Part shown: positions 1-32,000 of the stretch, one piece after another | Position numbering within the stretch: the stretch's first letter is position 1 | Layout: each line of letters opens with the position of its first letter | Source of the DNA: Candidatus Methanoperedens sp. | Lineage (GTDB): Archaea; Halobacteriota; Methanosarcinia; Methanosarcinales; Methanoperedenaceae | DNA: 32,000 nucleotides | Direction of reading: 5' to 3' | Assembly: GCA_041494705.1 (NCBI GenBank) | Contig: JBGQBI010000001.1 | Coordinates: 210,001-242,000, forward strand | Notes under the pieces: model-generated | What the model saw: the letters and a program-made list of their open reading frames with translations, nothing else | What the model was told of the DNA's origin: nothing | Databases searched by the model: none | Made by a program: the position numbers and the translations under genes

Positions 1-833
1 ACCTCACCGAGTGTCATATCCTCGCCGCCTGAGATATGTACCAGCACCCCGTATGTTCCCGAGATGTCAGAGACATCAAGGAGCGGCGTGGAAAGCGCCT
101 GTTCCATTGCCTTCTCAATGCGGTTTTCGCCTTCTGCCTCGCCTATGCCGATTGCGGATATGCCGCCCCGTTCCACAACGCTTCGCAGGTCTGAGTAGTC
201 AAGGTTCACAAGGCTTGCCTGCGTGATTGTTTCGGTTATGTTCCTGATAAAATTGCCAACAAATTCATTCGCTACCGCAAAACCTTCACGGAGCGGGAGA
301 GTGCCTGCAATGGCTCTCAGTCTTGAATTGTCTATAACTACCAGGGAATCGCATCTGTCAGCAAGAGCTTTTATGCCGAAAATCGCCTTCTTGCGCCTTA
401 AAACTTCATAGCCGAACGGGAGGGTAACACAACCTATCGTCAGAATCCCGGCTTCACGTATGGCCTCGGCGATTACAGGCGCCGCTCCTGTTCCCGAACC
501 TCCACCCATGCCTGCGATAATGAATACAAGGTTTGAATCCAAAAGTTCTTTTTTTATTTCGTTAAGGCTCTCCCGTGCAGCTTCAGTGCCTCGTTCTGCA
601 AAACCGCCGCAGCCCTTCCCCTGATAGGTTTGCTCACCAAGGAGTATTTTCACATCGGCTTTTACAACCATCAAATGCGTTGCATCAGTATCAGCCGCAA
701 TTATTTTACTTCCCACTATCTCTTTTTGCGCTATCCATGAAACGATATTGCATCCCGCACCGCCAAGACCGATTATTGCCACGGTGGGTTTTGCTGCGTT
801 TGCAAGTTCGGAAATTCGTGAATCGAGTGTCAT
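1..833 (-). CDS. ftsZ: Cell division GTPase FtsZ (tubulin/FtsZ family), N-terminal ~277 codons; C-terminus lies beyond the window start
   Basis: Minus-strand frame is open from the window edge to the ATG at 833-831. Translation reads MTLDSRISELANAAKPTVAIIGLGGAGCNIVSW...DSNLVFIIAGMGGGSGTGAAPVIAEAIREAGILTIGCVTLPFGYE, showing the GGAGxN and GGGxGTG tubulin-signature loops. Absent from the ORF track because it has no in-window stop. Confidence 0.85.
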   Translation of the reverse strand, partial: MTLDSRISELANAAKPTVAIIGLGGAGCNIVSWIAQKEIVGSKIIAADTDATHLMVVKADVKILLGEQTYQGKGCGGFAERGTEAARESLNEIKKELLDSNLVFIIAGMGGGSGTGAAPVIAEAIREAGILTIGCVTLPFGYEVLRRKKAIFGIKALADRCDSLVVIDNSRLRAIAGTLPLREGFAVANEFVGNFIRNITETITQASLVNLDYSDLRSVVERGGISAIGIGEAEGENRIEKAMEQALSTPLLDVSDISGTYGVLVHISGGEDMTLGE

Positions 834-961
834 TTATGTACCTCTTTTATATTTTTGTTACGAAGACCTACTTATATTATATCCTTCATAAGATTATATT
901 TATCTCACTAATCCGCCATCATAAGATATATAACCCTTATTCAATAAGATTGCCAGGAACA

Positions 962-2200
962 ATGAGCAAAATAATCCTCGACCCCAACATCAAATACCTC
1001 GAAGGCACGCAGCGCGTCTTTGACCCGGAAACAACGCTTGCCAACACCACAAAGCTTCTTCCTGAAATCGGGGTGACGCGCATTGCGAACATCACAGACC
1101 TTGACCGCGTGGGCATTCCGGTTTTCTCAGCTATCAGGCCGAGCGCTGCGGCGGGAGCAATATCCATATACTCAGGAAAGGGAGCAACCGAGACCAATGC
1201 GAGGATATCCGCAATCATGGAAAGTTTTGAGCGCTGCCTTGCGGAGCAGCCCGAGGTCAGCATCAACCTCGGCGGAATTGAGCTTGGAACCGAAAGAGTG
1301 GCAGATACATACGAATCGCTCAGCGAGAGCTATCCCACATTATATCCGGATGCTCTTCTTTTGCCCCAGCCTCTGGCTGAGTTCACGAGCCTTGAATGGG
1401 TCAAGGGGGATGACATAATGAACGATGTTGAAGTGTTCGTGCCGGAAAATGCAGTTTTTCACCCATACAACCCACAAAACGGAAACAAGCTTTTCAGAAG
1501 CAACACCAACGGGCTTGCATCAGGAAATACAATTGAGGAGGCGGTGCTCCACGGCTTGCTTGAAGTAGTAGAAAGGGACGCGCTCAGCATTGCGGAATTC
1601 ACACGCAATCCCGGCAGGGAAATCGTGCTTTCTGAGAGCGATGGGCTGAATTACGAATTGAAACGGAAAATGGAAGAAGCAGGAATCAAGGTCAAGGTCT
1701 GGCTGCTTGGCTCTGATGTGGATATTCCCACAGTCGTTACCGCGCTTGATGATACTGTCCTGAAAGACCCCGCTTTGCTGGTCATGGGAGCAGGTGCGCA
1801 TCTCTCGCCTGAGATAGCGGTAACACGGGCGCTCACCGAGGCAGCGCAGAGCCGTGTGGTCCAGATACATGGCGCGCGCGAGGATACGGACAGGGAGCAG
1901 GTGGTGCGGACATTCGGCTATGACCACATGAAAAAGATGAACAGCTACTGGTATGAGGAGCTGGAGCCCGTCCGGATGGATGATTTGAAAGACGGTTCAG
2001 GCGATACCCCGGCAGCCAACATTAAAACAGTGCTTGAGCGCCTTGATGGAATTGCAGATGGCGCTATTATCGTTAATCTTTCAAGGGGTGTGGAAATTCC
2101 GGTTGTCAGGGCAATTATTCCCATGTTTGAACTCTATACGCTTGACCGCGAGAGAAAGGGTGAGCGCATCAAGAAAAAGAAGAAGAGAGTGGCGCGATGA
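962..2200 (+). CDS. ycaO: YcaO-family ATP-dependent amide-activating enzyme (methanogenesis marker 1 type; McrA thioglycine-forming enzyme)
   Basis: Same frame as track ORF 575..2200, trimmed to the ATG at 962 because the upstream part is antisense to ftsZ and its promoter. Contains SGKGATETNARISAIMESFER, SNTNGLASGNTIEEAVLHGLLEVVERDA and a C-terminal PMFELYTLD region. A TfuA partner gene lies downstream. Confidence 0.9.
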   Translation: MSKIILDPNIKYLEGTQRVFDPETTLANTTKLLPEIGVTRIANITDLDRVGIPVFSAIRPSAAAGAISIYSGKGATETNARISAIMESFERCLAEQPEVSINLGGIELGTERVADTYESLSESYPTLYPDALLLPQPLAEFTSLEWVKGDDIMNDVEVFVPENAVFHPYNPQNGNKLFRSNTNGLASGNTIEEAVLHGLLEVVERDALSIAEFTRNPGREIVLSESDGLNYELKRKMEEAGIKVKVWLLGSDVDIPTVVTALDDTVLKDPALLVMGAGAHLSPEIAVTRALTEAAQSRVVQIHGAREDTDREQVVRTFGYDHMKKMNSYWYEELEPVRMDDLKDGSGDTPAANIKTVLERLDGIADGAIIVNLSRGVEIPVVRAIIPMFELYTLDRERKGERIKKKKKRVAR

Positions 2201-2400
2201 AAAACTTTACGAAAGTTTTTTCAAAAACCTTTGAGAAAGGTTTATCAAAAAGGTTTGAAACCTTTAGCAAAGACAACACGTATGCTTCCGCATACGTGGA
2301 CACGCCCTCCCGTTCGCAAAGCGTGTCGAAGACAGGCGTGACTCGGGAAGGGTATGCGAAGCATACCCTATACCGCATAAAGCGAGGTTTCGCTTTATGA
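2197..2400 (+). other. Hairpin-dense ~200-bp spacer between ycaO and tfuA that is also a 67-codon ORF with ATGA overlaps at both ends; nature unresolved (structured RNA, palindromic insertion or small basic protein)
   Basis: Seven short perfect inverted repeats tile the segment (coordinates in findings). The reading frame MKNFTKVFSK...RIKRGFAL is uninterrupted. Its ATG (2197-2199) overlaps the ycaO TGA (2198-2200), and its TGA (2398-2400) overlaps the tfuA ATG (2397-2399). Confidence 0.4.
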
Positions 2401-3041
2401 AGCCTGTGGTGTACACAGGCACGAGCATAAGCCACGACGAGGCAAGAAAGATACTGGATGCTGATTATCGCCCGCCCGTGAGGCGCCATGATATCAGGAG
2501 GCTTATGAAGTCGCCGCCAGATATAATAGGGATTATAGACGGGGTTTTCTTTGACAGCGCGGCAGTAGCGCACCGCGAAATAATCGAGGCGCTAAAAACT
2601 GGCATAACCGTTGTCGGCGGCGCAAGCATGGGCGCGCTACGGGCTTCTGAACTTGAGCCTTACGGGATGATAGGCGTGGGGAAGATATACGAGATGTACA
2701 AAAATGGGAACCTGGAATCTGATGATGAGGTTGCGGTGACCTTCGATGGTGAAACGCTGGAGCCGCTTTCAGTACCTCTTGTGAATGTCAGGATGACCGT
2801 TGAGCTTGGGCGGGAAATGGGTGTTTTTACAAAGGAACAGGCTTCTGCCATTGTGGATATTACCAGGAAAATATTCTATCCCGAGAGGAACTATTGGAAT
2901 ATTATCCACGAATGTGTGAAAAACGGGGTCATCGGGGATTCGGAGAAGAATATATTGCTTGAGTTTTTTAAATTGAATGAAGTGGATGTGAAGCGGCAGG
3001 ATGCGGTTCTTGTGCTTGAGAAGATAAAAGAATTGTCGTGA
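2397..3041 (+). CDS. tfuA: TfuA-like protein (YcaO partner for thioamide formation)
   Basis: Contains MKPVVYTGTSISHDEARKILDADYRPPVRRHDI...IIGIIDGVFFDSAAVAHREIIEALKTGITVVGGASMGALRASEL...ESDDEVAV, the typical TfuA core. Located downstream of ycaO. Confidence 0.88.
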   Translation: MKPVVYTGTSISHDEARKILDADYRPPVRRHDIRRLMKSPPDIIGIIDGVFFDSAAVAHREIIEALKTGITVVGGASMGALRASELEPYGMIGVGKIYEMYKNGNLESDDEVAVTFDGETLEPLSVPLVNVRMTVELGREMGVFTKEQASAIVDITRKIFYPERNYWNIIHECVKNGVIGDSEKNILLEFFKLNEVDVKRQDAVLVLEKIKELS

Positions 3042-3043
3042 AT

Positions 3044-4210
3044 ATGAACTATGATGTCATTGTTATCGGTGCAGGTCCGGCAGGCGCGATAGCAGCAAGA
3101 TATGCCGCCCTGAACGGCGCCAGCACCCTTCTGATAGAGGAACACGCAAGCATCGGCTCACCAGTCCAGTGCACAGGTCTCATAAGCACGGCGGCGCTCA
3201 ACGAATGCGAGATAGGGGAAGGAAGTTTTGTCCTGAATAAGATGAAGGGCGCTTTTGTGTATGCCCCGAACGGTGAAGAACTTATTGTGAGGGGAAAAAA
3301 TGTAAAAGCGTATGTCATAGACAGGAAAATCTTTGACAGGGTGCTTGTTGAGCGTTCACTGGATGAAGGGGCTGATATACTTTTAAAAACACGTTTCATT
3401 GGCATGGATAAGGGGAAAATCTCTGTGATATCTGATGGTGAGCGAAAGGAAATTCATGCCTCAGTTGTTATCGCGGCAGACGGGATACAAAGCAGCGTTG
3501 GCAGGGCAGCAGGATTGGGACGGTGTGAAAAATTTTTATCAGGAATCCAGTTTGAAGCCCCTTATGCAGCAAAAGATTCTGAATACGTGGAGATATTCAC
3601 AGGGAACGAAATCGCTCCGGGATTTTTTGCATGGGCAGTGCCATTTAACGGATTGGCGCGCATCGGTCTTGCCAAGAACCCGGGCGCTAACCCGCCCCTG
3701 CATTACCTTGGGGAATTGTTAAAACACCCGGTTTTAGCCTCAAGATACCGTGGGTCGCGCACCGAGCATGTGCTGGGGGGAATACCGCTCGGCCCGCCCG
3801 GGAAAACGACAGGAAATGGCGTGATGCTTGTCGGGGATGCGGCAGGGCAGGTTAAGCCTACGTCAGGCGGTGGTGTTTATATGGGCGCGGTATGCGCAAA
3901 GATTGCAGGCGAGGTTGCGGCAAAAGCTTCGCGAAAAGAGACAGTCTTGGATGAGTATGAAAAACGATGGCGCAGCGTTGTATATCGGGAACTTTCTATC
4001 GGGATGAGGATTCATAAAAGCTTTAGTAAATTGAGCGATGAAAACCTGAACGAATTTATTTCTTTCCTGAACAAACCCAAAATTAGAGAAATTATCACAG
4101 AATATGGCGACATGGACCATCCTTCCGTACTAATGAAGAAACTCATTCAAAGCGGGGATAAGAAGCAGCTTATTAAATTATTGGGAGTAGCTTTTAAAAC
4201 GCTTTTCTAG
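3044..4210 (+). CDS. FAD-dependent geranylgeranyl reductase family oxidoreductase (digeranylgeranylglycerophospholipid reductase-like)
   Basis: N-terminal Rossmann motif YDVIVIGAGPAGAIAARYAA, followed by VIAADG and LVGDAAGQVKPTSGGG motifs. ATG at 3044 preferred over the track's GTG at 3038, which overlaps the tfuA stop. Confidence 0.8.
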   Translation: MNYDVIVIGAGPAGAIAARYAALNGASTLLIEEHASIGSPVQCTGLISTAALNECEIGEGSFVLNKMKGAFVYAPNGEELIVRGKNVKAYVIDRKIFDRVLVERSLDEGADILLKTRFIGMDKGKISVISDGERKEIHASVVIAADGIQSSVGRAAGLGRCEKFLSGIQFEAPYAAKDSEYVEIFTGNEIAPGFFAWAVPFNGLARIGLAKNPGANPPLHYLGELLKHPVLASRYRGSRTEHVLGGIPLGPPGKTTGNGVMLVGDAAGQVKPTSGGGVYMGAVCAKIAGEVAAKASRKETVLDEYEKRWRSVVYRELSIGMRIHKSFSKLSDENLNEFISFLNKPKIREIITEYGDMDHPSVLMKKLIQSGDKKQLIKLLGVAFKTLF

Positions 4211-4288
4211 ATACTCATATCGAAAGCTTAATATGACATTGATTCTTAGGGGAATGAAAGCCAACAGAGGCAGATTAGGAGGATAAAA

Positions 4289-5086
4289 ATGACAGAAGGC
4301 CTTACAATACTCGGTAAAACGGTATTTGATACGCTCTTCATTGATTGGAGAATAATGGTTATTACGGCGATTATTTCCGTAATCCTGTTCCTTGCAGGAA
4401 TGTACATACAACTGGACAAATGGGGACGCGGAATCCCCGAAGGCGCAACAAAACCCATCGGCGCGTGGGGCGCCCTCAAATTAATATTCGGCAAAGTATT
4501 TGAGAAAGGCATTGGGGCGGCTCTTGGAATATTAATCCTGGACGTTCTGTTCCAGCGCAGGACATACAGGCGCAGGAAGCTTGAATGGTTCATGCACATT
4601 TTGATATTCTGGGGATGGATTGGGCTCTTGATTTTGACAATTGTTGCGGCAGCGGCTGAGTTTGCCGGTCCGTTCTTGTTAAATCAGAACTACACGTACT
4701 TTGTGGGTGTATGGAAATCCCTTGAACTGCCAAACAACATATTCGGATATATGATTGTTCTGGGCATAGTTATTGCAATAGCAAGAAGACTCTTCTCAAC
4801 TGGCAAAGATGTCCAGGCGCGAAACGCTGATGTTGACTGGATACTTATTATTGGTTTGTTAATTGTGGTTGTTACAGGATTTTATGCCCAGTACCTGCGC
4901 ACAGACGTTTATCAGGTAAGCAGGGAATTAGTCTCGGCATATCCAATGGGACTATTTGATAACTTCACTGTAATGTTCCACGAAATCTTCACACTGCTTT
5001 TCTGCGTGGCATACCTTCCGTACAGTAAATACTTCCACATGATAACCGCGCCCCTCACAATTCTTGTGAACCACGGAGGCGAGTAA
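4289..5086 (+). CDS. hdrE: Membrane b-type cytochrome subunit of heterodisulfide reductase (HdrE/NarI-like)
   Basis: About 5 predicted TM helices with conserved His in helices ([33 protein letters not shown]) and a LDKWGRG loop. Lies immediately upstream of an HdrD-type gene with a 2-nt gap. Confidence 0.7.
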
Positions 5087-5088
5087 AA

Positions 5089-6471
5089 ATGGCAAAAGAG
5101 AAACCTTCAATAAACACAGTTAATTTCACAGCGTCGCAGTTAATGGAATTTGATGCTTGCACGCGATGCGGCGAATGTGTCAAGTACTGCCCGACATACG
5201 ATGCAAGGGATAAGAACCAGGATATTGAGCCAAGGGATAAGATTCTGCGGTGGCGCGACTTCATGAACAGGAGCTTTGGTCTCAAAGCGAGAATTTTCGG
5301 GCCGGATAAAATCCCACCTGAGGAAATAAAGAAGTACACGGATGACCTTTATAACTGTACAACATGCGGGATGTGCGGGACGGTTTGTCCGGCGGGTATT
5401 AATACCATTGAACTGTGGGAATCAACACGCGCGAACCTTGTCAAACACGGAACAGGTCCATACGGGAAACAGAGCCTTTTCCCCAAACTCATAGAAGAAG
5501 GGCATAACCCGTACATGAAGCAGCAAAAAGACCGACTTGCATGGATGACGCCGGATATCAAGATAGCGGATAAATCCGATATAGCGTATTTCATAGGATG
5601 CACCGCAGGGTATAACCAGCAGGTGCTGGGTGTCAGCACGGCAAGGATATTGAACAAACTGAACGTGCCGTTCATGGTTCTTGGAGAGGACGAATGGTGC
5701 TGCAGTTCGGCTCTTATAAGGACAGGACAGCAGCATATCAATGATACCCCGAAGAAAGCTGCAATCCATAACGTTGAAGCGTTGAAGGCAAAGGGTGCCA
5801 AGAGAGTTATATTTGCATGTGCAGGATGTTTCAGGGCAGCAAAAATTGACTGGCCTCGCGCATATGGAAAACCATTGCCATTTGAAGCCATCCACATGTC
5901 GCAGTTCCTTGCAGAGCAGGTTGAGGCTGGAAAGATAAAGTGGGAAAAGAGCCTGAACAAGACCGTTACTTATCATGACCCGTGCCACCTTGGAAGGCAT
6001 GTAGGTGTCTTCGAAGAACCCAGGAAGGTCATAAAGAGCATGCCGGGCATCAAACTCGTTGAAATGAAACGCAACCGCAAGGAACAGCGGTGCTGCGGCG
6101 CAGGCGGAGGCGTGAAGGCAGGCATTCCCGACCTTGCGCTGGGCGTGGCGAAGGCGCGTGTCACCGATGCAAAGGAAACAGGCGCAGAGGCATTGATAAG
6201 CACATGCCCGTTCTGCAGGCGCAACCTCCTTGATGGCAGGGATGACCTCAAACTGGATATGAGCGTGGATGACCTCGTGGTCCTGACCGCACATCTTATG
6301 GGTCTCTCCACTGATGTCAAGCAGCCCGCGCCAGGCGCTCCAAAGGAATCAATCAGCGACCTGTTCAGGACGCAGACCATTCCGCCCAAGCCGCCGGCTG
6401 AACCGAAGAAGGAAGAGCCAAAAGCTGCGGCGCCGAAGGCGGATGCGCCCAAAGCAGCTCCCAAGAAGTAG
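5089..6471 (+). CDS. hdrD: Heterodisulfide reductase subunit D (2x[4Fe-4S] plus two CCG domains) with an extra Pro/Ala/Lys/Glu-rich C-terminal tail
   Basis: Contains [12 protein letters not shown] and [12 protein letters not shown] ferredoxin motifs. CCG-domain cysteines are present (CAGCF; QRCCGAGGG; STCPFC). The tail reads [29 protein letters not shown]. Confidence 0.85.
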
Positions 6472-6483
6472 GCCAGTGCCTAC

Positions 6484-6501
6484 TTTTTTTACCTTTTTTT
6501 T
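6484..6501 (+). terminator. Oligo-T tracts (T7 and T8), archaeal-type terminator after hdrD
   Basis: The sequence ctTTTTTTTaccTTTTTTTTaatg begins 13 nt after the hdrD stop. Confidence 0.5.
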
Positions 6502-6679
6502 AATGTATGGGATATTATAAACGTATTTTTCTCATCCCGCTGCTGAAATAAGTTAATTTTTGAACATCAGGTTACATATCAGGGTTGGGCGCCAGTATAC
6601 TCACCCGCCGGGGCTTTGATAGGGTTTATACCGTTAAATTCTTAATAATTAAAGATATTCAGAACAATAAGGAAAAACC

Positions 6680-7171
6680 TTGAATCTCACAGAACTTTTA
6701 TCAAACCACAGGGAAGCCTTCAGGCAGAAATTCATAGAAGCGCTTGCAAAAAAGAACTCACTTACGCCGGAGCAGACCGCGATTGAATTTAAAGATTTTA
6801 TCGAACAATATGTTGATGAAAAATATAAACATGCGAACCGGCTTGTCAACAGGATAAATGAGATTGAAAAACCCGTCTTTCTCAACATCAGGCGCGACAG
6901 GATGCGCGAGGACAGATGCAAGATATGCGAAGCCAACGAACCCAATGTCCATGCAATCGAAAAAAAATATGGCGGCAGGATTGAACTATTCGAGGTCATC
7001 GAAGACAGGCAGGAGGGGGCGCTTTACCAGATAATTTTTCATGAAGAGGCCGAAGAAAAGAAAATGCCCCTTACAGCAGTAATAAACAAAGGGAATATCC
7101 TGAAGTTCTGGGCTGGTAAAACCGTTGAAGCAGCCGTATATGAAATATATATTAACAAAAGTCTTGCATAA
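6680..7171 (+). CDS. Hypothetical protein; C-terminal half looks thioredoxin-fold-like with a single CKIC motif; apparent TTG start
   Basis: 163-codon ORF with aagga located 7 nt upstream of the TTG. The layout VFLNIRRD...CKICEANEP...IELFEVI...MPLTAVINKGNILKFWAGK resembles a Trx-like beta-alpha-beta arrangement. No family is recognised with certainty. Confidence 0.45.
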   Translation: MNLTELLSNHREAFRQKFIEALAKKNSLTPEQTAIEFKDFIEQYVDEKYKHANRLVNRINEIEKPVFLNIRRDRMREDRCKICEANEPNVHAIEKKYGGRIELFEVIEDRQEGALYQIIFHEEAEEKKMPLTAVINKGNILKFWAGKTVEAAVYEIYINKSLA

Positions 7172-7249
7172 TTCTTGCATAATAATACATAAGAAAACTT
7201 AATATAACAACAGGATTAAACGTGTACAACCACACGGAGGTGAAAATAT

Positions 7250-7414
7250 ATGTGCAGCGTAGGAGATGCCTTTAATATAGAGATACAGGCGCTTGATGTA
7301 AAATGGTACAAGTGCGGTGATTGCAAAAACGAGTTCAGGTGTGTGAGCGTAAAGACAAAACTTGAGTGCCCTTCATGCCATTCCAGCAATGTCAGCAAGC
7401 AGTATAAAGAATAA
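7250..7414 (+). CDS. Small zinc-ribbon protein (54 aa, two CxxC pairs)
   Basis: Below the track size cut-off. GGAGGTGA lies 6 nt upstream of the ATG at 7250. Translation: MCSVGDAFNIEIQALDVKWYKCGDCKNEFRCVSVKTKLECPSCHSSNVSKQYKE. Its stop TAA (7412-7414) overlaps the next ATG as TAATG. Confidence 0.6.
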   Translation: MCSVGDAFNIEIQALDVKWYKCGDCKNEFRCVSVKTKLECPSCHSSNVSKQYKE

Positions 7415-7875
7415 TGACCCCGCTAAATGAAAACGAAATGCTGCTTTTGCGCGGGAAAGAAGGGACGCTGGGCATAGTCAAGGCAGGAGAGAAAGGTCAG
7501 TTTTTCCTTGAAACTGAAACTGAGGAGATAATCCTGGCGCTATCTCCGGATGACCTGCTTGTGGCATCGGGTTTCGGGACTGATAAAACGATTATCAACG
7601 GTCTAAAATGCGTACTTTACATGATTCGTGAGGTGGGTTCACCGTTTATTGTTCTCCCAAAAAAGCATCCAGCGTCAAAACGCCTTAAGATAGTAGTTTC
7701 CGCAGGTGACAGGACGCGGATAAGCTGCAGCATTATCCCCGGGACGCACCCCGAACAGGATATATTGTGCGGAAGCTCCGAGTTTGACGGGATTGAAATT
7801 TCTGGAGTAAAAGGCGGGGTGGAGTTCAAGAATTTAAAAGGCAGGAAAGTAGAAAGGATTCCTTTTGAAATTTAA
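7414..7875 (+). CDS. Hypothetical protein (153 aa), translationally coupled to the zinc-ribbon gene
   Basis: Track ORF with a TAATG junction to the upstream gene. No family recognised. Confidence 0.55.
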   Translation: MTPLNENEMLLLRGKEGTLGIVKAGEKGQFFLETETEEIILALSPDDLLVASGFGTDKTIINGLKCVLYMIREVGSPFIVLPKKHPASKRLKIVVSAGDRTRISCSIIPGTHPEQDILCGSSEFDGIEISGVKGGVEFKNLKGRKVERIPFEI

Positions 7876-7877
7876 AA

Positions 7878-7948
7878 AACCACAGAGAGCACAGAGGACA
7901 CAGAGAAAAAACGAATAATTCTCTGTGCTCTCTGTGTCCTCCGTGGTT
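7878..7948. repeat. Modular hairpin H1: 3x CACAGAG (9-nt spacing), 11-nt A-rich loop, 3x CTCTGTG (9-nt spacing)
   Basis: Left-arm units at 7881-7887, 7890-7896 and 7899-7905. Right-arm units at 7921-7927, 7930-7936 and 7939-7945 (variant ctccgtg). The 30-nt arms are complementary at 25/30 positions. Starts 3 nt after the stop at 7875. Confidence 0.85.
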
Positions 7949-8096
7949 AATTATCTGACCGGGATTGATAATCCAGAATAAATAATATGTAATCAACTTA
8001 TCTATTCAATAGCGGGATAAGAAAATGCGTTTATAAATTCCTATGCGTTAAAAAACTTAAACATCGCAAAAGCGTCAATAAGCCAGACAGTGAGGA

Positions 8097-8168
8097 TGGA
8101 CCCGGCGGGATTCGAACCCGCGGCCTTTGCGTTGCGAACGCAACGATCTACCCCTGATCTACAGGCCC
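8097..8168 (-). tRNA. tRNA-Ala (anticodon CGC), no encoded CCA
   Basis: Reverse complement is GGGCCTGTAGATCAGGGGTAGATCGTTGCGTTCGCAACGCAAAGGCCGCGGGTTCGAATCCCGCCGGGTCCA, which folds into a cloverleaf. Acceptor is GGGCCTG/CGGGTCC with the G3:U70 alanine identity pair. D stem is GATC/GATC, the anticodon stem TTGCG/CGCAA has loop TTCGCAA, and the T arm is GCGGG-TTCGAAT-CCCGC. Confidence 0.92.
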
Positions 8169-8198
8169 TTTAATAAAAGGGAAAAAATGATTTAATAT

Positions 8199-8465
8199 TT
8201 ACATTCTGCCCAGTTCTTCCACTGAGACGCTTTCCACACCGCTCACTTTGCTGAAAGCCTCTTCAACCTTCTCTGTCCCGCCTTCGATATCGCCTACCTT
8301 TACAACAACCATAAGGGCTTTCAGACCGAATGCAATAGGCACTTCCGAGAATCCGTGCAACTTCGCACCTTTCGGGATAGCCTTTGTCAGAGCTTCTTTA
8401 AGTTTATTTAAATCAACATCCATGCCAGAAGGCATGATTCTTATTTTAGCGGCAACTTCTCCCAT
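8199..8465 (-). CDS. Translation elongation factor aEF-1 beta
   Basis: [71 protein letters not shown] matches the ~89-aa archaeal EF-1beta pattern. ATG at 8465 preferred over the GTG at 8474. Confidence 0.9.
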
Positions 8466-8470
8466 TTTCT

Positions 8471-8644
8471 TCACGGACCTTCAAAGCCGCAGCCCGGGCA
8501 CTTATAATTATTGCTCTGGTGTCTGCATGCCGCGCATCTTCCAAGCTCTGCTCCACACTGCGGGCAGGGAAAGCGCACATAACCGTGCTCAATAAGATTT
8601 ACTCCGCATGAAATACATTTTTGTGATTTTTCTCTTCTGGTCAT
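8471..8644 (-). CDS. Four-CxxC zinc-finger protein typically found upstream of aEF-1beta (COG2888-type Zn-ribbon protein)
   Basis: Translation: [62 protein letters not shown] lies upstream of the ATG at 8644. The stop abuts the aEF-1beta start. Confidence 0.8.
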
Positions 8645-8690
8645 AATATTCTCCTGTGGAGCACACATAGAGAATCGAAACCTATTAAAT

Positions 8691-9290
8691 TTATCCTTTA
8701 ATGAGCGTCCCTATTACATTACTTTTAAGCGCGGTTTTCAATCTTCCCGGACAATTGCCATTTATTATCTCGCAATCCATTTTATTTTCCATGAGAAAAT
8801 GCGCAAGATAGGCATCCACACACGTCTCTTTCCCCACCAGTTCCGACGCTTCAAGTTCCTTTTTCAGCACCCCGTCCAGGTATATTCCATCCACATCAGT
8901 AGCTTTTATGAACCTCGCCCCAAGTTTTTGTGCAACCCATGCGGCAATCGTGTCCGAGGTCACATCCCAGGTATGAGGAAGTTCGTCTTTCGTTTTCAGG
9001 AGATTGTAAGGAAGAAGAATATATGCGCCCTTTCCATGGATATTAAGGTTGTCAATATGTTTCACGTCATTCCCATTGCCCAGATAATAGCCATATTGCT
9101 CCATCGCAAGAACAGCCATCCAGTGGGCGGCTTCCTCCGTGGCGCTTATTCTCCGCACGGTATCTGCAAAGATTGAGCCGCCGGGTACTATCAGGATTGT
9201 CTCATCCTCGGAATTTGAATATTCAATTATCTCCCTGACAAGCTCCCTTCCACTGTGAATCAGGCTCCCGCCAATCTTTATGACTATCAT
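8691..9290 (-). CDS. Amino-acid-kinase-fold small-molecule kinase (~199 aa; archaeal COG2054/MfnE-like)
   Basis: [14 protein letters not shown]...[12 protein letters not shown]...[14 protein letters not shown] shows AAK-family motifs. The length fits the short archaeal kinase group rather than isopentenyl phosphate kinase. Start trimmed to the ATG at 9290. Confidence 0.5.
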
Positions 9291-9344
9291 GCTTTTTACA
9301 TAAACTGCAGTATTTAAATATGTATGGCATGATATAGCCAGCAA

Positions 9345-10370
9345 ATGAGAACCATAGACTGGGATTATGAAAAGAACAATATTATCATGATCGACCAGAC
9401 CCTTTTGCCTGCGGAATACAGGATAATCGAATGCAGCACAATAGAGTCTTTATGCGAAGCCATAATCTCCCTGAGGGTAAGAGGCGCTCCCGCCCTTGGC
9501 GCTGCCGGAGGTTTTGGCGTGGCTCTTTCTGCATTTAGAAGTAATGCCTCTTCCTTGGACGCTTTAATTAAAAATATCGAGAATGCCGGCAAAACCCTTA
9601 TTGCCACAAGACCCACGGCAGTAAACCTTTCATGGGGCGTGAAACGTGTCATCAGGGCTGTAGAAGATGCCAGGAACATTAAGGAAGCAAGGATGTTCGC
9701 TCTTGACGAGGCAAAAGCAATCGCGGATGAGGACGTAAAGAAGAATATGCAGCTTGGTGAATATGGGGCGTCTTTGCTTGAGGATGGGGATACGGTGCTT
9801 ACGCATTGCAATGCCGGAAGGCTTGCCTGCGTGGATTGGGGAACGGCGCTCGGGGTTATCCGTTCAGCCCGCGCCGATGGAAAGGACATAAAGGTGATAG
9901 CGTGCGAGACGCGCCCGTTAAACCAGGGAAGCAGGCTGACTGCGTGGGAACTCATGGAAGATAAGATTCCCGTGACGCTAATAACGGACAGCATGTCGGG
10001 TCATGTGATGAGAAAAGGCATGGTTGATAAGGTCATTGTGGGAGCCGACAGGATAACCCAGGATGCAGTATTCAATAAAATCGGGACTTATACCCATTCG
10101 ATTATTGCAAAAGAGCATGGGATACCGTTCTATGTAGCTGCTCCCGTCTCGACATTTGACTTTGAGAGGCTTGAAGATGAGGTCGAGATAGAAATCAGGA
10201 AACCACAAGAATTAAGGTTTTTCGGGAACCGGCAGATAGCGCCCCTTGATGTGGATGTGTATAATCCTGCTTTTGATGCAACCCCGATGGAAAACGTAAC
10301 CGGCATAATCACGGAAAATGGTATATTCTATCCTCCTTTCTTAATCGAAGAAGTCAAAATAAGGGTTTAA
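9345..10370 (+). CDS. eIF-2B alpha/beta/delta-family isomerase (methylthioribose-1-phosphate or ribose-1,5-bisphosphate isomerase)
   Basis: IMIDQTLLP...LRVRGAPALGAAGGFG...RPTAVNL...THCNAG...ETRPLNQGSRLTAWEL...VGADRI is characteristic of the MtnA/aIF-2BI family. Confidence 0.8.
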   Translation: MRTIDWDYEKNNIIMIDQTLLPAEYRIIECSTIESLCEAIISLRVRGAPALGAAGGFGVALSAFRSNASSLDALIKNIENAGKTLIATRPTAVNLSWGVKRVIRAVEDARNIKEARMFALDEAKAIADEDVKKNMQLGEYGASLLEDGDTVLTHCNAGRLACVDWGTALGVIRSARADGKDIKVIACETRPLNQGSRLTAWELMEDKIPVTLITDSMSGHVMRKGMVDKVIVGADRITQDAVFNKIGTYTHSIIAKEHGIPFYVAAPVSTFDFERLEDEVEIEIRKPQELRFFGNRQIAPLDVDVYNPAFDATPMENVTGIITENGIFYPPFLIEEVKIRV

Positions 10371-10490
10371 TTCTCCTATATTTTTATATCATATTTATAT
10401 ATTTTATATAACTTTTTATCCTATTTTTCTTGATTCGGTTCCGATAAAATTAATATACTGGAAGTTAATTGTTATTCAGGGAAGCAAAAT

Positions 10491-10856
10491 ATGAATCAGG
10501 GAAAGATGTCCGAAATATACAATAGCATCCTTCTGGATTTGAAACAGGTGGAGGGAGTAAAAATGCTGGCGCTTGCAGGGCGGGATGGATTCCTCATCGG
10601 CGAACCACCGAATAACGATATGGAGATGTTAACTCTCATGTCGGCAACGATGTTGAGGGCTGCGGAAAAGGTTACAAACAAGCTTGAGAAAGTAAGCCCC
10701 AACCCTGTGGTCGTTGATTATGAAGGGGGAAAACTTATAACCATCGCTGCCGGCCAAAAAGCGCTGATTTCTGTGTTGACAACAAAAGATGCGAGTATTG
10801 AACCTATCATTAATGAACTTGAGAGAACGGCCAGCAGGATAAAAGAGATACTTTAA
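10491..10856 (+). CDS. Roadblock/LC7 domain protein
   Basis: LKQVEGVKMLALAGRDGFLIG...LMSATMLRAAEKV...VVVDYEGGKLITIAAGQKALISVLT matches the Roadblock/LC7 (MglB-like) pattern. Confidence 0.7.
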   Translation: MNQGKMSEIYNSILLDLKQVEGVKMLALAGRDGFLIGEPPNNDMEMLTLMSATMLRAAEKVTNKLEKVSPNPVVVDYEGGKLITIAAGQKALISVLTTKDASIEPIINELERTASRIKEIL

Positions 10857-10923
10857 TCAGATGTACGGATTCCATCGTGGCGCCTGAGAATAAAGTTAAG
10901 TCCAGAAGAAATGTATTAAGAGC

Positions 10924-12096
10924 ATGGCTGTTTCAATAGCTCTTGCAGGAAAACCAAATTCCGGGAAATCAACATTTTTCAAAGCCGTGACTCTTGCAAA
11001 TGTTGAGATTGCAAATTATCCTTTTACCACCATCGACGCCAACCATGGCGTTGCGTATGTGAGGGCAATCTGCCCGTGCAGGGAATTAAAACTCGATTGC
11101 GGAAATTGCAGGGATGGCGTGCGTTTTGTGCCGATAGAAATGATAGATGTCGCGGGACTTGTCCCGGATGCCCACAAGGGGCGCGGGCTCGGCAATGAAT
11201 TTCTTGACAACCTGAGGCAGGCAAAGGCAATTATTCATGTCATAGATGCCTCTGGCGGAACGGATATTGAAGGAAACCCTGTGCCTGTGGGTTCACATGA
11301 CCCGCTGGGCGACATAGAATTCCTTGAGCATGAGATTACGATGTGGATGTTCGGGATTTTAAAGCGCAACTGGGAAAGACTCTCCCGCAAAGTGCAGGCT
11401 GAAGGGTTGAAATTGGAGGAGACAATCGCAGGTCAGCTTGAGGGTGCGGGAATCACTGACGGTCATGTGAAAACGGTACTGACCAAACTGAAACTCCCGC
11501 GCGATAAACCCCAGATGTGGACTGATGAACAGATTATCGAGCTTTCAGACATGTTAAGGGCTGAAAGTAAACCCCTGATAATCGCTGCAAATAAAATTGA
11601 TGCTGCATCACAGGGGAATATTGAGGGGCTTGTGAAGGTCGGCGCAATACCAGTCAGCGCTGCGGCAGAAGTGGCGCTTCGTATGGCTGATAAAGGAGGG
11701 GCGGTAAAATACATACCGGGTGATGCCGATTTTGTGGAATCGCCAAACCTGACCGATGCCCAGAAAGAGGGTCTCCAAAAAATTCGCCTCCTGATGAAGA
11801 AAAACAGCGGCACAGGTATCCAGAAATGCATTAATGAAACTGTGTTCAGGCTCCTTGACCTTGTAGTGGTTTATCCTGTTGAGGATGAGAACAGGTTCAC
11901 TGATAAGATGGGAAGGATTCTTCCAGATGCATTTCTCCTGAAGAAAGGAAGTACACCGAAAGACCTGGCTTTTATGGTTCACACCGATATCGGGAAGGGA
12001 TTCCTCTATGCTGTGGATGCGCGCACCAAGATGAGGCTGGGAGATAAGTACGAGTTGAAGAATGGGGATATTGTGAAGATTGTGGCTGTGAAGTAA
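10924..12096 (+). CDS. Obg-like GTPase (YchF/Drg-type) with C-terminal TGS-like domain
   Basis: G1 motif ALAGKPNSGKST, G2 YPFTT, G3 DVAGLV, G4 ANKID. The C-terminal ...KNGDIVKIVAVK segment is TGS-like. Confidence 0.8.
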   Translation: MAVSIALAGKPNSGKSTFFKAVTLANVEIANYPFTTIDANHGVAYVRAICPCRELKLDCGNCRDGVRFVPIEMIDVAGLVPDAHKGRGLGNEFLDNLRQAKAIIHVIDASGGTDIEGNPVPVGSHDPLGDIEFLEHEITMWMFGILKRNWERLSRKVQAEGLKLEETIAGQLEGAGITDGHVKTVLTKLKLPRDKPQMWTDEQIIELSDMLRAESKPLIIAANKIDAASQGNIEGLVKVGAIPVSAAAEVALRMADKGGAVKYIPGDADFVESPNLTDAQKEGLQKIRLLMKKNSGTGIQKCINETVFRLLDLVVVYPVEDENRFTDKMGRILPDAFLLKKGSTPKDLAFMVHTDIGKGFLYAVDARTKMRLGDKYELKNGDIVKIVAVK

Positions 12097-12151
12097 AATC
12101 AAGAATAAAGGTGTGTGTAATATCTTTCATGTTAAATTTCGTCTAAAGTAA

Positions 12152-12217
12152 CTTTGCGCTCTTGGCGTGCTTTGCGGTGCAGGATTTTCCACCGCAAAGG
12201 GCGCAAAGTACGCAAAG
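12152..12217. repeat. Modular hairpin H2: 3x CTTTGCG (9-nt spacing), 10-nt loop, 3x CGCAAAG (9-nt spacing)
   Basis: Left-arm units at 12152-12158, 12161-12167 (variant cttggcg) and 12170-12176. Right-arm units at 12193-12199, 12202-12208 and 12211-12217. The 28-nt arms are complementary at 23/28 positions. Starts 55 nt after the GTPase stop. Confidence 0.85.
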
Positions 12218-12352
12218 AATTTGCTCAACACCAAACTTTTTACAGTCCCGAATAAAGGAAAAATTCCTAAAATAACATATATGATTCCAGTGAAAAAGCA
12301 GGCATATTTTGCCTAAAGATTTAAATCGTATCAAAGCGATTCATGCTACTAC

Positions 12353-12673
12353 ATGGCAAAAACGAATGACAAGTACCTATATTCTGAGACCGCAGCCGTG
12401 CAGGACGTTTACACCCGGAAGATGACACATTTATCCCCTTCCGTGAAGCTCGTTTTCAAAGTGCTTGAATACCGGGGGCTTATGACTCAAAAAGAACTCG
12501 TTGCAGAAAGTTATCTCCCCCCGAGGACGGTGCGATATGCGCTCTCAAGATTAAAAAAAGAAGGCATACTTGAAGAGCGCCTCTATTATAAGGATGCGCG
12601 CCAGTGCCTCTATGGTGTGAAAAGCCCGCAGCATGATGAGCTATTATCTAATTTCGCATGCGGAATAGTATAG
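12353..12673 (+). CDS. Small winged-helix (MarR/ArsR-like) DNA-binding protein
   Basis: LSPSVKLVFKVLEYRGLMTQKELVAESYLPPRTVRYALSRLKKEGILEE is a typical wHTH recognition-helix and wing layout. Confidence 0.6.
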   Translation: MAKTNDKYLYSETAAVQDVYTRKMTHLSPSVKLVFKVLEYRGLMTQKELVAESYLPPRTVRYALSRLKKEGILEERLYYKDARQCLYGVKSPQHDELLSNFACGIV

Positions 12674-12703
12674 TTTATATTTGTTAAGATTAACTTTGGG
12701 CGT

Positions 12704-13294
12704 ATGGACAGAGCCGGTTTAAGGGAGATAATACATCTTGTGGCTTCTTTACTTGTGCTGACTATCGCATTTTCATATCCCAGTACTGGTATGGAAGCTC
12801 TTGCGATAGCCGCAATTGGAGTAGGTTCGGGGTTCCTCCTGCATGAACTTGCCCATAAATTCACAGCCCAGAGATACGGATATGTGGCAGATTACGAAGC
12901 AAGTCCAATGGGGCTTCTCATGGCAATCGGTCTTTCAGTTCTCACAAAAGGGAATTTCGTATTTGCAGCGCCGGGTGCGGTCATGATTCGCGGCAAATGG
13001 ACTCACACCGAAGACTTATACAGCGAGCCGGCAAAGGAGTTCGCATACATATCTATTTCCGGGGCGGTTGTCAATCTGGCGCTTGCCGTATCATTTTATA
13101 CAGCTTCGCTCTTCGTAGATCAATCAGGTTTGGCGTATGCGGTTCTGAGTAAAAGCGCCTTTATCAATGTTTTTCTTGCAGGATTCAACATGATACCTTT
13201 CGGACCGCTTGACGGCGCCAAAGTATGGCGATATAACCCCGTATTATGGGGACTCGTAGGGATTCCTGCGATAATCCTCTTTTTTATTATATAA
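12704..13294 (+). CDS. Membrane zinc metalloprotease, M50/site-2-protease family
   Basis: HELAHK (HExxH) lies in a TM segment. A second motif FNMIPFGPLDG is present, and the protein has multiple TM helices. Confidence 0.7.
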   Translation: MDRAGLREIIHLVASLLVLTIAFSYPSTGMEALAIAAIGVGSGFLLHELAHKFTAQRYGYVADYEASPMGLLMAIGLSVLTKGNFVFAAPGAVMIRGKWTHTEDLYSEPAKEFAYISISGAVVNLALAVSFYTASLFVDQSGLAYAVLSKSAFINVFLAGFNMIPFGPLDGAKVWRYNPVLWGLVGIPAIILFFII

Positions 13295-13304
13295 TATCAG
13301 GCGC

Positions 13305-13466
13305 TTACTCAACTTTCTTGAATTTATCCCTGGACGCGCCGCACCAGGGGCAAACCCATCCATCAGGAATATCTTCAAAAACCGTGCCGGGTTCGATACC
13401 GCCGTCAGGGTCTCCCACTGCAGGGTCGTAAACATAGTCGCAAAGAGTACATTTCCACTTATCCAT
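13305..13466 (-). CDS. Rubredoxin
   Basis: [53 protein letters not shown] contains the classical CxxC...CPxCG rubredoxin motifs. Start trimmed to the ATG at 13466. Confidence 0.9.
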
Positions 13467-13563
13467 AGTATAGTCATGTTTTTTACAAAACTTAACCATA
13501 TCGCTTAAAAGAAGCCGAATAAAACCAATATGCTTTTAAATAAGAAAAGACGAATGACCTTAA

Positions 13564-14559
<996 letters not shown>

Positions 14560-14560
14560 A

Positions 14561-16379
<1,819 letters not shown>

Positions 16380-16497
16380 AAGTTGCATGTCACTGACCCC
16401 GTACGATGTACGAGGCCTGTGTGTAGCATTTTCCTGATTATTCCATATTATTTACACATGCAATAATAGCCATCGTAATATTTCCTGCATCTTCACG

Positions 16498-16652
16498 CTT
16501 CACTTCATCTCAAACTTCTCAAACCTTTCCTTCTTCGCCCTGCAAATCGGGCAAAGGTCAGGCGGTTCATCCCTCGCACAGAGATAACCGCACACAGTAC
16601 ACCTGTAAACTTCAGCCATTTCTTTTCCTCCTGCTCCTGTTTGTTCCCTTAT
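16498..16652. repeat. Direct repeat copy A (~155 bp), a near-identical duplicate of the 3' end of the FDR gene at 17529-17683
   Basis: By-eye alignment of 16498-16652 with 17529-17683 shows only scattered substitutions up to ...cctgctcct, then decay. Confidence 0.85.
16500..16619 (-). CDS. Stand-alone 39-aa rubredoxin-like mini-ORF created by the duplication (possibly a gene remnant)
   Basis: Translation: [39 protein letters not shown]. Differs at one residue from the C-terminal rubredoxin domain of the FDR gene. GGAGG lies 9 nt upstream of its ATG (16619-16617). Confidence 0.45.
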
Positions 16653-16675
16653 AACCCAATTAAGATAACTTTCTA

Positions 16676-17065
16676 TTATTTATGCCACATCATCGTTTCC
16701 TCTTCCTCACCATGAAGTTGCCAAATTCGCATTCCAAGGTGAGTCACTCGAATCACTTTACCCATTCGTTTACTGTGTGTATTGAAGGCTGGATATTGGG
16801 AAAAACGACGGATAAAACTGGCCACCTCATATTGACCTACTGCCAGACAGACCAAACAATAGTTTGCATGGCATAGCTTGTTATCATAGAAACCAAGATC
16901 ACGTGTAAAAAATGTCACAGAACGAAACTGATGCAGGAGCGATATTATAGCCTCGTCTTTTACCCCCTTGCTCGCGATTTCATGACCAATTTGGCGAACC
17001 TGGATGCGCCAGCTTCGCAGGAGCTGCCGCTGGCTTTCTGGTATGTTCTCATCCAGAATGTTCAT
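16676..17065 (-). CDS. PIN-like toxin (DUF5615-type), partner of the DUF433 antitoxin
   Basis: N-terminus [19 protein letters not shown]...VKDEAIISL...FFTRDLGF matches the DUF5615/PIN-like pattern (xxDENxP...D.ei...TrDkdF). ATGA overlap with the upstream gene (17062-17065). Confidence 0.65.
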
Positions 17066-17316
17066 GCACAGGCAGGCTCCGTCATCAGTTCAGGCGTATG
17101 GGCAGCCAGCGCTTCACGAGCCAGTCGTATAGCTTCAGCAATCGCCTCTTTGATCAGCACCCCGCGCCATTCCTCGATAATTGCCTCCCATACGATGCCG
17201 CTTTCTACCTGTTCCAGCACATCTTTAACTAAAATTCGTGTTCCTATGAAGGTTGGTTCGCCATGACAGATAGTCGGGTCGGACACAATGTATCGTCCTA
17301 AGGTTTTTATTGTCAT
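17062..17316 (-). CDS. DUF433-family antitoxin-like DNA-binding protein
   Basis: IVSDPTICHGEPTFIGTRILVKDVLEQVESG...IKEAIAEAIRLA is the characteristic DUF433 core (GxPxIxGTRIxV). Confidence 0.75.
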   Translation of the reverse strand: MTIKTLGRYIVSDPTICHGEPTFIGTRILVKDVLEQVESGIVWEAIIEEWRGVLIKEAIAEAIRLAREALAAHTPELMTEPACA

Positions 17317-17528
17317 ACGTTTTCCTTTGAAGGGTTGGTCATGTTATTTGATTATAATCCTTAAACCTACTTAAATATGTTCATAATGATAATTGCGGTG
17401 GCTTTTCATAACGGCTATGGTCGAACCGCATGCATGCGGCGCGCCTGCCGGAAAACCCGCCCCGCACTTTTCTAACCTGCGTTCCATCCAATTTTTGAAT
17501 TTATTTAGGTCTATAAATTTATCTAACT

Positions 17529-17683
17529 CTTCACTTCATCCCAAACTTCTCGAACCTCTCCTTCTTCGCCCTGCAAATCGGGCAAAGGTCAGGCGGCTCA
17601 TCCCTCGCACAGAGATAACCGCACACAGTACACCTGTAAACTTCAGCCATTTCTTTTCCTCCTGCTCCTTTCTGTTCCATTAT
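17529..17683. repeat. Direct repeat copy B, the 3' end (rubredoxin domain and linker) of the intact FDR gene
   Basis: See copy A. Confidence 0.85.
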
Positions 17684-18028
17684 ACCCGGATAACCCTTCT
17701 CGTAATACTCCTGCGGACGCCGCTCGGGGATAGGGTCATGCGGCTTCCTTCCTGAAATCCAGTCGTCATTAACATAGAGCGTACAAAGGCAGCACCCGTA
17801 CTCTGCGATATCAGGATCGCGGTAATTGCACGGGCAAATTATGTCCATGTCATCAGCAAGCAAACCGCTTGCAATCCTGCACGGGCATGACAGATAGCCA
17901 TAGCGATGCTCGTTATCCCATAACCCCTGAAGGATGTCATCAAGCTCATCCTTGTTTGGGTTGAACCGGTAGCCGTCCTCGTCAGCGAGCTTTTTCATTT
18001 CGGTGAACATTTCAGCAACAGTTCTCAT
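17531..18028 (-). CDS. Ferredoxin:thioredoxin-reductase-like catalytic subunit fused to a C-terminal rubredoxin domain (ferredoxin:disulfide reductase, FDR type)
   Basis: FTRc cysteine signature YLSCPCRIASGLLADDMDIICPCNYRDPDIAEYGCCLC, followed by a linker and the rubredoxin CTVCGY...CPICRA. This is the same architecture as the Methanosarcina acetivorans FDR. Confidence 0.8.
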   Translation of the reverse strand: MRTVAEMFTEMKKLADEDGYRFNPNKDELDDILQGLWDNEHRYGYLSCPCRIASGLLADDMDIICPCNYRDPDIAEYGCCLCTLYVNDDWISGRKPHDPIPERRPQEYYEKGYPGIMEQKGAGGKEMAEVYRCTVCGYLCARDEPPDLCPICRAKKERFEKFGMK

Positions 18029-18106
18029 AACACATTGACCTCTCAGTTATAGCATGGTTCTTAAATCTACATAATTTTATGCCTATCATTTAAGCAATTT
18101 TTTCGG

Positions 18107-18168
18107 ACGGGATAACAGGATTGACAGGATAAAATATTACAAAATCCAGTTCATCCTGTTAATCCTGT
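18107..18168. repeat. Modular hairpin H3: ACGGGAT/ACAGGAT/ACAGGAT, 13-nt A-rich loop, ATCCAGT/ATCCTGT/ATCCTGT
   Basis: Left-arm units at 18107-18113, 18115-18121 and 18124-18130. Right-arm units at 18144-18150, 18153-18159 and 18162-18168 (9-nt spacing). Lies 55 nt downstream of the minus-strand wHTH gene stop at 18224. Confidence 0.8.
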
Positions 18169-18223
18169 CAGATTTTCTTTTTTTAACGGTTATTTATGAA
18201 CTTGACTATAATACATGTATTTT

Positions 18224-18574
18224 TCATGCCAGTATCATTTCATTCTTATGAATCGGCATTCCCTGTTTAGCAGCTTCCCGTTCTGCTAAACGCAAATTCA
18301 ATTCATTCAGGAATTTGATAAGCCTTTTAACCACTATATCATCCTTGTTTATCTGGTACAGTTTGGCGTTGCCTACCTGCCGCGTCATTGTGACAAGGCT
18401 GAGCTCTTCCAATAATGGCAAAGCTTTCATGAGAGTTGTGTAATGGATGCCAGCCTCATCCGCTATGTCTGTGAGCGTGAGGTCTATATTCTGGTATTCC
18501 CAGAGGACATCCAGTATTTTTGCTGCTGCTGAGCCTGTGAAGATTTTTTCGAGAGACTTTTTGATCATTCTCAT
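18224..18574 (-). CDS. Winged-helix transcriptional regulator, last gene of the por-containing array
   Basis: AAKILDVLWEYQNIDLTLTDIADEAGIHYTTLMKALPLLEELSLVTMTRQVGNAKLY shows an HTH plus wing. ATGA overlap with the upstream grx-like gene. Confidence 0.6.
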   Translation of the reverse strand: MRMIKKSLEKIFTGSAAAKILDVLWEYQNIDLTLTDIADEAGIHYTTLMKALPLLEELSLVTMTRQVGNAKLYQINKDDIVVKRLIKFLNELNLRLAEREAAKQGMPIHKNEMILA

Positions 18575-18828
18575 AACCCGAGAGCCTCTCTCAATTTATC
18601 CTCATAGAACCCTACAATTACTTTATTGCCAACTACAATGGTCGGGAACCGCAAGCCTCCGCTCAGTTTTATCACTTCATCGCAAACCTCATCCTTTTCC
18701 CTGCCGTCTAATTTATCCACATCCACATAATCAAATTCAATCCCGTTTTCTTTTAAAAACCGCTTCGTTGCTTTGCAGTGCACGCATGTGCTGAGCGTGT
18801 AAAGTTTAGGTTTGATTTTCGTCTTCAT
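18571..18828 (-). CDS. Glutaredoxin-like small redox protein (CVHC active site)
   Basis: KLYTLSTCVHCKATKRFLKENGIEFDYVDVD...FPTIVVGNKVIVGF shows the Grx/NrdH-like fold signature. ATGA overlaps on both sides. Confidence 0.8.
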   Translation of the reverse strand: MKTKIKPKLYTLSTCVHCKATKRFLKENGIEFDYVDVDKLDGREKDEVCDEVIKLSGGLRFPTIVVGNKVIVGFYEDKLREALGL

Positions 18829-19787
18829 GGTCCATGCATCTCCCTGTGTTCCTCGGTAACAGCATGATGTTCTTCAGGCGGGGCTATTTCGCAAATCTCA
18901 GGCGAGCCTTTCTCCTTATAATGCAGGTTCCATTTCTTGCATACCCACATCTGGAGTTTCTTGATATCTTCATCGCTCATGTGGCGGAATCGCCCCTGCA
19001 TCATCAAATAATCCCGGACTGATTTCATTTTCCCGGGCTTGAATGTGATTTTTTTCTCGCCGTTCTCGACTTCATACAAAGTCCACATCCCGCTTTCAAC
19101 CGCACGCTTTGTAACTTCAACGGTCTTTGCCGGGTCCATTTTCCAGCCCGGGATGCACGGCGTGAACATATGGAGAAAACGGAATCCCTTTATGTTTTTT
19201 GCCTTCTCAACTTTCCTTATGAAATCAAGAGGATGCCCGATTGACAAAGTGGCATAATACGGTATCTCATGAGCTGCCACGATTTCGCCGAGATTTTTCT
19301 TAAATCGCCTGTTTCCCTGGACTTTTGTTCCAACGGGCGTGGTTGTGGTCCATGCGCCAAAAGGCGTCCCTCCGCTTCGCTGTATGCCTGTGTTCATATA
19401 CGCCTCGTTGTCAAGGCAGATATAAATGACATCATCATTGCGCTCAGCCGCTCCCGACATGCTCTGCAAACCGATATCATACGTCCCGCCGTCGCCCGCA
19501 AACCCTACTGCTGTGACCTTTTTTCCTTTTTTCTCAAAAGCAGCCTGCATACCTGTCAGGCAGGCGCCCGTATTCTCAAATGCGGTGTGGAAGAATGGCA
19601 CTTTCCATGCGCCATAAGGAAAAGTGGTTCCGAATACTACGGCGCAGCTTGCAGGGACATATACTGAAGTATCTTTTCCCAGTACACGAATAGCATTGCG
19701 GATGGACATCGCCACGCCGCACCCGGGGCATGCGGTATGTCCTGCCGTGAACAGGTTGTCATCAGGCAGGTCCTTTATTGTAATCAT
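18825..19787 (-). CDS. porB: 2-oxoacid (probably pyruvate):ferredoxin oxidoreductase beta subunit (TPP-binding)
   Basis: Contains CPGCG near the N-terminus, GDGGTYDIGLQSMSGAAERNDDVIYICLDNEAYMNTGIQRS (TPP motif) and a [4Fe-4S] Cys pattern. Follows the alpha subunit with an ATGA overlap. Confidence 0.8.
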   Translation of the reverse strand: MITIKDLPDDNLFTAGHTACPGCGVAMSIRNAIRVLGKDTSVYVPASCAVVFGTTFPYGAWKVPFFHTAFENTGACLTGMQAAFEKKGKKVTAVGFAGDGGTYDIGLQSMSGAAERNDDVIYICLDNEAYMNTGIQRSGGTPFGAWTTTTPVGTKVQGNRRFKKNLGEIVAAHEIPYYATLSIGHPLDFIRKVEKAKNIKGFRFLHMFTPCIPGWKMDPAKTVEVTKRAVESGMWTLYEVENGEKKITFKPGKMKSVRDYLMMQGRFRHMSDEDIKKLQMWVCKKWNLHYKEKGSPEICEIAPPEEHHAVTEEHREMHGP

Positions 19788-20956
19788 ATTGTCTCACCCC
19801 GCGTATTGTGCCAGTTTATTGTGTTCACTTTTTCACCTTTTCCAGCTTTAATCGTAATCTCAAACATTTTTATTATCTGCTCTCTTGTCACGTCCCGTCC
19901 CCCGATACCTGCAAGATGATTGACAACGGGCACGGTCATACCGTAAAGCGCAGACTGAATCTCGTTAAATGCAGGCCCTCCGCCGTGATAGGATATCGAA
20001 CGGTCAAAAACCCCGACTGCACTCACGCCGGCCAATACCTTCCTTAATTCATCAACCGGGAACGGCCTGAAGAATCTCAATTTCACAAGCCCGACTTTTT
20101 TCCCGGCTTTTCGGAGTTCGTCCACCACTTCACGCGAAGTACTCGTTACAGTCCCCATCGTGACCAATGCAACTTCAGCATCTTCTATCATGTAAGTATC
20201 AATCATCCCCCCGTAATTTCTTCCAAAAACCTTCGCAAACTCGTCGTTTATTTCCCCGATAACTTTTTTTGCTGATTCGACAGCCCCCATAGTCTGGCGG
20301 CGCAATTCCATTATGTACTCGGCTGGCATGAAAATCCCTATCATCGCAGGTCTTGCGGGATCAAGCATAATATCTGGCGCATAAGGCGGCAGGAAAGAAT
20401 CGACATCCTCCTGCTGCGGTACATCTACAGGTTCAACGGTGTGCGTGAGCACGAAACCATCAAGACACGGCATTACGGGAAGCAGTACGCGTTTATCCTC
20501 TGCAATCCGAAACGACTGGATGACCATGTCAAGAGCCTCCTGGTTGTCTTCCACATATACCTGGAGCCAGCCTGAATCCCTCACCCCCATGGAATCGTTG
20601 TATTCGCACCATATACCGGGAGGAGCCGCAAGCGTGCGGTTGGCATTTGCCATCACTATGGGAAGACGCATGGGCGCGGTTGCATAGAGCATTTCGTACA
20701 TGAAAGCCAACCCCTGTGAAGATGTCGCTGTGAATACCCTTGCGCCCGCTGCCGACGCTGCGGCTGCCGCGCTCATCACGCTGTGTTCGGATTCCATGGT
20801 CAGGAACTTTGCATCCATTTCCCCGTCATTGACAAAATCCGCTATATGCTCGATAATAAGCGTTTGCGGCGTAATCGGGTATGCGGGAACCACATCCACA
20901 CGGCAGAGTTTTGCGCCTATTGCAACGGCATGGTCGCCTGTTATTACTTTTTTCAT
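19784..20956 (-). CDS. porA: 2-oxoacid (probably pyruvate):ferredoxin oxidoreductase alpha subunit
   Basis: [32 protein letters not shown]...[29 protein letters not shown] shows the typical PorA/KorA N-terminal core. Confidence 0.85.
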
Positions 20957-21852
20957 GCCCGCGCCCTCACCATTTTTATCGCATCAACAGGGCATTCGTT
21001 GGCGCAGACGCCGCAGCCCTTGCAATAATCATAATTGGTCATGAGGTCGCCCCTGTCCGAGATACGTACAATTGTTCCTTCGGGGCAGTAAAACCAGCAC
21101 AAAAGACACATGGTGCATTTTTCCCTGTCCCGCACAGGGCGGAATGTCGCCCAGCCCATGACCTTGTTCTCGATAAAACTCCCGGGACCGATAAGACCCG
21201 CATCTGTTTTCCCCTTAACGAGAGAGCCGCCTGCCGGAAGTTCCTGGTACGTGGGAAGCCACTGTTTTTTGGGTTCAAGTTTCTTTATCCCTTTACTTTT
21301 CCCGATAACGGTCTTCCCGTATGCAGTCCTTGCGGCAAGGGAATTTCTTTCCGCTACCTTTTCACCGAGTTTCTCGCCAAACCTTCTCTTGATAGCTTCT
21401 TCCAGGGATTCAAGCTTAATAATCCCGGTGGCTTTTGCAAAAGCTCCGAGGATAGCCGTGTTTGTTATTGGGGCTTTCAGGATTTCAAGCGCTACCGAGG
21501 TCGCATCCACGGCTGCTGTCTTGACGCTTATTCCCAGGTCTATATCTTCGGGCTTATCCCTGGAATTTATGACTACAGAACCCCCGGGTTTTAATCCTGC
21601 AACTACATCTATTGTATCGAGAAGCGAATCATCAAGTACAACCACGCAGTCGGGTGAATAAACCTGTGTCTTGCTGTATATTTTTTTAGCATCTATCCTT
21701 GTGAAAGCAAGAACCGGGGCGCCACGTCTTTCAGCCCCAAAAAACGGGAAGGCGACGGCATAGTTTCCTTCAATTACGGCAGCTTCTGCAAGAGCCTGGG
21801 CAGCCATGACGGCGCCCTGACCGCCCCTTCCATGAAACCTGACCTCGAACAT
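20953..21852 (-). CDS. Fused gamma-delta subunit of 2-oxoacid:ferredoxin oxidoreductase
   Basis: The N-terminal part is gamma-like: [24 protein letters not shown]...FGAERRGAP. The C-terminal ~85 aa is a delta-type 2x[4Fe-4S] ferredoxin ([12 protein letters not shown] ... [12 protein letters not shown]). Confidence 0.85.
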
Positions 21853-21863
21853 GCCATGCTCTT

Positions 21864-22085
21864 TTATTCACAGGCTCCCGGCACCAGAATATTGCCGCAG
21901 TCGCTGCATACAAATCTCGGTAAACCTTTCTTCAAAACCTTAACAGGTACCGGATATCCTCCTTCCCATATAGGAAGATCAATCCTGTGGGCATGTTCCA
22001 TGCATATTCCTTTACCGCACATGATGCAAATGGCAACGGCTTCTTCGGTCTCATCCTTTAGCGCGCATTCATAACATCTCAGCAT
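21864..22085 (-). CDS. Small Cys-rich protein, paralogue 2 (DUF2180-like, archaeal)
   Basis: Translation: [65 protein letters not shown]. The pattern CxxC-x13-CxxC-x3-C-x2-H...CxxC is shared with the upstream paralogue. AGGAG lies 13 nt upstream of the ATG at 22085. Confidence 0.65.
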
Positions 22086-22089
22086 AACA

Positions 22090-22311
22090 TCACCAGTTCT
22101 CCTTAAGCGCTTCATGGCACGGCTGGCACAGTATCCGCTTCATGTTTTCAATATCCTTCTCAAGCCTGACAGGATAATCGCCCTTCCAGACAGGGGTTTG
22201 TTCATAGATGGCATGCTCCATACATACTCCCATTCCGCACACGATGCAGGCAGCCACTGCATCTGTATCCTTTCCCATTTTAGCGCATATGTAGCATTTC
22301 AAATCATTCAC
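22090..22311 (-). CDS. Small Cys-rich protein, paralogue 1 (DUF2180-like, archaeal)
   Basis: (M)NDLKCYICAKMGKDTDAVAACIVCGMGVCMEHAIYEQTPVWKGDYPVRLEKDIENMKRILCQPCHE. Apparent GTG start overlaps the mcrC stop as GTGA (22308-22311). Confidence 0.6.
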   Translation of the reverse strand: MNDLKCYICAKMGKDTDAVAACIVCGMGVCMEHAIYEQTPVWKGDYPVRLEKDIENMKRILCQPCHEALKENW

Positions 22312-22991
22312 TCTCCTTCACTTGCCATTAATCCTTCGCTTATCAGTAAATCGCTTCTGACCGCATGGACAACTTCTGTCCTCTGGCTCAATACATACCG
22401 TATTTCTTTTGCCAGTTCATTGAGTTTGATCCTTGAACACGTCTCGCCCCTCGTAATACCGCTGACTATCGTCACGACAGTGCCTTCTGTTTCAGGATTC
22501 TTTGGCTTTACGTATTTTGTCCTGATACCGGCTTTTGCGAAATCCTCAAAATCAATAGGATATTCACAGGCTATAACGGCTGGTATGTTGACATACTTGA
22601 GGATTTTCTTCGTTTTCAAAATTATATGGGAATTGACATTGCCCATATGAAGCAGCACAAGTTTGTGCCTTGCTATCTGTTCTATCTCTTTTGCCGTTAT
22701 GCCGAAATTGGCTCCATAGCCCTTTGAACGACCGGACCCGCCGACATCATCCATCGGGATACCTGCCCCGGCTTCAAGCACAAGAACGCTTACCTGGATT
22801 CCTTCCCTGCGCAGTCCCTGGGTTATCTCGCAAACCGGTTTGGTGATGTGCCGCCTCCCGGGGGTCATGGCAATGGCAACGACATCGGGTCTTGCGGCTT
22901 CGGAAAGTGTCCCGCGCTGGGCGAGTCCTCCCCCGCGCCCGAGTCCCATCGCTTCCCTGCAGTCCACCAGTTGCGTATCTCTTCCAAACAT
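22308..22991 (-). CDS. mcrC: Methyl-coenzyme M reductase operon protein C (McrC), encoded here away from any visible mcrBGA genes
   Basis: MFGRDTQLVDCREAMGLGRGGGLAQRGTLSE...VAIAMTPGRRHITKPVCEITQGLRREGIQVSVLVLEAGAGIP...HKLVLLHMGNV...CEYPIDFEDFAKAGIRTKYV...VTIVSGITRGETC aligns from residue 1 with McrC of Methanothermobacter and Methanosarcina as I remember them. ATG at 22991 preferred over the GTG at 23024. Confidence 0.85.
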   Translation of the reverse strand: MFGRDTQLVDCREAMGLGRGGGLAQRGTLSEAARPDVVAIAMTPGRRHITKPVCEITQGLRREGIQVSVLVLEAGAGIPMDDVGGSGRSKGYGANFGITAKEIEQIARHKLVLLHMGNVNSHIILKTKKILKYVNIPAVIACEYPIDFEDFAKAGIRTKYVKPKNPETEGTVVTIVSGITRGETCSRIKLNELAKEIRYVLSQRTEVVHAVRSDLLISEGLMASEGE

Positions 22992-22996
22992 ATTTA

Positions 22997-23413
22997 TTAC
23001 TTTATCCCGAGTGTGGTCTCCCACGTATCTGCATGTCCCTCTTCGTCCGAGAGGATTTCTTCGAGCATGAGCCTCGTTGTCGGGTCGTTCTCCTGAATTG
23101 CAAGTTTGATATGTTCTTTATACTGTTTGATGGCACCGTTCTCTTTTGCAAGGTCGTCCTTAACCATTTTCTCAAGGTCGCCGCCTTCGATGATAGGGGA
23201 TGTTTTCTTTGTCGGCGTTCCTCCAAGGTAAACGATACGCTCCCCAAGCTTCTCGGCATGCTTCATTTCATCCTTGGCTGTTGATTTGAATATTTCCAGA
23301 ATTGCAGGGCTTTCCATCCCTTCCCCCTCATAATGATGTTTCATATACTGTATGATGGCGCTAAGCTCATCTTCACGGTCTTTATTCAAAGCATCTATTA
23401 TTTTTTGGCTCAT
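22997..23413 (-). CDS. Ferritin-like di-iron protein (bacterioferritin/Dps-like)
   Basis: IDALNKDREDELSAIIQYMKHHY...AKDEMKHAEKLGERIVYLGGTP...LEEILSDEEGHADTW carries the ExxH di-iron ligand pairs of the ferritin-like fold. Confidence 0.7.
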   Translation of the reverse strand: MSQKIIDALNKDREDELSAIIQYMKHHYEGEGMESPAILEIFKSTAKDEMKHAEKLGERIVYLGGTPTKKTSPIIEGGDLEKMVKDDLAKENGAIKQYKEHIKLAIQENDPTTRLMLEEILSDEEGHADTWETTLGIK

Positions 23414-23484
23414 ATTATCCTCCCTTAAAATTTTCTATATCATTGATAAATCAATGAACATGAAAGTATTTTAATCTTTATGGT

Positions 23485-23913
23485 TTACTGCCTTCGTCTT
23501 CCTGCCATACACCCGTGACCGCTGCCATGGCCCTTGTCCCCATCAATCAATTTCAGGGCTCTCTTGCATGTTGCAACACCCGGCGCGCCAGAGGTAATGA
23601 AAACCACATTCATTGTCTCCATTATTTCTTCTTTTGTGGCGCCGTGGTTAAGGGCGCTCCTCATCTGGGATTCACAGCAGGGCTCGCACCTCTGGGATGC
23701 CATTACGGCAAGGGACATCAGGACTTTAACCTTTGCCGGGAGCGCGCCGTCCTCCTGGATGCCGTCATCGCATTTCTTATAATGTTCAAACAACTCGGGA
23801 TTCATTTCACCCATCATGTTCATGATTTCAGGTGTAAAGCCCATTTTATCGTCGATGCTGTCAATTACTTTCTTAGGTTCCATATTTTTTTCTCCCATAT
23901 TATCATTGTTCAT
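23485..23913 (-). CDS. Carboxymuconolactone decarboxylase/AhpD-like family protein (CxxC)
   Basis: [10 protein letters not shown]...[46 protein letters not shown] is a typical CMD/AhpD-like helix pattern with a redox CxxC. ATGA overlap with the upstream gene (23910-23913). Confidence 0.65.
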
Positions 23914-24299
23914 TGTTGATTTAATCCTTTTCCCAATTTTGAAAGGACTTTTCTTAATCCGTCTTTATGCTTTCGTTCATCTTGCATCGACTTTTCAAAA
24001 AACTGGAACGCTTCTTCATTACCTTCGGTAAATGCGATTTTTGAAGCTTTCCACTTGTCTTTTTCCGCTTTCACCTCGCTTGCAAGCATGTTAACGAGAT
24101 TTGTCCTGGTATCCTTGATCTTACCCAGAAGAGCTGCAAACTCAGCGGCATGCTCCGCCTCATCCACGGCCACATTCAAAAGATATGATGCTACCTCATG
24201 GTGTCCCTCATCCTCAGCTTTACGCGACATTGCAAGATATAAGGCAATATCGTTGGATTCGGAATCGAACGTTTGTTCCATTATTTCTACTGTCTGCAT
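23910..24299 (-). CDS. Rubrerythrin-type ferritin-like di-iron domain protein without a rubredoxin domain
   Basis: [46 protein letters not shown]...[16 protein letters not shown] carries ExxH pairs. ATG at 24299 chosen; an alternative ATG lies at 24317. Confidence 0.65.
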
Positions 24300-24542
24300 A
24301 TTTACACATTCCCCCATTTATTATCTATCAGGTCTTTAGTAAGCTTTTCGATAGCCGGCTTTACATTTAGTTTTGTTTATCTGGAATAATCTATCAATAC
24401 TAACTCCTCCTTGCACATTAAAAGTATTTCATGGATAATAAATAGTTCGATTTGTGACGCGCCAGGAATGCCGAAGGTCTACATTGTATGACCTGCCGTT
24501 TTAAAAGATTTTAAAGCGCTGTTATTTCGCGATTTTTCAAAA

Positions 24543-25790
24543 TTAAAGCTGCTGATACTTTGCAGCCTTCCCCAGCTCTTCCTCAATCCTCAGCAGTTGG
24601 TTATACTTCGCGTTCCTCTCGCTCCTCGCAGGTGCGCCAGTCTTTATCAGTTCGGCGCCGATAGCCACCGAAATATCCGCAATGGTTGTATCCTCGGTTT
24701 CCGCTGACCTGTGGCTCACGACCACTTTGAACTTATTCTTCTGTGCAAGCCTTGCTGCGTCAAGAGCCTCGGACAATGTGCCTATCTGGTTGACCTTCAG
24801 CAGAAGCGCATTTGCGGCATTCATTTTTATTCCCTGCTCAAGACGTTTTACATTTGTAACGAAAAGGTCGTCGCCAACGATTATCGTATCTTTCAATTTT
24901 CCTGTTAAAACCGCAAAATCATCGAACGCTTCTTCATGGAACGGGTCTTCAATAGAGAGAATAGGATATGTTTTCACAAGCTCGGCATAGAAATCCACCA
25001 TGTCATCCGGAGAAAATGCCTGTCCATCGATAGTGTATATGCCGTCCTTATAGAATTCCGACGCCGCGGCATCAAGACCGATAGTAATTTTTTTCTCATA
25101 TCCGCTTTCTTCAATAGCATTGGCGACTGCATCGAGCGCATCATTTGTGTTTGTAAGCGGCGGGGCGTAACCGCCTTCATATCCCACATTGACCGAAGAT
25201 TTGCCGTATTTTTTCGAAAGTATGGTGCCAAGCATTTGATATGTTTCAGAACCCATACGCAGCGCCTCCGAGTATGTCCGTGCGCCTCCCGGCTGTATCA
25301 TGAATTCCTGTATCGCAAGTTCGTTGCCCGCGTGTTTTCCCCCATTTATGATATTCATGGTGGGAACTGGAAGCGTGAATGCATTTGTGCCTCCAAGGTA
25401 GCGGAAAAGGGATAAACCGAGTGAATCCGCTGCCGCATGGGCAACAGCCAGCGAGACGCCAAGGATTGCATTGGCGCCGAGTCTTGATTTATTCTCCGTG
25501 CCGTCAAGTTCCAGCATAAGCCTATCGATATCGCGCTGGTCGCGAACGTCCATGCCGATGAGAGCTTCTTTTATTTCGGTATTGACATTGTTCACAGCAA
25601 TTTTTACACCTTTTCCATGATACCTCTTGTCATTATCCCTCAACTCAAGCGCTTCGTTTGTCCCTGTGGATGCGCCTGAAGGAACGCTTGCGCGCCCGAA
25701 TCCGATTTCCGTGGTAACATCGACTTCCACGGTGGGATTCCCGCGCGAATCAAGTATTTCCCTTGCATGAATGTTCTCTATTGTAAACAA
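24543..25790 (-). CDS. eno: Enolase (2-phosphoglycerate dehydratase)
   Basis: IHAREILDSRGNPTVEVDV...GASTGTNEALELRD...SHRSGETEDTTIADISVA (written here as SHRSAETEDT)...ARSERNAKYNQLLRIEEEL shows the canonical enolase motifs. Confidence 0.95.
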   Translation of the reverse strand: MFTIENIHAREILDSRGNPTVEVDVTTEIGFGRASVPSGASTGTNEALELRDNDKRYHGKGVKIAVNNVNTEIKEALIGMDVRDQRDIDRLMLELDGTENKSRLGANAILGVSLAVAHAAADSLGLSLFRYLGGTNAFTLPVPTMNIINGGKHAGNELAIQEFMIQPGGARTYSEALRMGSETYQMLGTILSKKYGKSSVNVGYEGGYAPPLTNTNDALDAVANAIEESGYEKKITIGLDAAASEFYKDGIYTIDGQAFSPDDMVDFYAELVKTYPILSIEDPFHEEAFDDFAVLTGKLKDTIIVGDDLFVTNVKRLEQGIKMNAANALLLKVNQIGTLSEALDAARLAQKNKFKVVVSHRSAETEDTTIADISVAIGAELIKTGAPARSERNAKYNQLLRIEEELGKAAKYQQL

Positions 25791-25971
25791 TGTCTCACCT
25801 GTCTTGACTGAATGGTTGCGGTTGTACTTAATTTTAATTATAATTTTCTCATGTATGAAGTCCGCTCATCGAAAAATCCTGACAGCTCAGGAAACCTTAT
25901 TTACAGATAATATTAAGCCAACTGTGTTTAAAATGAATAAGTATTTAAACGATTAGATATTATCTAATCTC

Positions 25972-27198
25972 ATGAAATCGATAAGCCAGTTTTTAGAACT
26001 ATACCCAAAAAAGAATACTAAAGATGTTTACAGGGCTGGAATCTATGCTTTCTTTGAATTCTTTGACTCCGAGATAAAACGCAACGGTAAAAAGGTAACA
26101 AAAAACGAAGCTGCACAATTTGAAAAGACAGCAAACGAATATCTGACCTTGAATGATGGTAAAAAAGCAGATTTAGAAGTTTATGTCAATGATTTAATGC
26201 GCTTCGCTGCACACCTTCATAATAAACCGCCAAAGACCGCTAAAACGTATCTGGGCGCGATAAAAGAGTATTTGGGTTACAATGGGATAGAATTTACGCA
26301 AAGACAGCTAAAAACCATACGTTTAAAACTGCCTAAAGGTGGGGTTAGAACCATAGAGAATGACATGGATCGTAAAATTATCCAGCAGATTTTACAGCAT
26401 ACAGATATCAAAGGTCGGGCTTTGTTTTTAACAGAGGCTTCAAGTGGTATGAGGATAGGCGAAGCGTTGCAGATAGAACTTGATGACGTGTTGCCATATT
26501 TAGAGAATAATCCAGTTATGATCTCTATCCGGGGGGAATACACGAAAACAGGCGAACAAAGGTCTGTATTCATATCCGCAGAGGCAAAAGACGCTTTGAT
26601 TGAATGGTTGAAGGTTAGAAAGCAATACCTGAAATCTGCTGTAAATAAAAATCGCGGGCTTATTAATAATGGCAACGCGAAGCTAAAGATTTTAGATGAT
26701 ACCAGGCTTTTTCCATTCACAGACAATAACGCTTTAGAAATGTGGAACAATGCCGTAAATAATGCGGGTTTGTTATCCATCGATAAAGGGACCAACCGCA
26801 AGCAATTGAGGATACACCAGCTTAGAAAGTTCTTTAGATCGCAGTTAGCCTTGGGCTGTCCTGTGGATATTGTAGAGGCCCTGATGGGTCATGAAGGCTA
26901 TCTTACGGAAGCCTACAGGCGATATACAAAGGCTCAAATGGCTGAGTACTACCTGAAAAATGAGCATTACATTACCATAGCTCAAAATCAATCCGTTGAA
27001 GCGATAAAAAAAGAAATCACAAATGAGATGAACGAAGCCATAAAAGGGCTTGTGGTTGAGAATCAGGGGCTGCAATCTAAAAATAAAGCGTTGGAGGATA
27101 AATTAACACGACTTGAGAAAGTGGTTAAAGTTGTGGCAAAAGTAGCTATGGAAGACCCAAGCCTATTACCTGCAATGAAGGATTTTATGAAGGATTAA
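25972..27198 (+). CDS. Tyrosine recombinase / phage-type integrase with a C-terminal coiled-coil extension
   Basis: Catalytic signature elements: SGMRIGEAL (Arg I), LRIHQLRKFF (HxxR), MGHEGYLTEAYRRY (His/Tyr nucleophile region). N-terminal SAM-like core-binding domain. Tail reads ENQGLQSKNKALEDKLTRLEKVV. Confidence 0.85.
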   Translation: MKSISQFLELYPKKNTKDVYRAGIYAFFEFFDSEIKRNGKKVTKNEAAQFEKTANEYLTLNDGKKADLEVYVNDLMRFAAHLHNKPPKTAKTYLGAIKEYLGYNGIEFTQRQLKTIRLKLPKGGVRTIENDMDRKIIQQILQHTDIKGRALFLTEASSGMRIGEALQIELDDVLPYLENNPVMISIRGEYTKTGEQRSVFISAEAKDALIEWLKVRKQYLKSAVNKNRGLINNGNAKLKILDDTRLFPFTDNNALEMWNNAVNNAGLLSIDKGTNRKQLRIHQLRKFFRSQLALGCPVDIVEALMGHEGYLTEAYRRYTKAQMAEYYLKNEHYITIAQNQSVEAIKKEITNEMNEAIKGLVVENQGLQSKNKALEDKLTRLEKVVKVVAKVAMEDPSLLPAMKDFMKD

Positions 27199-27230
27199 GG
27201 CGAGGGGTCATTTCACTCTTTTTTTAAAAA

Positions 27231-27262
27231 ATAGCGTTAACGCTATTTGAAAGTAGCGTTAA
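27231..27262. promoter_or_regulatory. 16-bp perfect palindrome ATAGCGTTAACGCTAT plus an extra half-site TAGCGTTAA, upstream of the first AbrB-like gene
   Basis: Palindrome at 27231-27246 and half-site at 27254-27262. Lies between the integrase T-run (27219-27225) and the ATG at 27308. Followed by the direct repeats ctgtgtt(t)atat and tatatgtta. Confidence 0.5.
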
Positions 27263-27307
27263 TAAATATCTGTGTTTATATACACTCTGTGTTATATGTT
27301 ATAGTAT

Positions 27308-27535
27308 ATGTTACACAAAATTCAATCCGTAGGAGATTGTCATTTTGCCTATATCCCCAAATGGATAATAGAGCATTTTGGCTTAAAAGTCGGGGATAAA
27401 CTCGACTTTCGTATAGATGGAAACTGTATAAAAGCAATGCCTGTAGCCCCTTCCGCCAAGAATGAACTACAGGTAGCGCAGCACCCAGTAGATAGCATAG
27501 GTGATGGCAATGATTTATTGCACACAAAGCCTTAA
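27308..27535 (+). CDS. AbrB/SpoVT-type swapped-hairpin DNA-binding protein
   Basis: GDCHFAYIPKWIIEHFGLKVGDKLDFRIDGNCIKAMPV fits the AbrB/MazE pattern (xxIPkxxxxxlglkxGDxlxfxxxxxxixlxp). Confidence 0.55.
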   Translation: MLHKIQSVGDCHFAYIPKWIIEHFGLKVGDKLDFRIDGNCIKAMPVAPSAKNELQVAQHPVDSIGDGNDLLHTKP

Positions 27536-27582
27536 ATCTTTTTCTAAGTTGCGGACCAACGCCATAAGCAAAGGGGTATTGT

Positions 27583-27702
27583 ATGAATGAAATAAGTTCT
27601 TCACCTAATAGCTTTGCTTTTTTAGATGGGCTTGAACAGTGGGCGGCCTGGGCAGAACTGCAATTAGCTGAAAGAAAAGCATCAGAGGCATCAAAAAATT
27701 AA
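27583..27702 (+). CDS. Hypothetical 39-aa protein
   Basis: Translation: MNEISSSPNSFAFLDGLEQWAAWAELQLAERKASEASKN. A purine-rich aagggg lies upstream. Co-directional with its neighbours and followed by a small stem (agcggt/accgct). Below the track cut-off. Confidence 0.3.
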   Translation: MNEISSSPNSFAFLDGLEQWAAWAELQLAERKASEASKN

Positions 27703-27741
27703 AAACCGAAAGCGGTCGGCAAAACCGCTTCCAGCCAAAAC

Positions 27742-27909
27742 ATGCTACTTTCTTTATTATTGCTATCAATATTAAATCTTTCGCCTGTGTCCGAACAAAC
27801 AGGGCGAATGATTCCATGCGTTCAATGTGGAGCCTGGTTTTTTACCCGGGAAGGCAGGGAAGAACACGATAAATGGTGTATCGGTTATGATCCGGAGCAG
27901 GGCAAATGA
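27742..27909 (+). CDS. Small C2HC zinc-finger protein (55 aa from the first ATG; may start at the internal MIPCVQC)
   Basis: ...MIPCVQCGAWFFTREGREEHDKWCIGYDPEQGK. Its stop overlaps the next ATG as ATGA (27906-27909). Confidence 0.4.
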   Translation: MLLSLLLLSILNLSPVSEQTGRMIPCVQCGAWFFTREGREEHDKWCIGYDPEQGK

Positions 27910-28238
27910 AGCAAGGCCGCAAATCTTGCTTTTCTCACTCTAAAGAGTGGGCGAATTCTCAATTACGGTTCGGGATAAATCTGCTGAAATGCCTGGCATG
28001 TTCTCAGAGTTTAGACCGGGCAATTTCTGACGCTGTTTCAATACGCCAGACATTAGCTAATGCGGGGTACTGGTGGCAAGCCAAGACGCTGGATCACTGG
28101 ATTCACCTTGTAAAGAAGAAGGGTGACTTTATTGACAGCAAGGCGAGGGTAGGCGAGCCTTGCGTACAGGAAGACAGCGCCGAAGGCGATTTACGGGCTT
28201 TGCCCGACTCTAAGCAAGGGCTTAGAGGGGTGTCTTAA
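27906..28238 (+). CDS. Hypothetical protein (110 aa)
   Basis: Track ORF coupled on both sides (ATGA upstream, TAATG downstream). No family recognised. Confidence 0.45.
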   Translation: MKQGRKSCFSHSKEWANSQLRFGINLLKCLACSQSLDRAISDAVSIRQTLANAGYWWQAKTLDHWIHLVKKKGDFIDSKARVGEPCVQEDSAEGDLRALPDSKQGLRGVS

Positions 28239-28303
28239 TGTCGTCGTCGGCGTCGTCTCTGAGTGCCTGCAGGCACGAAGTACCAGGGCGGGTGTCTGCA
28301 TGA
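28238..28303 (+). CDS. 21-codon bridging mini-ORF (MSSSASSLSACRHEVPGRVSA) linking the 110-aa gene to the Rep-like gene; possibly only a coupling or leader element
   Basis: Its ATG (28238-28240) overlaps the upstream TAA as TAATG. Its TGA (28301-28303) overlaps the ATG at 28300 as ATGA. The sequence is a GC-rich patch with a (GTC)n-like tract and the 14-bp palindrome gtgcctgcaggcac (28263-28276). Confidence 0.3.
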   Translation: MSSSASSLSACRHEVPGRVSA

Positions 28304-29631
28304 ACGTAAATCTTTTATCCTCTATACATAGGGGAAAGCCTACAAGTCAGATTGTTTTACCTCTAACAACGTCTGCGGATGCTTATGTTCAAAACACCAA
28401 CTTTGACTCGCATTCTTTAGACAGTTCAAAACATGTTACTCTCGTTGAGGTCAAAAATATGGATGATTACCACAAAAACCATAATATCATTCATCTGGAC
28501 TCAATGACTGACCTTACGCGGCCATCGATGGATTATATCAATTACATTTCTGAATATGCGCATCTCGACAAAGCGGCGGCAGCCGTGGCCGCCACATCCG
28601 AGGTCGTGTACTACAATGGCTATAAATGCGAAAGTGGGCACGATGTTTATAACCCTTATTATGTTGGCGGCCCCTATTCCCCATATAAACGGGATAAAGT
28701 TTCGAGCAATTCTGCTTATCGGTTAGCTCATCGCCTATCGAAATTACAAGACCTTTTGCCAAATGAATCTCTTTATAATATTGGTATAGATTTGACGTTC
28801 CCGGATTATGTCAGTAAAATAGCATATCAAGACCCCAAAAAAGCCGAAGCTATCGCTACTAAATGCGTCAATGTTTTTCTAAAATCCCTCTCTAAAGAAA
28901 AGCGGTGGGTTCGTCATAAAGGCCAAAAACTGTTTAATTCTTTCAATGTTCATCTATGGCACAGTCATAACCCTGACTGCGTAGATGAAATTCATACCCC
29001 CACTGTTCCTCATTTACATGTACATTTGAATTTAATAAATGCGGTTTGTGATAGCAAGGATCCTAATTATAAATTAACTCGGTTCAATCCTATTATACCC
29101 AGATATGCGATAAAAGTGGCTTGGCAATATGCTTTATTTAAACAGGGTTTTAATGTTCCCGAACCTGATTTTTATATCCATCATTGTTCTCTAAAACATA
29201 AAGGTAAGTTAACTCATCGGATTCGTTACTGTGGGCGGTCTCCGCTTAATGATTTATATTCTTATTTTAACGATACTAAGTTTGATAAATCTAACGTCCA
29301 AACCACTTTTAATGAGTATTTAGTTAATTACAAAAACCCCAGGCATACATGCGGAGCGTTGCGGTTATTATCAAAGTTGCTTCCGGTTGAAGATATCGAG
29401 GATGAAGAAATCTGTCCGGTGTGTTCTGAAAAATCGGAATATCTCGGTAAAATCACAAAAGATGAAATTCATCAAATGGTGAGTGATGGTTCTGTTTCTG
29501 TTGTACATTGGTCATCACGAAAAAGGCGGTATTTTGCTATCGAAAGGGGTTCTATGGACAGCGTGAGCTATCTTGATTACTTTGATACTTCCGAGTTACA
29601 CGAGGCTCTGGCTTATTCTAATGGGGTATAA
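28300..29631 (+). CDS. Candidate HUH-superfamily rolling-circle replication initiator / IS91 (Y2-transposase)-like protein with a C-terminal CxxC element
   Basis: By-eye motif resemblance. Motif-1-like GIDLTFPD is present. FNVHLWHSHNP...VPHLHVHLNLIN parallels the IS91/pGT5-type VLHTWG...HPHLHxLV block. KLTHRIRYCGRSPLND lies where the YLxRY catalytic-Tyr segment sits. CPVCSE is also present. No Walker A motif seen. Coding status is solid; function is inferred. Confidence 0.5.
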   Translation: MNVNLLSSIHRGKPTSQIVLPLTTSADAYVQNTNFDSHSLDSSKHVTLVEVKNMDDYHKNHNIIHLDSMTDLTRPSMDYINYISEYAHLDKAAAAVAATSEVVYYNGYKCESGHDVYNPYYVGGPYSPYKRDKVSSNSAYRLAHRLSKLQDLLPNESLYNIGIDLTFPDYVSKIAYQDPKKAEAIATKCVNVFLKSLSKEKRWVRHKGQKLFNSFNVHLWHSHNPDCVDEIHTPTVPHLHVHLNLINAVCDSKDPNYKLTRFNPIIPRYAIKVAWQYALFKQGFNVPEPDFYIHHCSLKHKGKLTHRIRYCGRSPLNDLYSYFNDTKFDKSNVQTTFNEYLVNYKNPRHTCGALRLLSKLLPVEDIEDEEICPVCSEKSEYLGKITKDEIHQMVSDGSVSVVHWSSRKRRYFAIERGSMDSVSYLDYFDTSELHEALAYSNGV

Positions 29632-29749
29632 AGTGGGGGCTGTCCATGAATTTCTTTGAATTTTTAAAAACGAAAAGGAAATTAGACCGTCTGTGTATAC
29701 CGATTAAGGGTATAAAATCACGATTGGGTGTGACAAAACATAGAGGTTG

Positions 29750-29779
29750 ATGTACATCTAATGTACATTCAATGTACAT
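29750..29779. promoter_or_regulatory. Three copies of the 8-bp palindrome ATGTACAT at exact 11-bp phasing (iterons/operator)
   Basis: Copies at 29750-29757, 29761-29768 and 29772-29779. Lies between the Rep-like stop (29631) and the ATG at 29793. Confidence 0.65.
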
Positions 29780-29792
29780 GGTGATTTAAAAT

Positions 29793-30206
29793 ATGACTGA
29801 AGTATTCTGTGACTATTGCGGCAATCCCTTTTCTACAAGAGGAATCCGCTTACATAAACTACATTGCAAGGACAGACCAAAAACAACGGAAGTACATGAG
29901 AAGAACGGGATAGTACAACATCAAGAAGAGCGGCCGTTAAATCCATCTACAAGCGTTGTAGATACAAAAATAAAGGCTTCTACATCAGTTGAAGTACTGC
30001 CGGAGAACATCATAAGTACTGAAAAATACGCAGAAACGGAAATTGTACAAAATCAAGAAGAATCGCCGTTAAACCCTTCTACATCTGAAGTACAAACAGA
30101 TGTACAAAAAGACGATTCACAGGGCGATGACGGCGCATGGGTGGCAGGCGGTCTGCTGGGCCTTGGATTGCTTGGTGGCTTAATCGCCTGGATGAGGGGC
30201 CGTTAA
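29793..30206 (+). CDS. Membrane-anchored C2HC zinc-finger protein with an internal ~44-aa repeat
   Basis: N-terminus CDYCGNPFSTRGIRLHKLHC. Repeats are GIVQHQEERPLNPSTSVVDT and EIVQNQEESPLNPSTSEVQT. C-terminal TM helix is GAWVAGGLLGLGLLGGLIAWM. Confidence 0.6.
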   Translation: MTEVFCDYCGNPFSTRGIRLHKLHCKDRPKTTEVHEKNGIVQHQEERPLNPSTSVVDTKIKASTSVEVLPENIISTEKYAETEIVQNQEESPLNPSTSEVQTDVQKDDSQGDDGAWVAGGLLGLGLLGGLIAWMRGR

Positions 30207-30207
30207 A

Positions 30208-30384
30208 ATGCCTGATCCTGTAGTTCATCAAGTACAATGGAAAGTAGATGTTGGTTTAATCGTTGGTGTTATCGTTGTAGGCGCGGGCCTCTTCTGGCTG
30301 GCGCGTGCATTAAAAGACAGCGGGAGTACTACAAAAAACAGCATCAAAAACGCTGCGTTGAAAGCTGTACTTCCAGGGCAATAA
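30208..30384 (+). CDS. Small single-pass membrane protein (58 aa)
   Basis: Translation: MPDPVVHQVQWKVDVGLIVGVIVVGAGLFWLARALKDSGSTTKNSIKNAALKAVLPGQ. The ATG lies 2 nt after the upstream stop. Preferred over the two overlapping track ORFs (30237..30461 +, 30228..30449 -), which lack such features. Confidence 0.45.
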   Translation: MPDPVVHQVQWKVDVGLIVGVIVVGAGLFWLARALKDSGSTTKNSIKNAALKAVLPGQ

Positions 30385-30402
30385 AAAAGAAAACAGAAGG
30401 AT

Positions 30403-30639
30403 TCAACGGGGCTTCGGGAATCCTTCCGATACGCGGGTTTCCAGCGCATCTAAAGAAGTGAAGGGCAACGCATTGATTTTTTCCTTCACATCTTCAAGGC
30501 CATGTTCAAGCAATTTCTGTAAAAATTCATGTAGGCCGATTCCCAGCAGCTCTCCATAAAACCCTGCAAATATCAAGAGTTCCTGGTTAATCTCTAATTC
30601 TACCTTTCCGGTTTTCTTATCCTCGGCCATTGAAATCAC
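30403..30639 (-). CDS. Hypothetical protein (78 aa from GTG; 75 aa from the ATG at 30630)
   Basis: Track ORF and last gene of a three-gene minus-strand module. No family recognised. Confidence 0.5.
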   Translation of the reverse strand: MISMAEDKKTGKVELEINQELLIFAGFYGELLGIGLHEFLQKLLEHGLEDVKEKINALPFTSLDALETRVSEGFPKPR

Positions 30640-30779
30640 ACCCGCCTTACTATTACGGTATCCTGTGGACGTAACCCCAGCCTTGCCCTTGTTGCTTGCT
30701 CGATACCCGGTGTTCGTATATCTTCAGGTATTGCGCCCTCGATGGTCACTGTTACAGGCCCTACATCTTCCCTTACCAT
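30636..30779 (-). CDS. Hypothetical 47-aa protein
   Basis: Translation: MVREDVGPVTVTIEGAIPEDIRTPGIEQATRARLGLRPQDTVIVRRV. Its ATG overlaps the upstream TGA (TGATG), and its stop overlaps the downstream GTG (GTGTGA). Below the track cut-off. Confidence 0.35.
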   Translation of the reverse strand: MVREDVGPVTVTIEGAIPEDIRTPGIEQATRARLGLRPQDTVIVRRV

Positions 30780-31114
30780 CACTGCGCCCCCTCTGACATC
30801 TCCGTCTGCTTTGGTTCTTCCAAAGGCTGCACAACATCGGGGGTATTGGCCGGTGCGAACCGTGCAATTAGCTCCGGTATCGAAGTATAGCCGATGCCTT
30901 GCATAGAGTTTCTTAGCGATTTAATACCGCTATGGAGTGCTTTCTCAAACAGTTTATCCGGCTCCATCCCTATTATATTTGCATAGGCTACAACGGAGTC
31001 CACAGCTTCTTTATCGGTCTTGATTGATACATATAACCGCTTAAACTCGCCGTTTGCGGTTTTTATTTCTAAATTCTGTGCTGTTTTCAGTTCAATATTT
31101 GGTGTGTTTTCCAT
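30779..31114 (-). CDS. Hypothetical protein (111 aa), first gene of the minus-strand module
   Basis: Track ORF, divergent from the second AbrB-like gene. No family recognised. Confidence 0.55.
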   Translation of the reverse strand: MENTPNIELKTAQNLEIKTANGEFKRLYVSIKTDKEAVDSVVAYANIIGMEPDKLFEKALHSGIKSLRNSMQGIGYTSIPELIARFAPANTPDVVQPLEEPKQTEMSEGAQ

Positions 31115-31140
31115 ATTCTTTACCTTCTTTAAGTTCTCTA

Positions 31141-31203
31141 TGGAACTTATAGAACCTATAGAATGGGTTATTATAAATACTTTGTGGAACTTATGGAACT
31201 CAT
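31141..31203. promoter_or_regulatory. Divergent promoter/operator: paired repeats TGGAACTTAT-AGAACCTAT and TGGAACTTAT-GGAACTCAT flanking a TATA box (ttataaat, 31171-31178)
   Basis: The exact 10-mer TGGAACTTAT occurs at 31141-31150 and 31185-31194, each followed by a degenerate copy. The TATA element sits ~24-31 nt upstream of the ATG at 31202, suggesting a leaderless or short-leader transcript. Confidence 0.5.
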
Positions 31204-31348
31204 GGCAATTCTCGGAACTACGAAAGTATCTCAGGGTGGTAAGGTTACTTTGATTGAGTCGGTACGTGAGCGCATCAACGTTAAGGAAGGCGACATTATT
31301 GTTTTTGAGGAGCTATCGAAGGGTAACATTATAATCAGAAAAGGGTAA
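31202..31348 (+). CDS. AbrB/SpoVT-type DNA-binding protein (48 aa)
   Basis: MAILGTTKVSQGGKVTLIESVRERINVKEGDIIVFEELSKGNIIIRKG is a classical AbrB-like layout. Start trimmed from the track's 31163 to the ATG at 31202. Confidence 0.6.
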   Translation: MAILGTTKVSQGGKVTLIESVRERINVKEGDIIVFEELSKGNIIIRKG

Positions 31349-31443
31349 TAATTGGTTACCTTAACTTAAATATGAATTGCTTAACCGAAAAATATAAAGT
31401 TAGCTGTGTAATAGTTACAGCTAAGTGAAGGTAATATCACTTT

Positions 31444-32000
31444 ATGAAAGACCTGTTATCCTGGGACCAGACTTTATTCAAAGACAGCGAGCTTTTCGAG
31501 CTTGACCATATCCCGGAGCATTTTAACCACAGGGATACGCAGATGCAATCACTGATGTACGGCATACGCCCTGCCTTAAGCGGCGGGCGGTCTCTTAATA
31601 GCCTGTGCGTTGGCGCGCCGGGCACTGGTAAAACCACGGCTGTGCTTAAGATTTTCGAGGAAATAGAGAAACACGCGCCTGGAATTGTTCCGATTCTTGT
31701 GAACTGCCAGGTAAATTCCACAAGGTATGCGGTTTTCTCACAGATTTTTAAAAAACTCATTGGATACGCCCCGCCAACTTCAGGCGTTTCCTTCAAAAAG
31801 ATATTCGGCGAAGTTGCAAAACATCTTGCCGAGCGCGAGAAAGTGCTTGTAGTGGCTCTTGACGACATGAATTATCTTTTCTACGAGAACGAGGTAAATG
31901 AGGTGCTTTATTCACTCCTGCGGGCGCATGAAACACATCCGGGGGCGCGGATGGGTGTTATCGCAATACTGAGCGATACCGGGGTTCCGCATATTCTTGA
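31444..32000 (+). CDS. cdc6: Orc1/Cdc6 replication initiator (AAA+), N-terminal 185 codons; continues beyond the window
   Basis: MKDLLSWDQTLFKDSELFELDHIPEHFNHRDTQMQSLMYGIRPAL...LCVGAPGTGKTTAVLKIFEEI (Walker A)...VLVVALDDMNYL (Walker B). Absent from the track because it has no stop in the window. Confidence 0.9.
   Translation, partial: MKDLLSWDQTLFKDSELFELDHIPEHFNHRDTQMQSLMYGIRPALSGGRSLNSLCVGAPGTGKTTAVLKIFEEIEKHAPGIVPILVNCQVNSTRYAVFSQIFKKLIGYAPPTSGVSFKKIFGEVAKHLAEREKVLVVALDDMNYLFYENEVNEVLYSLLRAHETHPGARMGVIAILSDTGVPHIL

Follow-up and report, generated by a model that had tools for sequence, protein, structure and literature searches.

Why should two genes that normally overlap be held apart by some 200 nucleotides built of inverted repeats, and why should those nucleotides be readable without a stop from one gene to the next? 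This question is raised by the ycaO/tfuA junction in the 32-kb stretch of Candidatus Methanoperedens DNA that was analyzed here (hereafter the window). A sequence-only reading of the window had described the hairpin block and its bridging open reading frame (ORF), and had offered three explanations: an RNA switch setting the YcaO:TfuA ratio, a palindromic MITE-like insertion kept in frame, and a small peptide co-produced with YcaO and TfuA. Our analysis confirms the observation itself and partly supports the interpretation. We consider it likely that positions 2197-2400 belong to a family of non-autonomous palindromic repeats, mosaic in build and present in many copies in Methanoperedens, the bridging ORF of which would serve to relay ribosomes.

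Layout of the ycaO/tfuA junction

All features discussed lie on the plus strand. The upstream gene in the ORF list, ycaO (962-2200; 412 aa), matches Pfam family PF02624 (E = 3e-83), and a YcaO of 412 aa is also called in the NCBI copy of the genome. The downstream gene, tfuA (2397-3041; 214 aa), matches PF07812 (E = 2e-45), and its product is 94% identical to a 'TfuA-related McrA-glycine thioamidation protein [Candidatus Methanoperedens sp.]'. Between the two lies a 67-codon ORF (2197-2400) with the same translation as in the sequence-only reading. Its ATG (2197-2199) overlaps the ycaO TGA (2198-2200), which forms the last three bases of a 5' ATGA (2197-2200), and its TGA (2398-2400) overlaps the tfuA ATG (2397-2399) in a 3' ATGA (2397-2400). 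The filled junction reads ...GCGCG-ATGA-(AAAACTTT...CGCTTT-ATGA)-AGCCTGTG. The inserted repeat element coincides with this ORF: a profile of the minimal family element matches the window in this interval alone, and homology to a copy in another genome (L203) runs from one ATGA to the other.

The window copy consists of seven modules, the length of each being a multiple of 3 nt. Module a (H1; 2200-2223; 24 nt), the 5' signature of the repeat family, is a AAAAACTTT-ACG-AAAGTTTTT hairpin (inverted repeat 2200-2208/2212-2220). It stands in tandem with modules b and c (2224-2271), two 24-nt AAACCTTT/AAAGGTTT hairpin units that recur in further family copies, and the first three hairpin units are a 24-nt tandem repeat as well. 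Module b pairs 2225-2232 with 2236-2243. In module c the proposed repeat 2249-2256/2258-2265 is present but not as a full stem, since its 1-nt gap allows at most a 7-bp stem with a 3-nt loop. Module d (2272-2298; 27 nt), a CACGTATGC-TTCC-GCATACGTG hairpin (2277-2285/2290-2298; -14.2 kcal/mol), is common to the copies L203, L105 and L006. Module e (2299-2346; 48 nt) combines GACACGC...GCGTGTC (2299-2305/2321-2327) with a CCGAG/CTCGG-type unit; other copies have a 27-nt form, 21 nt shorter, and the difference from L203 is an in-frame 21-nt indel. Module f (2347-2373; 27 nt), the central GGGTATGC-GAA-GCATACCC hairpin (2349-2357/2361-2369), belongs to the 27-codon minimal element and shows compensatory stem variants across 28 minimal copies. 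Module g (2374-2400), the terminal hairpin CATAAAGCGA-GGTT-TCGCTTTATG followed by an A, has a 10-bp stem (2376-2385/2390-2399; -12.8 kcal/mol) that buries the tfuA ATG. This module carries a Shine-Dalgarno (SD)-like GAGGTT (2384-2389) 7 nt ahead of that ATG, contains stops in all three frames, and is both the best conserved part of the family and the last to remain as copies decay. Apart from the stem of module c, the hairpins were thus found where the sequence-only reading had placed them, and the bridging ORF with its two ATGA overlaps and the hidden tfuA start are present as it had claimed.

The hairpin packing exceeds chance. The predicted RNA minimum free energy of 2190-2410 is -86.9 kcal/mol, compared to -55.1 +/- 4.6 kcal/mol for 200 dinucleotide shuffles (z = -6.88), none of which was equally stable, and 5 of the 12 distinct perfect hairpins in the window (stem of at least 8 bp, loop of 3-6 nt) fall inside 2197-2400. 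No Rfam family matched the whole window at the gathering threshold or positions 2100-2500 at E <= 1, and no Pfam family matched the 67-aa ORF or its 104-aa relative. Neither assembly of the source genome has a gene call for the 67-aa ORF, and a look-up of the exact product returned no record for it or for the related ORF P0014.

The junction in other Methanoperedens genomes

The sequence-only reading took ycaO and tfuA to be normally adjacent. This holds for Methanoperedens, where the two genes overlap by an ATGA at about 30 loci. The closest relatives (L200, L201, L120 and L121, with TfuA identities of 94%, 90%, 93% and 85%, respectively) show this plain overlap without a spacer, which argues against a spacer specific to YcaO/TfuA, and about 25 further Methanoperedens loci are also spacer-free; all of these, the closest relatives included, read ...AGAGTG....ATGA.GCC.... 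The L200 genome (JAPZAO01) carries the repeat at other loci. These junctions show that in the ancestral arrangement the stop of ycaO and the start of tfuA overlapped in one ATGA, to which the ATGA at 2197-2200 corresponds. Little consequence for McrA thioglycine biology is to be expected: the spacer in the window arrived recently as a passenger, and both proteins, YcaO and TfuA, are intact.

In a more distant clade (TfuA identity of 67-70%) the element is also found between ycaO and tfuA, in states ranging from intact to remnant. The hairpins decay in this clade and the terminal unit alone is retained; at the loci L152 and L157 the C-terminus of YcaO now consists of the terminal unit of the element (...KKRVIKRGAAL-stop). 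A 261-nt MITE nested in frame at L155 and L037 was considered as proof of selection and set aside as weak, because its length is a multiple of 3 by construction and one of three frames is open, giving a chance probability of about 1/3 to 1/6.

Copies at unrelated gene junctions

Searches of the window with three hairpin patterns (up to 3 mismatches) and with an nhmmer profile of the minimal element gave no other copy. In Methanoperedens genomes, about 36 unrelated junctions between genes carry the same hairpin-module mosaic, which speaks against locus specificity. These junctions include rpl32e/rpl19e, pycA/birA, the regions upstream of rps9 and argH, and trpD-like and pheS junctions, the genes downstream of the copies being housekeeping genes. 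The window copy and the rpl32e/rpl19e copy of another genome (L203) are about 95% identical and have unrelated flanks, the homology starting and stopping at the two ATGAs of the window. Fifteen small ORFs called in some assemblies (P0001-P0015) are mosaics of the same modules.

A search of GTDB genomes for the 5' hairpin pattern gave at least 113 matching stretches, of which about 104 come from Methanoperedens or Methanoperedenaceae MAGs (about 20 MAGs, a single one having at least 21 such stretches). Matches in Saprospiraceae, Pirellulaceae, Bathyarchaeia and others were set aside as chance or unrelated palindromes because the other modules are missing, and a single match in a viral contig was attributed to chance, this being an AT-rich phage contig without any other module. 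The family comprises at least 8 kinds of hairpin module in variable order and number, with copies of 80-311 nt and encoded lengths that range, through module shuffling, from 27 to 114 codons. Tandem copies were found at L003, L030, L050 and L077. Family modules were also observed nested inside other repeat families. In the searchable literature on Methanoperedens (MITE, palindromic or hairpin repeats) we found no description of these repeats.

Position at start codons and the open frame

Family statistics were derived from 58 distinct copies defined at the DNA level. The copies sit in sense orientation with the 3' ATGA as the start codon of a gene: in 49 of them TTTATGA closes the copy and its ATG opens an ORF of 60 codons or more, and in 26 an ORF of that minimum length runs up to the copy from upstream and terminates in the 5' ATGA. 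The share of copies at gene starts is 84%, compared to a rough neutral expectation of 21% for non-coding ATGA, a crude baseline taken from longest-ORF starts in one 32-kb window. Selection or targeting could account for this enrichment, each by itself or both together. The upstream flanks of the copies are rich in G from -12 to -5, and the native, G-rich ribosome-binding region of the gene lies just 5' of the 5' ATGA.

The distance from ATG to ATG is 2 mod 3 in 48 of the 58 copies. Frame 0 is stop-free from the 5' ATG to the 3' TGA in 47 copies (about 80%), the corresponding numbers for sense frames 1 and 2 being 0 and 6, and the in-frame copies have 19 different lengths. In seven frame-broken copies at genes, reading continues to 6-16 nt from the ATG of the gene because the terminal hairpin holds stops in all frames.

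A proposed ribosome relay through the element

We propose that a ribosome ending at the ycaO UGA, or one using the native ribosome-binding site, would start at the AUG of the element and translate it, melting the hairpins including the terminal stem over the tfuA AUG. Termination at the UGA within the 3' AUGA would follow, and then re-initiation on tfuA at the usual -4 spacing, for which the terminal hairpin would supply the SD-like GAGGU(G/U) 7 nt before the tfuA AUG. The encoded peptide would be a by-product of this relay. Passage of ribosomes through the bridging ORF would leave the element nearly neutral for expression at start codons, so that it could persist there. Once the untranslated spacing exceeds about 30-40 nt, coupling is reported to be lost (PMC12548453), and a 200-nt spacer would therefore need the bridging ORF.

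The best surviving alternative, which we nonetheless regard as quite unlikely, keeps the same repeat and assigns no function to its open frame: young copies would inherit the frame of the founder, and tfuA, like the other downstream genes, would be initiated directly on the SD-like loop of the terminal hairpin, with no relay. Frame preservation could indeed be partly inherited rather than selected, because the copies are related by descent and a TTTATCAAA junction motif brackets the modules in constant phase, so that recombination at these junctions keeps the frame. The orthologous out-of-frame copies L022, L075 and L088, which still differ from one another by multiples of 3, agree with such a history. 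Against inheritance alone stand the near confinement of the stop-free state to frame 0 across 19 length classes and the ATGAAAAAAC variants with a longer central stem, where +1 changes are offset by +2 changes within single copies. About 17% of the copies are out of frame and persist ahead of genes, as a dispensable frame would allow, but even the frame-broken ones are read almost up to the ATG of the gene. Direct initiation, for its part, is favoured by terminal hairpins of type 1, with GAGGTG 7 nt upstream of the ATG, and by the lack of an upstream overlapping gene in about half of the copies; it is disfavoured by the location of the ATG inside the 10-bp stem. Gain and loss of modules occur in situ and change the length by multiples of 3 nt.

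Stems, peptide and readings specific to this locus

In the three hairpins of the 28 minimal copies, 6 pairs show double compensatory changes and 1 shows a one-sided change, with the central peptide varying freely among copies. The stems are almost all perfect Watson-Crick, and their mismatches comprise 7 G.T versus 11 A.C; in the absence of an excess of G.T over A.C, an action of the hairpins as RNA rather than DNA is not indicated.

That a structured RNA particular to this junction, whether a switch, an attenuator or a processing site, adjusts the YcaO:TfuA ratio is very improbable. This reading would draw on the very stable predicted fold (z = -6.9), on the sequestration of the tfuA AUG by the terminal stem, and on the presence of the element at the same junction in a second Methanoperedens clade, but in that very clade the hairpins decay and the terminal unit alone is kept. 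Moreover, the element is missing from the closest relatives and from about 30 orthologous ycaO/tfuA junctions, the same sequence stands at about 36 unrelated ones, and Rfam gave no match even at E <= 1, which is not what is expected of a ycaO-tfuA cis-regulatory RNA or riboswitch. Were the ratio affected at all, this would be incidental to a generic element, and a locus-specific ycaO/tfuA device is already refuted. Since the same mosaic occurs at many unrelated start codons, 2197-2400 is neither a switch nor a peptide gene specific to ycaO/tfuA. Scarcely credible is the remaining proposal, in which the product of the 67-aa ORF is a small basic peptide with a function, perhaps as a YcaO/TfuA substrate akin to a RiPP precursor: the ORF is open, coupled to both enzyme genes and probably translated, and some assemblies list related ORFs as genes, but these lie at ribosomal-protein, biotin, arginine and other loci and not beside YcaO, the peptide varies in length with module shuffling and in sequence where the stems covary, the closest relatives lack it, and neither a Pfam family nor a gene call in the source genome attends it. 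By its distribution this reading is already refuted. Judged by the refutation criteria of the sequence-only reading itself, the switch and the peptide both fail.

Probable mobility and possible targeting

The empty and filled sites, together with near-identical copies in unrelated flanks, suggest that the repeat with its putative relay belongs to a mobile family. The two flanking ATGAs fit either a 4-bp target duplication or an insertion 3' of an ATGA target by a hairpin-recognizing enzyme. In about 0.7 Mb of loci we found no transposase, autonomous partner, link to TnpA or parent IS, and no pair of element ends enclosing a gene; the search for an autonomous parent, with ends more than 420 nt apart around a gene, gave only contig run-offs and truncated or degenerate 3' ends. 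The two ends of the element, ATGAAAAACTTT... and ...CGCTTTATGA, do not form an inverted pair. Terminal inverted repeats are thus missing and the term MITE is apt only in a loose sense; so qualified, a palindromic MITE-like insertion kept in frame is the one proposal of the sequence-only reading that our data support.

A bolder idea, which we offer tentatively as somewhat unlikely, is that these cassettes actively home to ATGA start codons and stop/start overlaps, where their insertion would turn initiation that was free or loosely coupled into obligatory termination-reinitiation, the host having perhaps co-opted some of them to adjust the stoichiometry of subunits or enzymes in ribosomal-protein operons and in ycaO-tfuA. 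Just as speculatively, each cassette might be a complete relay: it would bring an AUG of its own, a frame without stops and an SD-like loop, and its hairpin would conceal the AUG of the gene until opened by a translating ribosome. If true, this would be the first archaeal counterpart of the mycobacterial MIRUs and possibly a new targeting mechanism.

Implications

For annotation, the repeats yield spurious 'hypothetical proteins' such as P0001-P0015 and can lengthen neighbouring genes. They also break MAG assemblies, many contigs terminating within them. The family provides natural experiments on archaeal translational coupling: stretches of 80-311 nt made of strong hairpins, placed exactly on the start codon, are tolerated at about 36 junctions, among them those of essential genes for ribosomal proteins and aminoacyl-tRNA synthetases. 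Should the relay model be true, the repeat would be a selfish element built to be invisible to gene expression and a portable coupling cassette, and it would bring to archaea a phenomenon so far described for mycobacteria.

Comparison with known repeat families

Like MITEs and PATEs, the element is small, non-autonomous and multi-copy, with empty and filled sites. It agrees with classical MITEs in being small (80-311 nt) and multi-copy (at least 113 stretches), in encoding no transposase and in its flanking direct repeats (ATGA on both sides), and departs from them in having no terminal inverted repeats that match a parent IS. It resembles the IS200/IS605-derived PATEs in its hairpins near both ends, the absence of terminal inverted repeats and a constant tetranucleotide (ATGA) by the ends, which may be a duplicated target or part of the element. 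To our knowledge, neither MITEs nor PATEs show a strict tie to start codons and an open frame.

REPs are associated with a RAYT (IS200/IS605-like Y1) gene; no such gene was noticed in the loci examined here. Like the REP/BIME repeats (REPIN-RAYT) of enterobacteria and pseudomonads, the Methanoperedens element is made of short, hairpin-forming palindromic units in mosaics, with many copies per genome, often between co-transcribed genes of one operon. In contrast, REP/BIME repeats are extragenic, usually follow stop codons, and are not known to have a bridging ORF or a tie to start codons (see also PMC3184786). The RPEs (Rickettsia palindromic elements; Ogata et al. 2000), listed in PMC3184786, are palindromic repeats compatible with translation that persist in frame, as do the present copies, and the terminal unit that became the YcaO C-terminus in L152 and L157 is an RPE-like outcome. 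However, RPEs sit inside protein-coding genes and add a peptide segment, whereas the Methanoperedens copies are nearly all intergenic with a separate, coupled ORF.

The closest known analogue is the MIRU (mycobacterial interspersed repetitive units) of Supply et al. 1997, summarized in PMC12548453 and PMC3184786. The likeness is one of layout, homology in sequence not being expected for an archaeal host. Both are short interspersed repeats within operons, oriented as the genes, present in dozens of copies per genome and also in tandem, and both contain a small ORF that overlaps the preceding stop at one end and the following start at the other (-4 nt, NTGA). We know of no transposase gene for MIRUs. 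They are GC-rich units of 40-100 bp, in contrast to the mosaic of perfect-hairpin modules described here, with its conserved 5' hairpin and a 3' hairpin that buries the start codon. MIRUs are described as entering start codons and carrying an ORF that is coupled at -4 nt (PMC12548453), and as having tetranucleotide direct repeats on both sides as well as empty and filled sites (PMC3184786). The Methanoperedens element correspondingly shows the features of a MIRU-like functional class, namely a sense position at start codons, an internal ORF in a coupled arrangement, and flanking tetranucleotides, with ATGA on both sides of the filled site and a single ATGA at the empty sites of about 30 related ycaO/tfuA junctions.

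Structure of the spacer

In the window, ycaO (962-2200; Pfam YcaO, E = 3e-83; stop TGA at 2198-2200) and tfuA (2397-3041; Pfam TfuA, E = 2e-45) are joined by a bridging frame of 67 codons, which runs from an ATG at 2197 to a TGA at 2398-2400 that the tfuA ATG overlaps. The sequence-only reading had described this frame, its translation and its overlaps with the ycaO stop and the tfuA start, all of which matched the sequence, and an inverted-repeat search found its seven inverted repeats exactly where it had placed them, with the tfuA ATG inside the terminal 10-bp stem. The minimum free energy of the RNA from 2190 to 2410 is −86.9 kcal/mol, compared to −55.1±4.6 kcal/mol in dinucleotide shuffles (z = −6.9), and of the 12 perfect hairpins (stems ≥8 bp) that the 32-kb window contains, 5 fall within these 200 bp. 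The spacer consists of seven modules of 24, 24, 24, 27, 48, 27 and 27 nt, the first three of which also form a 24-nt tandem repeat. The identical sequence occurs in two independent assemblies (a 293-kb JGI metagenome contig and NCBI GCA_041489935.1), which rules out an assembly artefact. Searches with hairpin patterns and a profile found no further copies within the 32-kb window.

The ycaO start at 962 (412 aa) is backed by the NCBI call and by alignments; the JGI call gives 454 aa and a mechanical ORF 541 aa (window 575-2200; L001, a metagenome locus, 4440-5804). An antisense ORF of 134 aa (2169-2573) overlaps the element and owes its open frame solely to the palindromic nature of the latter. 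Elsewhere in the window, a non-coding stretch (29750-29779) has three copies of the 8-bp palindrome ATGTACAT, spaced by 11 nt (starts at 29750, 29761 and 29772), which look like a putative array of protein-binding sites. Rfam matched the window only once, at a tRNA gene (8097-8168, minus strand, 68.6 bits).

Empty and occupied sites at the ycaO-tfuA junction

The TfuA protein shares 94% identity with proteins that are labelled as coming from Candidatus Methanoperedens. When the junction was compared among relatives, the spacer proved to be missing: in the closest loci (L200, 94%; L120, 93%; L201, 90%; L121, 85%) and in about 25 more metagenome loci, ycaO and tfuA share a single ATGA. The empty site reads ...AGAGTGCCGAA-ATGA-GGCCTGTG and the filled site of the window ...AGAGTGGCGCG-ATGA-[AAAACTTT...CGCTTT-ATGA]-AGCCTGTG. 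The genome of L200 (JAPZAO01) carries the repeat family at other loci, with its ycaO-tfuA site unoccupied. A second variable spot is the junction of tfuA with the FAD-dependent (geranylgeranyl-reductase-like) gene. The two abut in the window (3038-3044); the close relatives have extra genes there, a nucleotidyltransferase/HepT-like pair in L200 (3222-3877) and a Bro-N protein in L201 (3235-4095).

The ycaO-tfuA junction is also occupied in a more distantly related Methanoperedens clade (TfuA 67-70% identical), where the state of the element varies between loci: an intact minimal copy (L162), an open frame of 81 codons (L148), frames broken at the 5′ end (L150, L153), the terminal hairpin alone, in the last 40 nt before tfuA and read in frame as the YcaO C-terminus (...KKRVIKRGAAL*; L152, L157), and only the remnant GTCGCTTTATGA (L159). 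Element-derived sequence has thus been absorbed into the YcaO protein in L152 and L157. Three further loci (L155, ~270-690; L160; L037, from a GTDB genome, 7172-7520) contain another MITE, a TIR-bearing insertion of ~253 bp with 8-bp direct repeats (TATGCTTC), inside the central hairpin's loop, and even so the bridging frame is open over 114 codons. Clean empty sites are seen in the lineages that lie between this clade and the window, so the window copy is most simply read as a separate and recent insertion, independent of that in the distant clade. What outlasts decay at this junction is the terminal hairpin with its ATGA, a survival that fits a role as the translation-initiation region of tfuA.

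A dispersed family of repeats

Use of the 67-aa ORF as a protein query yielded 15 small called ORFs of 43-104 aa, which are mosaics of its own peptide blocks and lie between rpl32e and rpl19e (two genomes), directly upstream of rps9, between a pycA-like gene and birA, and upstream of argH. The window copy and that at rpl32e-rpl19e in L203 are ~95% identical save for one 21-nt indel, and the similarity is bounded exactly by the two ATGA. Scanning one genome per GTDB species for the 5′ hairpin pattern gave at least 113 stretches, of which, among those listed, ~104 are in ~20 Methanoperedens/Methanoperedenaceae MAGs, at least 21 of them being found in one fragmented MAG; the other modules were not found in the few listed matches outside Methanoperedens. 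Many MAG contigs end within these repeats (L065, L068, L074, L079, L085, L102, L103), and because contigs frequently break there, the MAG copy numbers are lower bounds.

The proposal of a palindromic MITE-like insertion kept in frame was essentially right. An RNA switch setting the YcaO:TfuA ratio and a small peptide co-produced with the pair are both refuted by the near-identical copies at unrelated loci and the spacer-free relatives, which the sequence-only reading had itself named as grounds for abandoning them.

Tandem copies occur in L003 (117-431), L030, L050 and L077 (~4700-4950), where a terminal ...CGCT is followed directly by the AAAACTTT of the next unit or by ATGAGAAAACTTT. Without the ATGA ends, these hairpin modules are also nested centrally in at least three other Methanoperedens palindromic repeat families (CACGGAT/ATCCGTG-rich, CCGCAGATGAACGCAGAT and AACAACGAACTCGTACGAACT; L010, L017, L038, L043, L047, L049, L054-L058, L063, L100, L117 and others), sometimes between short direct repeats (e.g. 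ATGAACGCA on both sides). This nesting suggests that the modules may move or recombine on their own.

Fusion to start codons and conservation of the frame

The minimal element has 27 codons (~84 nt) in three parts: a 5′ hairpin that takes in the ATGA (TGAAAAACTTT-NNG-AAAGTTTTATCA), a central hairpin of the GGGTATGC type, and a terminal hairpin that takes in the ATG of the gene (CATAAAGCGA-GGTG-TCGCTTTATG or CATAAAGGG-GCGTAA-CCCTTTATG). Longer copies have extra hairpin modules in variable order. The copy in L095 (~2808-2920) is truncated at its 3′ end: where the terminal hairpin would stand, the sequence reads ...CCTAAAGGAGGAGAAGAAGGAACCAAAT-ATG, the ATG being that of an ilvC-like gene, so that a normal Shine-Dalgarno sequence takes the place of the terminal unit.

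A census based on DNA only (5′ ATG and hairpin, up to the first TTTATGA) comprised 58 distinct copies at ~36 different junctions, as sorted by flank. In 49 copies the 3′ ATG opens an ORF of ≥60 codons, and in 26 an upstream ORF of that size ends in the 5′ ATGA. The genes that follow the copies are ordinary housekeeping ones (class-III aminotransferase, TrpD-like enzyme, RNA 3′-phosphate cyclase, acetolactate-synthase-like enzyme, class II aldolase, PheRS alpha, MarR-type regulator, ATP-grasp enzyme, rpl19e, rps9, birA, argH, ilvC). Non-coding ATGA on either strand of the window lie 17 times at gene starts and 65 times elsewhere, so that 84% of copies at starts compares with ~21% expected from this crude, window-only baseline. 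Within the 20 nt that precede the 5′ ATGA, positions −12 to −5 are rich in G and correspond to the Shine-Dalgarno region of the gene itself, which places the insertion point at the native start codon.

The distance between the two ATG is 2 mod 3 in 48 of the 58 copies, putting the 3′ TGA in frame. Stops are absent from the bridging frame in 47 copies, from frame 2 in 6 and from frame 1 in none. The in-frame copies have 19 different lengths between 80 and 311 nt. Orthologous copies at other junctions vary by whole modules (rpl19e: 35, 59 and 60 codons; birA: 28, 67 and 69 codons; argH: 83 to 296 nt). Where the frame is broken ahead of a gene (seven copies), reading still comes within 6-16 nt of the gene's ATG, because the terminal hairpin has a stop in each frame.

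RNAalifold on 28 minimal copies gave three hairpins with changes on both sides in 6 pairs and one-sided changes in only 1. The central stem varies (GTATGC/GCATAC, GACGT/ACGTC, GTTCT/AGAAC, GATGT/ACATC, GTATC/GATAC), and the peptide at this position varies freely (EGYALHTLY, QGDVARPLY, QGVLKEPLY, HGVSQIPLY and others). These substitutions preserve complementarity and not amino-acid sequence. The stems are nearly always perfect and show no excess of G.T over A.C mismatches (7 versus 11), so the hairpins may act at either the RNA or the DNA level. The perfection of the palindromes is explained by recent copying, or by arm-to-arm correction, no worse than by selection on the RNA.

Proposed working and movement

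The element thus lies between two ATGA on the start codon in sense orientation; the native RBS precedes its ATG, and its mostly open frame ends on the ATG of the gene. From this arrangement we infer a ribosome relay through the bridging frame onto tfuA. Ribosomes that formerly initiated on tfuA would initiate on the element instead, by the same termination-reinitiation at the ycaO UGA as in the ancestral ATGA overlap. They would read through the element while unfolding its hairpins and end at the 3′ UGA, from where a further re-initiation at −4 nt would bring them onto tfuA. The terminal hairpin also provides an SD-like GAGGT(G/T), 7 nt before the ATG. In both E. coli and Haloferax, coupling is reportedly lost with untranslated spacers longer than ~30-40 nt (review PMC12548453); unless translated, 200 nt inserted into an ATGA overlap would therefore do harm.

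In the ~0.7 Mb of loci analysed, neither a transposase nor an autonomous partner was found. Two models agree equally with the constant ATGA beside the hairpins at both ends and with the lack of terminal inverted repeats: a 4-bp target duplication, and the action of a hairpin-recognising single-strand transposase (IS200/IS605/RAYT type) that inserts 3′ of ATGA.

Comparison with known repeats

For ycaO-tfuA itself the outcome is ordinary, in that a repeat landed there; the interest lies in the family with its pronounced frame-preserving, start-codon-fused architecture. Without terminal inverted repeats the element is no classical MITE, and it resembles RPEs only in the rare cases of a remnant absorbed into YcaO. 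We found no description of these repeats in Methanoperedens in the literature covered, which was that outside subscription journals. By analogy, the closest counterpart is the mycobacterial MIRU, with 40-50 copies of 40-100 bp, empty and filled sites, tetranucleotide direct repeats and an ORF whose ends overlap the adjacent genes (Delihas, PMC3184786). The functional features of MIRUs are all present in the Methanoperedens element, whose tandem copies resemble MIRU-type tandem arrays. It differs from MIRUs in its archaeal host and in its BIME-like make-up, a mosaic of perfect hairpins whose modules are also nested inside other Methanoperedens repeat families; homology is not expected. The family is an archaeal counterpart of the MIRUs, apparently undescribed so far.

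Follow-up and report, generated by a model that had tools for sequence, protein, structure and literature searches.

Hairpins built from short tandem units have been an unexplained curiosity for decades, in cyanobacteria and in Xanthomonas. Xanthomonas genomes each contain 70–75 intergenic inverted pairs of the heptamer GGGAATC, which can form a stem-loop or a cruciform (Rehm et al. 2015, PMC4692102). These heptamer arrays are always convergent, G-rich first, with unit numbers that vary between relatives; they have a 7-nt period without a free linker, form G-quadruplexes and have been reported in one genus and in Nostoc (PMC4692102). For cyanobacterial STRR hairpins, such as that in the hupS–hupL spacer, transcript stabilisation has been proposed (PMC2670836). 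REP and REPIN sequences are short, non-autonomous extragenic palindromes that form hairpins, are dispersed, undergo concerted evolution, lack a target duplication and often lie at gene 3′ ends (PMC3116915, PMC3733652), and are recognized by a terminal GTAG or CGTC beside the palindrome (PMC3733652). TAACTGA direct heptamer repeats are intergenic in Beggiatoaceae, cyanobacteria and Bacteroidetes and are missing at the same loci in close relatives, and their horizontal spread is suspected (MacGregor 2015, PMC4679880).

Here we analyse three modular hairpins (H1–H3) in a 32,000-nt stretch of Candidatus Methanoperedens DNA (hereafter referred to as the window). H1 (positions 7878–7948) starts 3 nt past the TAA stop codon (7873–7875) of a gene encoding 153 amino acids (7414–7875), and its arms (7878–7907 and 7919–7948) enclose an 11-nt loop (7908–7918). 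The left arm contains CACAGAG at 7881, 7890 and 7899, and the right arm contains CTCTGTG at 7921 and 7930 and CTCCGTG at 7939. The arms are complementary at 25 of 30 positions, and four of the five mismatches fall within the 2-nt linkers, which read AG and GA on the left and CT and TC on the right, a register offset of one unit. H2 (12152–12217) has an inside-out orientation, with CTTTGCG, CTTGGCG and CTTTGCG(GTG) in the left arm, (CAC)CGCAAAG, CGCAAAG and CGCAAAG in the right arm, the loop CAGGATTTTC and pairing at 23 of 28 positions. H3 (18107–18170) comprises ACGGGAT (18107) and ACAGGAT (18115 and 18124), the loop AAAATATTACAAA, and ATCCAGT (18144) and ATCCTGT (18153 and 18162); its core arms are 19 nt long and 89% complementary. 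H2 and H3 share with H1 the layout of three plus three units at a 9-nt period, and all three hairpins are intergenic, each 3–56 nt from the 3′ end of a gene. An earlier note on this DNA had described the geometry of H1, the common blueprint and the location just past gene 3′ ends as we find them; it had also called the loops A-rich, which does not apply to H2.

The periodicity and the folding are both far from chance expectation. TRF detected period-9 arrays at 7881–7907, 12193–12217 and 18143–18168, and lag analysis together with TRF yielded period 9 in both arms of H1, H2 and H3. The predicted RNA folds of H1, H2 and H3 have energies of −39.8, −39.8 and −29.9 kcal/mol (z = −9.4, −5.7 and −5.7), and none of 200 shuffles produced an equally stable fold; the corresponding DNA folds have z-scores of −6.9, −5.9 and −4.3. 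A pattern detector requiring a unit twice at period p, followed by its reverse complement twice, found four period-9 loci in the window, compared with 0.02 per order-1 shuffle. In 293 kb of Methanoperedenaceae DNA, six of the seven long hairpins are 9-nt periodic, whereas the Markov control contained one hairpin, which was not periodic. The three hairpins with 9-nt tandem arms are thus real.

Similarly to the Xanthomonas pairs, the window hairpins are intergenic and have arms that are head-to-tail arrays of short units converging on each other. However, the unit is 9 nt long in all window loci (a 7-nt word plus a 2-nt linker) rather than the 7 nt of STRRs and inverted heptamers. The window hairpins also use other words, occur in an archaeon and belong to families found in many phyla and in viruses. 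STRR hairpins are likewise short tandem units in intergenic or intra-operon spacers, but those units measure 7 bp and occur in cyanobacteria. The TAACTGA repeats also place one short word in tandem in intergenic regions of distant phyla, but they are direct repeats (one inverted set has been reported), lie mostly just upstream of start codons and have a 7-nt period. A REP sequence is a single imperfect palindrome, whereas each arm here is a tandem array, and REP families are specific to their lineages, whereas the same 7-mer recurs across phyla; moreover, the termini of H1, H2 and H3 (AACC...GGTT, AACTTTGCG...CGCAAAGAA and GACGGGAT...ATCCTGTC, respectively) bear no GTAG or CGTC tag. On balance, we lean towards the view that H1–H3 belong to a dispersed, mobile superfamily of REP- and STRR-like palindromic repeats, the copies of which were moved by some trans-acting agent. 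In kind, its nearest relatives are the tandem-heptamer hairpins of cyanobacteria and Xanthomonas, together with REP and REPIN elements.

Comparison with related genomes reveals that the hairpins are recent arrivals, within extra DNA, at A/T-rich gene ends. H1 occupies the left edge of a 167-nt block (7881–8047) that is missing from the relatives L121, L122, L209, L210 and L211, in which only about 8–45 nt separate the stop codon from a tRNA-Ala(CGC) gene (8097–8168, minus strand, convergent with the 153-aa gene). The H1 block is inserted between these two genes, exactly at the stop codon and the oligo-T of the tRNA: the 9-bp direct repeat TTAAAAAAC overlaps the stop codon in its left copy (7872–7880), and its right copy (8048–8056) is, on the minus strand, the T6 run just downstream of tRNA-Ala. 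The 138-nt H2 block (12112–12249) is missing from L122, L207, L209 and L210, is bounded by copies of another 9-bp direct repeat, GAATAAAGG (12103–12111 and 12250–12258), and is nested within an older insertion of about 59 nt that L122 also has. H1 and H2 are missing in every relative that covers the locus, despite unchanged gene order. H3 lies in a 195-nt spacer (18029–18223, minus strand) between the stop of a wHTH open reading frame (18224) and the start of the ferredoxin:thioredoxin reductase gene (18028); the same spacer is just 28 nt in L219 and L220, and about 165 nt of the window spacer, with H3 in it, is therefore additional. H3 is missing from L213, L216, L217 and L219, and the wHTH gene and the H3 block together form an inserted cassette (18032–18567, minus strand) that splits the glutaredoxin/ferredoxin:thioredoxin reductase overlap of L213, L216 and L217 and lies between two copies of a 10-bp direct repeat, TTCTCATAAC (18022–18031 and 18568–18577). 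The extra DNA carrying each hairpin measures 138–195 nt, and the neighbouring genes in the hairpin-less relatives are about 80–98% identical (MtnA for H1 and H2, ferredoxin:thioredoxin reductase for H3). The presence or absence of the hairpins provides fine-scale strain markers.

The note had named a lack of conservation at orthologous loci as grounds for refuting its proposal. These loci lack the hairpins altogether, and a conserved 3′-end or RNA-stability role in Candidatus Methanoperedens is therefore unsupported.

Small size, inverted arms, A/T-rich intergenic sites and presence or absence between strains are also properties of MITEs such as Correia elements, and the 9-bp direct repeats flanking the H1 and H2 blocks are a further MITE-like trait. 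Unlike in MITEs, terminal inverted repeats are missing from the inserted blocks of the window, including those that direct repeats bound, no parent insertion sequence was identified, and the combination of terminal inverted repeats with a target-site duplication of fixed length is lacking. Among 152 CACAGAG hairpins, none is directly flanked by a target-site duplication, and direct repeats occur at the flanks no more often than when the pairings are shuffled (flanking 6-mers are shared in two cases, compared with 3.7 expected). Since block size and the place of the hairpin differ and terminal inverted repeats are missing, the 9-bp repeats may stem from a different process. We also rejected repeated insertion and excision with 9-bp target duplications as the source of the 9-nt unit: periods of 7–10 nt coexist, adjacent linkers differ and flanking duplications are missing, so the shared length of nine is probably a coincidence.

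Homologous copies of H1 occur at non-orthologous sites in two other Methanoperedenaceae, L113 and L134. Both copies have the same linkers as H1, the same CTCCGTGG variant and about 30 nt of common tail. In the window, the tail of the H1-type element (7949–7974, plus strand) consists of AATTATCTGACCGGGATTGAT followed by a mini-hairpin, GGATT-GAT-AATCC (7962–7974), and it is common to L113 and L134 up to GGGATTGAT (7969). The L134 copy is missing in L141, in which the flanks are 94–96% identical; there, the element takes the place of about 30 nt rather than forming a clean insertion. Single contigs can contain identical duplicate hairpins, as in L067, and nested or mosaic hairpins are present in L125, L235, L042 and L245. 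The note had argued for selection on structure or a common generating mechanism, as opposed to copies of a single mobile repeat. A shared mechanism that generates or propagates the hairpins is supported, but H1 is a repeat copy.

The same observations bear on an origin in place without mobility, in which replication slippage would amplify a short unit and template switching would turn it into a palindrome, with the same words arising by convergence. Unit numbers vary and arms are often offset by one unit, periods of 7, 8, 9 and 10 nt are all seen, L122 has a 10-bp tandem duplication at the H2 site, and a single-unit mini-hairpin lies beside H1, all as slippage in place would predict. It would not account for the linkers, variant unit and tail that homologous copies have in common at non-orthologous sites, for identical duplicates within contigs or for flanking non-repeat DNA that arrives with the hairpins, and random slippage would not be expected to produce strict polarity and the same words in different phyla. 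We consider this origin highly doubtful.

The H1 word is far from confined to the window. At least 119 genome stretches, drawn from over 12 phyla, contain CACAGAG hairpins of the same design; the hosts include Planctomycetota, Verrucomicrobiota, Acidobacteriota, Chloroflexota, Nitrospirota, Pseudomonadota, Myxococcota, Gemmatimonadota, Bacteroidota, Bacillota, Chlamydiota and Methanosarcinales, and among isolates Sorangium, Hymenobacter, Gemmatirosa and Bacteroides. All three unit types of the window are found in IMG/VR viral contigs. Rather than being idiosyncratic, each unit word is a member of a family with a wide distribution. A single word, CACAGAG, recurs in one polar, modular hairpin design across over 12 bacterial phyla, methane-cycling archaea and viral contigs, and its spread or upkeep across domains needs some agent. 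These hairpins are unannotated in public records and have no Rfam family: a search of Rfam 15 with the window and 18 hairpin-bearing loci returned only tRNA at the gathering threshold, and relaxed thresholds added only generic miRNA-precursor-like hairpin matches, far under threshold. A literature search by arm 16-mers retrieved unrelated primers and one Bacteroides fragilis primer that overlaps such an arm by chance.

The hairpins are strictly polar. Counted in stretches of viral contig, CACAGAG comes first in 31 and is reversed in none, ACAGGAT comes first in 10 and is reversed in none, and the other two of the four unit types give 2 versus 1 and 2 versus 0. Spacing in the CACAGAG family is mostly 9 nt (n = 441), with 8 nt (n = 43) and 11 nt (n = 17) also represented, and hairpins with 7-, 8- and 10-nt periods occur side by side within single bacterial loci. 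Across the hairpin family, as retrieved by a search pattern that requires perfect units, the 7-mers are conserved and the linkers and loops are variable, and the concentration of mismatches in linkers noted in H1 is a property of the whole family. In orthologous hairpins from Nitrosomonadales (L044 and L099) and from related viruses (L230 and L238), all heptamers are kept, nearby neutral sequence has diverged and the loops are unalignable. Such retention suggests that gene conversion is ongoing or that a function in the host is under selection. Linkers are complementary at a frequency of 0.60, against a chance expectation of 0.50, and this weak excess is scant evidence from covariation that pairing outside the 7-mers is under selection. 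We therefore rejected linker covariation as proof of such selection.

Polarity, folding and position near gene ends are also what would be expected of functional RNA elements selected at gene ends as bidirectional terminators, protectors of 3′ ends against exonucleases or intercistronic stabilisers. On this account, the purine-rich 5′ and pyrimidine-rich 3′ arms would be a design that leaves a weak RNA:DNA hybrid under the 3′ arm in either direction, and the heptamers kept in orthologous hairpins would reflect function. The bacterial hairpins are flanked by A-rich sequence upstream and T-rich sequence downstream, and long hairpins in these genomes generally tend to have a purine-rich 5′ arm, including the non-periodic ones (25 versus 11); both features are compatible with bacterial hairpins acting like terminators at the RNA level. 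The gmd–fcl spacer within an operon of Bacteroides finegoldii is filled by a hairpin, resembling the STRR hairpins between hupS and hupL, for which transcript stabilisation was proposed (PMC2670836).

The window itself argues against terminators. Archaeal termination uses oligo-T. By that standard (at least five T on the transcribed strand at the gene 3′ end), none of H1–H3 qualifies: the upstream gene's strand has no T-run after the hairpin at H1 (plus) or H3 (minus), and at H2 a T5 run starts 18 nt downstream of the hairpin. The T-runs on the opposite strands, T6 at H1 (7879–7874, minus) and TTTTCTTTTTTT at H3 (18174–18185, plus), are both off the strand of the gene whose 3′ end the note meant, in agreement with its observation of no T-run on the transcribed side; a classical terminator signature is lacking. 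Intrinsic terminators have a G+C-rich stem of about 5–14 bp, a loop of 3–8 nt and a U-tract directly 3′ of it on the transcribed strand, and H1–H3 depart from this description, with loops of 10–13 nt and stems of 27–30 nt containing internal loops; a consensus scan for intrinsic terminators over 7000–19000 found no site at H1, H2 or H3. The loops of 10–40 nt and the 2×2 internal loops of the hairpins are atypical for such terminators, close relatives lack the hairpins at orthologous loci, and structural selection alone leaves unexplained the identical 7-mers across phyla and the missing linker covariation. We therefore regard selection as RNA elements as an unlikely explanation of H1–H3. Annotation of these hairpins as conserved terminators in Methanoperedens should be avoided. 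They may act at RNA 3′ ends, but such effects would be secondary rather than the reason the hairpins exist.

The conserved words could instead be read on double-stranded DNA, as arrays of sites for an operator-binding protein, a nucleoid-associated protein or a recombinase, with one 7-bp word per subunit and with the 9-bp spacing and the inverted arms set by the oligomer. Such arrays agree with the conservation of the 7-mers, with the freedom of the loops and 2-nt spacers, and with the fixed orientation of the units relative to the dyad. Genes for wHTH proteins are also nearby: H2 lies 135 nt upstream of one and H3 just downstream of another. A fourth, weaker 9-nt-periodic hairpin with TTCTTTA and TATAGAA units (H4, 31115–31164) lies in a divergent promoter region adjoining an AbrB-like gene, which has further TGGAACTNA repeats; H4 is possibly an operator and so of a different class from H1–H3. 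However, no protein family is common to the loci, the wHTH proteins near H2 and H3 are unrelated, and the 106-aa wHTH gene is present in relatives without H2. In addition, a word common to bacteria, archaea and viruses would require a universal or mobile binder, and none was found. Binding-site arrays as a sufficient explanation thus seem improbable to us, although the 7-mers may well act as protein recognition words within a mobile repeat.

The agent that would move the repeats was sought among the linked genes. All-against-all clustering of open reading frames from 119 loci produced only common housekeeping families, and no transposase linked to hairpins was found among the open reading frames of the examined loci. 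REP and REPIN sequences are moved by cognate RAYT (Y1) transposases, the genes for which typically have REPs on their flanks, whereas no such gene accompanies the hairpins at the examined loci: a phmmer search of their open reading frames with a Methanoperedens Y1_Tnp protein matched only L207, with fragments in L209 and L210, none of which adjoins a hairpin. The breadth of the family provides statistical power to seek the responsible gene by phylogenetic profiling.

The mobile-repeat reading that we favour would operate as follows. Each arm is a short array, usually of two to four copies of a 7-bp word, spaced at 9 bp in this genome and pointing 5′ to 3′ toward the dyad, with the 2-nt linkers and the loop free to vary. 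Slippage lets arms gain or lose whole 9-nt units, and a trans-acting agent would produce copies within and between genomes, viruses included, leaving the bacterial hairpins with no target duplication of their own. A more speculative proposal, to which we give little credence, is an undescribed machinery in both prokaryotic domains and in viruses that reads or writes 7-nt words in a polar manner at a fixed step, 9 nt here. Such a machinery could define a new class of non-autonomous mobile elements with arrays of recognition words as their ends, or it could add repeats to both 3′ ends of a DNA break and then join them. The break-joining version would on its own yield several of the features seen: a 5′ arm with a constant word, linkers that are largely independent between the arms, arms with unequal numbers of units, hypervariable loops and the absence of a target duplication.

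Several resemblances to known motifs were considered and set aside. We attribute to chance the similarity of AAATATTAC in the H3 loop to the nonanucleotide origin of CRESS-DNA viruses, of TTNNCCACA at the hairpin foot to a DnaA box and of CACAGAG to the V(D)J heptamer CACAGTG, since none holds across loci or the family. The same applies to ACAGGAT and the CsrA-binding GGA motif, because CsrA is absent from archaea and the motif is paired here. The hairpin ends were also rejected as integron attC sites, given that there is no GTTRRRY and no cassette array. Separately, one contig with the 153-aa gene stops 25 nt past the stop codon, inside H1, and modular hairpins are probably a cause of assembly breaks.

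The three hairpins of the window, H1 (7878-7948), H2 (12152-12217) and H3 (18107-18170), are real and lie far beyond chance. H1 starts 3 nt past a TAA stop codon (7873-7875) and pairs at 25 of 30 positions, its left arm (7878-7907) reading CACAGAG-AG-CACAGAG-GA-CACAGAG and its right arm (7919-7948) CTCTGTG-CT-CTCTGTG-TC-CTCCGTG. The linkers of the two arms are staggered by one unit, and arms shifted by 9 nt are 94-100% complementary over 16-17 nt. Lag self-matching and Tandem Repeats Finder revealed 3+3 units at a 9-nt period in both H2 and H3. The folding z-scores of H1, H2 and H3 relative to shuffled sequence are -9.4, -5.7 and -5.7 for RNA and -6.9, -5.9 and -4.3 for DNA, and 0 of 200 shuffles matched the stability of any of the three. 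A detector requiring a unit twice at period p, followed by its reverse complement twice, found four period-9 loci in the window versus 0.02 per shuffle. Pairing, self-matching and folding thus bear out the inverted repeats with 9-nt tandem arms described in the earlier note, as does the shuffle comparison, and mismatches do concentrate in the H1 linkers (four of five), as it stated. Of the A-rich loops claimed for all three, that of H2 is not A-rich; the lack of a T-run holds for the strand of the relevant gene, with T-runs on the opposite strand at H1 (minus) and H3 (plus). The H3 loop (18131-18143) holds AAATATTAC, which fits the NANTATTAC nonanucleotide of CRESS-DNA virus Rep nick sites; we judged this likeness to be chance because the other loops lack it.

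A 153-aa gene and the convergent tRNA-Ala gene (8097-8168) border H1, H2 is flanked by an Obg-like GTPase gene and a small wHTH gene, and H3 by a wHTH ORF and the ferredoxin:thioredoxin reductase (FTR) gene, both on the minus strand. Neighbouring genes encode YcaO, HdrD-like, Mer, FrhB-like and MtnA-like (9345-10370) proteins, and every named protein closest to the MtnA-like one is from Methanoperedens. We compared these loci with contigs of relatives obtained through exact-protein look-ups (MtnA 94-98% identical for the H1 and H2 loci; reductase ~80-94% identical for the H3 locus). The gap between the stop codon and tRNA-Ala is ~8 nt in L121 and L122 and 25-45 nt in L209, L210 and L211. The window has an extra block of 167 nt (7881-8047), whose left edge is exactly the first CACAGAG. 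Copies of the 9-bp direct repeat TTAAAAAAC flank this block (7872-7880 and 8048-8056), and the repeat takes in the stop codon on one strand and, on the other, the T6 run of the tRNA. At the H2 site, the spacer is 59 nt in L207, L209 and L210 and longer by ~59 nt in L122, and the window carries the same addition as L122, within which lies a further 138-nt block (12112-12249) with GAATAAAGG on either side. Terminal inverted repeats are absent from both blocks that have 9-bp repeats at their edges. At the H3 locus of L213, L216 and L217, the stop codon of the glutaredoxin gene and the start codon of the reductase gene overlap; the window has ~165 nt of additional DNA including H3, and L219 only 28 nt at the same position. 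Because H1, H2 and H3 are absent from the orthologous loci of the compared relatives, we rejected conserved 3'-end signals in this archaeon; such a lack of conservation is an outcome that the earlier note itself named as refuting, and here it counts against a conserved cis-element. Across the CACAGAG family, hairpin flanks are A-rich upstream and T-rich downstream, which would suit either a terminator-like function in bacteria or a preference for A/T-rich targets; a selected terminator or stabiliser is, in our estimate, unlikely, if still credible.

A perfect 10-bp tandem duplication (AAGGAAAAAT twice, 12760-12790) lies in L122 within a few bases of the position of the H2 block and may reflect a hotspot or a footprint. 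L121, which lacks H1, carries a different tandem-unit element, ATCTGCG-TTT-ATCCGCG-TTC-ATCTGCGG (8775-8815; 10-nt period), on the opposite side of the same tRNA-Ala, absent from the window and L122. In L207, rubredoxin and Mer are separated by the gene for an IS200-like Y1 transposase (8003-8446), fragments of which lie at about the same place in L209 and L210, and in L122 an IS240-type DDE transposase and a methyltransferase are inserted after the GTPase. Across Methanoperedens, this neighbourhood is a hotspot for insertions.

The unit sequences are not confined to this genome. Scanning 185,579 species genomes for CACAGAGNNCACAGAG...CTCTGTGNNCTCTGTG identified the CACAGAG-type pattern in at least 119 genome stretches, and IMG/VR viral contigs contain all three window unit types. 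Hosts among the matches listed include Planctomycetota, Verrucomicrobiota, Chlamydiota, Acidobacteriota, Chloroflexota, Nitrospirota, Beta- and Gammaproteobacteria, Thermodesulfobacteriota, Myxococcota (two complete Sorangium genomes), Gemmatimonadota, Bacteroidota, Bacillota and Methanosarcinales. BLAST added Gemmatirosa megaplasmids and Bacteroides finegoldii, in which the hairpin fills the gmd-fcl spacer; wherever found, the CACAGAG hairpin lacks annotation. A Logan contig with the identical 153-aa gene (SRR29605729_203875, L001) stops 25 nt past the stop codon, within H1, suggesting that such hairpins break short-read assemblies. Both purine-first CGCAAAG-type viral hairpins (L259, 140-200; L260, 115-180) lie <200 nt from the start of the fetched DNA, which might mark genome termini or simply assembly break points.

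Among 153 non-redundant CACAGAG hairpins, arms have 2-4 units, most frequently 3+3, spaced by 9 nt in 441 cases, 8 nt in 43 and 11 nt in 17, with a median loop of 20 nt and linkers in which A or T follows a purine (GA, AA, AT, GG). Linkers are only weakly complementary between arms (best-register fraction 0.60, against 0.50 ± 0.02 when linkers are shuffled; 60 of 153 hairpins match perfectly versus 29 expected), and the best register is frequently one unit off; linker mismatch is therefore a family property, and arms change by whole units. An origin in place by slippage seems quite improbable for H1-H3. Orientation is polar: in viral contigs, CACAGAG forms the 5' arm in 31 stretches (reversed in 0), ACAGGAT in 10 (0), GATTGCA in 2 (0) and CGCAAAG in 2 (1), H2 being one of the few inside-out hairpins. 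In the bacterial loci of this family, 31 more hairpins have arms that repeat other words at periods of 7-10 nt, 22 purine-first versus 6 pyrimidine-first (p = 0.004); among long hairpins without periodicity the same tendency is weaker (25 versus 11).

In this archaeon, H1-H3 are young insertions, members of a modular and polar repeat superfamily with a very wide distribution. H1 homologues occur at non-orthologous sites in L113 (uncultured archaeon LFW-280_3_1) and L134, sharing with H1 the right-arm linkers, the CTCCGTGG variant and a ~30-nt tail (GGTTRATTA..TC..CRGGATTRAT), which for H1 contradicts the earlier view that these are not copies of one mobile repeat. L141, with flanks 94-96% identical to L134, lacks the copy. 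Identical hairpins are duplicated within one contig (L067), a CACAGAG hairpin is nested within a CGCAAAG hairpin (L235), and another CGCAAAG hairpin is interrupted exactly at a unit boundary by a block with a CACGGAT hairpin (L125). Only 7 long hairpins occur in 293 kb of Methanoperedenaceae DNA; 6 are 9-nt periodic and 3 of these lie in the window, H3 falling just below the detector threshold. Other findings call for restraint. In orthologous hairpins of two Nitrosomonadales (L044/L099) and two related viruses (L230/L238), every heptamer is kept, with loops and some linkers unalignable, and a second L044/L099 site has one slot filled by a 9-nt GCC-type or an 8-nt CACC-type hairpin. This pattern points to selection on words, gene conversion or repeated targeting of one site. 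No target duplication flanks the hairpins themselves (152 CACAGAG hairpins), and neither ORF clustering across the 119 listed loci nor a Y1 transposase search of the fetched loci linked a gene to them.

Rfam has no family matching the hairpins in the window and 18 hairpin-bearing loci. The nearest published precedents are the tandem-heptamer hairpins of filamentous cyanobacteria (STRR; one example lies between hupS and hupL, PMC2670836) and of Xanthomonas, with 70-75 convergent inverted GGGAATC pairs per genome (PMC4692102). TAACTGA direct repeats are common to Beggiatoaceae, cyanobacteria and Bacteroidetes and missing from the same loci in relatives, their transfer mechanism not being known (PMC4679880). 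REP/REPIN elements, defined by GTAG or CGTC tags and RAYT genes (PMC3733652, PMC3116915), behave similarly, but H1-H3 lack these tags and no Y1 gene adjoins any hairpin in the fetched loci. On balance, we lean towards a selfish repeat that is mobile or evolves in concert and may secondarily affect RNA 3' ends.

The H3 locus also holds a gene cassette. In L219 and L220, it comprises a 111-aa wHTH gene divergent from an 81-aa ORF, has the 11-bp repeat GTTATGAGAAC on both sides and splits the glutaredoxin/FTR overlap (L219, 2632-3336), and in L222-L227 the same cassette lies between MetRS and PUA-PAPS reductase (L222, 2586-3336). The window version (18224-18574, minus strand) has lost the 81-aa gene, its wHTH ORF being fused to the duplicated FTR start codon. 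The wHTH family has 114 homologues, only in Methanoperedens, and the cassette behaves as a mobile module.

A fourth 9-nt-periodic hairpin, H4 (31115-31164, in the region 31115-31205; TTCTTTA/TATAGAA units), lies in a divergent promoter region, with a 111-aa ORF (minus strand) on one side and a small AbrB/SpoVT-like gene (~31205-31348) on the other. The tandem repeat TGGAACTTA TGGAACTCA follows 20 nt past it. H4 resembles an operator array more than an element of gene ends; for H1-H3, a protein-binding array is an improbable reading. Directly after the YcaO gene, a 24-nt repeat (2200-2272; 2.5 copies of AAAAACCTTTGAGAAAGGTTTATC) is built from alternating palindromic halves, AAACCTTT and AAAGGTTT, with additional hairpins at 2280-2375, upstream of a TfuA-like gene. 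The palindrome ATGTACAT occurs three times at 11-12-nt spacing (29750-29779) between ORFs 28300-29631 and 29793-30206, and may be a transcription-factor operator.

Follow-up and report, generated by a model that had tools for sequence, protein, structure and literature searches.

A probable 5,514-bp integrative plasmid-like element with a rolling-circle Rep between eno and orc1/cdc6 of Candidatus Methanoperedens

The window analysed here, 32,000 nucleotides of a Candidatus Methanoperedens (ANME-2d) chromosome whose enolase shares 97% amino acid identity with those of Ca. Methanoperedens MAGs, carries a compact block of genes between two host genes. To the left, outside the block, lies the enolase gene eno (24543–25790, minus strand), and to the right orc1/cdc6 (31445–32000, plus strand), which runs off the window and shows 95% nucleotide identity to the related MAG L005; its full 368-aa product, found on contig L001, has AAA_16, AAA_22, Cdc6_lid and WHD_Cdc6 domains. 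An earlier reading, made from the sequence only, had described the block as AT-richer, and its GC content is indeed 41.0%, compared with 46.8% in the remainder of the window, the lowest of any 5.5-kb stretch within it. All ORFs of the block are intact and closely packed, with overlapping stops and starts, and the largest besides those of the integrase and Rep encodes 137 aa. Profile searches placed none of them in an ordinary chromosomal family.

The ends of the block were defined by comparison with L005, in which an uninterrupted spacer of only about 143 bp separates the divergent genes eno and cdc6. The window flanks align to this MAG at 92% and 95% identity, the left up to about 25910 and the right from 31412 onwards, giving an insertion of 5,514 bp. 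On L005 the two flank alignments overlap across 13 bp at TATTTATAGCTAA, which correspond to attL (TATTTACAGATAA, 25898–25910) and attR (TAGTTACAGCTAA, 31412–31424, in the region 31400–31424) of the window. These are imperfect 13-bp direct repeats, identical at 11 of 13 positions, with an identical 6-bp core, TTACAG, at 25901–25906 and 31415–31420. The sequence-only reading had found no convincing att repeats, had left the ends undefined and had delimited the block as 25951–31348; its actual ends lie at 25901 and 31420. Taken alone, such short and imperfect repeats would not be significant, and their definition as att sites comes from a single genome with an empty site, whose lineage is related but not identical. 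The attR region also holds an inverted repeat (TTAGCTGT, 31400–31407; ACAGCTAA, 31417–31424). The element went into the TATA-like box of the cdc6 promoter, which lies about 24–37 nt before the start of orc1/cdc6, and tRNA genes are not involved.

The genes of the element were absent from all 32 Methanoperedens-type eno loci that were compared (L003–L034). Eight contigs carry this Rep; the DNA of two, L001 and L002, was compared and is 100% identical to the window, both being in the integrated state with no free circular form observed, and one more has the same neighbouring genes. As a separate observation, a Gabija defence island occupies the element's insertion position in a different MAG.

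Adjoining attL is the gene of a tyrosine integrase (25972–27198, plus strand; 408 aa, with a C-terminal coiled-coil-like tail), which had rightly been called intact. It matches PF00589 (Phage_integrase, 1.8e-15) and PHROG integrase families (4.5e-22 and 5e-21), and all its catalytic residues are kept (R161, K192, H282-x-x-R285, H307 and Y315/318 of the translation). In database searches it came closest to the integrase of Geoglobus ahangari pleomorphic virus 1, with which 95% of the query aligned at 2e-7. Upstream, a TATA-like TATTTAAA (25942–25949) precedes the inverted repeat GATTAGATA-T-TATCTAATC (25951–25969), the 19-bp palindrome noted earlier, with perfect 9-bp arms about one central base, which ends 2 nt before the integrase ATG; the stretch 25942–25969 (plus strand) probably acts as integrase promoter and operator. 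Downstream (27219–27247, plus strand), a T7 run is followed by the 18-bp palindrome AATAGCGTTAACGCTATT (27230–27247), seen as a hairpin in the DNA fold, and the T7 run at 27219 is the probable terminator of int.

The 443-aa protein encoded at 28300–29631 (plus strand) had been described as HUH/IS91-like. The first half of this description stands, as tblastn, hhalign and motifs identify a HUH rolling-circle replication initiator with motif I (D164-L-T-F-P168), the HUH motif (H238-L-H240-V-H242), motif III (Y310-x-x-R313) and a C-terminal C372-P-x-C375. The second does not: the window protein fails to match Y2_Tnp, only one tyrosine is conserved, and profile comparisons tie it strongly to the Reps of plasmids and viruses. 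In an alignment of 56 family sequences the catalytic-motif residues are invariant and one tyrosine is conserved. Rep matches that of Geoglobus acetivorans pleomorphic virus 1 (tblastn 2e-11; hhalign 99.8%, 6e-29), Rep75 of pGT5 (hhalign 99.05%, 2e-18) and RepTP1 of pTP1 (hhalign 98.7%, 3e-16), and judged by these profile comparisons it is an HUH initiator homologous to all of these. Every named match in a BFVD fold search was a Microviridae replication initiator, a fold search against solved structures gave nothing significant, and neither Rep nor the 56 family members match DUF7845. Most of the more distant Rep relatives (about 28–30% identical) are encoded on circular metagenomic contigs of 1.7–5.5 kb without virion genes; terminal overlaps were seen in seven Rep-only contigs of 1.7–2.2 kb, and a further circle, L098, measures 4.75 kb. 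An integrase is absent from all other Rep-family contigs compared, so that this locus is to date the only one in which such a Rep is paired with an integrase.

The remaining genes encode small proteins. The ORFs of two proposed AbrB-type regulators were confirmed, with AbrB and MazE matches that are sub-threshold for both. One, the first gene of the rep module (27308–27535, plus strand), encodes a 75-aa AbrB/MazE-like DNA-binding protein (MazE_antitoxin E=1.1e-3, AbrB TIGR01439 E=9e-3, both weak and below curated cutoffs). The other (31202–31348, plus strand; 48 aa from M, in an ORF opening at 31163) matches TIGR01439 at 2e-5 (24.2 bits against a cutoff of 28.3) and MazE_antitoxin at 1e-3; it faces outwards, to attR and cdc6, and no T5 run lies between its stop (31348) and the cdc6 ATG. 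Two C2HC proteins with paralogous CxxC...HxxxC motifs, likewise predicted before, have CxxCG..F.TR.G..H...C in common. The zinc-finger mini-protein (27808–27909, plus strand; the ORF opens at 27742, 27808 being the probable start) weakly matches DUF7128 and Lar (E about 0.03), and its stop overlaps the ATG of the next gene. The 137-aa protein (29793–30206, plus strand) joins its N-terminal C2HC finger to a C-terminal TM helix through an acidic/Ser-Thr linker that is internally repeated (a 57-nt repeat in the gene). By hydropathy, the 58-aa product of 30208–30384 (plus strand) is a single-pass membrane protein; these are the two small membrane proteins of the earlier reading. A 39-aa ORF (27583–27702, plus strand), which is among the genes called on Logan contig L002, had no match in a family search. 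The 110-aa ORF upstream of rep (27906–28238, plus strand), whose 3' end overlaps a structured DNA element, had no family match and no tblastn match at E<=1e-2; in the relative L088 a C-terminal stretch resembling that of this ORF, judged by eye, precedes rep. The minus-strand module, as described, consists of three overlapping orphan genes (111, 48 and 78 aa; 31114 to 30403), also called on L001, with no match in family or profile searches. They are possibly small DNA-binding proteins; for the 111-aa protein, AF2 gave a low-confidence model (pLDDT 50) in beta-alpha-alpha order.

Repeat-rich regions had also been noted, and besides the palindrome downstream of int they comprise two clusters. 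Three ATGTACAT palindromes with 11-bp spacing (29750–29779, plus strand; TRF period 11, 2.7 copies) sit between rep and the membrane-protein module as candidate iterons or operator; the window as a whole holds 5 matches to ATGTACAT, where 0.4 would be expected, and the relatives L086 and L088 likewise have tandem repeats downstream of rep. GGAACTTATRGAAC occurs twice, at 31142 and 31186 (0.03 expected), in a divergent control region (31130–31199) where GGAACTTATAGAAC (31142) and GGAACTTATGGAAC (31186) lie either side of a TATA-like TTATAAAT (31171). The pattern CTGTGTWWW, picked post hoc, is found 6 times in the window (1.5 expected), five of them within the non-coding regions of the element and all on the plus strand (CTGTGTTTA at 25922–25930, the others at 27270, 27287, 29691 and 31404). 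A perfect 14-bp palindrome, GTGCCTGCAGGCAC (28263–28276), lies 24 nt upstream of the rep ATG. Further upstream, 28185–28232 (plus strand) is made up of GGCGATTTACG, a hairpin CGGGC-ttt-GCCCG, a hairpin CTCTAAGC-aagg-GCTTAGAG and GGGG. Folded as ssDNA, 28170–28300 reaches -29.6 kcal/mol (z=-4.05), with none of 200 shuffles as good. In L088, too, GCGATTTACG precedes two hairpins, whose stems differ in sequence and show compensatory changes. This stretch, which overlaps a coding region and was compared with the one relative L088, is a candidate replication origin. No enrichment is seen for the pGT5/pC194-type nick sequence TTATCTTGATA, which occurs 16 times where 12 are expected.

The closest annotated Rep and integrase are those of the Geoglobus Thalassapleoviridae (GacPV1, BK065156; ThalV2, BK065158; GahPV1, BK065157), which are likewise integrated and carry an HUH Rep and a tyrosine integrase beside an att site (PMC10919331). 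Unlike the element, these are 13–17-kb viruses of marine hyperthermophilic Archaeoglobi with a VP3/VP4 structural module. In a comparison with their genomes Rep was the sole match, and no genes or pseudogene fragments for a VP4-type spike, VP3 or the NTPase were found in the element; none of its ORFs matches PHROG structural families. The initiators of pGT5 (Pyrococcus abyssi) and pTP1 (Thermococcus prieurii) are homologous over about 290 columns, a stretch that takes in motif I, the HUH motif and the Tyr motif, and all three are small replicons with a Rep that is large relative to those of bacterial rolling-circle replicons. However, pGT5 and pTP1, from hyperthermophiles, are free 3.1–3.4-kb plasmids that have two genes each and lack an integrase, their Reps measure 606–654 aa with only about 22% identity, and a pGT5-type origin sequence is not detectable in the element. 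The earlier reading knew of no such element for Methanosarcinales-like archaea, and this has to be corrected, as pC2A of Methanosarcina acetivorans (5,467 bp) is an architectural analogue with a rolling-circle Rep (RepA), a tyrosine recombinase (SsrA), small ORFs and repeat-rich non-coding regions (PMC9569500). Homology is not detectable between them (RepA against the Rep family, hhalign probability 0.9%; SsrA against Int, E=0.88), and pC2A was deposited and used as a free plasmid, with no defined chromosomal att site described in PMC9569500. It is the basis of the pWM321 shuttle vectors. The present element could seed genetic tools for methane-oxidising Methanoperedens archaea. The Rep-Arvir (DUF7845/PF25227) replicons SNJ2, pRT1 and pAMT11 are also archaeal, integrative rolling-circle viruses or plasmids, but their Rep has a Rep_trans-like, non-HUH fold. 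The Sulfolobales integrative plasmids pSSVi and pXZ1, of about 6–7 kb, encode an integrase and enter the chromosome at specific sites, and a helper fusellovirus can package pSSVi. Their replication proteins are not HUH Rep75-like, and SSV-type integrases are split upon integration and target tRNA genes, whereas the element keeps its integrase intact and uses a promoter.

We therefore consider the block, with a probability of roughly 0.78, to be a 5,514-bp integrative plasmid-like element with a rolling-circle Rep in the Ca. Methanoperedens chromosome. The empty site, the absence of the block from related eno loci and the lack of assignments to ordinary chromosomal families bear out the earlier proposal of a small rolling-circle plasmid, or a provirus of very small size, that has integrated. 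Since no virion genes are recognisable, a plasmid is the likeliest identity, perhaps one that a helper virus or vesicles can mobilise. It is a new example of an integrative plasmid, not an exotic entity. It could instead be a satellite, a helper-dependent mini-replicon packaged in vesicles or virions of a pleomorphic (pleolipovirus-like) virus, much as pSSVi and pSSVx ride on fuselloviruses. The thalassapleoviral affinity of both Rep and integrase, and two membrane-anchored proteins that could target the element to membranes, agree with this, but we regard it as unlikely: no helper is known or visible within the window, no structural genes are held in common with thalassapleoviruses, the distant Rep relatives are tiny Rep-only circles, and pleolipovirus-like viruses are reported for Methanomassiliicoccales and Methanonatronarchaeia, not Methanoperedens (PMC10919331). 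Somewhat less probable still is the decay of a thalassapleovirus-like provirus into an immobile remnant, its structural module having been lost. The Geoglobus proviruses do pair Rep with an integrase, and only integrated copies were seen on L001 and L002; against decay stand the intact, overlapping ORFs, both preserved att cores, the complete integrase active site, the absence of viral pseudogenes and the small Rep-only circles, which demonstrate that a Rep of this family can sustain an autonomous mini-replicon. That the 137-aa and 58-aa proteins, encoded immediately downstream of rep, are the sole structural proteins of a minimal enveloped virus is very improbable, even though pleomorphic archaeal viruses are essentially few-protein membrane vesicles (PMC10919331). 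A fusion or spike protein is absent, and PHROG structural families and VP3/VP4 give no match. Pleolipovirus genomes are typically about 7 kb and up, and 5.5 kb would fall below this. An IS91-like HUH transposon, suggested by the HUH motif and by a marginal Y2_Tnp match (E=0.009) in 1 of 56 Rep family members, is effectively already refuted by the properties of Rep given above, the recombinase-type att cores, the clean empty site and the element's own tyrosine integrase.

For the plasmid-like element, one may propose that the integrase recombined a plasmid attP (...GTGTAATAG-TTACAG-ATAATATTAAG...) with the near-palindromic chromosomal attB (CTTATTTAYAGCTAAG), and that excision would yield the attP junction GTGTAATAGTTACAGATAATATTAAGCC and a restored attB, CCTTATTTACAGCTAAGTG. 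The excised circle would then be replicated by Rep, which would nick one strand at the double-strand origin and remain covalently bound via Tyr310, host helicase and polymerase carrying out the remaining steps. The best candidates for this origin would be the GCGATTTACG-plus-two-hairpin element (28185–28232) upstream of rep and the three 11-bp ATGTACAT repeats downstream. The AbrB-like, zinc-finger and orphan small proteins may control four or five transcription units via the repeat-rich operators. In SNJ2, excision can rebuild an operon across attP (PMC13107129), and the order of the second abrB gene, attP and int would permit a similar design here.

The host enolase gene lies on the minus strand at 24543-25790 and orc1/cdc6 on the plus strand from 31445; between them, the open reading frame map of the window shows a block filled with small, tightly packed genes. 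The sequence-only reading had described this block as AT-richer than its surroundings, and its GC content, 41.0% against 46.8% in the rest of the window and the lowest of any 5.5-kb stretch in the 32 kb, bears this out. The enolase itself shares 97% identity with its counterparts in Candidatus Methanoperedens MAGs, and none of the block genes occurs in any of the 32 eno loci of Methanoperedens type that we collected (L003-L034). A comparison of relatives in search of an empty site, suggested earlier, produced one: on the MAG contig JBAVMS010000011.1 (L005), eno and cdc6 are divergent neighbours with about 143 bp between them. On its left the block is flanked by sequence that matches L005 with 92% identity as far as about 25910, and on its right by sequence that matches with 95% identity from 31412; the two alignments share 13 bp of L005, TATTTATAGCTAA, the one att site in its eno-cdc6 spacer. 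The ends of the insertion, which had been left undefined when no att repeats were recognised, are now set by alignment to this one empty-site genome as attL (TATTTACAGATAA, 25898-25910) and attR (TAGTTACAGCTAA, 31412-31424). These are identical at 11 of 13 positions and have a common core, TTACAG, with a core-to-core distance of 5,514 bp. A blind repeat search did not pick them out because they are too short; they surfaced only through the empty-site alignment. The attB site is a near-palindrome, CTTATTTATAGCTAAG, and attR contains the inverted repeat TTAGCTGT/ACAGCTAA, a character typical of the core sites of simple recombinases.

The integrase gene (25972-27198) is uninterrupted after integration. 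It encodes a 408-aa protein that matches PF00589 (Phage_integrase) at 1.8e-15 and PHROG integrase families at ~1e-21 and has the catalytic set R-K-H-R-H/W-Y (R161, K192, H282, R285, H307, Y315/318). Judged by these residues it is an intact tyrosine recombinase, as had been proposed. Its closest annotated relative is the integrase of the Geoglobus thalassapleovirus GahPV1 (2e-7 over 95% of the query), and no relatives were found in IMG/VR. The insertion has no tRNA target: the sole tRNA gene of the window lies far off, at 8097, which rules out a tRNA as the integration target and agrees with the earlier statement that none is adjacent. No free circle was seen: among the contigs that carry this Rep, the two whose DNA was compared (L001 and L002) are both integrated copies identical to the window. 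One of them, the 4,640-bp contig L002 from SRR35969287, has its left end at window position 25873, 30 nt to the left of 25903, a position inside the att core; this end matches the expectation for an assembly-graph branch with k of ~31 at the crossover. It could be a hint of a mixed population, with the site occupied in some copies and the alternative empty or circular, or a coincidence.

The 443-aa protein Rep (28300-29631, plus strand) had no match in Pfam, PHROGs or NCBIfam, and none among PDB sequences, whether searched as a single sequence or as a profile. In tblastn searches of annotated phage and plasmid records it matched the 'rolling-circle replication initiation endonuclease Rep' of GacPV1 (2e-11), then ThalV2 (4e-8), both Geoglobus thalassapleoviruses, and, marginally, RepTP1, the initiator of pTP1. 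Word-indexed protein searches yielded only 5 relatives, to which profile re-searching added almost nothing, and the Rep profile found none in IMG/VR; an exhaustive HMM search gave 245 cluster representatives at E<=1e-3, 57 of them at E<=1e-30. The metagenome scan for relatives used a 14-sequence alignment. When the family alignment was compared by hhalign with known initiators, it matched GacPV1 Rep at 99.8% (E=6e-29), Rep75 of pGT5 at 99.05% (E=2e-18, 294 columns) and RepTP1 at 98.7% (E=2.6e-16).

Conservation among 56 aligned sequences points in the same direction, with H218, H240, W275, Y310 and R313 invariant and T166, P168, H238, H242, C372 and P373 nearly so. The Rep motifs are complete: motif I (D164-L-T166-F-P168) and the HUH motif (H238-L-H240-V-H242), in which T166, P168, H238 and H242 are each at least 90% conserved; the tyrosine motif III (YxxR, Y310 and R313), with a predicted catalytic role; and a C-terminal CPxC. 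Scattered relatives match Pfam Rep_1, TrwC, REP_ORF2-G2P and Relaxase, which we take to be HUH-type families. The AF2 model of Rep (pLDDT 73) gave no significant match to solved structures; in a fold search of BFVD all named matches were Microviridae replication initiators, and the best unnamed match had a value of 3e-7. On the combined strength of profile homology, conserved motifs and fold matches, Rep is assigned to the HUH rolling-circle initiators of the pGT5/pTP1/Geoglobus-virus family; the Geoglobus virus Reps had earlier been tied to pGT5 and pTP1 by Baquero et al. (PMC10919331). The sequence-only reading had called this protein IS91-like. It does carry the HUH motif, yet it falls with the Rep75/RepTP1-group initiators, and an IS91/Y2 transposase was rejected: Rep has no Y2_Tnp match, one of its 56 relatives matches at E=0.009, and only one tyrosine is invariant. 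Rep-Arvir (DUF7845, PF25227, Rep_trans-like; PMC13107129) was also rejected, matching neither Rep nor any of the 56 relatives, on the assumption that the Pfam set contains PF25227.

The closest Rep relatives, 38-52% identical, are found on contigs of 1.8-2.7 kb without terminal overlap (L085, L086, L088); in two of them (L086 and L088) tandem repeats lie just downstream of rep, as in the window. The great majority of more distant relatives (~28-30% identical) sit on tiny contigs. Seven of these contigs, 1.7-2.2 kb long (L087, L089, L090, L092, L095, L097, L103), have terminal overlaps of 30-127 nt and are therefore circular, coding for essentially Rep alone. L098 is a circle of 4.75 kb, and L093 looks like a head-to-tail concatenate of two related units of 2.4-3.3 kb, both of which encode a 96-aa membrane protein. 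An unusual fusion occurs on two JGI metagenome contigs of ~5.5 kb, which have 99-nt terminal overlaps and are therefore circular: in a 1,089-aa protein (L106:321-3590, L107:196-3465), a family B DNA polymerase of the protein-primed type (PF03175) is followed by a C-terminal domain that belongs to the HUH Rep family. Both contigs also encode an RHH protein.

An origin of the pGT5/pC194 type was rejected for the element, as its nick sequence (TTATCTTG/ATA) is not above chance, with 16 matches in the window against 12 expected; the closest, CTATCTTGATT at 29568, has 2 mismatches. CTTGAT-containing matches inside the rep genes of relatives were discarded too, since a conserved peptide encoded there accounts for them. 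The best candidate origin is at 28185-28232, just upstream of rep and overlapping a coding region, where GGCGATTTACG is followed by two hairpins. As single-stranded DNA this region folds with z=-4.05, and in one comparison, that with L088, the same decamer is again followed by two hairpins, whose stem sequences differ. The GATTTACG motif was not found in more distant Rep relatives.

The remaining genes are small. Two AbrB-type regulators had been proposed, and both reading frames are present, but their AbrB/MazE resemblance falls below curated thresholds: abrB2 (31202-31348, in a frame opening at 31163) scores 24.2 bits with TIGR01439 against a cutoff of 28.3 (E=2e-5), and abrB1 (27308-27535) scores 19.3 bits with PF04014 against 24.7 (E=1e-3). 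The zinc-finger pair, two membrane proteins, minus-strand trio and repeat regions described beforehand are all in place. Two reading frames have the motif CxxCG...F.TR.G...H...C in common, two have a predicted membrane helix, and the three overlapping minus-strand frames (30403-31114) are orphans with no family match in Pfam, PHROGs or NCBIfam. For the small frames in general, PHROGs, NCBIfam and low-threshold Pfam gave nothing usable. For the 111-aa minus-strand protein, AF2 run on the single sequence gave a model (pLDDT 50) too poor for a fold search; that this protein and its 78-aa neighbour are ribbon-helix-helix proteins is a guess. Within the gene for the 137-aa zinc-finger/TM protein (zf137, 29793-30206), a 57-nt stretch is directly repeated with 75% identity at a spacing of 132 nt (window 29910-30098), and the two copies encode a duplicated IVQxQEExPLNPSTS segment.

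From the positions of T-runs we infer these transcription units: int; abrB1-o39-zf-o110-rep (27308-29631); zf137-tm58 (29793-30384); the minus-strand trio; and abrB2. The starts of int, abrB1 and abrB2 have TATA-like boxes ~24-30 nt upstream, suggesting leaderless promoters, with putative operator-like repeats between box and start. Repeats in the element include a 9-1-9 inverted repeat directly before the integrase ATG (25951-25969), an 18-bp palindrome (27230-27247), three ATGTACAT palindromes with 11-bp spacing (29750-29779) and two GGAACTTATRGAAC boxes (31142 and 31186). CTGTGTWWW, a pattern chosen post hoc, has five copies in the non-coding regions of the element against one in the other 26 kb. 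The octamer ATGTACAT is found also inside rep (29018-29025), exactly on the HUH-motif codons (cat tta CAT GTA CAT ttg), and the 24 nt around this copy are 75% identical to the last iteron-like repeat of 29750-29779; its position over the HUH codons is probably due to chance.

Rep and Int have viral kin, but the element carries no recognisable virion genes, and the distant kin of Rep are mostly on tiny contigs, several of them circular; taken as a whole, the element is best read as an integrative rolling-circle plasmid. Searches for VP4, VP3 and the NTPase found none, tblastn of the element proteins against GacPV1 and ThalV2 matched Rep alone, and no PHROG structural family matched, in keeping with the earlier remark that no capsid is recognisable. 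Apart from Int and Rep, no reading frame exceeds 137 aa. Of the two options first put forward, a small rolling-circle plasmid or a very small provirus, the former stands in its integrative form; the latter, whether as a provirus in decay or as a minimal virus, is unlikely. A helper-dependent satellite, with which the viral kin of Rep and Int would also agree, is a possibility of low probability. The marks of a provirus of the Thalassapleoviridae or Pleolipoviridae, a VP4-like spike/fusion protein and a VP3-like membrane protein, were not found. For the integrative plasmid, the integrase would recombine attP, in which the right end is joined to the left end (predicted junction AAGTTAGCTGTGTAATAGTTACAGATAATATTAAGCCAACTGTG), with attB, which excision would restore as GGAAACCTTATTTACAGCTAAGTGAAGG; after excision Rep would nick one strand, attaching to it via Y310.

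We classify the element as integrative, with a Rep of the pGT5 family. Sulfolobales have small integrative plasmids, which are analogous in lifestyle. The hyperthermophile plasmids pGT5 and pTP1, homologous in Rep, exist free and carry no integrase, whereas the Geoglobus thalassapleoviruses, homologous in both Rep and Int, are full viruses of 13-17 kb. pC2A of Methanosarcina (5,467 bp, with an RCR RepA and the SsrA recombinase; PMC9569500) is analogous in architecture and host order only, and homology was rejected for both proteins (RepA against the Rep family, hhalign probability 0.9%; SsrA against Int, BLASTP E=0.88). The Methanoperedens literature that we found deals with large elements only (10.1101/2023.08.02.551345). 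Our search found no literature joining Methanoperedens, an integrase and rolling-circle replication, and the element fills a gap in the known mobilome of these archaea. Methanoperedens are key anaerobic methane oxidisers, for which we know of no genetic system. A native 5.5-kb replicon with a defined Rep and integrase and mapped attB/attP is a candidate toolkit for ANME-2d genetics; comparable parts of pC2A underlie the shuttle vectors used in Methanosarcina (PMC9569500), and SNJ2 has recently been put to similar use in haloarchaea (PMC13107129). The pGT5/pTP1/Geoglobus-virus Rep family, which includes Reps of marine hyperthermophiles, now also takes in that of a mesophilic freshwater methanotroph and those of many tiny circles from the environment.

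At the empty site of L005, the att core coincides with a TATA-like box that precedes the cdc6 ATG by ~24-37 nt. Integration swaps this box (CCTTATTTATAG) for element DNA (GTGTAATAGTTACAG), which bears a CTGTGT-plus-AT-rich motif like those upstream of the element's own genes. The outward-facing abrB2 is 96 nt from cdc6, without an oligo-T run. Because the box is replaced and no oligo-T separates the two genes, one may speculate that the element influences expression of the host replication initiator. According to a fuller version, plasmid signals could drive or regulate cdc6 transcription in a lysogen-like state, and after excision the same signals would join the integrase gene across attP, a junction for which a likeness to the excision-dependent operon of SNJ2 is proposed. 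Such a rewiring of orc1/cdc6, with an excision-dependent int operon and the site as a hotspot, we consider rather unlikely as a whole.

The eno-cdc6 spacer may in itself be an insertion hotspot in Methanoperedens, since the same site is occupied in another MAG. Contig JAPZAO010000150.1 (L004) is collinear with the window until ...GGAAACCTTATT, equivalent to window position ~25903, and then carries a different insert. This insert (L004:426-5040) runs past the contig end on its far side. It codes for GajA (659 aa, PADLOC 1.5e-48) and GajB (588 aa, 2.2e-73) together with a wHTH/Csa3-like protein of 125 aa, a gene content that identifies it as a predicted Gabija defence island inserted at the same att position on the eno side. 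Most of the other Methanoperedens MAGs (L003, L006, L007, L008, L009, L030) do not have eno beside cdc6: upstream of eno, ~60 nt from its start, the sequence diverges and leads into a different, convergent gene, and the eno-cdc6 adjacency is therefore lineage-specific.
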